DNA of 32,000 bases from Pyrodictium delaneyi (lineage in GTDB: Archaea > Thermoproteota > Thermoprotei_A > Sulfolobales > Pyrodictiaceae). The DNA is taken from the NCBI RefSeq assembly GCF_001412615.1, contig NZ_CP013011.1, forward strand, positions 360,001 to 392,000, read 5' to 3'. Of the stretch, positions 1 through 32,000 are shown one piece after another. The position numbers and the translations under genes are program-made. Positions within the stretch are counted from its first letter, which is position 1; the number at the start of each line of letters is the position of its first letter. Below the pieces are notes generated by a model. The model was given only the letters and a program-made list of their open reading frames with translations, was not told where the DNA came from and did not search any database.

Positions 1-1254
1 TTCCCGAAGGACTGGTTCCACCCCACATTCTGGCCCCTTGCCTACACGCGACGGGCTGAGCTGCGGAAACGGTTCCAGGAGCTAGCCGAGCTCTATGGCT
101 CCCGCCGCATCGCTCGTGCCGTCGTGGGCGAGGAGATAGCTGAGGAGGCTCTCCGCCGCGCAAACACCGCTGCCGCGCGTATAGCACGTGTTGTGGTCCA
201 CCCCGACTACCGTGGCGACGGGCTCGGCGTCCTAGCAGTGAAGATGGCGCTTGAATGGATACGGGAGCGCCGCATCCCAGAGATGAAGAGGAGGAAACAT
301 GTAGTCGAGACCATAGCCCAGATGGCGCGGTTCAACCCGTTCTTCGAGAGGGCCGGGTTCCGCTACATGTGGGACACGGCTAGCGGCCGCCCTGTGCTAA
401 TGTACCCGCTCACCGAGGAAGCTCGGAAGAGGATAGAGGAGTTCCTTGAGAAGGACCCCTATGCCCGCCGCCACGGTGGCAAACTTTTCCGTCCACGCTA
501 TGGCGGTGTTGAGCCTCTTTCAGGGCCGATAAAGCTAGTCAACCTCACCAAGATCTACCGTAGCGAGCTAGACGTCTCCAGACTCCCACCCGAACTACAA
601 GACGTATTGCGCGCCTTTGGCGCCGAGAGGAGGCGAGTAGAACGCTACGTGCTGCGCAACACGAGCTTCGAGATAAAGCCAGGCGAGGTAGTCGCAGTGG
701 TAGGCGCTAGCGGCGCAGGAAAGACCACCCTGTTACGCATGATTATAGGCGCTGCGCTGGGCGCCAGGGACGAGAACTACCAGCCGAGCCAGGGCAGGGT
801 AGAGGTGCCGAACAACGTTAAGCTCGCCGCGTTACTGCCCGGGGAGATGGAACCGGTGTTCGGCAGCGAGACTCTGCTAGAACACGTAGCCCGTAAGATA
901 GGAGACCCAGCCGCGGCTGTAGAGATACTCAACGCCGTCGGGCTGAGCGATGCAATATTCTACCGCGCCCGGTTCGACGAGCTCTCCACTGGCCAGAAAG
1001 AGCGGGCCCGGCTAGCAAGCCTCCTCGCAGAGAGGCCCAACCTACTGGTCATAGACGAGTTTACTGCCCACCTGGATCGTCTGACAGCGCAGAGGGTTGC
1101 CCGTAAGCTGAGCAGCCTAGCACGTCGCGTAGGCATAACCCTGGTGGTCTCCACTAACCGGCCAGAAGTGCTCCAGGCGCTAGCACCGGACAAGGTGGTG
1201 CTCGTCGGCTACGGCACGGCAGTAGTAGCGGAAGAGAGGACTGGGGCCCGGTAG
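1..1254 (+). CDS. GNAT acetyltransferase domain fused to an ABC-type ATPase (5'-truncated by the window edge; COG2401-like architecture)
   Basis: Frame 1 is open from nt 1 with no stop before the GTG at 124, so the gene starts upstream of the window. GNAT acetyl-CoA motif 'RVVVHPDYRGDGLGVLAV' lies at ~nt 187-240. ABC motifs present: Walker A 'GASGAGKTT' (nt 703-729), signature 'LSTGQ', Walker B 'LLVIDEF', D-loop 'AHLD'. No permease gene is adjacent. Confidence 0.85.
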   Translation, partial: FPKDWFHPTFWPLAYTRRAELRKRFQELAELYGSRRIARAVVGEEIAEEALRRANTAAARIARVVVHPDYRGDGLGVLAVKMALEWIRERRIPEMKRRKHVVETIAQMARFNPFFERAGFRYMWDTASGRPVLMYPLTEEARKRIEEFLEKDPYARRHGGKLFRPRYGGVEPLSGPIKLVNLTKIYRSELDVSRLPPELQDVLRAFGAERRRVERYVLRNTSFEIKPGEVVAVVGASGAGKTTLLRMIIGAALGARDENYQPSQGRVEVPNNVKLAALLPGEMEPVFGSETLLEHVARKIGDPAAAVEILNAVGLSDAIFYRARFDELSTGQKERARLASLLAERPNLLVIDEFTAHLDRLTAQRVARKLSSLARRVGITLVVSTNRPEVLQALAPDKVVLVGYGTAVVAEERTGAR

Positions 1255-1354
1255 AGCCTTCACCCCCTCCACCTTATCGCGTCTGTCCTGGGGGCTTGTC
1301 CTGGCGGAGAAGCATAGCCCGGAGAGGCTCATAGTAGTAACCGGCGTCTCCGGG

Positions 1355-2545
1355 GTGGAGCTAGCCCCGCTGTTAAAGCTGGCAGAGGAGCTTGGAGCTG
1401 CTACTGCGAAGTACGAGGAGTTCGTAGAGGAGGAGTTCAAGGCACCCATCTACCACGTAGCAGAGCTACTATTGGTTTACTATAGGCGCACTAGCGAACG
1501 GTTCGAGAAGGCCTTCAAGAAGATGCTAGACAGTCTCTCCGACAGCAAGGCCGCCGTGGTAGCAGCGCATGCTGCCTACTACCGGCGCAGCAACATCGTG
1601 GCTAGCCCACTCGCAGGGTTCATACACCGGCTAGCAGCCAGGGGCGAGGCCTCAGTAGCCATAGTGGACTACGTTGACGACTATTACCACATACTATACC
1701 GGCTCGCCGACCGGGTAGCCCGGGGCGAGACGCCAGAAGTGGCCGGGTTCCAGGTTCTAGACCCGGCTGGCCTCCTATACTGGAGGAGCACACACCACAG
1801 TATAGCCCAGCTCGCCGCGATACACGGGGCCGAGTTCTACGTCTACGCCTCCAAGCATAGTCGTGAGGGGCACCGCCGACTCCTCGCTATGCTCCTCGGC
1901 CAGGAGCCTGAAGAGGGTGGCAGCTTCCACACAGTCTACGTCTCCCACCCCATAACCAGGGTGAGAGCCCGGGCAATACGGGAGGGCAAGCCGCTAGACC
2001 GGTACCCGGACGCCCTGGAGATAGAGGAGTTCAAGAGGACTCTCGAGGATAGCTGCCCCAACCTCGTAGTATTCTCACCCACCACGGTGGACGAGCTGAT
2101 AACAGACCCTGGCACGGGGAGGCTGAAGACACGGATAAAACGGGAAGACCGCTGGCCCCACGGAGAGAATGGTCTCCACGAGTATCCCTATCCTGTGGAT
2201 CTCCGGGACCGGCTGTTCGATCTCCACCTCTATCCTGTCGACGACACTACCGGGAACCAGGGCTACATGAGCTACCTGCAGACCCAGATCGAGGCGAGTA
2301 TAGAGAGACGCGACTTGAGCTACGTAGCCCAGGCAGACATGATAATAGCGTATAGGCCGACAATGTACGGTGAGACGCACATGGGCGTCGAGACGGAGAT
2401 AAAGACCGCCGTAGCCATGGCTAAGCCCGTCTACAGCGTGATCCCGCCGGACGAGAGGAGCATAGCCTACCGGCTCTTCAGGTTCGAGTACCCCCTCCGC
2501 AGCATAGATGAGCTACTCAATGTGCTCCGTTGCAGCCGCCGGTGA
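1355..2545 (+). CDS. Uncharacterised protein; the C-terminal ~185 aa resemble a nucleoside 2-deoxyribosyltransferase / MTH538 TIR-like flavodoxin fold
   Basis: 396-codon ORF with a GTG start, 100 nt downstream of the GNAT-ABC gene on the same strand. Codon usage matches its neighbours. C-terminal pattern: 'TVYVSHPIT' (beta1) ... 'NLVVFSP' ... 'AQADMIIAYRPTMYGETHMGVETEIKTAVAMAKPVYSVIP' (late acidic residue followed by A..A.KPV). The N-terminal half has no motif I recognise. Confidence 0.6.
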   Translation: MELAPLLKLAEELGAATAKYEEFVEEEFKAPIYHVAELLLVYYRRTSERFEKAFKKMLDSLSDSKAAVVAAHAAYYRRSNIVASPLAGFIHRLAARGEASVAIVDYVDDYYHILYRLADRVARGETPEVAGFQVLDPAGLLYWRSTHHSIAQLAAIHGAEFYVYASKHSREGHRRLLAMLLGQEPEEGGSFHTVYVSHPITRVRARAIREGKPLDRYPDALEIEEFKRTLEDSCPNLVVFSPTTVDELITDPGTGRLKTRIKREDRWPHGENGLHEYPYPVDLRDRLFDLHLYPVDDTTGNQGYMSYLQTQIEASIERRDLSYVAQADMIIAYRPTMYGETHMGVETEIKTAVAMAKPVYSVIPPDERSIAYRLFRFEYPLRSIDELLNVLRCSRR

Positions 2546-2579
2546 GGAGCCATTTTCTAGATCCCAGAACTCCCATGCC

Positions 2580-4010
2580 TCATTCTCGGCGTCTATCGCT
2601 CCGCTGCTGTGCCCCACCGGGGCCGGGCTGCTGCATAGGAGCTGGCGGTTGAGCTTGAGCAAGACCCGCAGCTGGAGCCGCAGGGGCTGGCGGCCGGGCA
2701 GGAGCCAGAGGCTGGCCCTGATAAGGCGGCTGAACCGCTGCGTAGGGGTATGGAGCAGGCTGCCACTGTTGCGGCTGTTGCACAGGGGCCGCCGCGTAGT
2801 AGTGGACCTGGTACTGCTGCGGAGCCGGCGGCTGGGCAGGGGGCTGCAGGTGTAGTGGCTGCGAGTTTGCCTGGTAGGCCAGCGGCTGGGTAGCTTGCTG
2901 GATGTTTGCTGCGTGTGGTTGTCCTAGGGCCTGCTGTGGCCAGGCCTGGTAGCCGGGCCATGGGCTCTGGGGCTGCTGCCCGGGCGGCTGGACTGGCATC
3001 GGCGGTTGCTGTGCTAGTGGCCGGGGCGGGGCGTAGACTGGCGCTGGCGCTTGTCCCTGGGGCGTCTGTGCAGCTGGCTGTGTTGCGAAGGCGCGCTGGT
3101 AGGCGGCGCGTATGTCCTCGTCTAGTAAGTGGAGGTAGATCTGGGTCACCTTGATGTCGTGGTGGCCGAGGAGCCTCTGGACTACTGGGAGTGGGACGCC
3201 ACGGCGGAGCGCCTCGGTGGCGAAGGTGTGGCGCAGCACGTGGGGCCGGACACGGCGTGGGTCGAGGCCAGCGCGGCGGGCTAGCGTCTTGAGCCTCTTG
3301 TAGAGCCCGCTGTAGCTTATCCCAAGCAAGGGGTCGTCGGGGCCGAGCTTCGGGTTAAGAGCTAGCCATATTGCTAGCGCTTGCTCGGTCAACGGGCCAT
3401 AGAGTACTACCCGCTCCTCGCCGTACTTGGCGTTCCTCACGCGTATCTCGCGCCGCCCAGTGTCTATGTCGCGTAGCCGTAGCCCCACTGCCTCCTGGGC
3501 GCGGAGCCCTGTCTCGAACAGTAGCGCTACTATCAGCAAGTCTAGGGGGTCGCGGGCAGCTGATACCAGGCGCTCGACTTCCTCAGGCCGCAGCGCCTCG
3601 ACTCGTGGGCTCCTGGGCTTACGCACAACCGGCACCTTGACGTTCAGGCCGAGCCACTCTAGGAATCCGCGGAGGAACAACGTGTAATAGTGCATCGTTG
3701 TCTGCCGTTCCCTCCTCTCCTCTGCTGGATCGCTGTCACGGCTTCGGGGCCTCTGGAGTCCACGGGTAAGACGGTCATAGATCCACGCGGAGACGTCGCT
3801 GCTGGTTACTTCGCGGAGCCGCTTATCGCCTATAAACGAGAGAAAGTCACTGATAGCTGCCCGGTAAGCCTTTACAGTCTTAGGACTAGCACCAGCTGCT
3901 GCTAGCGCGGCAAGGAACGCCTCCATCGCCTCCAGGTTGCTCCGCTCTAGTATTCCTGGTGGTGGCGGCGGCAGGTCAAACCGCGTCACTACAGAACCCT
4001 TAGAGAACAA
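2580..4010 (-). CDS. Tyrosine recombinase (XerA/XerC/XerD-like) with a long P/Q/A-rich C-terminal extension
   Basis: N-terminal SAM-like core-binding domain ('SPKTVKAYRAAISDFLSF'). Catalytic signature is complete: 'LLFETGLRAQE' (Arg), 'HVLRHTFATE' (H-x-x-R), 'LLGHHDIKVTQIYLHL' (His and the nucleophilic Tyr at ~aa 292). TTG start at 4010. The ORF continues ~184 codons past the catalytic Tyr. Confidence 0.9.
   Translation of the reverse strand: MFSKGSVVTRFDLPPPPPGILERSNLEAMEAFLAALAAAGASPKTVKAYRAAISDFLSFIGDKRLREVTSSDVSAWIYDRLTRGLQRPRSRDSDPAEERRERQTTMHYYTLFLRGFLEWLGLNVKVPVVRKPRSPRVEALRPEEVERLVSAARDPLDLLIVALLFETGLRAQEAVGLRLRDIDTGRREIRVRNAKYGEERVVLYGPLTEQALAIWLALNPKLGPDDPLLGISYSGLYKRLKTLARRAGLDPRRVRPHVLRHTFATEALRRGVPLPVVQRLLGHHDIKVTQIYLHLLDEDIRAAYQRAFATQPAAQTPQGQAPAPVYAPPRPLAQQPPMPVQPPGQQPQSPWPGYQAWPQQALGQPHAANIQQATQPLAYQANSQPLHLQPPAQPPAPQQYQVHYYAAAPVQQPQQWQPAPYPYAAVQPPYQGQPLAPARPPAPAAPAAGLAQAQPPAPMQQPGPGGAQQRSDRRRE
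2583..3086 (-). other. Low-complexity P/Q/A-rich tail of the recombinase ORF (~aa 309-476)
   Basis: By my count about 42 P, 38 Q and 33 A in 168 residues, with interspersed Y/W ('PWPGYQAWPQQ', 'QQYQVHYYAAAP', 'WQPAPYPYAAVQPPYQGQ'). It ends in a charged 'RSDRRRE'. The DNA here is very GC-rich, so all six frames are open. Confidence 0.6.
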
Positions 4011-4107
4011 TTATACAGTCATGAAGGGGGCCGAGGCCTCGCCCCAATAAATACCCTGGTAACACTCCGCTATTCAGAGTCATGAAAGATGAGTTTACTA
4101 CAACCTA

Positions 4108-4464
4108 TTACTCCTCTATGGTCACGTCTTTGGCAGGACACCTGCCTCCCACAATCATGGCGGTACGAGGTAGAGAGTAGTATAGGAGCAGAACGGAGAC
4201 TACAAATTTGATCCAGGAGCCTTCCCCGGATAGAAACAGGTAGAGCCATTGGACACCCAGGAGAGTAAACAACACATCAAAAATGCATACAAGAAGCCTT
4301 TGCTTGCCGTTAGCGACAAGCCAGGCTCCTATAACAGCGCCTAGAACAAGCCCCAATAGGGCTACCTGGAACTGCAAGAGAGACCCCATACTGCTATAAT
4401 AGTACGGTATTATTATAGTTACTATTGACCATACGTGCCATAGTAAATCCCGTAGCGTGTACAC
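4108..4464 (-). CDS. Small hypothetical membrane protein (3-4 predicted TM segments)
   Basis: 118-codon ORF with a GTG start (alternative internal Met 'MGSLLQF'). Hydrophobic stretches 'VWSIVTIIIPYYY', 'ALLGLVLGAVIGAWLV', 'VCIFDVLFTLLGVQWLYLFL', 'FVVSVLLLYY'. GC is lower than in neighbouring genes. No motif recognised. Same strand as the recombinase and 97 nt upstream of it. Confidence 0.4.
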   Translation of the reverse strand: MYTLRDLLWHVWSIVTIIIPYYYSSMGSLLQFQVALLGLVLGAVIGAWLVANGKQRLLVCIFDVLFTLLGVQWLYLFLSGEGSWIKFVVSVLLLYYSLPRTAMIVGGRCPAKDVTIEE

Positions 4465-4958
4465 TCAAGAGGCCTACCTAGAAGCTATGCCAGCGCCTCT
4501 AGGGCCTACGAGGCTGTCACTAATGTGACTTGGCGTTATCAGATGGAGGCCCTCACCAAGTGTAGTAGCCCGCGGAGCCCACAGTCTCCAGCCGGCTTTC
4601 ATTGATGAGAATCTTCAAACTCTCGGATCATCAATACTATGTTGAGCATAAATGCAAAAGATATGCCTCAATAACTATTATGATCTTACTAGAAGTCTCT
4701 AGCGACAATGTGGGACACAAGGTATGCTATAAACCTCAAGATGAAGAGCTTAGGAGATATCCATGATATCGAAGTATAGTGATGATTGTGGACCTGGTGT
4801 TCCACCAGTAATACTCCTAGATATCTCTCCTCATCTCTTAGGCTGTGTCAACAATGGTATACTGTATATTCTAAGATGTTAAATATGGCGTTATTCTTTT
4901 AACGAAGAGGGTTGATAGACATTAGGCGAGCGGTTCTCTCGGCAGGTGGCGAAGAGCC

Positions 4959-6965
4959 ATGGCTACCGAGCAGGGCCTCCCCTTTGGCGAGAAGTATCAT
5001 CCTGCTATCAAGAAGCTGATGGAGCTTCGGCGAGAGAGTCTAGAGAACATTGAAGAGTTCTGGGATAAGAGGGCCCGTGCACTCATCTGGTTCAAGTACT
5101 GGGACAAAGTCCTCGACGACTCGAACCCGCCGTTCTTCCGTTGGTTCGTGGGAGGCGTCACTAACATAACTGTTAACGCTCTCGACCGGTGGATCGAGAC
5201 ACCGGTCAAGAACAAGGTTGCTTACTACTGGGAAGGCGAGCCCGGGGACACCCGCGTCCTCAGCTACTTCGAGCTGTGGCGCGAAGTTAACAGATTCGCC
5301 AAGGTCCTCAAGGACCTCGGTATAAAGCCGGACGACCGCGTAGTAATATACATGCCCATGATACCCGAGCTCCCAATAGCCATGCTAGCTGCTGCACGTA
5401 TAGGCGCTATACACAGCGTAGTCTTCAGCGGTTTCAGCCCCAAGGCGCTCGCCGACCGTATAGTCGACGCTAAGGCTAAGCTCCTGATAACTGCCGATGG
5501 CTACTACCGCCGCGGCAAGGTGATAAACCTCAAGAAGAACGCTGACGAGGGTGTCAGGCTAGCCGAGGAGCAGGGCGTCAAGGTAGAGAAGGTTCTCGTG
5601 GTGAAGAGAGGCGGCCTAGACCTAGACGTGAACATGGTCGAGGGCCGCGACTACTGGTACGACGAGCTAGTAAAGAATGTACCCTATAACACCTACGTAC
5701 CCCCGGAGCCCAGGAAGAGCGACGACGTACTCTTCATACTCTATAGCAGCGGTACAACTGGCAAGCCTAAGGGCATAATGCACAGCGTAGGCGGCTACAT
5801 GGTCTGGACCTACTGGAGCTTCAAGTGGACCTGGGACCCCAGGCCCGACGACGTAATGTGGACCGCCGCTGACATAGGCTGGATCACCGGCCACACCTAC
5901 ATAGTATACGCCCCGCTAATGCACGGCATGACCAACGTTATGTATGAGGGCGCGCCAGACTACCCGCAGCCCGACCGCGTCTGGGAGATAGTTGAGAAGT
6001 ACCGTGTCACAATACTCTACACCAGCCCAACTGCGATAAGGCTATTCCGCAAGTACGGCGACGAGTGGGTCAAGAAGCACGACCTCAGCAGCCTAAGGCT
6101 ACTCGGCAGCGTAGGCGAGCCGATAAACCCCGACGTCTGGAAGTGGTACTACGAAGTAGTAGGCGGAGGCAAGACCCCGATAGTCGATACATGGTGGCAG
6201 ACCGAGACCGGCGCCGCCATGATAGCCCCAGTGCCCGGCATAGCACTAGTGCCGCTCAAGCCCGGCAGCGCTACCTTCCCACTCCCCGGCGTAGACGCCG
6301 ACGTAGTCAACGACAAGGGCGAGCCAACAAAGCCCGGCGAGAAGGGCTACCTAGTGATAAAGCGGCCGTGGCCCGGCATGTTGATAGGCCTCTGGGGCGA
6401 CCCACAGCGCTACATAAGGACCTACTGGCAGCGCTTCAGCAAGCCCGATGAAGGAGTCTGGATCTACTACCCAGCCGACTACGCCGTGAAGGACGAGGAC
6501 GGCTACATCTGGATGCTAGGCCGCGCCGACGAGGTGCTCAACGTAGCCGGTCACAGGCTCGGCACCACCGAGATAGAGGACGCCATACTCGCCCACCCAG
6601 CCGTAGCCGAGGCCGCCGTAGTAGGCATACCCGACCCAATCAAGGGCGAGGTACCACTAGCAGTAGTAGTGCTACGCGAGGGCTACAAGCCCAGCAAGGA
6701 GCTAGAAGAGGAGATCAAGCAGACAGTCCGCAAGATACTAAGCCCCATCGCCGTACCGAAGCGCGTACTCTTCGTCAACAAGCTGCCAAAGACAAGAAGC
6801 GGCAAGATAATGAGGAGGCTGATAAAGGCCGTAGCCACCGGCGCCCCACTAGGCGACGTCAGCACCCTAGAGGACGAGGCCAGCGTCGAGGAGATAAAGA
6901 GGGCCTGGGAGGAGTTCAAGAAGGCAATCGAGGAAGGCGAACGCCTCCTCCGCGAAAGCAGCTAA
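4959..6965 (+). CDS. acs: Acetyl-CoA synthetase (AMP-forming)
   Basis: 668 aa. AMP-binding signature '[11 protein letters not shown]'. Typical Acs blocks 'WWQTETG', '[38 protein letters not shown]' and '[12 protein letters not shown]'. Confidence 0.95.
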
Positions 6966-6986
6966 CCCGGCCCCTAACCCCTAGGC

Positions 6987-6991
6987 TTTTT
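6987..6991 (+). terminator. T5 run just after the acs stop (archaeal oligo-T terminator candidate)
   Basis: 'ctaggcTTTTTag' lies 22 nt after the TAA at 6963-6965. Confidence 0.35.
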
Positions 6992-7339
6992 AGTCGATTT
7001 CACCCCGATCACGACAGCTTTATCACTTTTATCACTTTGGACCTCACCTCCATTCTCACGCATTCCTTAGTGATGTTAGTACAACATGTATCATGAAGTG
7101 GTGATAACAGGACATATAGCTCCTAGAATGGAGAAGGGTATGGGTACCAACCTCAGTATGCCCTTTTCACTTGCCCTCTACTCAGACGCCACTATGTTTA
7201 GAGAAACCTTATAGTATACTTAGAGCACACCAACTATGGTAAGCTGTTACTGTATACCGCTACATCTGTATTGGCCTAGAACTCGCAAGCGAGATTTATC
7301 ATCGCACACTCCTAACCGTGACGCGGTTTGCTAGAGGTG

Positions 7340-9583
7340 TTAGGCCCTGGGCTCTATTACTATGACCTCGTACTCGTCTAGCCTCGGTAGCGTGGTCTCT
7401 AGTGCTCCGTTTTTCGTCTCTGCTTGGAGCTGCTTGTCTCGTAGCGGCAGGTAGACTATGTAGCTGCTGGCTTGGAGGCCTAGCTGCTCTGGGTGTAGCC
7501 GGAGCTTCACGTTGTGTACAGATACTACTGTCGTGGCAGGGTGTACTGCTTCGTGGGTGCCGAAGGAGGCTACTGGCTGGCGGGCGTCGCCTAGTCCGCG
7601 GCTCATTATCCTCTGGTTGTAGGTGTGGTTGATGAGGTGTAGTATGACCCGGTCGCCCTGTCTCCAAGGCTCTGCCTGGACTGTGGAGGGAGCGTCTACC
7701 TCTAAGGGGAGAGGGCCACCGGCGTGGGTTACAGCGTTGTATACGAGTCTCATGTAGTCGGTGAGGCCTAGCCTCCAGTAGTGGCGGCCTAGCTGCCCCG
7801 TAAAGTAGACGCTTCTCCCGGCTCCGTGTCTGTTGACCACTATGGCTGGTGCCTTGGTCTCTGCCCCGAGTGGTGGTGGGGACCTGCCGAGGGTGTATTC
7901 GTCGCCCCAGGGGTACTCTGTGAGTCCTATTCTAGCGGGGGTCTCGGCGCCCTCGGCCGGGTCTACTATCGTGTGCCAGCCTAGCTCGGGGCTTGTACGG
8001 CTCTGGCGGAAGCTGTAATCCATGTCTCCCCAGGGTATAAGGCGACGCTGCAGCCCCCGGGTTACGGGGTGGTTTAGTTGATCTACTACTAGGTAGCTCC
8101 AGTCTAGCCGTAGGAGGCCGCGGAGGTTGGCGCCCAGCGTCTCTGCTGTTGCGAACTCGTAGCGTTCTATGCAGTCGCCGTCCCAGCTGCCTGCGAGGTA
8201 TGTTGCTACGAGGCCCCCACCTTTCTTCACGTACTCTGCTATCTCGCTGGCCGCGAAGTCTGGTAGGCAGACTGTGTTGGCGAGCACTATTACCCGGTAC
8301 CGTTGGAGCGTCTTCAGCTCTATGTCGCGGGCTGAGAGGTACTCTACCGGCACGTGGCTGTGCTGGAGCGCGTAGTAGAACCCACGGACCTCGTCTAGAT
8401 AGTGTTGTGGTTCACTGCGTCCGTAGTGGTCTAGCGTCTTTGTAGAGTAGACTACTGCAGCATAGCGTATCGGTTCGGCGCCGTCGAGGTATTCTTCGAG
8501 GACTTCATGCTCTCTGAACACCTGCTCTGCTGCATCTAGGGCGCTGGGGTCCTGGATGTAGGCTGAAGAGAATATGAGGAGCCACGGTGAGGCGCCGCCC
8601 GCTATGGCTTCGCGTAAACCCTGCCTAATGGCGAGCGGGGACGTGGCTACTGTTGTCCGGTACATGTGGAAGTAGTTCCTAGTAGTCCAAACTGGTTTTC
8701 CACCGCTAACTGCACGGCTTAGCTTACTCATCTCCGCTATAAAGCCGGGTGGTTCGCGGTCTGCTTCACTCGTCTCCACCATTACTATGTCTATCGCGTC
8801 GCGAGCCTCCTCTACAACACGATTATTGCGCCCGCCCCAGCCACCAGGATGGCTATTGTAGAGGAGCGGGGTACCTGGTGCAGTCTCTTGTATCACTCTC
8901 TTTATCTCTCGGAGTTTCTCAGTTACTACCTTGTAGCGCCACTCCCAGAGCGTCCGCCACCTGCTGTCGCTCCAATTCGGGTCTCGAGGCATCTCGTAGC
9001 CGTGCTCACGGCGGAACCGGTCCTGGCACCAGCGGCAGTAACAGCTCTTGTCGGGGTCTGGCTGGTAGCGGAAGCTGTCAAGCAGTATACCCGAAGCGCC
9101 TAGGCCTAGCGCCTCGATTACCTCCCTCTTAACGTGCTCTATGAAGGGGGAGTTGAGACAGAGTATGGGCCATTCAGGCTCATATCCTTGCTCTGAGGTG
9201 GGAACATGTTCTAGCATTATCACCTCGCCATGGCGGTTTATCTGTGCCCAGTCACCATGGAGCTTGTATAGGTACTTGTTAGCTGTATGACCCACCATGA
9301 GGATTACGTGTATACCGCGGCGCCGGGCCTCCTCTAGTGCCTCGCGTACTATGTCGCCTTTCATCTTAGCGTGTACTGGGCCTACAGTGCCGCCACGGTA
9401 GAATATTCTGCCCCAGGCATCCCGGGCGAATATTACTAGGACGTTTGCGTGAAGCCGCTCAGCAAGCCTAACAAGGTCTCGGCCGTGGATACGGGGTACG
9501 TAGACACCGTAACGGTCCTCAATATTGAACTGGAGGACACGTACAGGCTTTTCCCACCACTGTCTGTTAGGGGATGGACCCAC
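7340..9583 (-). CDS. GHL6-type putative glycoside hydrolase with a GH42-middle (trimerisation/GATase-like) domain
   Basis: 747 aa. The N-terminal TIM-barrel-like region fits the GHL6 pattern: 'VLVIFARDAWGRIFYRG', 'GIHVILMVGH', 'WPILCLNSPF', 'GILLDSFRY...SCYCRWCQDRFRREHGYEMP' (C-x-C-x2-C cluster). The middle region 'YRVIVLANTVCLPDFAASEIAEYVKKGGGLVATY' resembles the beta-galactosidase trimerisation domain. Confidence 0.7.
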   Translation of the reverse strand: MGPSPNRQWWEKPVRVLQFNIEDRYGVYVPRIHGRDLVRLAERLHANVLVIFARDAWGRIFYRGGTVGPVHAKMKGDIVREALEEARRRGIHVILMVGHTANKYLYKLHGDWAQINRHGEVIMLEHVPTSEQGYEPEWPILCLNSPFIEHVKREVIEALGLGASGILLDSFRYQPDPDKSCYCRWCQDRFRREHGYEMPRDPNWSDSRWRTLWEWRYKVVTEKLREIKRVIQETAPGTPLLYNSHPGGWGGRNNRVVEEARDAIDIVMVETSEADREPPGFIAEMSKLSRAVSGGKPVWTTRNYFHMYRTTVATSPLAIRQGLREAIAGGASPWLLIFSSAYIQDPSALDAAEQVFREHEVLEEYLDGAEPIRYAAVVYSTKTLDHYGRSEPQHYLDEVRGFYYALQHSHVPVEYLSARDIELKTLQRYRVIVLANTVCLPDFAASEIAEYVKKGGGLVATYLAGSWDGDCIERYEFATAETLGANLRGLLRLDWSYLVVDQLNHPVTRGLQRRLIPWGDMDYSFRQSRTSPELGWHTIVDPAEGAETPARIGLTEYPWGDEYTLGRSPPPLGAETKAPAIVVNRHGAGRSVYFTGQLGRHYWRLGLTDYMRLVYNAVTHAGGPLPLEVDAPSTVQAEPWRQGDRVILHLINHTYNQRIMSRGLGDARQPVASFGTHEAVHPATTVVSVHNVKLRLHPEQLGLQASSYIVYLPLRDKQLQAETKNGALETTLPRLDEYEVIVIEPRA

Positions 9584-9646
9584 GACACAACAACCATATG
9601 ATAGGTGAGACTTGACTGAATATATGACTCCTAGCCCGCACAGCTA

Positions 9647-10498
9647 CTAGAGACTGCCTAGGGCTAGCAAGCGCGCCACATGTACCCAGCCCTCCGGTGC
9701 TGGCTCTGGTGCCACGTAGTAGTCAGTCCGCCGGGGCCGGGCAAGTAGCCTACCGTCAGTCTGTGGTATTATTACAGCAGTGTCTACAGACTCGAGAAGA
9801 TCCTCGTCGAGCTGCGTATCGCCTACACCTACAGTGGGGGTTCCGTGGAGTAGCGGCTCCTCGAGGAGCAGTTCTACTGCCCGGGCCTTCCCGTAGCCCT
9901 TGCCGACGTGGAGCAGACGGCCATAGCGTACAGTCAGCCCCAGCTCCTCGGCCCGCTGAGCGGCCCGTTCCATGCAACTCCTGCTAGGGCTCCAGTAGAC
10001 CTCGATAAAGCGGCGTCTTCTCGCCAGTTCGGCCTGGAAGCCCTCGAGCCCGGTCATCCTCTCAGCTATCCTTGGCGGAGCCTTTGTAAGCCGGTAGAGC
10101 GGCTCACTACAGGGTGTAGACGCTATCTCCTCTAGAAGAGGCTCAAGCCTCTCAAGCGGCTCCCCGACCTCGATATAGTCCAGACCTAGAGCATGATCAT
10201 AGCTTGTGGGCCGTGTGAGGAAGCCCGGTGAAGCGTAGACCGCACCACCCGCCTCGACAACAGCTATGAAGGGGTCTCCGTCTAGGCCTAGCCTGTTCCT
10301 CAGCGCTACTACCTCCTCTACCGTCTTTGCAGTCACTGGTATTACGAGGAAGCCTAGTAGCCTAAGCAGTCGCGCATAGTAAGCACTGCCCCCTACTCTA
10401 CCATCGTAGCTTACCATGCTCCCATCTATATCGGTGAATACCAGCCGCCTGGGCCGCAGCCTGCGCCACCCTATAGGGGCTTTATTAACCAGCACCAA
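9647..10498 (-). CDS. mpgP: Mannosyl-3-phosphoglycerate phosphatase (HAD-IIB)
   Basis: HAD motif I 'VFTDIDGSMV', motif II 'VIPVTAKT', then 'GKGYGKARAVELLL' and 'VGVGDTQLDEDLLESVDTAVII'. These line up block by block with Pyrococcus MpgP as I remember it. Located 28 nt downstream of mpgS. Confidence 0.8.
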   Translation of the reverse strand: MVLVNKAPIGWRRLRPRRLVFTDIDGSMVSYDGRVGGSAYYARLLRLLGFLVIPVTAKTVEEVVALRNRLGLDGDPFIAVVEAGGAVYASPGFLTRPTSYDHALGLDYIEVGEPLERLEPLLEEIASTPCSEPLYRLTKAPPRIAERMTGLEGFQAELARRRRFIEVYWSPSRSCMERAAQRAEELGLTVRYGRLLHVGKGYGKARAVELLLEEPLLHGTPTVGVGDTQLDEDLLESVDTAVIIPQTDGRLLARPRRTDYYVAPEPAPEGWVHVARLLALGSL

Positions 10499-10526
10499 GC
10501 CTACAAGGAGCAGCTACCTCCCGGCC

Positions 10527-11690
10527 TTACTTGAAGTAATGCGTCATAGTACTCTCAGCTAATAGTGCTGAGAATAGCTTGCTAGGGTCTACACCCTCGA
10601 GGCTATACACTCTAGGCCTGGGCGGCTCACCCTCATACTTGTAATCGCGTAGCAGACTGTGTATCCGCTCCTTTACTGTCTCGTCTGCCCCGAGCCGGGA
10701 GTGGTATACCGTACCGAGGCTCTCAGCCAGCATTCCTGCTATGTGCTCGTCGCCCCGCTCAGCGTGTATGTGAGGGTTACGAGCCTCTATCTGGAATATA
10801 TTGACGCCATCAGGTAGGAAGCTGCAGCGACCCTCATCGACACCCAGAAAGCAATCTTCCAGGAGTTGAACCAACTCGTAGGGCTCTACTGCAAAGCCAC
10901 CAGCCCAGCGTAGGCGAAGCGCCAGTTCTATGCTCATTGCGTGCTCGCCACTATTGGCAGTTCTGATTATATCCGTCTCTACCTTGCGTAGTCTCGAGAG
11001 TGCATAGTTGAGAACGTTGTTCGTGTGCATTGATACTCTACCGCGTTTACGGAGGTACATATCTGAGGATGCTAACTTGCCCTTATAGTGCCAGACTATT
11101 CTGACCATTGTATAAGGTGACTCGGATAGTGAAAACCCTAGGTAGTATATCTTGCTATACTCGTTAGCCGCGCCCGGCACATAATTGTCGCTATCGATGA
11201 ACCCCACATAACGGGCGCCTATGCCCGCCGCCGCAATTACGCCAAGAACCATTCCCTCGCCTTTTCCACGCCGTACCATGCCATCCTCAAGCATAGCCTC
11301 CAAAGGTGTACCAGCTAACACCTCGGCCCACGCCGGATCGCGTTGATGTATCACGAGTATCTCACGGCCCGTGACACTATGTATTGTCCGGGCAAGCTCC
11401 ACTTCGCGGCTATAGACATCTACAGGAGAGGATCGCGAGGCTGATACAAGAATTATTGGAGATGCATGTGGTATCGCACGAAGTACACCTTCCAGGGCTA
11501 TGATATCCTCGTCCTTCACTGGCACAACTATAGCTGTAGAAGCTGCATACTCCTCGAGAACCTCGTAGCTCACAGTATATGTTCCCGAGAGCTTCGTCGT
11601 CACGCCAAGCGAGTCTAGCTCGAGAACGCGAGCTAACTCAAATATCTTTACAGCACCGTAAGCCTCGAACCGTGTAGGCAGGCTTATCAT
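10527..11690 (-). CDS. mpgS: Mannosyl-3-phosphoglycerate synthase
   Basis: Strong block similarity to Pyrococcus MPGS: 'VVPVKDEDIIALEGVLRAIPH', 'IHQRDPAWAEVL', 'MVRRGKGEGMVLGV', 'YVGFIDSDNYVPGAANEY', 'GEHAMSIELA', 'IFQIEARNPHIHAERGDEHI'. The ORF track starts at a TTG at 11693; the adjacent ATG at 11690 gives 'MISLPTRFEAYGAV', which matches the family N-terminus. Confidence 0.92.
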   Translation of the reverse strand: MISLPTRFEAYGAVKIFELARVLELDSLGVTTKLSGTYTVSYEVLEEYAASTAIVVPVKDEDIIALEGVLRAIPHASPIILVSASRSSPVDVYSREVELARTIHSVTGREILVIHQRDPAWAEVLAGTPLEAMLEDGMVRRGKGEGMVLGVIAAAGIGARYVGFIDSDNYVPGAANEYSKIYYLGFSLSESPYTMVRIVWHYKGKLASSDMYLRKRGRVSMHTNNVLNYALSRLRKVETDIIRTANSGEHAMSIELALRLRWAGGFAVEPYELVQLLEDCFLGVDEGRCSFLPDGVNIFQIEARNPHIHAERGDEHIAGMLAESLGTVYHSRLGADETVKERIHSLLRDYKYEGEPPRPRVYSLEGVDPSKLFSALLAESTMTHYFK

Positions 11691-11710
11691 CAAGGTTCCA
11701 CAGACACCCC

Positions 11711-11720
11711 CCTTATAGCT
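11711..11720 (-). promoter_or_regulatory. TATA box for mpgS, consistent with a leaderless or near-leaderless transcript
   Basis: The minus strand reads 'agcTATAAgggggg'. The TATAA lies ~23-27 nt upstream of the ATG at 11690, and there is no Shine-Dalgarno sequence between them. Confidence 0.45.
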
Positions 11721-11943
11721 ATCAGAGGCTAGAGAGTATCCTGTCTAGGCATTGCAGATCATTGAAACAGACCATAGCCAGCACACATGTTAGGGTTCTA
11801 GACCGGAGGAAGGGGCCCCAGAGGCTGCCCGCCCATTATTCTTCTCAATCCTAAATTATATTAGTTCCTCTCTCCATACACGGGTACTAAGCATGGATAA
11901 ATAAGATGAGGTTAGAAATATTCAACTACGAAGGGGTAGTTCT

Positions 11944-12825
11944 TCAGTGTTTTAGCTCCTCTAGGATGGCTTCAGCTAGCCTCCTTGCAGGATTAATTCC
12001 CGTAGCCCGGTAGAACCCCTTGAACTCTGGTACGCCGTTCACTTCGTTTACCAGGTAGCCCCTTTCATCGTCTTCAAACACGTCTATTGATACGAAGAAG
12101 CCCTTCACTGCAGCAGCAGCTCTGACAGTTATGTCTTCGAGGACAGGGTCTGGCTTGTAGACCTCGGTCCGGGCCCCTAGGGCTACGTTGCTTCTCCATT
12201 CGCCGTTCTGGGCTACTCTCTTTATGCATCCTAGGAGTGTTCCTGCTACTACTATGCAGCGTATGTCGCTGCTACCCGAGTCTAGGTACTCTTGTATTAT
12301 CATTGAGCGGGTCTGACTACATGGGAGCTCTTGCCTCATACGGGCTAGTTGTTCTAGCTCCTCCGGCGTATCAGCGCGGGATACTAGGCGGCCCCAACTT
12401 CCCACGGGCGCCTTGACGACAACAGGGTAGCCGAGCCTGCTGGCAGCTTCTAGAGCAGCATCAACGTCGGCTGCGTAGAAGCTCCTGGGTATGGGTATCC
12501 TTGCTGCTGCAAGCTGAGTATAGGCTAACAGTTTATCGCCAGCAGTCATTATCGTCTGTGAACTGTTTACCGTGAATACTCCTGCTGCCTCAAAGCTAGC
12601 CGCAGTATAGGCAGCGCGGTACATGCTTATAGGCCTTATAACAGCGGCATCGAAGCCATCGATTCCTATCTCCAATGCTCTCGAGCGCACATTGACCATG
12701 TTAACGTTCATGTACTCTCCTAGCGCCTTTAGCAGCATCTGCTCCTCAAGGCGCACAACGTCGACGACGATCGCTGCAGTGGGCACTGTTCTAGAACACC
12801 TCCACTCCTGGGCCCCAATAGTCAC
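11944..12825 (-). CDS. RimK/LysX/ArgX-family ATP-grasp ligase (carrier-protein LysW amino-acid ligase; ArgX-like by context)
   Basis: Collinear by eye with Thermus LysX: 'AAIVVDVVRLEEQMLLKAL', 'GYPVVVKAPVGSWGRLVS', 'IIQEYLDSGSSDIRCIVV', 'VSIDVFEDDERGYLVNEVNGVPEFKG'. The ATG at 12825 overlaps the carB 3' end by 35 nt. An in-frame GTG at 12786 ('VPTAAIVVD'), 5 nt after the carB stop, is an equally plausible start. Confidence 0.85.
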   Translation of the reverse strand: MTIGAQEWRCSRTVPTAAIVVDVVRLEEQMLLKALGEYMNVNMVNVRSRALEIGIDGFDAAVIRPISMYRAAYTAASFEAAGVFTVNSSQTIMTAGDKLLAYTQLAAARIPIPRSFYAADVDAALEAASRLGYPVVVKAPVGSWGRLVSRADTPEELEQLARMRQELPCSQTRSMIIQEYLDSGSSDIRCIVVAGTLLGCIKRVAQNGEWRSNVALGARTEVYKPDPVLEDITVRAAAAVKGFFVSIDVFEDDERGYLVNEVNGVPEFKGFYRATGINPARRLAEAILEELKH

Positions 12826-15800
12826 GGAGCTCGAGAGCTTCGAGCCCCCCGAGGCCGACCCGGCTGATGGCTTCGGCGAGCATCCTGGCTAGCCTGGCGT
12901 CGAGCACTACGGGTACGCCTAGGTCTACTGCTAGGCGGCGTATCTTGTAGTCACGCTCCGGCGCATAACCGGTCGTCATTAGTAGGCCTACACCATTCAT
13001 CCTTATGAGGCGTAGAGCCTGCTCGACCGGAAGCGGTTCAGCCCCTTCAACCTCCATACCCTCTACAGTGTATACCGTGTAGCCCTTCTCTCTCATGAAC
13101 CTAGCCGCGGCGGCGAGGTCGCTCCGGCCCCTCCCGGTAGGCGTGTACACGAGTACACTGCTACCAGCTGGAGGCAACTTGTTGCCCTGGACGCCTAGCC
13201 AGCTCTTGAGCAGTGCCTCGTGTAGTGTGCGGCCTAACGCTGCTACCTCGCCCGTGCTTCTCATCTCCGGGCCTAGGCCTGGGTAGGCGCCCTTGAGCCT
13301 CTGCCAGCTCGGTTGTGGGCTCTTGACGCCCCACCAGCCCTGGGGCTTTAGCAGCTTGAAGCCCTCGTAGCCGTTGAAGCCGTAGCTTATCCTGCCCTGC
13401 AGCGCCGCCTCAGCAGCGGCGCGCATGAGGTTGTAGCCTGTAACCTTACTCGTGAAGGGCATGGAGCGGCTAGCACGGAGGTTTAGCTCTACCACATAGA
13501 CGCTACCGTTCTTCACGAGGAACTGTATGTTGAAAGGTCCCTGTATCTCCAGGGCCTCGTTGAGCATCTCTGCTACTCGTGTCATTTCGCGTACAGCGTT
13601 CTCGGGTAGGCTGAACCAGGGGAGAACCATGGTGGAGTCGCCGCTGTGAACACCACCCGGCTCTATGTGCTCGATTACCGCGCCTACCGCACGACGACTG
13701 TCACCTACAGCGTCTATCTCTGCTTCCACAGCGTCCTCGAGGAACTTGGAGACGACCACCGGGTAGCGTGGCGACACCTTAGCAGCCTGCTCTATGTAGC
13801 TCTTTAGCTCCTCTGGGCTCCACGCAATCTTCATCGCAGAGCCACTTAGCACGTAGCTGGGTCGTACAAGGACTGGGTAACCCACATCCTCGGCAAAGCG
13901 TAGTGCCTCCTTGATACTGGTCGCGGCTGTCCAGCTCGGCTGCTTTATGCCAAGCTCCTCTAGGAGCTGGGAGAACCAGGCACGGTTCTCGGCGCGGTCC
14001 ACGCTCCTACCGGGTGTGCCTAGGAGCTTTACACCACGCTCCTCGAGAGGCTTAGCAAGGTTGTTCGCTATCTGGCCGCCGAGGAAGGCTACTACGCCGA
14101 CCGGTTTCTCGAACCGGTATATGTCGAGGACACGCTCGAGGGTTAACTCCTCGAAGTAGAGCTTGTCATTCACATCCCAATCTGTGGACACTGTCTCGGG
14201 GTTGTAGTTTACGACTGCTACCTCGTAGCCGAGATTACGTGCCTCTTCGGCGAAGCTCACCACCCCCCAGTCGAACTCGACAGACACGCCAATCCTGAAT
14301 ACGCCGGCGCCTAGCACCATGAGACGTGGACGTCCACTGGTTATAGGTTTATCGTCCTCATAGGCGTTATAGCTCATGTAGAGGTAGTTTGTTGCTGCCG
14401 GCCACTCTGCGGCTAGGGTGTCTATCTGCCTCACATAGGGTCTATCTAGGCCTATACTGCGACGTGCCCTCTCGACTTCCTCGACGGTGATACCAGAGAG
14501 TAGTGCTATCTGTTCGTCACTGAAGCCTAGCCGCTTAGCCTCGGCGAGTAGGTCGAGGAACTCTAGGCTTCCAGGCCGTGTGTAGCGCAGCTTCTCAGCC
14601 AGCTCTACTATCTCGTATATCTGGTTGAGGAAGTAGGGGTCTACACCCGTCACCTCGTATACATGCTTGACAGTGGCGCCTAGCTTGAACGCCTTAGCAG
14701 CCCATATGGGCCAGTAGGGTTCGCGGCGGCGCAGCTTCTCCATGACCTTCTCTAGGCTCTCGGGCTCCTCGTACCGTGGCCCAGCTACTACGCCTGGCTC
14801 GCCTATGTCGAGCATCCTTATTGCCTTCTGGAGGGCCTCAGCGAAGTTCCTGCCTATAGCCATTACCTCTCCTATGCTCTTCATTTCGCTGCTTATGCTC
14901 TTCTCAACGCCCTCGAACTTCTCTAGGTCCCAGCGCGGCACCTTGACTACCACGTAGTCGAGGCTGGGCTCGAAGCAAGCACAAGTCCTCCCAGTGACGC
15001 GGTTTAGTAGCTCGTCCAGCCGGTAGCCGAGCGCAAGCTTAGCAGCAATGTAGGCTAGAGGGTAGCCCGTTGCCTTGCTAGCTAGGGCACTGCTACGGCT
15101 CATACGCGGGTTAGTCTCTATCACGTAGTATTCCCAGCTGTCGCGGGGGTTGAGTGCTAGCTGTACGTTGCCCTCCCCTACTAGGCTTATGGCCTCGGCC
15201 ACACGTAGGCTTGCTTCGCGGAGAAGCTGGTACTCTTGGTCGGTGAGAGTCTGACATGGAGCTATGACCACAGACTCTCCAGTGTGGACGCCCATGGGGT
15301 CGGCGTTCTCGAGGCAGGCCACGGCTACCATGTTGCCGTACTGGTCGCGTACGACTTCGTACTCTATCTCCTTCCAGTGGTGGAGATACTTCTCCACTAG
15401 TACTTCGCCGGAGCCAGAGAGTGCGAAGGCACGGACTAACCAGCGTTCTAGCTCGTCGCGGCTCCACGCTACTAGGCTCCCGCCGCCGCCAAGGTTGAAG
15501 CTGACACGGACTATAACGGGGTATCCAATCTCGTCAGCCGCCTTGAGCGCCTCCTCGACGCTAGTCGCGGGGAAACTGGGCGGGATCGGGAGGCCAGCCT
15601 TTATCATCGTCTCACGGAATTTGCCGCGCGAAAGCGCCCTTTCGATGCCCTCGACAGGGGTGCCTAGGACGCGGACACCATACTTTGCTAGTACGCCGCG
15701 GTGGTACAGCTCGACGCCTAGGCTTAGTGCTGTCTGACCGCCAAAGCCTAGTAGTATAGCGTCCGGCCGCTCACGCTCAATAACCTTCTCTATGAACCAC

Positions 15801-16012
15801 GACTGAAGGGGGCCTAGGTACACATGGTCTGCTAGCTTGTAGCTCGTCTGTATGGTGGCAACGTTCGGATTGACCAGGACAGTCTCAATACCTTCCTCCC
15901 GTAGCGCTTTCAGGGCCTGGCTACCACTGTAGTCGAACTCTGCCGCCTCTGCAATCTTTATCGCGCCGCTGCCTAGTACTAGCACCTTCCTTACATCTAT
16001 CCTCTTCGGCAT
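12791..16012 (-). CDS. carB: Carbamoyl-phosphate synthase large subunit
   Basis: Two ATP-grasp halves plus a C-terminal MGS-like domain. N-terminus 'MPKRIDVRKVLVLGSGAIKIAEAAEFDYSGSQA'. The track ORF begins at 16033, but the ATG at 16012 is preceded by GGAGGAGGTGG (Shine-Dalgarno) and gives the canonical 'MPKR' start. Confidence 0.95.
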   Translation of the reverse strand: MPKRIDVRKVLVLGSGAIKIAEAAEFDYSGSQALKALREEGIETVLVNPNVATIQTSYKLADHVYLGPLQSWFIEKVIERERPDAILLGFGGQTALSLGVELYHRGVLAKYGVRVLGTPVEGIERALSRGKFRETMIKAGLPIPPSFPATSVEEALKAADEIGYPVIVRVSFNLGGGGSLVAWSRDELERWLVRAFALSGSGEVLVEKYLHHWKEIEYEVVRDQYGNMVAVACLENADPMGVHTGESVVIAPCQTLTDQEYQLLREASLRVAEAISLVGEGNVQLALNPRDSWEYYVIETNPRMSRSSALASKATGYPLAYIAAKLALGYRLDELLNRVTGRTCACFEPSLDYVVVKVPRWDLEKFEGVEKSISSEMKSIGEVMAIGRNFAEALQKAIRMLDIGEPGVVAGPRYEEPESLEKVMEKLRRREPYWPIWAAKAFKLGATVKHVYEVTGVDPYFLNQIYEIVELAEKLRYTRPGSLEFLDLLAEAKRLGFSDEQIALLSGITVEEVERARRSIGLDRPYVRQIDTLAAEWPAATNYLYMSYNAYEDDKPITSGRPRLMVLGAGVFRIGVSVEFDWGVVSFAEEARNLGYEVAVVNYNPETVSTDWDVNDKLYFEELTLERVLDIYRFEKPVGVVAFLGGQIANNLAKPLEERGVKLLGTPGRSVDRAENRAWFSQLLEELGIKQPSWTAATSIKEALRFAEDVGYPVLVRPSYVLSGSAMKIAWSPEELKSYIEQAAKVSPRYPVVVSKFLEDAVEAEIDAVGDSRRAVGAVIEHIEPGGVHSGDSTMVLPWFSLPENAVREMTRVAEMLNEALEIQGPFNIQFLVKNGSVYVVELNLRASRSMPFTSKVTGYNLMRAAAEAALQGRISYGFNGYEGFKLLKPQGWWGVKSPQPSWQRLKGAYPGLGPEMRSTGEVAALGRTLHEALLKSWLGVQGNKLPPAGSSVLVYTPTGRGRSDLAAAARFMREKGYTVYTVEGMEVEGAEPLPVEQALRLIRMNGVGLLMTTGYAPERDYKIRRLAVDLGVPVVLDARLARMLAEAISRVGLGGLEALELRDYWGPGVEVF

Positions 16013-16051
16013 CTCACAGCCACCTCCTCCCATGCCCTATTGTCCTGGTTC

Positions 16052-17239
16052 TTACCTCGTCCTAGTCTTCTCGATCAGCCTGAGAAAGAGGTCAAACACC
16101 CACGTGGAGTCCCAGGGACCCGGCCCGGCCTCTGGGTGGAATTGTGTAGCTATCACCAGCCCGTCACGTGTACGCACTCCTTCGAGCGTACCGTCATCGG
16201 GCTGGCGGAACCAAGGCACGAGCCCTGCATCGTCTAGGCTATCCCAGTCAATAGCGTACCCGTGGTTGTGTGTCGAGACCATACAGCGACCCGTGTCCAG
16301 CTCGACGACTGGCTTGTTAACTCCGCGGTGACCGTAGGGAAGCTTGTAGGCGCGTGCACCGAGGCCCAGGGCTAGGAGCTGCATACCAAGACATATAGCT
16401 AGGACAGGCTTCCCTGATGTCGCGACTTCTGCTGCTACACGAGCCTGGTCGCGTAGGAGAGCAGGATTCCCAGGCCCATTACTCAGTACTACAGCATCGT
16501 AGCCCTCTAGGAGCTGCCAGGCAGGGGTCGTGCACGGGTAGCGGGTCACCTCGATACCACGTTCGAGGAGGCGGCGTAGAATGCCATACTTCACCCCACA
16601 GTCTAGCATCGCTACGCGCGCCCTGACCCGTCCCTCGGGCTTGTGCGTTATTGGCTCCCGGGGGCTGACCTCTAGCGCGAACACCCTCTCGTCGTAAGTC
16701 TTTGAGGAGACTAGCTTACGGGCCAGCTCGTCCCAGCTCGGTGGCTCCTCGTCTTCGTTATAGACCGATATTATGCCCATTACAACACCGTGTTCGCGTA
16801 TCCTCTTCACGAGGAACCTCGTATCTACACGGTATATTCCCGGCACACCTTCACTCCGTAGCCACTCGTGGAGACTCATAGCGGAGGCGTAATGATTCGG
16901 CTTGGGTAGCTCTGCTACTACGAATCCTTCTACTTGTATATGGTCAGACTCGTAGTCGAGAAGGATTCCATGGTACAGTCTGCTCTTCCTGGGGACACCG
17001 TAGTTGCCCATCATGGGGTGAGTCTCCACGAGTATCTGGCCACGGTAGCTCGGGTCAGTAAGACTCTCAGGGTATCCAGTCATGGCCGTCGTGAATACCA
17101 CTTCGCCGACACGGGTCGTTGTAGCGCCGAAGCCACAACCCTCAACTGCGATGCCATCGGCTAGTAGTAGCCTGGCACGTAGCCCTGTCCGGCACCTCAG
17201 CAGGGGCATCCGATAGACCTTTATCTCGCTTACTTGCAC
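16052..17239 (-). CDS. carA: Carbamoyl-phosphate synthase small (glutamine amidotransferase) subunit
   Basis: 'GEVVFTTAMTGYPESLTDPSYRGQIL' and the GATase triad region 'PVLAICLGMQLLA' ... 'HNHGYAI'. The start at 17239 overlaps argH by 10 nt. An internal Met at 17209 ('MPLLRC') is an alternative. Confidence 0.93.
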   Translation of the reverse strand: MQVSEIKVYRMPLLRCRTGLRARLLLADGIAVEGCGFGATTTRVGEVVFTTAMTGYPESLTDPSYRGQILVETHPMMGNYGVPRKSRLYHGILLDYESDHIQVEGFVVAELPKPNHYASAMSLHEWLRSEGVPGIYRVDTRFLVKRIREHGVVMGIISVYNEDEEPPSWDELARKLVSSKTYDERVFALEVSPREPITHKPEGRVRARVAMLDCGVKYGILRRLLERGIEVTRYPCTTPAWQLLEGYDAVVLSNGPGNPALLRDQARVAAEVATSGKPVLAICLGMQLLALGLGARAYKLPYGHRGVNKPVVELDTGRCMVSTHNHGYAIDWDSLDDAGLVPWFRQPDDGTLEGVRTRDGLVIATQFHPEAGPGPWDSTWVFDLFLRLIEKTRTR

Positions 17240-18627
17240 TCCTCTGCCACCTCCTCGGCTGCTTTTACGAGGCTCTCCCGAGCCCCCTCAAGGTGTTCCC
17301 TAATCGCGTCGAGGAGCCCCTGGTCGCGGGCTAGCCTCTCCCGCGCTTCGTCCACGGCTAGCCCCGCATGGCAACCGGTACGCCTCATCGAGGCCAGCTC
17401 AAGGGGGCTAGCCACGCCGAGCCCCTGGAGCAGCTTCTCCGCCTCCCCGGCTCGGAGCGCCGAGGCAGCCTCACGGTAAGTCTCGCGGAGAGGTCTACCA
17501 CTGCGTAGCGCGAGTAGCTCCGCAAGCTCGGCGCCCCACGCAGTGTAGCTCTCCGCTAGCTCACGGAGCTTCTCCACGTCGAACTCTAGGCCGGAGAAGA
17601 GATCCACGAGGATGCGGCTAGACTCCACCGCGTCGCGTAGGAGTGTGTAGAGAAGTGGGTTAGCCTCCTGTAGGTCTAGGTTATAGCCGTAGGGGAGCCC
17701 CTTCTGGATCGCCAGAAGCCCTGCTGCGAGGCCGGCTGCACGAGCAGCTCGAGCACGGAGCACCTCTAGGGTGACTGGGTTCCTCTTATGCGGCATAATA
17801 CTACTGGTCGCCACGTGGCTGTCGGGGATGCGGGCAGCCGCTACATAGGGGCTCGAGAGCATTATCAGGTCTCCTGCTATACGTGAGGCCTCGGTTAGTA
17901 GTGCTGCTGCAGCCAGGGCTGCCGCTGTAACGTCTAGCCTGCTACCCGCAGCGTAGAGGCTGCTCCCGAGGACACCGCTAAACCCGGCTAGCTGGGCGAG
18001 CTCCTCCGGGTCTATTGGGGCTAGTGTGCCAGCTCCCGCGCTTGCCCCGAGTGGGCTCCGGTTGACGAACTCTAAGGTGTTGTAGAGCAGTTTGTATGCA
18101 GATGCAAGAGCCTCCTCCCAGGCTAGGAGAAGGCAATCGAGCGATGCCAGTTGGCTCGGCTGCTGGTGAGTGTGAAAGAGGATAGGAACGCCGTGGTACT
18201 TCTCTGCTAGCTCAATTAAGCGTAGACGGGCACGGAGGAGCCAAGCTAGTGTCTCCGTTATCCGGTCTATCGCATATAGGCGGAGGGCAGCCGAGACGTG
18301 GTCGTTACGGCTCCTACCCACCCATATGTAGGCCGAGGCTCCTCCGGTCCTGGAGGCTAGCCAGTCCTCGAGCGCCTCGAATACATCCTCGTATCCCGGC
18401 TTCATTATCTCGCTGGGCTCCTTGCCGAGAGCCTCTAGGAGGGCGCGTAGTGTAGAGCACGCAGCTTCACGTGGAATAATGCCTCGACGGGCAAGGTGAA
18501 GTGTATGTGCCAGGAGGATACGCACCACGTAGGGGTAAATCTCGTCGTCGTGGCTTAGGCTAGAGGTGTACTCGTAGACGAGTGCCGCGTCTCCGCTGAG
18601 GCCGACAGCCTCCCGGTACCTCGGCAA
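17230..18627 (-). CDS. argH: Argininosuccinate lyase
   Basis: 465 aa of the fumarase/aspartase superfamily: 'GRSRNDHVSAALRLY', 'HTHQQPSQ', signature 'SSIMPHKRNPVTLE'. Lies between argG and carA. Confidence 0.92.
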   Translation of the reverse strand: MPRYREAVGLSGDAALVYEYTSSLSHDDEIYPYVVRILLAHTLHLARRGIIPREAACSTLRALLEALGKEPSEIMKPGYEDVFEALEDWLASRTGGASAYIWVGRSRNDHVSAALRLYAIDRITETLAWLLRARLRLIELAEKYHGVPILFHTHQQPSQLASLDCLLLAWEEALASAYKLLYNTLEFVNRSPLGASAGAGTLAPIDPEELAQLAGFSGVLGSSLYAAGSRLDVTAAALAAAALLTEASRIAGDLIMLSSPYVAAARIPDSHVATSSIMPHKRNPVTLEVLRARAARAAGLAAGLLAIQKGLPYGYNLDLQEANPLLYTLLRDAVESSRILVDLFSGLEFDVEKLRELAESYTAWGAELAELLALRSGRPLRETYREAASALRAGEAEKLLQGLGVASPLELASMRRTGCHAGLAVDEARERLARDQGLLDAIREHLEGARESLVKAAEEVAEECK

Positions 18628-18704
18628 TAACCCACCATCCTCCGGCGACTAGTACCCCCTTATCAATCCCGCTGGCCTGGAGCGGCTAGGAGCCGGTTTC
18701 CCGT

Positions 18705-19895
18705 CTAGCCTCGGAGGCCGCGGGCCTTGGCCGCTGCGAGGCTGTGAAGGCTCCATATCGTTATGAATCCGCGGGCCTCCTCATCGCTCGGGTACCAGCC
18801 GTGATTGTAGTCTATCGTTTCGCGGCTGTAGCTGCTGTAGGGGCTCCAGCGGCCTACCACTCGGAGGCTGCCCTTGTACACCTTGACCTTGACTACTCCC
18901 GTTACCCAGCGGTTTAGCTCGTCGATAGCCTTCTCTATCGTGGCCCGTAGAGGTTCTATCCAGAGGCCCTGGTAAACTAGGTCGCTCCACTCCTGGTCTA
19001 GGATCCGCTTGAACCTCAGCTCCCTGGGCGTGTAGACTGTCTTCTCGAGGTCCTTGTGGGCTTCTATGAGCGTAAGCGCCGCAGGCGCCTCGTATACTTC
19101 CCTGCTCTTGAGCCCTACGACACGGTTCTCAATGTGATCTATCCTGCCGTAGCCATGTGCGCCAACTAGCTTGTTGAGTAGCGATACTATCTTGACTAGG
19201 TTCATCCTCTCTCCGTTGACGGATACTGGTACGCCCTTCTCGAAGCCTATCTCAAGGTAGAGCGGCTGATCGGGGGCCTTCTCTGGCGCCACCGTCCAGG
19301 CGAACGCATCCTCCGGAGGCTCTGCGAGGGGATCGTCTAGGGGGCCTCCCTCAATACTCCGGCTCCACAAGTTCTCGTCGATGCTGTAGGTCTTGTGGAG
19401 CCCTGGGGGCTGGAACCCGTTCCTCCTCAGTATCTCGGCCGCCTGGGCACGAGTGAGCCCGAGCTCGCGGACCGGCGCGATAATCTTGATGTCATCGCCA
19501 AGATAGTACTTGAGGACTGTGTCGAACCTTACCTGGTCGTTGCCCTTAGAGGTACAACCGTGGGCTACAGCGTCCGCGCCCTCCTTCTTGGCTACCTCTG
19601 CAATCTTCTCAGCTATGAGGGGGCGGGCAAGGGCTGTACCGAGAGGATACTTGTCTTCGTAGAGCCCGTTAGCCTTAATAGCCATTGATATGTATTTCTC
19701 AGCGAACTCCTCTACAGCGTTTATCGTGTAGTGCTTCGAGGCGCCTAGCTTGTAGGCCTTCTCCTCGACACCCTCGAGTTCCTCCTCTTGACCAACCGAG
19801 ACAGTTACTGTGATTACCTCATGGCCCTGCTCACGGAGAAGCGCGAGTATAGCCGACGTGTCAAGACCTCCCGAGTAAGCAAGCACGACCTTCAA
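18705..19895 (-). CDS. argG: Argininosuccinate synthase
   Basis: '[13 protein letters not shown]' ATP-PPase motif and '[14 protein letters not shown]'. The track ORF starts at a GTG at 19922. The in-frame TTG at 19895 yields the canonical '[10 protein letters not shown]' N-terminus, which would make 19896-19922 5' leader or promoter. Confidence 0.92.
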
Positions 19896-19922
19896 TTCGG
19901 CTGCCCCACGCGAGTGGGGCAC

Positions 19923-20009
19923 CGGTACCAGGTGTTAAAACACATGCACCATCTATTGCACATAAGGATATATTTCTCTTGTACCTGTTCCACTCGGTAC
20001 CAGATGTTA
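19923..20009. promoter_or_regulatory. Divergent argG / ACT-regulator control region: two 15-bp direct repeats flanking a TATA element
   Basis: CGGTACCAGGTGTTA (19923-19937) and CGGTACCAGATGTTA (19995-20009) match at 14/15 positions. A shortened GTACCTGTT copy sits at 19981-19989. The TATA-like ATATATTT is at 19968-19975. Confidence 0.4.
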
Positions 20010-20206
20010 CAGGGGGAGGGGTCTAGGCCCTGGCAGCCCAGAGCTTCTCAGAGATAGTACGCAGACTAGTAGACGCAGACCCCTGTGTACAAGAGTGTCT
20101 AGCTCGTGGTATAGCCAACTACTCCGAGCTAGCCCGCCGGATAAAGCCAGTAGCCGAAAAGGAGGCCGGGCGGAGCGCCAGCCTCGAAGCTATCAAAGCC
20201 GCCCTA

Positions 20207-20734
20207 GTGCGCTATGCGTCCCGGCTACGGGAGCGCGGCACACAGACACCCCAGAGAAAACTGCTAGAAGTACTAGCGAAGAGCGCTCTCGAGCTACGAA
20301 CCGGCGTCACGGTGGCCACAGTCAAGCTCCACGCGTTACCCCAGCTGGCTGAGGCCGCTGCAGAGCTGGCTGGGCGGACACGGCTACTATTCCTCATGCA
20401 AAGCATCTCAAGCGTAACCATAACTGTTAGCAGCGAGTACTTCGACTACATAGAGCGGCGTGTGGGTCGCGAAAACTTCATAGAGATATATCCTGATCAA
20501 GCTGTGCTAGTGATAGTCAGCCCTCCAGCTGTGGTAGAGACCAACGGTTTTGTAGCACATATAACCAGCATACTCGCCAGGAACGGCATCAACATAAACC
20601 AGATAGAATCGGTGTACACTGACACCATACTCGTGCTCAGCCTAGACGACGCCCTAAAAGCCTTTCAGCTGCTACGCGAGGCGATAGAGGTCGCTAAGAG
20701 GAGCCTAGAAGAGGCACAGAAGAAGGAGACATAA
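20207..20734 (+). CDS. ACT-domain regulator of amino-acid metabolism (COG2150-like); the true N-terminus probably lies upstream (see finding)
   Basis: C-terminal ACT fold 'AVLVIVSPPAVVETNGFVAHITSILARNGININQIESVYTDTILVLSLDDALKAFQLL'. The GTG at 20207 is the first canonical start. The same frame is open back to 20027 and reads as plausible protein ('SEIVRRLVDADPCVQECLARGIANYSELARRIKPVAEKE'). Confidence 0.75.
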   Translation: MRYASRLRERGTQTPQRKLLEVLAKSALELRTGVTVATVKLHALPQLAEAAAELAGRTRLLFLMQSISSVTITVSSEYFDYIERRVGRENFIEIYPDQAVLVIVSPPAVVETNGFVAHITSILARNGININQIESVYTDTILVLSLDDALKAFQLLREAIEVAKRSLEEAQKKET

Positions 20735-20839
20735 ACATGGCAGTAATGGCTAGGGCCAAAATCCTAGACCCAGAGGCCCCGAGAAGATTTACGCTTCTAG
20801 GAAGTTGAGTAAGAGCTTAGGCTCGATAAGACTACCTTG

Positions 20840-21910
20840 TCAAAATACTTGCTCTATAAGCCTGTAGTAGAGTTCTGCTATCAGTACACCGGTTCCAGCT
20901 GCGCCTCGTAGCGTGTTGTGACCCAGCACCATGTACCTCAGTAGCGGCTCGCCCTCAAAGGGCAGCGTTGCTCTGCCTACGACTACGCTCATGCCGCGGC
21001 CAGTCTTGCGGTCGAGCCTCGGCTGCGGCCGGTTAGGCTCCCGGCGTACTACTACTGGCTTCTCGGGGGCTGTTGGGAGGCGTAGCTCCTGGGGCATACT
21101 CTTCCACGTGTCCCAAGTCTCTAGTACCTCCTCTAGGCTCCCGGGTGTCTTGGAGAGCTTGGCTACGACACTCTCTAGGTGGCCGTCTAGCACGGGTACT
21201 CGGGTCGTGGTCGCTACTACGCGGAAGTCTGCGTGCTTCACCTCGCTGCCCTCGAGCTTGCCGAGTATTTTGCGGCTCTCGCGTACTACCTTCTCCTCCT
21301 CACCCTTTATGAATGGCAGTATGTTGTCCGTGATTGCGTAGCCCGGCACACCGCTGAACCCGGCGCCGCTTATCGCCTGCATACTAGTCATATAGACCTC
21401 CTTTAACCCGTAGCGGTCCAGGAGCGGCTTGAGGCTCAGTGTTAGCACTGCTGTTGTACAGTTAGGCACCTTCATTATGGCGCCGCTCCAGCCTCGACGG
21501 CGGCGCTGCTCCTCTACGAGCCGTATGTGCTCCCAGTTAGCCTCAGGGTTGAGCAGCGGCACGTCTGGCTCCATGCGGAACACGTTAGCGTTAGACACGA
21601 CTATCTTGCCCATCCTGGCTAGCTCTAGTTCTATCTCGCCAGCGACCTCCTTGGGCAACGCCACGAAGACTAGGTCTACGTCGCGGAGCGCGTCGGCCCG
21701 GGTGGGCCTTATCTCGAGCTCTGCAGCCTCCTCGGGGAAGGGCTCGTCTATATACCACTCCACTGTCTCGCCGTAACGTTTGCCGACACGCCTCTCGCTA
21801 GCCGTGACAGCGTATAGCTGGAACCATGGGTGCCTGGAGAGAAGGTAGACGAACCGTTGGCCCACGAGCCCTGTAGCCCCGAGGACTGCAGCCTTTAACC
21901 GGTCTGCCAC
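20840..21910 (-). CDS. asd: Aspartate-semialdehyde dehydrogenase (archaeal type)
   Basis: 'AAVLGATGLVGQRF' NAD(P) motif, active-site 'VPNCTTAVLTLSLKPL', and 'MQAISGAGFSGV'. Overlaps the aspartate kinase 3' end by 16 nt. Confidence 0.9.
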   Translation of the reverse strand: MADRLKAAVLGATGLVGQRFVYLLSRHPWFQLYAVTASERRVGKRYGETVEWYIDEPFPEEAAELEIRPTRADALRDVDLVFVALPKEVAGEIELELARMGKIVVSNANVFRMEPDVPLLNPEANWEHIRLVEEQRRRRGWSGAIMKVPNCTTAVLTLSLKPLLDRYGLKEVYMTSMQAISGAGFSGVPGYAITDNILPFIKGEEEKVVRESRKILGKLEGSEVKHADFRVVATTTRVPVLDGHLESVVAKLSKTPGSLEEVLETWDTWKSMPQELRLPTAPEKPVVVRREPNRPQPRLDRKTGRGMSVVVGRATLPFEGEPLLRYMVLGHNTLRGAAGTGVLIAELYYRLIEQVF

Positions 21911-23274
21911 TGTGAGACCACCTCCTCGTGGAGCTGCTCAGCTATAGCCCAGGCCTCCTCGGGCTCAACAAATGTTACGAGTATCGGGCTCCCGGGGGCC
22001 CATAGTATGCTCTTTACGCCCCCGAGCCCGGCAGCGCGTTCAACTAGCTTGCTGGATATACGGGGCTCGCGGAGGCCGTCGCCGACCACGCTTACAGCTG
22101 AGGCTTCCTCGACCTCGACCCGGGAGACTATGTACCCTAGCTCCTCGGAGAGGGCTGTTGCCAGCTTCTCGGCGTAGCGGCGGCGGACTACTAGGCTTAT
22201 CCTTGTCTCTGTGATAGGCTGCATTATGGCCAGGATGTTTATGCCTAGCTTAGCCGCCACACCGGTGACTTTTGCTGCAGTGCCTATCCTACCGACTAGG
22301 CCACCGCCAGTGACTGTCACCAGGGATATGTCGTCGCTCACGACCACGGCCTTAAGCGGTGGTGGACCGCCACGATTGTCTACTATTGTGGCTTGGTTCG
22401 CGCCAGGCATTGTTATCTTTATACGGGTATCCGTGTCCATTACTGGCTCGAATGTCTTGGGGTGCATCCTCTTAGCTCCGAGGAGGGCTAGCTCCATCGC
22501 CTCGGCAAAGCTGAGCCTCTCTATCACCTTGGCTGTCCTTATTTTCCGTGGGTCAGCTGTCATCACGCCTGGCACGTCGGTGTAGAGAACAACCTCGTCC
22601 GCCTGTAGGAAGCGGCCCAGTAGTGTGGCCGTGTAGTCGCTACCGCCCCGGCCGAGAAGCACTGTGCGGCCCTCACGGGTCCCGGCTACAAAGCCTGTGA
22701 CCACGGGGACCACGTTACGCTCTATGAGGGGGTTTAGCTTCTCACGGACCATCTCCTCGGAGGACGAGTAGTCTACCGTGGCCTCCCAGGGGTCACCCTC
22801 AGCTATAATGCCCGCCTCGCGGCCTCCTAGCCACACGGACTCTATCCCATTGCTCCGGAGTACTGCCGCCATCAGTGCTGCTGAGAGCCTCTCGCCAAAA
22901 GATACTATTGCTGCCCGCGCGTTAGGCGTCGCTTCGCCTATTACCTTGACCGCCCAGACTAGCTTGAACAGCTCGTCGAAGAGCCTACTCAGCTCACCAA
23001 GTACGTTTGTCAGCTCTCTCTCGCTCTCCACCGCGCCGCGGGCCGCTGAGTAGTACCGCTCCATTATCCTCCGGAGCCGGGGCTCCCAGCCACTGGGCCT
23101 CTCAACGATGTCTATCAGTTCGTCTGTCACACCCTTCATAGCCGATACTACGACTACTACTCGGCGGCCCTTCTGCTGAAGCCCCGCGACTTCCTGCGCC
23201 GCCGTTATGTATCCTGACGCGTCACGTAGCAGAGATCCGCCAAACTTCGCCACTACCACCCCATGAGCAGTCAT
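21895..23274 (-). CDS. Aspartate kinase
   Basis: 'VVVAKFGGSLL' kinase motif, 'VVVVSAMKGVTDELI', 'GRGGSDYTATLL', and C-terminal tandem ACT-like region 'ISLVTVTGGGLVGRIGTAAKV ... ISLVV'. Confidence 0.9.
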   Translation of the reverse strand: MTAHGVVVAKFGGSLLRDASGYITAAQEVAGLQQKGRRVVVVVSAMKGVTDELIDIVERPSGWEPRLRRIMERYYSAARGAVESERELTNVLGELSRLFDELFKLVWAVKVIGEATPNARAAIVSFGERLSAALMAAVLRSNGIESVWLGGREAGIIAEGDPWEATVDYSSSEEMVREKLNPLIERNVVPVVTGFVAGTREGRTVLLGRGGSDYTATLLGRFLQADEVVLYTDVPGVMTADPRKIRTAKVIERLSFAEAMELALLGAKRMHPKTFEPVMDTDTRIKITMPGANQATIVDNRGGPPPLKAVVVSDDISLVTVTGGGLVGRIGTAAKVTGVAAKLGINILAIMQPITETRISLVVRRRYAEKLATALSEELGYIVSRVEVEEASAVSVVGDGLREPRISSKLVERAAGLGGVKSILWAPGSPILVTFVEPEEAWAIAEQLHEEVVSQWQTG

Positions 23275-23275
23275 A

Positions 23276-24322
23276 CTATACCACCCCTAGCGAGTATGCC
23301 GCTGCGACTAGATCGCTGAGCAGGGCAGACGCTGTTGCCGAGAGCCCGGCTCCAGGGCCCACGATGGTTATGGGCTCGGCCTCCACGGTTTCTATAAGCG
23401 CAGCGTTGTTTATACCCTCGACCCTATAGAGCGGGTTATCCGGCGTAGCCTCGACCAGCCGAACCACAGCTCTCCCCGCCTCAGGCTCGACCAGCGCTAC
23501 ATACTTGAGTCTCCTTCCCCGAGAGGCAGCCTCAGCAGCCCGGCGAGCGGCATCCTCATCCACTCGGTCGAGCCGCTCGACCTCGAACACCGTCTTCGGT
23601 ACGCCTAGGGTGCACGAGATTATAGCAGCCTTAGCCGCTATGTCGAAGCCCTCGAGGTCGGCGCTCGGATCGGGCTCAGCGTAACCCCGGCTCTGCGCGT
23701 CACGGACAGCCTCCTCGAAGCTCATGCCCCGCTCTACTAGGCCGAGGACGTAGTTAGTCGTGCCGTTTAGTATCCCCTGTACCCGGGCAACTACGCGACC
23801 TGCAAGCCCCCAGCGCAGCACGTCTATCAACGGTGTGCCAGCCATTACTGTGGCCTTGTAGAAGATGCGTTTACCCCACGAGCCCCAAAGGAGCTTCTGA
23901 CAGTTCGTAGCCAGAGGAGCCTTGTCAGCCGCTACCACGGCACCGCCGGAGCCCAGGACGCGCTCGTACCAGGAGAGGGCTTCGCCTGGCGAGTCGTATC
24001 GGCTAGGTGTAACATCAACGAGGACGTCCACGCTATACTTCTCAAGTGCTTCGGCCACACCTAGGCCCGGCTCGCCACCCTCTAGCCCCGAGATACCACC
24101 ACGTGGCGCTGCTAGAGCCTTCTCTACCAGACCCCAGTTCAAGCCTTCGCTGGAGCCAAGAACGCCCCTACTATCAGCTATGAAGACAAATGTTGGCTCG
24201 AAGCCGTAGAGCTTCTGGAGCCGTGAGCGCCGCTCCATGAGCATCTTGACAAACGTCCTGCCAACGTTACCGAACCCTGCTAGCCCGATGCGGAGTACAC
24301 GCGTCACTGCCAGACCCACCAA
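23276..24322 (-). CDS. hom: Homoserine dehydrogenase
   Basis: 'RIGLAGFGNVGRTF' Rossmann motif, 'ILNGTTNYVL', and 'AQSRGYAEPDPSADLEGFDIAAKAAII'. Its stop lies 1 nt before the aspartate kinase start. A shorter start (GTG within 'VTRVLRIG') is possible. Confidence 0.9.
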   Translation of the reverse strand: MVGLAVTRVLRIGLAGFGNVGRTFVKMLMERRSRLQKLYGFEPTFVFIADSRGVLGSSEGLNWGLVEKALAAPRGGISGLEGGEPGLGVAEALEKYSVDVLVDVTPSRYDSPGEALSWYERVLGSGGAVVAADKAPLATNCQKLLWGSWGKRIFYKATVMAGTPLIDVLRWGLAGRVVARVQGILNGTTNYVLGLVERGMSFEEAVRDAQSRGYAEPDPSADLEGFDIAAKAAIISCTLGVPKTVFEVERLDRVDEDAARRAAEAASRGRRLKYVALVEPEAGRAVVRLVEATPDNPLYRVEGINNAALIETVEAEPITIVGPGAGLSATASALLSDLVAAAYSLGVV

Positions 24323-24381
24323 GGTGGGCTTGGAGAAACGGCTCTCCAGGGTTAAGAATCGCCCGGCTCCGTGCCGAGAGC

Positions 24382-25122
24382 TTACTCTAGCTGAGCTTCA
24401 GCCTCAGCGGCTACACGCTCTGCCTCTCCAACATCCTCCGCGTCCCTGTCGACGTGGCGAAGGAGGCCCTTTAGGAGGCCAATAAACCTCATAGGGTCTA
24501 TCGAGACTATGCCCAGGGTTTCAGCAAACTTCCTCACACCTTCATCGTTAGTCACCAACACGCCTTGTGTCTCAAGCGCTAACAGTACTGCATCAAGATC
24601 CTCCACACTGTCTAGTACACCATGGCGGGTAGCCTCACGGTACCGCTCCCGTAGACCCCTTATCAGGGCGCCTAGCTTCTCGCGACGAGCACCACGGTCC
24701 GATACCTCGCTAGGATACATGCCGCCAGCCTCGAAGGCACGGCGAACGTGCTCCTCTGCTACTCGTAGTCCCCTCATCAGCCTATTGCGCATCTCCTCGA
24801 CGTACTCCCTCATAATGGAGGCCGGAATGCTTATCTCGTGCCGCGCCGGCGGCTTTATTGTTATCCATGTGGCTAGCATCTCAAAGCCTTGTAGCGTGAC
24901 ACCATTGGCTAGCAGGAAGCGCCGCGCCTCCTCGTAGACGCTCGGCGGCATGTATATCTCGAGGCCATAATGGAGTCTAGCCCTGGCCAAGAGGTCTGCC
25001 AAGACACGTATAGCCTCGTCTAGGCTACCAGCTCCCAGCACATTTCGCAGCCTTGGATCAGTAACAGCACTGGTATCGAGCACGTAGATCCTTAGCGGTC
25101 GCTGTAGCCTCTTCTCAGCCAT
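24382..25122 (-). CDS. PIN-like 'RNA ligase partner' protein (MJ_0950 / UPF0278 family)
   Basis: 'LRIYVLDTSAVTDPRL' (PIN N-terminal acidic motif), 'EIYMPPSVYEEARRFL', 'GVLVTNDEGVRKFAETLGI'. The track ORF starts at 25194. The ATG at 25122 ('MAEKRLQRPLRIYVLDTS') fits the family length better. Confidence 0.7.
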   Translation of the reverse strand: MAEKRLQRPLRIYVLDTSAVTDPRLRNVLGAGSLDEAIRVLADLLARARLHYGLEIYMPPSVYEEARRFLLANGVTLQGFEMLATWITIKPPARHEISIPASIMREYVEEMRNRLMRGLRVAEEHVRRAFEAGGMYPSEVSDRGARREKLGALIRGLRERYREATRHGVLDSVEDLDAVLLALETQGVLVTNDEGVRKFAETLGIVSIDPMRFIGLLKGLLRHVDRDAEDVGEAERVAAEAEAQLE

Positions 25123-25226
25123 TCTGGTCACCCATAGTTGCCTCTCTACACAGCTGAGCCGAATTGCTGGTGTCCCTATTCCTTGTACAACCACTGCTCT
25201 GCTCGACTCTATGTGATAGCTAAGCT

Positions 25227-25979
25227 TTGAAGCCCGATAACATTTGTCCCGGGGCTAGCTGGCGGGGCGCCGGTGTTATAGCCGCCGAGGCCCTGGCCCC
25301 TGGGCTGGAGGAGGAGCCCTTGCTCGTCTCGAGATTAGCCGCTCTACAGGGGGCTCTCACATTCCTCGCACTCATTTCGATACTCGCTGTAGCTACTGCA
25401 CCCACGAGTATACTCTTAACACGTGCTGTAGAATTCTGGATCGCCGCCTCGGTGCTCTCAGCCATCTCTACATGGCTGCTAGCACGTCACTACGCTGCCG
25501 CCCTTTCCCAGACACTTTCAACTGTCTCCAACTTGTCAGTAAAGCGTCTCGGCCCTCGTGGTGCCACTGAGGCGGAGACTGTCGCCCAGAGCATTGCAGG
25601 GCTAGAGCAGATCGCCAGCCTCTGGCCCTTAGCGGCTGCAGGACTTGGAGTAACCGGACTCGTCACAACAATACTCTCCTACTACATGGCGAGGAGGGGC
25701 TGCCAAGCCCTCATCCAGCTCGCGGAGCAGCTCGGAGTAGAGCCGCCGTGCAAGAGCCTGCCTGGCCTCAGCGTAGCCGCCACCTCAGCTCTCGGCTTAG
25801 CCGGCCTAGGATTGACTATGCTCTTTGTAGCCCCCAGCTACGGTAGGCTCATGAACTGTATAAAGAATGCGGGAGAGGCTCTTGAGGAGCAACTTAGAGG
25901 CCCCGCAGCCTCAGAGCATGCAGGAGAACCCCGTAGTGAGGAGGCCGTCGGCGATGAGACAGTTCATAAAACACATTGA
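25227..25979 (+). CDS. Hypothetical integral membrane protein (~4 TM)
   Basis: 250-codon ORF with a TTG start. TM-like segments: 'ALTFLALISILAVATAPTSILL', 'FWIAASVLSAISTWLLA', 'LWPLAAAGLGVTGLVTTILSYY', 'ATSALGLAGLGLTMLFVA'. No recognised motif, and the start is uncertain. Confidence 0.45.
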   Translation: MKPDNICPGASWRGAGVIAAEALAPGLEEEPLLVSRLAALQGALTFLALISILAVATAPTSILLTRAVEFWIAASVLSAISTWLLARHYAAALSQTLSTVSNLSVKRLGPRGATEAETVAQSIAGLEQIASLWPLAAAGLGVTGLVTTILSYYMARRGCQALIQLAEQLGVEPPCKSLPGLSVAATSALGLAGLGLTMLFVAPSYGRLMNCIKNAGEALEEQLRGPAASEHAGEPRSEEAVGDETVHKTH

Positions 25980-26187
25980 GTGTAGGCTTAAGTTAACACT
26001 ACTTCTAGTCAGCTACATTCTCTATCTGGTTCTCCTCTCCATTCCAGGGCTTGACGAGTACGTGGTCAAAGCTTCCCTTGCACTGCTCTTTGGCGCCCTT
26101 GTCTACATGATTGCAGTCTATATCCACGCTTCCTGTTCGAGGCCCCGTGGTGACTCTTCCTCGCTGACAGAGACGCCTATAGGCTAA
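25954..26187 (+). CDS. Small hypothetical membrane protein (2 TM)
   Basis: The internal ATG at 25954 of track ORF 25867..26187 gives 'MRQFIKHIECRLKLTLLLVSYILYLVLLSIPG...LALLFGALVYMIAVYIHA'. It overlaps the previous ORF by 26 nt. Support is weak. Confidence 0.3.
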   Translation: MRQFIKHIECRLKLTLLLVSYILYLVLLSIPGLDEYVVKASLALLFGALVYMIAVYIHASCSRPRGDSSSLTETPIG

Positions 26188-26301
26188 GTATGAAGCCTTG
26201 CTGGAGTCTATCACTACTGCACGACATCTCTCTAGGACTAAATTTATACCCGTAACGGTTTCTATCTCGAAGCATAGACGAGAATATGGGGGACAGGAAG
26301 G

Positions 26302-27087
26302 ATGACAGCCCCAGTAGCTGAGAGACCATATGTTACAGCCAACATAGCCCAGAATTCACAGATACTCGCAGACGATGCTTTTCTAAACCAACTCATGAGT
26401 GCTACTGAGAATGTCAGGCGACTCGAGACAAGGCTATCTGGAACCCATGGACAACTACGAGATCTCATACGTAGCCTCGGACTCGAAACTGGTTTCTACC
26501 TCGTGCTAGTAGAACTCGGCAACATATCTGCAAGGATACTAGTACATAACGGCATTATAACCGCCGCCGAGGCAGCAGTCGAAGGACAAAGACTCTCAGG
26601 GCCCAATGCCGTAAAACTCCTTGACGACGAGGCCTCAGACGAGGCTGTAATAGCCATAGCTAGGCTCCGTCCATACCTCTATCAGTGGAGCCCTAAGATG
26701 ACCGTCTACGTCAAGGGCATAGATCTACAGCACCGGCAGCTCGTACGGGCTGTCAACAACCTCTACCTCTCCTTGCTCTCGGGTAAACCTCGTAGCGTGC
26801 TACAAGGCATTCTAGACTTCCTAGCCGAGTACACGGTATTCCACTTTAGGAGTGAGGAGAGATTCTTCGAGAAGCACGGCTATCCACGGGCCGAACAGCA
26901 CCGGTTAGAGCACCGAAAATTCGTAGAGAGGATAGAGGACTTCCGGATGAAATACCGGACGGGTGAAGCGAGACTCAACATAGACATGTTGATGTTCCTC
27001 GCTGACTGGATACGGGGCCATATAATGAAGAGCGATAAAGACTATGGTGAGTGGCTGAAGCGCCAGGGAGTAGTCAAAACCGTCTAG
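26302..27087 (+). CDS. Two-domain protein: N-terminal DUF4388/PATAN-like domain fused to a bacteriohemerythrin domain
   Basis: The C-terminal ~130 aa carry the full hemerythrin ligand set: 'GIDLQHRQL', 'FHFRSEERFF', 'AEQHRLEHRKFV', 'DWIRGHIMKSDKDYG'. The N-terminal 'LRDLIRSLGLETGFYLVLVELGNISARILVHNGIITAAEAAVEGQRLSGPNAVKLL' resembles DUF4388. Confidence 0.85.
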   Translation: MTAPVAERPYVTANIAQNSQILADDAFLNQLMSATENVRRLETRLSGTHGQLRDLIRSLGLETGFYLVLVELGNISARILVHNGIITAAEAAVEGQRLSGPNAVKLLDDEASDEAVIAIARLRPYLYQWSPKMTVYVKGIDLQHRQLVRAVNNLYLSLLSGKPRSVLQGILDFLAEYTVFHFRSEERFFEKHGYPRAEQHRLEHRKFVERIEDFRMKYRTGEARLNIDMLMFLADWIRGHIMKSDKDYGEWLKRQGVVKTV

Positions 27088-27130
27088 GCGAAGATATCCG
27101 GGTTAGAGGCGGAAGAAATCCTCTAGGAGC

Positions 27131-28273
27131 TTAGTCGATTGGTGTTAAGCCGGTCTCGAGCATCTTGCGCACTTGTAGCCAAGTCTCTTTCATCTTTCTT
27201 ATACGTGTTTTCAGCAGGCCATTTTCCTCCCGTATCTCGACGAGGACCAAGTCCACCCCGAGCCCCTGCATATAGTCCATGAACTCCTCTAGTTCGCTGC
27301 GGCTGGCGAACTCTAGCTCAAACTCCTCGTAAACCATGTCCCCGGCTGCGACCTTCTTCACGGTCTCTATCGCCGGCTGTAACGCTGCCCGGCCCAGCTC
27401 TAGGGCGAGCGCATCGAGTCTCGGCCCAGTAAGCCCCTCCTCGTAAACCCGGAATATCTCGCGGAGCAGCCTAGAGAATAGGAAGCCACGCCCCTCCTCC
27501 ATGAAGAACCTCATACCGTATCTTATATCGCCTATGTTCGTGGCTGGTGTTGTGTACTTGAGCGGGGGTACCCGGTACTCGGGATCCTTGACTATTACTC
27601 CTTCGCGGCCCTCCTGGTTCAGCCTCTCTACTATCTTCTTGAACCCCTCGATATCGTTCTTGTCTAGCACCCCTAGCACAGGGACATGGGGGACTCCGTG
27701 TTTCTCCGTCACTTCGTCACGCCAGCCTGGGGGGAGCGGCTTGCCTTCACGGAATACATCGAATACAAAGTAGCCGAAGCGTGGAGCTTCGGGGTAGAAG
27801 TACCTCGTATAGGGGTTCTCCAGCCCTATGACCTCCCCCGCTGCCACGTGCTCCTCAGGGCCGAGCTCGCGGAGCATATCCTTCAGCTGGTTGCCCATTA
27901 TACGCTCTAGCCGAGAGGTGGTGTAGGGACAGATGAAACCGCCCCGCGTCACCGCTATTATCCGGTCGTCTATGAGGGCCACCCTCACGTTGTAGCCGTT
28001 CAGCTTCTCCTCAACCACTATTTTGTCTACGAAGTGACGTGGAAGAGCTACGCTAGGAAGAACCATACGCTGTATCGAAGGGTAGCCGGGGATTAGCCTC
28101 CACCATCCCCTCCCAAACACTATGACAGTGCCTTCAGGGTGCCCTGCAACCTCGCGGCGTAGGGACGCGTAGAGGATGCCACGGAACACCCGGTATCTTA
28201 TCGTCCTGTGCCGGGCCAGATGCTCTACACGCTCTCTGTCGATGCCGAGTGCTTCTGCAACAACATCAAGCAT
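27131..28273 (-). CDS. ATP-dependent RNA ligase (Pab1020 / Rnl3 family)
   Basis: Nucleotidyl-transferase motif I 'VVEEKLNGYNVRV' (Lys nucleophile), 'GEVIGLENPY', 'EGVIVKDPE'. The ATG at 28273 ('MLDVVAEALGIDRERVEHL') gives ~380 aa, as in Pab1020. The track's GTG at 28417 adds 48 AT-rich, Cys/His-odd codons that are unlikely to be coding. Confidence 0.85.
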   Translation of the reverse strand: MLDVVAEALGIDRERVEHLARHRTIRYRVFRGILYASLRREVAGHPEGTVIVFGRGWWRLIPGYPSIQRMVLPSVALPRHFVDKIVVEEKLNGYNVRVALIDDRIIAVTRGGFICPYTTSRLERIMGNQLKDMLRELGPEEHVAAGEVIGLENPYTRYFYPEAPRFGYFVFDVFREGKPLPPGWRDEVTEKHGVPHVPVLGVLDKNDIEGFKKIVERLNQEGREGVIVKDPEYRVPPLKYTTPATNIGDIRYGMRFFMEEGRGFLFSRLLREIFRVYEEGLTGPRLDALALELGRAALQPAIETVKKVAAGDMVYEEFELEFASRSELEEFMDYMQGLGVDLVLVEIREENGLLKTRIRKMKETWLQVRKMLETGLTPID

Positions 28274-28551
28274 CCAGGACTCCGGGCTATGTATCCAAGT
28301 CAATGCACTCACCTCATCGACTTTACACAACACCATGATTCCATGACTACAACAATGAGTATAATCTAACGTCCTATCTGTATTCAGAGGATTATATACC
28401 ATTATACATAACAACACCTACTATACGACTATACGATGAATAGCTTGATCCTTCTCTACGGTTATAGTCTATACACCTTCTGAGAAATTATTATCTTAGA
28501 GGCAGTCCTCTGAGGTGGTGTAAAAACAATGCAGCTTCTCTGGAGCAGCAT

Positions 28552-28854
28552 TTATGCTTGCTTTTCCTTCTCTATAACAGCTGCTGTGCCATATGCTAGC
28601 AACAATACCCACTCGCCACCTACACCTACTACGCGGCGTGTCTCTATTCTGAGCCCTAGCACCGCGTTGGCACCCATCTTCTTGGCATCATGTCTTAGTT
28701 TCTCGAGGATAACGTCCAGCTCGGCCTCTAGTCCTGCTACTGTAAGGCTTATCGGCCTTGATGCGTAGATGAGTCCCTTTAGCTCCTTAACCTGGTAGCC
28801 TACTGGCTGCTCGATACTAAGTAGTAGTACATCCTCTGACATAGCTGGGCTCAC
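28552..28854 (-). CDS. YbjQ/UPF0145-family small protein
   Basis: 100 aa. 'VGYQVKELKGLIYA' ... 'AKKMGANAVLGLRIETRRV...LLLAYGTAAVI' follows the UPF0145 pattern (GA.AV.G.........GTAV). A minus-strand T5 run (plus-strand AAAAA at 28524-28528) lies downstream. Confidence 0.65.
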   Translation of the reverse strand: MSPAMSEDVLLLSIEQPVGYQVKELKGLIYASRPISLTVAGLEAELDVILEKLRHDAKKMGANAVLGLRIETRRVVGVGGEWVLLLAYGTAAVIEKEKQA

Positions 28855-28966
28855 CCCTACTGGTTAATAATAGGCGATAGGTGGGCTAAATCCTCATAGT
28901 TAACGAGTAGAGATAATGGTTACATAGGCGTATGATCGTTGGCTTAGTTGCAGTGCTAGCAGCCCT

Positions 28967-30175
28967 CTAGGCTCTCTTCTCCAGTCTCCTTAGAAGAGCT
29001 GTCGTCAGCATAGTGACTCTTACCTTGCCTAGGCCCCGGGCTAGGAGGAGGCCATGCTGGAGCACGGTATAGCACTTAATGCATGGCGTAACGACTTCGC
29101 GTACGTTGTGACTCATTACTCTGTTTGCTCTCCAGCGGTACACCTTGTTACGTGTCTCGACGAATGGCTTCTCGCGGACATAGTTGACGCCGCCCCCGCC
29201 GCCGCAGCAGAATGTGTACGGCGGTTTATCCTTCATCCGTCTAGCACCAGATAGCTTCGTCACTATGGGGCATGCATAGCTGTAGCCGAAGCGGCAGAAG
29301 CCACAGCTCGTGAAGAGTACAGCATTCTTATCCTCCTCGTCAGGCTTGAGTACACTGCTGGGGGCACGTTTATAGACTAGTGTGAATACGTCTACGAATT
29401 CTATCCCTCCTAGTCTTGTAAGTCCATACTTCTCAGCTATGTGTACAAGTTTTATGTCGGCACCACAAGCCGACATTATAACAGTCTTTGCACCTAGCCT
29501 CTTGGCCTCCTCGATAACTTTCTCGAGCATTTCTGCACCTATGTCCGGTCTCGCGGCGTCAACCGCTACATTGCCGCCTAGGTCGAGGGCACTAGGAGAA
29601 ACCGTCACCTCTACACCTATGCCCCGTAGTAACTTGAGCGTCTCAGTAAGCCTGTCAGGGTAGAGCGTGGTCTCGAATGGTGAGGGCACGTATAGGGCTT
29701 CTCCAGGGCCGCCCGGCTCGACGCCAGCCTTACGAGCAGCCTCCTCAAGGACGCGGCGAGGCTCACTAGGGTCTACGGTGAAGCTGTGGCCAGACCGGCT
29801 CCCGTTGACCGCTACCTGCTCTATACTCTTCAATGCTTTGCCTTCAAGACTCAGCCTCATCTTTGCTGCATGTACTAGCCTCCAGATCTCTATGCCGTAT
29901 GGACACAGAGCTGTACATGCGCCGCACATGCTGCAAGTATAGAGGGTGTAGAGGTCTTCCTCAGATGGTTTATCACCTAGGAGAATGCGGGCTGCTACTT
30001 GTAGGCGTCGAGGCGGCGATAAACGAGGGTCCCTAGTGGCTCGATATGATGTGCATCCTGCTAGACATACTAGGCACCGACTACAAGTTGCCAGTGCTTC
30101 TCGTGCAATCTCCTCTGCCTCAGAGAGCATTGCTTGTAGGCCGCTTTGCCTAACCCCGGGCATCTTTAACGCCAT
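28967..30175 (-). CDS. HdrD/DsrK/GlpC-like iron-sulfur protein (two 4Fe-4S ferredoxin motifs plus cysteine-rich CCG domains)
   Basis: 'CSRCLVCLAGC' and 'CSMCGACTALCP' (CX2CX2CX3C), followed by 'MSACGADIK', 'TSCGFCRFGY', 'FCCGGGGG' and 'TPCIKC', which are typical of CCG domains. Confidence 0.85.
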   Translation of the reverse strand: MALKMPGVRQSGLQAMLSEAEEIAREALATCSRCLVCLAGCTSYRATRDPRLSPPRRLQVAARILLGDKPSEEDLYTLYTCSMCGACTALCPYGIEIWRLVHAAKMRLSLEGKALKSIEQVAVNGSRSGHSFTVDPSEPRRVLEEAARKAGVEPGGPGEALYVPSPFETTLYPDRLTETLKLLRGIGVEVTVSPSALDLGGNVAVDAARPDIGAEMLEKVIEEAKRLGAKTVIMSACGADIKLVHIAEKYGLTRLGGIEFVDVFTLVYKRAPSSVLKPDEEDKNAVLFTSCGFCRFGYSYACPIVTKLSGARRMKDKPPYTFCCGGGGGVNYVREKPFVETRNKVYRWRANRVMSHNVREVVTPCIKCYTVLQHGLLLARGLGKVRVTMLTTALLRRLEKRA

Positions 30176-30294
30176 GCTAATAACCCTGGAGGTTGCAGCC
30201 TAAAACTAATCTATAGAGTGTATATCGCAAATTTTCAAAATAACACCTATAAAGCCGTTAACTATCACGGCCTCTCGGGAGGGATTAAATAAGG

Positions 30295-30936
30295 ATGGTA
30301 ATCGATGAGGCCGCATTACGCGCCGCTATAACCGACGCGCTGCTACGCTCTGCCGGCCTTCCAACTCTAGCCGATGTGAAGAAGATGCTCTCGGAAGCGG
30401 AATCAAAAACCACAGTAACTATTGTTACCGACGATTCTAAGTACGGGAAGCACGGAGTCGATGTAGTTAGGAATCTCCTAACAGATTATGACTTTGTGGA
30501 AATTAAGGTGCTCGAAAAGTCTAGTTGGCCAGAGGATTTACCTCCACCACTCATAGTTATTGGCGGCAAGCTTGAAGGTAGGCTACTATTCTACGGGGCA
30601 CCGGTCGATATACTTTCACCTATGTTCATGCTTGCTGTCGCAGCGTCATGCGGAGCATGGAAGCCTAAGACCTGCAAGGATATTAGTGAAGCAAGAGGCC
30701 GAGCAAGACTTTACGTTGTACCGGGTCTACCCTGTGCACGCGCGATATACAACTCTCTGCCCATCGTGTACTGCAGTAATGAGGCCGAGCTGGAAATAGT
30801 AAACGTAGAGGCATTCTATACACTCAATAAACCGCTACCAGTAAAGCAAGTCCCCACCTTTGTATCACCAAGCGGCAAGAAGCATTCCTCGACACCTAGA
30901 AGCGAGTTTGAGGTGCTCAAGTGGTGGCACAGCTAA
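30295..30936 (+). CDS. Protein-disulfide-oxidoreductase (PDO)-like double thioredoxin-fold protein with degenerate active sites
   Basis: Collinear by eye with P. furiosus PDO: 'VTIVTDDSKYGKHG' (where PDO has CxxC), 'GRLLFYGAPVDILSPMF', 'ARLYVVPGLPCARAIYN' (CxxA where PDO has CPYC), and cis-Pro block 'VKQVPTFV'. An oligo-T stretch lies after the stop at 30953-30958. Confidence 0.55.
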   Translation: MVIDEAALRAAITDALLRSAGLPTLADVKKMLSEAESKTTVTIVTDDSKYGKHGVDVVRNLLTDYDFVEIKVLEKSSWPEDLPPPLIVIGGKLEGRLLFYGAPVDILSPMFMLAVAASCGAWKPKTCKDISEARGRARLYVVPGLPCARAIYNSLPIVYCSNEAELEIVNVEAFYTLNKPLPVKQVPTFVSPSGKKHSSTPRSEFEVLKWWHS

Positions 30937-31070
30937 GCCTACGTAGATTATCTCTTTTAAATGTCTTATTTCGAATTGCTTGCAATAAACAGTTATAGGT
31001 AGAAGTAAACACCCGTAACATAAACTCACGGGGACCCCGAAAGTACGGCCCTACTGGAGGTGAACAGTTA

Positions 31071-31316
31071 ATGGCACGTGTAGAAGAGTTAGACCTTACA
31101 AAGCTGACTGCTCTCTGTGGCGACTTTAGTGTCCATGTACTCAGCAAGCTTGAGGGTCTTAAGTCGGGCGAGAGACTCGTGGTAAAGGTTAGGAAAGACG
31201 ACAAAGACCTACTAGAAGCTGCGGTCTCGGCTGTTAGGGATGCAGGTATCGCTAAGCCTGTAGGAGAAGGCGAGGAAGGAGAGATATTCTACGTGATACT
31301 AGAGAAGCAGAGGTGA
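31071..31316 (+). CDS. TusA/SirA-like small protein
   Basis: 81 aa. 'LDLTKLTALCGDFSVHVLSKLEGLKSGERLVVKV...EIFYVILEK' follows the TusA pattern (LD..gL.C....l..k..l..l..GE.L.v ... y.i.i.K) with a single Cys16. GGAGGTGA (31056-31063) lies 7 nt before the ATG. Confidence 0.55.
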   Translation: MARVEELDLTKLTALCGDFSVHVLSKLEGLKSGERLVVKVRKDDKDLLEAAVSAVRDAGIAKPVGEGEEGEIFYVILEKQR

Positions 31317-31324
31317 CAGTCTCA

Positions 31325-31945
31325 ATGATTTCTAACACCAGTTTACTTTCTTTCACAACTAATTATGGATTCATTGTACTTCTGATTGCTGCTCTAGCAC
31401 CCTTAGTATATGTCGGTATCTATGGCTCAGCTGGCTACCGGTTTGTCTACAGCACCATTGCCCGGCTTCTAAAGGTGATACCACAAGCATCAATGCTTGA
31501 TCACCCTTCGCCCCTAGTAGGGCTAGCTGCTGCTATACTTCACACGGGCGTCATACTAGCAGTCATCGCTCATCTAGTCCTCTTCGCTGCACAATGGAAT
31601 GGAGGCCTCTACCAGCTAACACCCTCTATAGTGCAGACTGTACTCTACGCGAAGAAGACTGCAGCCATCATGATAGTCTCTTCGGCGTCCATATTAGCTG
31701 CTACCAGGCTCTACACTGGCGTACGCTTCGGTCTATTCAGCTGGAAGCACGCATGCCTCCTCGCTGGAGACTTGCTTCTAATAGCACTCGCTGCTTCCGG
31801 TCTCCTCATAAAGGCTGGCATTAACTACGTGATAGCACACGTAATCCTTGGGTATGTTGCTATAGCGTATTTCCTGATAGCGTTCTTCACCGAACATCGG
31901 CTTTACTCCCGGGTCCTCGCCGAGAAGCGTATACTAGAGGTGTAA
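31325..31945 (+). CDS. NarI/DsrM/HdrE-like five-TM putative di-haem b-type cytochrome
   Basis: Five hydrophobic helices. His pairs H77/H87 ('ILHTGVILAVIAHLV') and H176/H195 ('IAHVILGYVAIAYFLIAFFTEH'), numbered from the GTG at 31313. The ATG at 31325 sits 8 nt after GAGGTGA (31310-31316). The GTG at 31313 overlaps the TusA-like stop and is the alternative start. Confidence 0.55.
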   Translation: MISNTSLLSFTTNYGFIVLLIAALAPLVYVGIYGSAGYRFVYSTIARLLKVIPQASMLDHPSPLVGLAAAILHTGVILAVIAHLVLFAAQWNGGLYQLTPSIVQTVLYAKKTAAIMIVSSASILAATRLYTGVRFGLFSWKHACLLAGDLLLIALAASGLLIKAGINYVIAHVILGYVAIAYFLIAFFTEHRLYSRVLAEKRILEV

Positions 31946-31952
31946 AGCCCCA

Positions 31953-32000
31953 TTGAAACCCAAGACATTAACTATCGCAGCGATAGGTCTTATTGCCGTA
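31953..32000 (+). CDS. Start of a further gene (N-terminal hydrophobic/signal-anchor segment), truncated by the window end
   Basis: The TTG at 31953 lies 10 nt after GAGGTG (31937-31942). It reads 'MKPKTLTIAAIGLIAV' with no stop before nt 32000. Confidence 0.3.
   Translation, partial: MKPKTLTIAAIGLIAV

Follow-up and report, generated by a model that had tools for sequence, protein, structure and literature searches.

Gene content of the locus

The window analysed here is a 32-kb stretch of the Pyrodictium delaneyi genome, of which positions 1-5254 are 99.98% identical to the Pyrodictium delaneyi assembly GCA_002194565.1. Two genes on the same strand, ORF1 and ORF2, lie at its left end and are followed by a tyrosine recombinase gene on the opposite strand; the other genes of the window belong to core metabolism (carAB, argGH, asd, aspartokinase, homoserine dehydrogenase and RNA ligase), and the synteny of the locus is shared with P. 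abyssi and other Pyrodictiaceae.

ORF1 (1..1254, + strand) is open in frame 1 from the edge of the window. Of the 662 codons of this GNAT and ABC-ATPase fusion gene, the window contains the 3' two-thirds, which encode the last 417 amino acids, and the first 245 codons lie outside it. The missing 5' part was recovered from related loci, where the whole gene encodes 662 amino acids (P. delaneyi, L117:4001-5989; also L001:5950-7938). Pfam searches of the translation matched Acetyltransf_7 (5.9e-6) and Acetyltransf_1 (8.8e-6) at amino acids 46-121 and ABC_tran (9e-20) at amino acids 218-356; the GNAT domain occupies approximately nucleotides 130-423 and the ABC nucleotide-binding domain approximately nucleotides 652-1200, both on the + strand. 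The protein also has an N-terminal zinc-ribbon region, and no permease gene was present among the neighbours of the GNAT-ABC gene at the loci examined, including those of P. delaneyi and P. abyssi. Close homologues carry the JGI name 'ABC-type ATPase with predicted acetyltransferase domain', and a GNAT domain followed by a single ABC domain without a permease is the architecture of COG2401-type proteins, from which ORF1 does not differ; the Pfam domains, homologue names and neighbours thus bear out the preliminary description of ORF1 as a permease-less fusion of this type. No published function for COG2401 was found in the literature searched, nor was anything relevant on GNAT and ABC ATPase fusions. 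Judged by sequence, the protein is very strongly conserved in Thermoproteota (65-72% identity in named homologues from Pyrolobus, Aeropyrum, Staphylothermus and Stetteria), and its single ABC domain is closest to soluble, ribosome-associated ABC ATPases, with ABC-F proteins (EttA, 3e-21) and ABCE1 as the best PDB matches. Going by this similarity of the ABC domain only, the protein may use ATP to drive the acetylation of a macromolecular substrate.

ORF2 was called at 1355..2545 (+), 100 nt past the ORF1 stop codon, and encodes 396 amino acids, as originally described. Conserved coding sequence (…PERLIVVTGVSG) nevertheless continues for 33 nt or more ahead of GTG1355, which makes the true start uncertain and leaves a real gap to ORF1 of at most 67 nt; no in-frame ATG, GTG or TTG occurs in the conserved stretch upstream of GTG1355, and the frame is open from position 1229. 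Programmed frameshifting from ORF1 into ORF2 was considered and set aside, since in related genomes the two genes each have an ordinary start codon of their own.

The gene at 2580..4010 (-) encodes a XerA-like tyrosine recombinase with a Pro/Gln-rich C-terminal tail of ~170 amino acids. The protein matches the NCBIfam model recomb_XerA_Arch (NF040815) over the full length of the profile (1.8e-61; 208 bits versus a 220-bit cut-off) and Pfam Phage_integrase (4.6e-30), and its orthologues are syntenic in L001, P. abyssi (L114) and P. delaneyi (L117). A recombinase had indeed been noted beside the two genes, and it is present; being XerA-like and syntenic, it speaks against a mobile-element context. 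Scans of the window found no tRNA and no Rfam element, and the surroundings of the recombinase thus bear no sign of an integration site; the AT-rich region described close by does exist, the GC content dropping to 0.46 at 4001-5000. The recombinase is context only and forms no module with ORF1 or ORF2.

Two-domain architecture of ORF2

The N-terminal half of ORF2 (1322..1924, +), whose first strand and P-loop precede the mechanically called GTG1355, is predicted to form an archaeal adenylate-kinase-like alpha/beta domain. In Foldseek searches of the PDB with an AF2 model of nucleotides 1322-1924 (pLDDT 88.7), the best matches were the archaeal adenylate kinases 1nks (Sulfolobus acidocaldarius), 1kht and 6pk5 (Methanococcus) and 6ln3 (Aeropyrum), with E values of 4e-7 to 1e-6 and TM scores of 0.65-0.70, and the domain has the overall NMP-kinase fold in common with them. 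Unlike these enzymes, the ORF2 family lacks the Walker-A 'GK[ST]', and a phmmer search with the N-terminal domain returned no sequence-level match in the PDB. The P-loop of ORF2, 'VVTGVSGVEL', contains no lysine and departs from the Walker A pattern GxxxxGK[ST]; a lysine-less 'TGxSGh' P-loop occurs throughout the family, and GK[ST] is absent at this position in all family sequences examined, two regex matches being off-register. One family member matches Pfam AAA_17, and the strand-loop 'hhhhTG(I/V/Q)(P/S)G' of the family resembles the start of the archaeal adenylate kinase P-loop. Because GK[ST] is absent across the family, phosphotransfer is unlikely, and the model suggests that the N-terminal half is a crippled adenylate-kinase-like domain (pseudokinase). 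The adenylate-kinase-like half of the protein had gone unseen in the preliminary description.

The C-terminal half (1925..2545, +) had been assigned by eye to an NDT-type or TIR/MTH538-like fold with a conserved-looking Glu, and AlphaFold and Foldseek analysis of the two halves had been proposed as a check. In the AF2 model that includes this half (mean pLDDT 90.9), 'TVYVSH' (192-197), 'MIIAY' (329-333) and 'VYSV' (359-362) form strands and 'MGVETEIKTAVA' forms a helix (343-354), in a three-layer flavodoxin-like alpha/beta fold of the NDT/DNPH1 type. Foldseek groups it with YtoQ (8of6), DNPH1 (8rqd) and NDT (7o62), all with a probability of 1.00, target TM scores of 0.63-0.74 and E values of 4e-3 to 3e-2. 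No TIR or MTH538 chain was among the top 50 PDB matches, and one weak viral TIR match was obtained in BFVD (E 0.13, probability 0.80), where the top fold matches of the domain were viral NDTs, single-domain only, and no two-domain viral counterpart of ORF2 was found. The NDT-type part of the assignment, including the catalytic-looking Glu, therefore stands on profile, model and Foldseek evidence, and the TIR/MTH538-like part does not; the check itself yielded an NDT/DNPH1-like C-terminal half and an adenylate-kinase-like N-terminal half.

At the level of sequence, support for NDT membership is weak. Pfam Nuc_deoxyrib_tr (PF05014) matches amino acids 292-369 of ORF2 with E=9.6e-4 and 19.7 bits, below the gathering cut-off of 28.8 bits; the best PF05014 score in the family is 26.0 bits (member P0034), and a profile of diverse C-terminal domains recovered no NDT or DNPH1 chain from PDB sequences, only chance matches. 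The family profile aligns 'IERRD...GVETE' with 'IHEQD...GVGYE' of rat Rcl/DNPH1 (E=1.5), and in the alignment of 'RD…QAD…GVxxE' with 'QD…QAD…GVGYE' of Rcl, D320 and E348 fall opposite an Asp and a Glu that we take to be the general acid and the nucleophile of DNPH1. As compared with rat Rcl, E348 is placed as the catalytic Glu after the fourth strand and D320 as the preceding Asp, and the first-strand motif 'YxSHPI' presumably occupies the position of the phosphate/Tyr loop 'YFCGSI' of DNPH1. The candidate catalytic residues are thus Y195 (nucleotides 1937-1939), D320 (2312-2314) and E348 (2396-2398). E348 and D320 are invariant in 33 close relatives, and among 144 diverse members they are conserved in 88% and 96%, respectively; the other conserved positions in these 144 members are H72, D109, W143-R144, K167-H168, Y195xSHPI, R204, P242xxDE247, R319 before D320, R334-P335 and G344. 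That the Asp/Glu pair is so widely kept speaks for a catalytic role, and the model points to an NDT/DNPH1-type fold that keeps both residues.

DNPH1/Rcl (2'-deoxynucleoside 5'-phosphate N-hydrolase), the PF05014 NDTs (nucleoside 2-deoxyribosyltransferases) and YtoQ-like proteins share the alpha/beta fold of this domain; known NDT/DNPH1 proteins are single-domain proteins of ~130-170 amino acids, whereas ORF2 carries an insertion of ~60 amino acids (at ~250-300) and a fused kinase-like domain of ~190 amino acids. No family match above threshold was obtained for ORF2 in Pfam, NCBIfam or PADLOC, and literature searches found nothing on DNPH1 with adenylate kinase in prokaryotes and nothing functional for YtoQ; the combination of an adenylate-kinase-like and a DNPH1/NDT-like domain is apparently undescribed in the libraries and papers searched.

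The reading that we favour, at slightly better than even confidence, is that ORF2 acts as an N-glycosidase on nucleotides and binds nucleotides through its pseudokinase domain, and that it and the GNAT-ABC gene are independent chromosomal genes adjacent by chance and possibly co-transcribed. The C-terminal domain would cleave the N-glycosidic bond of a nucleotide, the simplest substrate being a (deoxy)nucleoside 5'-monophosphate as for DNPH1, and the reaction would pass through a ribosyl intermediate bound covalently to Glu348, Asp320 being the general acid. The pseudokinase domain would not transfer phosphate and may instead bind a nucleotide or a phosphate moiety for substrate recognition or allostery. 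Such an enzyme may serve in sanitation or salvage of the nucleotide pool, or else in signalling or conflict.

The ORF2 family and its small partner

Relatives of ORF2 form 670 clusters at 50% identity (E<=1e-3) in bacteria and archaea. Their distribution is sporadic, with none detected in Pyrolobus or in Aeropyrum. A recurrent partner is a cysteine-less glutaredoxin-like (thioredoxin-fold) protein of ~75 amino acids, one member of which matches GST_N_3 at 4.6e-4. In most of the bacterial loci and several of the archaeal ones, its gene follows directly downstream and often overlaps the family gene; it adjoins the family gene in 73 of a set comprising 117 loci and the window, many of the remaining loci being truncated contigs. 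Searches by tblastn and with HMMs on six-frame translations found no small partner in the whole 32-kb window or in the GNAT-ABC-linked loci, and when 5.8 billion proteins were searched with a profile, none of the matches was named from a cultured Pyrodictium species. In most other members of the family, the small protein probably acts together with the ORF2-type enzyme. A bolder reading, which we consider less likely than not, is that this widespread and apparently uncharacterised family of pseudokinase and DNPH1/NDT-like glycosidase fusions forms a conserved two-gene unit with the small partner across bacteria and archaea and could represent a new nucleotide-targeting system, of which the Pyrodictium copy would be a partner-less derivative; such a unit could serve in toxin/immunity or in the degradation of signal nucleotides.

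More specifically, the family gene and its partner might constitute a mobile toxin/immunity or defence module, in which a nucleotide- or NAD-depleting glycosidase is restrained by the small protein and of which Pyrodictium, having lost the partner, retains a domesticated orphan. The close and often overlapping arrangement of the two genes in bacteria would suit such a module, as would the extremely variable flanks, with 163 Pfam families among 150 bacterial neighbours; sporadic spread, together with variable neighbourhoods in which some genes are of the restriction or defence kind, would likewise suit an accessory role or one in conflict. Among these 150 neighbours, the families included N6_N4_Mtase (three), Mrr_cat (two), NA-iREase1 (two) and STALD (one), an AIPR gene lies near the family gene in L029 and a HEPN gene near that in L030, and type II retrons, where the use of NDT-like domains as effectors is documented (PMC7736814), offer a precedent. 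However, most neighbours are housekeeping genes, PADLOC contains no matching model, and no relatives turned up when IMG/VR viral contigs were scanned with the family profile. Within Pyrodictiaceae/Desulfurococcales, moreover, the ORF2 gene is vertically inherited with conserved synteny and keeps its catalytic residues without a detectable partner, which would not be expected to be tolerated of an unneutralised toxin. We therefore consider this explanation unlikely.

Rather doubtful is the alternative that ORF2 is not a hydrolase, being instead a base-exchanging salvage deoxyribosyltransferase, a non-catalytic SLOG-like sensor or regulator, or a protein with a pterin or cofactor role. The NDT fold accommodates both transferase and hydrolase chemistry, and the Foldseek matches include both; a pseudokinase domain would also suggest ligand sensing, but the conserved Asp/Glu pair speaks against a non-catalytic protein. 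As to a pterin role, ORF2 adjoins pterin-related genes in three archaeal lineages (a DHPS-like PterinBD-DUF4346 protein, GcvT and MoaE), yet these neighbours lie on different strands and vary by lineage, and the theme is absent among the 150 bacterial neighbours; a link to pterin metabolism was accordingly set aside.

Relation between the GNAT-ABC gene and ORF2

The preliminary description had proposed that the two adjacent genes could form a new defence or conflict system beside a tyrosine recombinase, with the GNAT-ABC protein as the sensor and ORF2 as the glycosidase effector, and had named their co-conservation as a test. Adjacency was found at eight loci including the window, all from a single subclade of Pyrodictiaceae. 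At least 16 further archaeal loci have ORF2 relatives but no GNAT-ABC gene, and all four GNAT-ABC loci outside Pyrodictium (Pyrolobus, Aeropyrum, a Desulfurococcaceae genome and another Thermoproteota MAG) lack ORF2 and show the gene in unrelated housekeeping contexts. A 547-aa gene downstream of the Aeropyrum GNAT-ABC gene was considered as a long-form ORF2 relative and rejected, as it encodes a membrane or secreted protein without a profile match. The spacing between the two genes is 85-100 nt in the window, P. delaneyi and P. abyssi, and -4 to 20 nt in six related Pyrodictiaceae loci; the latter spacing, with both genes on one strand, speaks for the proposed pair and indicates that the genes are probably co-transcribed in that subclade, where a lineage-specific functional link is possible.

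Resemblance of the GNAT-ABC protein to known defence ATPases also counts for the pair, since the protein matches the PADLOC models mad3 (3.5e-27), AriA (6e-8) and PtuA (4.5e-3, at amino acids ~570-650). These matches, however, cover only generic ABC-ATPase portions of the models, neither ORF2 nor the recombinase matches any PADLOC model, and no AriB, PtuB or other defence-system partner gene is present. The protein thus shares generic ABC/AAA_21 ATPase motifs with PARIS AriA and Septu PtuA and differs from them in its GNAT domain, its zinc-ribbon region, its lack of an AriB or PtuB partner, its closest affinity to ABC-F and ABCE1, and its vertical inheritance with strong conservation, atypical for a defence gene that evolves fast. 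Similarly, ORF2 has an NDT-like domain in common with the effectors of type II retrons (NDT-like plus DNA-binding domain; Retron-Sen2/Eco1), which lend the pair some plausibility, but it lacks a reverse transcriptase, an ncRNA, a DNA-binding domain and a PADLOC match, and its architecture and setting are different. With co-conservation missing, and with a syntenic XerA-like recombinase, no relatives on the viral contigs scanned and surroundings of core metabolism, the two-gene sensor/effector model is largely refuted and very improbable.

The proposed defence pair thus fails, and the locus should no longer be counted as a candidate immune system. In Thermoproteota, the strongly conserved GNAT-ABC protein is flagged as an uncharacterised, probably essential-type enzyme, and the check has exposed a sizeable family that joins two well-understood nucleotide-handling folds and has a recurrent small partner. 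DNPH1-type enzymes control pools of modified or damaged nucleotides, and enzymes of the NDT and TIR types often act as immune effectors; for this reason, the substrate of the ORF2 family would tell a housekeeping sanitiser from a new conflict module.

Two-domain architecture of ORF2

ORF2 (1355..2545, 396 aa) lies downstream of the GNAT-ABC gene ORF1 on the same strand, as the preliminary description had stated, and the motifs that were quoted there are genuine secondary-structure elements in its AlphaFold model (pLDDT 90.9). Its fold had been read by eye as NDT/TIR-like. ORF2 gave a sub-threshold match to Pfam Nuc_deoxyrib_tr (E 9.6e-4; 19.7 bits against a cut-off of 28.8), and aligning the family profile with rat Rcl/DNPH1 (E 1.5) placed D320 and E348 opposite the Asp and Glu that form the catalytic pair in Rcl. 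Foldseek with the C-terminal half retrieved YtoQ, DNPH1 and bacterial NDTs (probability 1.00, target-normalised TM 0.63-0.74), and NDTs were at the top of a search of a viral structure library; TIR and MTH538-like structures were not among the top structural matches. Together, these sequence comparisons and model-based matches support an NDT/DNPH1-like fold specifically, so that the NDT part of the early reading is retained and the TIR/MTH538 part is not.

A second domain, absent from the preliminary description, makes up the N-terminal half of ORF2. The model of nt 1322-1924 (pLDDT 88.7) is closest in the PDB to the archaeal adenylate kinases 1nks, 1kht, 6pk5 and 6ln3 (E 4e-7 to 1e-6, TM 0.65-0.70). 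At the P-loop position ORF2 reads 'VVTGVSGVEL', and the family sequences examined share the motif 'hhhhTGxSGh' and lack the Walker-A GK[ST], the sole two regex matches being off-register; the domain more resembles a pseudokinase, or a domain that binds phosphate, than a working kinase. Our analysis shows that ORF2 is a two-domain protein in which a kinase fold lacking the catalytic lysine is joined to an NDT/DNPH1 fold with its Asp/Glu pair intact.

The conserved first strand and P-loop (…WGLVLAEKHSPERLIVVTGVSG) are encoded 5' of the mechanically called GTG1355, within 1229-1354. The frame is open from 1229, and between that position and GTG1355 it contains no ATG, GTG or TTG, the only upstream candidates being CTG1241, CTG1283, CTG1301 and ATA1331. 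Over the 13 codons upstream of GTG1355, P. delaneyi and P. abyssi differ by five synonymous and three conservative changes, and the candidate GTG is swapped between them, the GTG of each species being GTA in the other. Because the upstream codons are conserved, no canonical start occurs there and the GTG/GTA positions are exchanged, the true start is probably non-canonical and upstream, which points either to initiation at a non-canonical codon or to a wrongly annotated start, in both genomes.

The ORF2 family and its small downstream partner

The close relatives of ORF2 number 33, all full-length, of the Pyrodictiaceae and Desulfurococcales type and 47-91% identical. An exhaustive profile search with the family yielded 670 clusters (50% identity) at E<=1e-3, extending to Caldivirga, Thermocladium, a Nitrososphaera MAG and many bacteria. 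Most bacterial members are about 530 aa long and carry a C-terminal extension of about 150 aa past the NDT-like domain (P0071, P0081 and others), for which Pfam gave no match; some archaeal members reach 570-670 aa, with large insertions. Conserved in 144 diverse members are H72, D109, W143-R144, K167-H168, Y195-x-S-H-P-I, R204, P242-x-x-D-E, R319-D320, R334-P335, G344 and E348, a pattern that fits a predicted catalytic protein able to bind nucleotide or phosphate. The family has no model in Pfam, NCBIfam or PADLOC, and no account of it turned up in the literature searched. Within the NDT/DNPH1 superfamily, ORF2 is a variant of new architecture, from an unannotated and fairly broad family.

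Clustering of the neighbours at 112 loci (111 and the window) revealed one recurrent companion, a cysteine-less protein of some 75 aa (range about 65-100 aa) whose gene directly follows on the same strand in bacteria and several archaea, as at L016:9286-9522, L003:9266-9481, L012:7626-7856, L026:9605-9868 and about 70 further loci holding ORF2 relatives. An HMM of this small partner detected it in 73 loci of a set of 117 loci plus the window, and it adjoins archaeal family members in L003, L006, L010-L012, L016 and L018. By inspection, its consensus ('PILYFNSSKEDREA…AGVEFEF…ETPVLVVG..KFEGLSEIREFV') has the layout of a putative glutaredoxin/thioredoxin fold in which CxxC is replaced and the cis-Pro 'TP' is retained; one member matches GST_N_3 (4.6e-4), and no Pfam family covers the partner. 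It was undetected across the 32-kb window and in the GNAT-ABC-linked Pyrodictiaceae loci, and of the 15 archaeal members that its profile recovered from 5.8 billion proteins, none is named from a cultured Pyrodictium. The remaining neighbours are very mixed (163 Pfam families among 150 proteins) and mostly housekeeping; methylase, Mrr, NA-iREase and STALD genes occur in small numbers.

Two side observations concern this neighbourhood. Proteins of about 810-830 aa whose genes lie a short way from ORF2 relatives, a few genes off (L012:2749-5253, L013:6077-8503, L015:7432-9900), match the first HMM of the small partner weakly (E 5e-6 to 3e-4) and may contain a related thioredoxin-fold domain. A pterin- or folate-related gene adjoins an ORF2 relative in three archaeal lineages, a different one in each: a DHPS-like PterinBD-DUF4346 protein (L016:9728-11344), glycine-cleavage T protein (L010:6126-7259) and MoaE (L014:6799-7539), which may be due to chance or point weakly to function.

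The GNAT-ABC gene and the surrounding locus

Reading frame 1 (ORF1, 1-1254) runs open from the edge of the window as far as the TAG at 1252-1254, giving 417 aa with ABC_tran (9e-20, aa 218-356) and Acetyltransf_7 and Acetyltransf_1 (about 6-9e-6, aa 46-121); no permease gene lies beside it in any genome examined, which bears out its description as a permease-less ABC ATPase fused to GNAT. The missing 5' part, whose recovery had been proposed, was obtained from P. delaneyi GCA_002194565.1, whose contig NCQP01000007.1 is 99.98% identical to window 1-5254; the full gene (L117:4001-5989) encodes 662 aa. Synteny also extends to P. abyssi, with a nucleotide identity of about 85% across ORF1-ORF2. 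The full-length protein has an extra N-terminal region of about 290 aa (L001:5950-6820 and L117:4001-4870, off-window), large and conserved, with a Cys4 zinc-ribbon-like motif (CPVCG…CPRD) and no Pfam match. Named homologues in Pyrolobus, Aeropyrum, Staphylothermus and Stetteria are 65-72% identical, and the closest solved relatives of the ABC domain are ribosome-associated ABC-F proteins and ABCE1. For PARIS AriA and Septu PtuA, the sensors named earlier in comparison, the PADLOC similarity is limited to generic ATPase motifs; we infer a housekeeping role for the protein, as an ATP-driven acetyltransferase with a macromolecular substrate.

A position of GNAT-ABC directly upstream of ORF2 is confined to the window, P. 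delaneyi, P. abyssi and six MAG loci of related Pyrodictiaceae, the gap in the MAG loci being -4 to 20 nt. A further Pyrodictium MAG (L016) has an ORF2 relative without GNAT-ABC beside it, and the same holds for L003, L010-L015, L017, L018 and L030, and for Caldivirga, Thermocladium and Nitrososphaera. Conversely, GNAT-ABC is flanked by unrelated genes (DUF488 and HerA-Mre11; a secreted protein; flavin reductase and Maf; a polysaccharide synthase) in the four other genomes inspected, those of Pyrolobus fumarii, Aeropyrum pernix, a member of the Desulfurococcaceae and another Thermoproteota MAG. The two genes are not co-conserved across lineages, which is the result that the preliminary description had named as counting against it, and GNAT-ABC is not a partner of ORF2; the preliminary description was sound in its observation and fold reading, but its two-gene conflict module is not supported.

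The recombinase and AT-rich region noted beside the pair are both present. The recombinase (2580..4010, minus strand) aligns with the whole of the archaeal XerA model, at 208 bits where the cut-off is 220, and has syntenic counterparts in L001, P. abyssi and P. delaneyi. Its C-terminal extension (2580-3090, minus) of about 170 aa is low-complexity and Pro/Gln/Ala-rich, unusual among Xer recombinases; the P. delaneyi and P. abyssi orthologues are of like total length (469-471 aa). The AT-richer stretch (4011-4958, GC about 0.46), between the recombinase and acetyl-CoA synthetase, has no tRNA or Rfam match and includes a conserved hydrophobic ORF of 118 aa (4108-4464, minus; no Pfam match); P. 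delaneyi and P. abyssi have genes of 118 and 122 aa in the corresponding position. Elsewhere the window carries genes for carbamoyl-phosphate synthase, argininosuccinate synthase and lyase, enzymes of the aspartate pathway and an RNA ligase, and nothing suggests a mobile element or defence island at the locus. In P. abyssi (L114:11237-12360), but not in P. delaneyi, two further genes separate ORF2 from the recombinase, one of 191 aa without a Pfam match and one of the PaREP1 family; this is a local indel site.

Proposed mechanism and role

We propose that the C-terminal domain would cut a nucleotide N-glycosidic bond via a Glu348-ribosyl intermediate with Asp320 as the acid, the simplest substrate being a (d)NMP, as with DNPH1, and that the pseudokinase domain may recognise a nucleotide or phosphate, or exert allosteric control. 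The role may be nucleotide-pool sanitation or salvage, or else conflict or signalling; in Pyrodictium a housekeeping-type use is weighted higher, because ORF2 is vertically inherited, stands without the partner and retains its catalytic residues. The family enzyme would in most lineages be assisted or regulated by the small protein with the putative thioredoxin fold, and the link of the ORF2 family to this glutaredoxin-like partner, outside the window, is the most interesting lead.

Follow-up and report, generated by a model that had tools for sequence, protein, structure and literature searches.

A Pyrodictiaceae-specific gene cluster proposed as a DsrMK/HdrDE-type module linking the quinone pool to protein-bound sulfur

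What would a hyperthermophile do with a gene for a heterodisulfide reductase-like iron-sulfur protein placed beside genes for an orphan membrane protein and several small cysteine proteins? Such a cluster lies at the end of the window analyzed here (the whole 32,000-nucleotide stretch, from Pyrodictium delaneyi strain Hulk), and it is restricted to a single family of deep-sea hyperthermophilic archaea, the Pyrodictiaceae. Because it combines a DsrK-type enzyme, an orphan membrane protein, and three small cysteine proteins, it seems to be a relative, not described before, of the membrane complexes that connect quinones to protein-bound sulfur. We put at about even odds (a probability of roughly 0.5) the reading that the cluster is a Pyrodictiaceae-specific membrane module of the DsrMK/HdrDE type, coupling the quinone pool to an S-S bond on small dedicated proteins. 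Judged from sequence, its activity would most likely be that of a quinone-linked protein disulfide, persulfide or trisulfide oxidoreductase.

Every sequence feature described in a first-pass annotation of this DNA was recovered in place. The iron-sulfur gene occupies the minus strand (28967-30175, 402 aa) and is separated by a 119-bp divergent region (30176-30294), AT-rich on direct reading and containing TATA-like elements such as TATAAA, from a plus-strand gene for a protein disulfide oxidoreductase (PDO)-like product (30295-30936, 213 aa). Farther along the plus strand lie genes for an 81-aa protein with a single Cys (31071-31316) and for a membrane protein. The mechanical open reading frame of the latter begins at GTG 31313 and ends at 31945 (210 aa), whereas its homologues use ATG 31325 (31325-31945, 206 aa); His residues are numbered here on the 210-aa form. 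A further frame opens at TTG 31953 and leaves the window at position 32000. The Shine-Dalgarno-like sequences GGAGGTGA, AGAGGTGA, and GAGGTG stand 7 to 9 nt 5' of the starts of the last three genes (GGAGGTGA being 7 nt upstream of the 81-aa protein start), and the junctions between these genes are as tight as the touching or overlapping ones first described. Since homologues of all of them are kept in the same order in other genomes, and since proteomics has detected two of the products, we regard these as real genes rather than chance reading frames.

The product of the minus-strand gene carries two ferredoxin motifs (C31-x2-C34-x2-C37-x3-C41 and C81-x2-C84-x2-C87-x3-C91) and one complete CCG motif, the second (C291...C323-C324-G...C365-x2-C368), while of the first, degenerate CCG motif an invariant Cys237, within ACGAD, is all that remains. 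Its Pfam matches above threshold were Fer4_8 (E 5.7e-10), Fer4_17, and CCG (residues 286-372; 28.3 bits, cut-off 20.6), and its best NCBIfam matches were HmcF (7.6e-18), DsrK (1.2e-13), and TmcB (1.8e-13), all far under the equivalog cut-offs. No signal peptide was found in it. When the protein was aligned with a genuine DsrK (L022, which scores 745 bits against the DsrK cut-off of 400), Cys237 fell on the Cys of the DsrK GECGH motif, and the same CCG motif proved degenerate in both. That GECGH Cys is strictly conserved, and probably catalytic, in the single-cluster proteins DsrK, HmcF, and TmcB, whereas HdrD carries two noncubane clusters (PMC10861901). Given that the lone invariant Cys aligns with this probably catalytic Cys of DsrK and that one CCG motif is complete, we assign the subunit to the cytoplasmic DsrK/HmcF/TmcB type. 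This refines the HdrD/DsrK family placement that the first-pass annotation had drawn from the two CX2CX2CX3C motifs and the CCG-type Cys clusters. A two-cluster HdrD type was considered and rejected, as only one CCG motif is complete.

By sequence, the closest solved relative of this subunit is mycobacterial EtfD (9ojn_A, E 4.4e-11). EtfD, which connects ETF with menaquinone, comprises five transmembrane helices, haem b, two [4Fe-4S] domains, and two CCG domains (PMC13083937), and it uses this shared architecture to take in electrons from ETF, not for S-S chemistry. The cluster could similarly pass electrons from a soluble redox protein through its iron-sulfur and membrane subunits to quinone with no S-S chemistry, the small proteins acting in docking or assembly. 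We consider this very unlikely, as ETF or dehydrogenase genes were not found nearby and every co-encoded partner is a cysteine protein. In EtfD, moreover, the noncubane cluster is capped by His583, which fills its coordination and leaves it non-catalytic (PMC13083937). The aligned stretch here, C237-G-A-D, has no equivalent of this capping His, and the DsrK pattern fits it. EtfD is also one fused polypeptide with a linear [3Fe-4S] cluster, whereas the subunits here are separate and the four linear-cluster Cys ligands are absent.

Extending the analysis past the window end, a step proposed in the first-pass annotation, revealed that the operon goes on. The frame that leaves the window is the 5' end of a gene for a 203-aa thioredoxin/glutaredoxin-fold protein (10641-11252 of contig L001) that has a membrane anchor at its N terminus and CPHC at its active site, and it is followed by a gene for a 220-aa CcdA/DsbD-like membrane protein (11281-11943 of the same contig). 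CPHC is invariant in alignments of the anchored protein, as are the Pro-Cys motifs NPCT and LLPC in the CcdA/DsbD-like protein. The N-terminal anchor, together with one to four N-x-S/T sequons per orthologue, suggests an extracytoplasmic location for the CPHC protein. Profile matches of the downstream pair were weak: Glutaredoxin PF00462 (E 0.008), PedC/BrcD (0.016), DsbD_TM PF02683 (0.019), DsbD PRK00293 (0.024), and an ArsG family match along the full length (1.9e-6). It is possible that the two genes add a trans-membrane thiol branch to the cluster.

The first-pass annotation had made the conservation of these genes as a group a test of its reading, and they are indeed conserved together. 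Lineages that share the six-gene order are P. delaneyi, P. occultum, a Hyperthermus MAG, and three others within the Pyrodictiaceae (42-55% identity). In this main arrangement (type 1) the iron-sulfur gene is divergently transcribed and synteny extends equally to the RNA-ligase and YbjQ genes on the flanks; because so much of the surrounding region is shared, conservation within Pyrodictium says little by itself. The upstream context differs in H. butylicus, where the iron-sulfur, TusA-like (81-aa protein), and membrane genes remain together. In a second cluster type (type 2; L009, L098, and L099) a single operon comprises overlapping iron-sulfur, CPAC-thioredoxin-like, and membrane genes, and the TusA-like gene is transcribed divergently from it. 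The CcdA-like and anchored genes are absent from both the type-2 and the H. butylicus clusters. In L009 the type-2 cluster forms an island of 31-45% GC within flanks of 54-61% GC, and for this reason it was probably acquired as a unit. HMMs derived solely from type 1 miss the type-2 membrane and thioredoxin-like proteins, so these two genes are equated between the types by their position, their size, and their His/Cys motifs. The joint type-2 operon of DsrK-like, thioredoxin-like, and membrane genes argues that they form a functional unit.

In cytochrome c maturation, genes of the CcdA-like and anchored thioredoxin-like kinds classically go together. The plus-strand operon might accordingly be read as a self-contained thioreduction pathway of CcdA plus thioredoxin, serving for example cytochrome c maturation or extracytoplasmic disulfide handling, with the DsrK-like gene a mere syntenic neighbor. 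The opposite-strand position of the type-1 iron-sulfur gene and the equal synteny of its RNA-ligase and YbjQ neighbors would agree with this, as would the 17 c-type cytochromes predicted in P. delaneyi (PMC8105010). Proteomics of the P. delaneyi type strain, Su06, detected both the iron-sulfur protein (Pyrde_0384) and the PDO-like protein (Pyrde_0385, assigned by gene order). Also in keeping with such a pathway, Pyrde_0385 was more abundant on ferrihydrite than on nitrate (reported log2FC 3.98, padj 8e-9), in parallel with haem-synthesis enzymes and a multihaem cytochrome, whereas Pyrde_0384 showed no rise; the two are thus not obviously co-regulated. We nonetheless give an independent CcdA pathway little credence, since the type-2 operon unites the iron-sulfur, thioredoxin-like, and membrane genes without CcdA, and since in H. 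butylicus the iron-sulfur gene still adjoins the TusA-like and membrane genes although the upstream synteny, CcdA, and the anchored thioredoxin are all missing. Nor do known CcdA pathways have a place for a protein of five helices that has four invariant His but lacks conserved Cys.

That five-helix protein is an orphan. A word-indexed search with it returned 6 homologues, an exhaustive HMMER search of 1.84 billion proteins returned 2 representatives, both from its own family, and it matched nothing in Pfam or NCBIfam, the profiles for NarI, DsrM, HdrE, HmcE, and TmcC included. The first-pass annotation had named a missing NarI/DsrM/HdrE match as refuting its reading, and formally this result counts against that reading. 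An AF2 model, weak at pLDDT 63, contains five long helices, and Foldseek with this model gave no significant match. The His pairs first noticed in the protein did hold up, with H77/H87 (spacing 10) in helix 2 and H176/H195 (spacing 19) in helix 5, and so did the spacings of 10 and 18 given for E. coli NarI, which a genuine DsrM shares. All four His are invariant in 9/9 type-1 sequences; an alignment of 10 sequences has seven invariant columns, three of them His, and the remaining His is kept at 90% or more. Positive charges in loops 1 and 3 and in the C-tail indicate an N-out/C-in topology, which is predicted to put H77 and H195 toward the cytoplasmic side. Among 4698 ORFs the best match outside the family was E. 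coli NarI (E 0.021), with NarI H56/H66 placed on H77/H87, and hhalign results were collinear but not significant (E 0.21-0.27). DsrM sequences themselves conserve little except His residues and helices (PMC10504309).

As profile and fold matches are absent, the NarI-like reading is built on the five helices, the spacing of the four invariant His, the topology, and the gene context. The failure of every cytochrome b family to match by profile or fold, the model confidence of only 63, and the unequal His spacing of the two types (the helix-5 pair is 10 apart in type 2, compared to 19 in type 1) would also suit a protein that is no cytochrome, in which the His bind a metal or line a channel while the DsrK-like protein is soluble or docks elsewhere. 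This seems to us quite improbable: the His are arranged as in NarI/DsrM, inside predicted helices 2 and 5 of a protein whose topology matches too, they supply 3 of 7 invariant columns, and the membrane gene always accompanies a DsrK-type subunit, whose known partners are NarI-type cytochromes b (PMC10861901). We therefore favor the view that the membrane protein is a putative di-haem b, quinone-interacting anchor, and from its sequence it probably binds two haems.

The 213-aa protein proved to have the double thioredoxin fold that had first been read from its sequence. Its AF2 model (pLDDT 94.0, pTM 0.91) is a high-confidence fold of the PDO/AhpF N-terminal domain kind, with two tandem units, and Foldseek against the PDB matched it to AhpF N-terminal domains (1zyn, 4xvg, and 6il7) and to 1a8l, 1j08, 2ywm, 2ayt, 2hls, and 4mnn, archaeal PDOs among them (E 2.6e-9 to 2.3e-5, TMq 0.56-0.73). 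Searches of Pfam, NCBIfam, and PDB sequences found no match. CXXC is absent from both units, the N-terminal unit having no Cys and the C-terminal unit only Cys147 at its active site. The family alignment identified three invariant Cys, C127 (in the linker), C147, and C160, of which C147 sits in VVPGLPC at the first helix turn after strand 1 of the second unit; a cis-Pro-type motif (VPT/VPA) is conserved as well.

The 81-aa protein has a single Cys, at position 16, that is invariant in 18/18 family members, so the conservation on which the TusA-like proposal depended is present. The remaining invariants are L7, D8, G17, and D18 (an LD...LCGD motif), and the 17 clusters of the family fall throughout within the Pyrodictiaceae, with one protein named "TusA-related sulfurtransferase" by JGI. 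Kinship with TusA itself did not reach statistical support: Pfam TusA gave no match, and pairwise hhalign against TusA, YedF, TsuB, and L038 gave P = 0.01. In hhalign of the family, Cys16 falls on TusA Cys19 with the GE(R/T)L strand in register, and the family and genuine TusA are, weakly, mutual best non-family matches. We thus call the protein weakly TusA-like, on the basis of these alignments, and a putative sulfur or thiol carrier.

Taken as a quinone-linked module of the DsrMK/HdrDE type, the cluster would work as follows. Quinol would be oxidized at the orphan five-helix subunit, and electrons would pass via two haems b (H87/H176 outer, H77/H195 inner) into the DsrK-like subunit, whose two [4Fe-4S] clusters would hand them on to a single noncubane CCG cluster. 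This cluster and the lone Cys237 would reduce a disulfide, persulfide or trisulfide in which the TusA-like protein (through Cys16) and/or the CXXC-less PDO-like protein (through Cys147) takes part; in type 2 the partner would be the CPAC of the thioredoxin-like protein. Between them, the two single-Cys proteins would stand in for the Cys pair with which DsrC serves DsrMK. Where the CcdA/DsbD-like and anchored CPHC proteins are present, as in the operon of most lineages, they could carry thiol reducing power outside.

Electrons might instead flow the other way, making the complex a quinone-reducing thiol oxidase, like DsbB/VKOR in function, that generates disulfides in a disulfide-rich hyperthermophile proteome. 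They would then pass from cysteines to the PDO-like and TusA-like proteins, the DsrK-like cluster, the membrane subunit, and quinone, starting in the full cluster at the anchored CPHC protein and crossing the membrane via the CcdA-like protein. E. coli DsbA has CPHC, the motif of the anchored protein, at its active site, and PDO-family proteins, whose fold the 213-aa protein has been shown to share, are linked to disulfide formation in hyperthermophiles. Known CcdA/DsbD proteins, however, move reducing power outward, and the type-2 and H. butylicus clusters, which dispense with the CcdA-like and anchored genes, show that the core must act in the cytoplasm. Dsr-type modules do function in both directions among sulfur oxidizers and reducers (PMC10504309), but the organisms considered here are strict anaerobes growing on H2, whose quinone pool should be reduced (PMC8105010), and we judge the oxidizing direction unlikely overall.

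Set against known systems, the PDO-like protein of the proposed quinone-to-sulfur module shares with archaeal PDO (P. furiosus 1a8l) and the AhpF N-terminal domain (1zyn) full-length tandem thioredoxin folds (TM 0.66-0.73), yet it lacks CXXC and detectable sequence similarity. Like TusA, YedF, and TsuB, the 81-aa protein is of about 80 residues, has its single conserved Cys after an LD-containing first strand, and keeps the Cys-to-GE(R/T)L spacing, with the Cys in register by hhalign; unlike them it has LCGD in place of CP-x-P, and the similarity is not statistically secure. The downstream pair recalls CcdA/DsbD with ResA/CcmG, in that an N-anchored CXXC thioredoxin-fold protein is paired with a membrane protein that has about six helices and two invariant Pro-Cys motifs, and DsbD_TM and DsbD match weakly over the full length. 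The matches nevertheless fall under family thresholds, the CXXC here is CPHC, and the operon is shared with putative cytochrome b and TusA-like genes.

In overall design, a NarI-type membrane anchor with a cytoplasmic CCG-domain iron-sulfur subunit, the cluster resembles HdrDE, a heterodisulfide reductase dependent on methanophenazine, and HmcEF/TmcBC, and HmcF and TmcB are top NCBIfam matches of the iron-sulfur subunit, though with scores far under the family cut-offs. HdrD differs in having two noncubane clusters rather than one, CoM/CoB metabolism is absent here, and so are the cytochrome c subunits of Hmc or Tmc. Compared with DsrMK, the core of DsrMKJOP, and DsrC (menaquinol:DsrC-trisulfide oxidoreductase), the iron-sulfur subunit reaches 50 bits where the DsrK equivalog cut-off is 400 and has ACGAD instead of GECGH, the membrane subunit matches neither DsrM nor NarI models, dsrAB and dsrC are not nearby, and where DsrMK has the two-Cys DsrC, a single-Cys TusA-like protein and a PDO-like protein lacking CXXC are the candidate carriers. 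Common to both are a cytoplasmic subunit with two [4Fe-4S] motifs, one complete CCG motif and a lone Cys from the other, a membrane subunit of five helices with four His spaced 10 and 18-19 apart, and a small dedicated cysteine protein encoded alongside.

Six genes make up the cluster around the Fe-S protein. The gene for the Fe-S protein itself (402 amino acids [aa]) lies on the minus strand (window positions 28967 to 30175) and, across an intergenic gap of 119 bp, faces five plus-strand genes. These encode a 213-aa PDO-like protein (30295 to 30936), an 81-aa TusA-like protein (31071 to 31316), a membrane protein (206 aa from the ATG at 31325 or 210 aa from the GTG at 31313, ending at 31945), a 203-aa protein whose gene starts at 31953 and continues past the window end, and a 220-aa protein, after which comes a convergent DUF4258 gene. 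The part beyond the window was read from L001, a locus that carries on for 10 kb past the window end (adding 21312 to an L001 coordinate gives the window coordinate). Shine-Dalgarno-like GGAGGTGA-type sequences accompany the last four plus-strand genes, which are closely packed, and a 134-bp gap with a TTTAAA element separates them from the 213-aa gene. Our promoter and terminator scan used bacterial models and is uninformative for an archaeon. On the other side of the Fe-S gene follow a YbjQ-like gene and an RNA ligase gene, both on the minus strand. All of the sequence motifs listed in the first-pass annotation are present at this locus.

Several features of the surroundings were also recorded. 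The YbjQ-family gene (28552 to 28854, minus strand; 100 aa) shares its strand with the Fe-S gene and follows it downstream at a distance of 112 bp. Its position is kept in all clusters of the six-gene arrangement (type 1) except that of Hyperthermus butylicus, and its product has no Cys and weakly matches TIGR03884, a Methanococcus selenium-binding protein family (E = 0.0028). At 26302 to 27087 (plus strand) lies a gene for a 261-aa protein with a C-terminal bacteriohemerythrin domain (NCBIfam E = 1.2e-38) and an N-terminal stretch of ~125 aa without a family match; this fusion gene is missing from the syntenic position in more distant Pyrodictiaceae loci. A gene-poor stretch of ~950 bp (4010 to 4959) has the lowest GC content of the window (46%, versus 55 to 63%) and yielded neither a tRNA nor an Rfam match, its only repeat being a weak direct one of 20 nt. 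Past the window end by ~3.5 to 7.3 kb (L001 14086 to 17941) are genes for a group-1g [NiFe] hydrogenase small subunit, an Isp1-like membrane protein (270 aa, with weak TmcC/HmcE matches at E = 4e-9), and an Isp2-like, second HdrD-like protein (472 aa), so that a second pair of CCG protein and cytochrome b lies close by.

Evidence for expression comes from the published proteome of P. delaneyi Su06 (PMC8105010, supplement 2), in which the cluster corresponds to Pyrde_0384 to Pyrde_0389. We mapped it by gene order, anchored by Pyrde_0382 (RNA ligase) and by Pyrde_0393 to Pyrde_0395 (Isp2, Isp1, and the hydrogenase small subunit). Pyrde_0384, described as an "Fe-S oxidoreductase," was quantified in every sample without significant change, and Pyrde_0385, an "Uncharacterized protein" that by gene order is the PDO-like protein, was significantly more abundant with ferrihydrite than with nitrate (log2 fold change, 3.98; adjusted P = 8e-9); Pyrde_0388 is listed without quantitative values (PMC8105010). 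The same table describes Pyrde_0395 as "Hyaluronate lyase," an apparent misannotation.

The first-pass annotation had suggested checking whether this neighborhood is conserved, and it does recur across Pyrodictiaceae loci. The six genes occur in the same order in P. delaneyi-related metagenome contigs (L002 to L006), in P. occultum (L010 and L011), in a Hyperthermus metagenome-assembled genome (MAG) (L007 and L018), and in three more divergent Pyrodictiaceae lineages (L012 to L015, L100, and L101). Because the genes upstream are syntenic too, this shared order is weak evidence when taken alone. Stronger evidence comes from H. butylicus and from a second arrangement, described below. H. butylicus has a different upstream context (aldehyde:ferredoxin oxidoreductase), and its Fe-S, TusA-like, and membrane genes are still adjacent and intact; its PDO-like gene is split over three frames, through frameshifts or sequencing errors (L102, from CP000493, 6278 to 6922). 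An apparent natural deletion in L003, where the Fe-S and PDO-like genes are truncated, was rejected as a 100-N scaffold gap (~6985 to 7085). Homologues carry the names P. delaneyi, P. occultum, and H. butylicus, and the membrane-protein open reading frame (ORF) is also encoded on contig NCQP01000007.1 of assembly GCA_002194565.1, the draft genome of P. delaneyi strain Hulk (PMC5556600).

A second, four-gene arrangement (type 2) was found in one Pyrodictiaceae MAG and two vent metagenome contigs (L009/L021, 7500 to 10500 in L009; L098, 4446 to 7231; L099, 470 to 3255). Here the TusA-like gene (31 to 36% identity to the window protein) is divergently transcribed from an operon that encodes an Fe-S protein (30% identity), a 172-aa cytoplasmic CPAC thioredoxin-like protein whose start overlaps the Fe-S gene stop, and a five-helix protein of 217 aa whose helices 2 and 5 carry His pairs. 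Of the type-2 proteins, HMMs built from type 1 only picked up the Fe-S protein (1e-89) and the TusA-like protein (1e-9) and missed the membrane and thioredoxin-like proteins; for these two the equivalence between types is therefore positional only, and we claim no sequence homology. When the type-2 clusters and H. butylicus are considered together with type 1, the persistent core consists of DsrK-like and His-rich membrane subunits together with TusA-like and thioredoxin-fold proteins. The type-2 segment in L009 has a GC content of 31 to 45%, versus 54 to 61% in its flanks, which suggests that it was acquired as a block and that the core of four genes is transferred between genomes together; it looks like a horizontal acquisition from a lower-GC donor. 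This island adjoins an orotate-phosphoribosyltransferase-like gene, and ~40 N-terminal residues of the phosphoribosyltransferase are duplicated 1.2 kb apart (L009 5324 to 5944 and 7151 to 7426) with two small ORFs between them, a duplication possibly left by the integration of a small element. No such insert is present in L098, where the TusA-like gene directly adjoins that of the transferase.

Searches with the Fe-S protein returned three loci from genomes and 80 from metagenomes, nearly all of the latter encoding unrelated ferredoxin/CCG proteins, and across both searches the cluster was not seen outside the Pyrodictiaceae. Otherwise, the proteins most closely related to the Fe-S protein are GlcF-like; the next-closest metagenome locus (L024), which was set aside, encodes such a protein next to an FAD oxidase.

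The Fe-S protein had been described as HdrD/DsrK-like. Its place among the CCG-family Fe-S oxidoreductases is upheld by Pfam, with Fer4_8 (40 bits; cut-off, 27), Fer4_17, and one CCG domain (residues 286 to 372; 28.3 bits; cut-off, 20.6) above threshold; the HdrD type is not, and the Cys pattern resembles that of the single-cluster DsrK. The N-terminal part has two [4Fe-4S] ferredoxin motifs of the form CX2CX2CX3C (C31/34/37/41 and C81/84/87/91), whose Cys do not vary across the family alignment, and the same holds for the residues of one complete CCG motif (C291, C323-C324-G, and C365-x2-C368). In the first CCG region only Cys237 is kept, the other positions being Ser, Pro, Val, or Ala, and Pfam found no second CCG stretch. 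With one complete motif and not two, the protein does not fit the two-cluster HdrD/HdrB type. DsrK, HmcF, and TmcB are distinguished by one noncubane cluster and a strictly conserved, probably catalytic Cys, whereas HdrD and HdrB have two clusters (PMC10861901). HmcF, DsrK, and TmcB also rank first among NCBIfam models for the Fe-S protein, at 50 to 65 bits against cut-offs of 400 to 750 (50.5 bits against 400 for the DsrK equivalog NF045796); scores so far below the cut-offs argue that it is no orthologue of any of the three.

For comparison we used L022, a metagenome locus with a genuine DsrM-DsrK pair (546 and 745 bits, both above the cut-offs). When its DsrK was aligned with the Pyrodictiaceae Fe-S proteins, both ferredoxin motifs were in register, the same CCG motif was degenerate (YVPSPFE...GGN... 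in the Fe-S protein versus FVTPSGD...GGN...), the second was complete in both, and the invariant Cys237 coincided with the GECGH Cys of DsrK. The architecture and the position of the lone Cys match the genuine DsrK in this alignment, but the flanking residues differ (ACGAD versus [G/T]ECGH), and the single-cluster DsrK/HmcF/TmcB type is a probable assignment. Among solved structures, the one nearest in sequence is that of mycobacterial EtfD (9ojn_A; E = 4.4e-11), which has the same overall design but carries a linear [3Fe-4S] cluster and a His-capped, noncatalytic noncubane cluster (PMC13083937). This likeness raises the alternative that the cluster encodes an EtfD-like electron-entry module. 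In the alignment with 9ojn_A, both the linear-cluster ligands and the His at the capping position are absent from the Fe-S protein, and for that reason its site appears to fit a catalytic, DsrK-like function better than an EtfD-like wire; we consider the electron-entry module very unlikely.

NarI/DsrM/HdrE/HmcE anchors have five transmembrane helices, a cytoplasmic C terminus, and two bis-His-ligated hemes b held by helices 2 and 5. The membrane protein had been called NarI/DsrM-like on its five helices and on His pairs spaced 10 and 19 residues apart, features that held up, but every family profile went unmatched: neither it nor five orthologues matched Pfam PF02665 or the NCBIfam models for NarI, DsrM, TmcC, or HmcE (E values up to 1 to 5). 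The AlphaFold2 model is weak (pLDDT, 63), with long helices at residues 8 to 37, 65 to 95, 104 to 139, 144 to 165, and 170 to 204 and a short amphipathic helix, and at this pLDDT a Foldseek search of the PDB gave nothing at an E value of 0.001 or better. The distribution of Lys and Arg favors an N-out/C-in topology. In the 210-aa numbering, H77/H87 (helix 2, spaced 10) and H176/H195 (helix 5, spaced 19) are invariant in all nine type-1 sequences, and both pairs are spaced 10 in the type-2 proteins; across ten sequences with identities down to 21%, His accounts for three of the seven invariant columns, and conservation of the fourth His is 90% or more. The His pairs of E. coli NarI and of the genuine DsrM of L022 are arranged in this way too, spaced 10 and 18, and the local motifs are similar: (L/F)H-x-G...H for helix 2 and H-(L/V)-x-L-G for helix 5.

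A word-indexed search found six homologues of the membrane protein, and an exhaustive HMMER search of 1.84 billion representatives with the membrane profile found two, from its own family only. E. coli NarI was the top nonfamily match to the family (E = 0.021), with the helix-2 His pair in register, and hhalign placed the family collinear with NarI and DsrM over 140 to 160 columns at nonsignificant E values of 0.21 to 0.27. An iterative search of the collected loci for NarI-like proteins returned one only, the DsrM of L022. Two other results were discarded: matches of the membrane profile to TAL effectors in the PDB sequence search, a repeat or low-complexity artifact, and a global hhalign of the family against the neighboring Isp1-like cytochrome b, which was meaningless. 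Since DsrM sequences conserve little besides the His residues and helices (PMC10504309), missed profile detection is no strong counterevidence. That the membrane protein binds no heme is an alternative reading, to which we give little chance. Several features instead speak for a putative di-heme cytochrome b, one that is best treated as an orphan and that falls short of demonstrated membership in the NarI/DsrM family.

The 213-aa protein had been taken for a PDO-like protein with a double thioredoxin fold, and the fold stands. No match was obtained in Pfam, NCBIfam, or PDB sequence and profile searches, and its eight homologue clusters are all from Pyrodictiaceae. The AlphaFold2 model built on the homologue alignment (pLDDT, 94.0; pTM, 0.91) contains two tandem thioredoxin folds, and Foldseek gave full-length matches to archaeal and Aquifex PDOs and the N-terminal domain of AhpF (E = 2.6e-9 to 2.3e-5; TMq, 0.56 to 0.73), with TMq values of 0.58 to 0.73 for 1zyn, 1a8l, 1j08, 2ywm, 2ayt, and 2hls. 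PDO has two redox-active CXXC motifs and the AhpF N-terminal domain has one, in the C-unit, but there is no CXXC anywhere in the 213-aa family. In thioredoxin folds, CXXC sits in the first turn of the helix after strand 1, and in this family the sole Cys at an active-site position, the invariant C147 of the C-unit motif VVPGLPC(A/V)(R/K), sits in that turn. C127 and C160 are likewise invariant, and the N-unit has no Cys. Given a single Cys at the CXXC position and none in the N-unit, the 213-aa protein is a monothiol protein that belongs structurally to the PDO class.

The TusA-like label of the 81-aa protein fared less well. Its family comprises 17 clusters, from Pyrodictiaceae only, and one member bears the JGI name "TusA-related sulfurtransferase," but no Pfam domain was found in the family, PF01206 (TusA) included, and NCBIfam models and a profile search of PDB sequences gave nothing either. 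TusA has a CP-x-P active-site motif, whereas this family lacks CP-x-P and has L/V-C-G-D, invariant along with an L-D motif in 18/18 sequences. A profile of E. coli TusA, YedF, and TsuB ranked the family right behind genuine TusAs among 4698 ORFs (E = 0.1 to 0.2), the reverse search gave a genuine TusA as top nonfamily match (E = 0.5), and hhalign placed Cys16 on TusA Cys19 (pairwise P = 0.01). We treat TusA kinship as a lead, weakly indicated by these sequence comparisons and short of family membership.

CcdA and DsbD proteins have about six transmembrane helices and one Pro-preceded conserved Cys per half. The 220-aa protein has multiple hydrophobic segments, with NPCT in its first half and LLPC(S/T) in its second, both invariant in six orthologues. 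It stayed below the profile thresholds of PF02683 and PF13386 (DsbD_TM, 14.7 bits; cut-off, 27.1), with weak full-length matches to DsbD_TM, DsbD (PRK00293; E = 0.024), and the ArsG family (E = 1.9e-6, yet 27 bits; cut-off, 200). The 203-aa protein is anchored at its N terminus, carries an invariant CPHC motif, further conserved Cys, and N-glycosylation-type sequons, and weakly matches glutaredoxin and disulfide-isomerase profiles. Together the two look like a CcdA/DsbD and anchored-thioredoxin pair, with all scores below threshold. H. butylicus (CP000493) has no anchored thioredoxin-fold or CcdA-like gene; an MFS transporter comes next instead. An independent CcdA/thioredoxin operon lying beside an unrelated Fe-S gene is a reading to be set against both the absence of this pair from H. 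butylicus and the persistence there of the Fe-S gene next to the TusA-like and membrane genes; we find it improbable.

In DsrMK, HdrDE, and related complexes, chemistry at sulfur-sulfur bonds is coupled to membrane quinones, and the Pyrodictiaceae are H2-oxidizing reducers of Fe(III), nitrate, and sulfur. We propose, at a probability of about one half, that the cluster encodes a quinone-linked oxidoreductase, similar to DsrMK/HdrDE, whose substrate is an S-S bond carried by its co-encoded single-Cys proteins, with an optional outward CcdA branch. In a more far-reaching reading, the DsrK-type subunit and the orphan di-heme membrane subunit would reduce, or else create, a disulfide or trisulfide bridge between Cys16 of the TusA-like and Cys147 of the PDO-like protein, the pair acting as a split DsrC. 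That the machine instead works in the oxidative direction we judge unlikely. In most lineages, the complex of the more far-reaching reading would also feed the CcdA-like and anchored CPHC thioredoxin-fold proteins, so that extracytoplasmic thiol redox would draw on the quinone pool directly and not on NADPH and thioredoxin reductase. The joint reading, an undescribed Pyrodictiaceae respiratory/thiol-relay complex with split-DsrC carriers and quinone-driven outer thiol redox, is tentative and, on balance, somewhat unlikely.

The cluster is real, conserved, expressed, and testable; it is found in one lineage only. Being confined to one archaeal family, it has a narrow ecological reach. To our knowledge, DsrMK, HdrDE, and their relatives have two established substrates only, CoM-S-S-CoB and the DsrC trisulfide, and we know of no substrate for most genomic DsrK/HdrD-like paralogues. 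Here the candidate substrates adjoin the enzyme gene, are small proteins with a single Cys, and should express readily, and a third substrate class is therefore directly testable. If the CcdA branch is truly fed by this module, it would be a new way for hyperthermophilic archaea to power extracytoplasmic thiol chemistry and cytochrome c maturation. It may also be that NarI-type anchors diverge past all profile detection, keeping only the four His, which matters for the annotation of archaeal respiratory chains.

The first-pass annotation did not recognize this combination as a described system, and we likewise found no description in the literature searched (HdrD/DsrK, TusA, thioredoxin/PDO, Pyrodictium, and Hyperthermus); the strain Hulk genome paper does not mention the cluster (PMC5556600). 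Compared with the known quinone-linked systems, its general design is already well known. What is new is the partner set, consisting of a PDO without CXXC, a TusA-like protein with LCGD, a CcdA-like protein, and a thioredoxin-fold protein with CPHC, together with the orphan membrane subunit.
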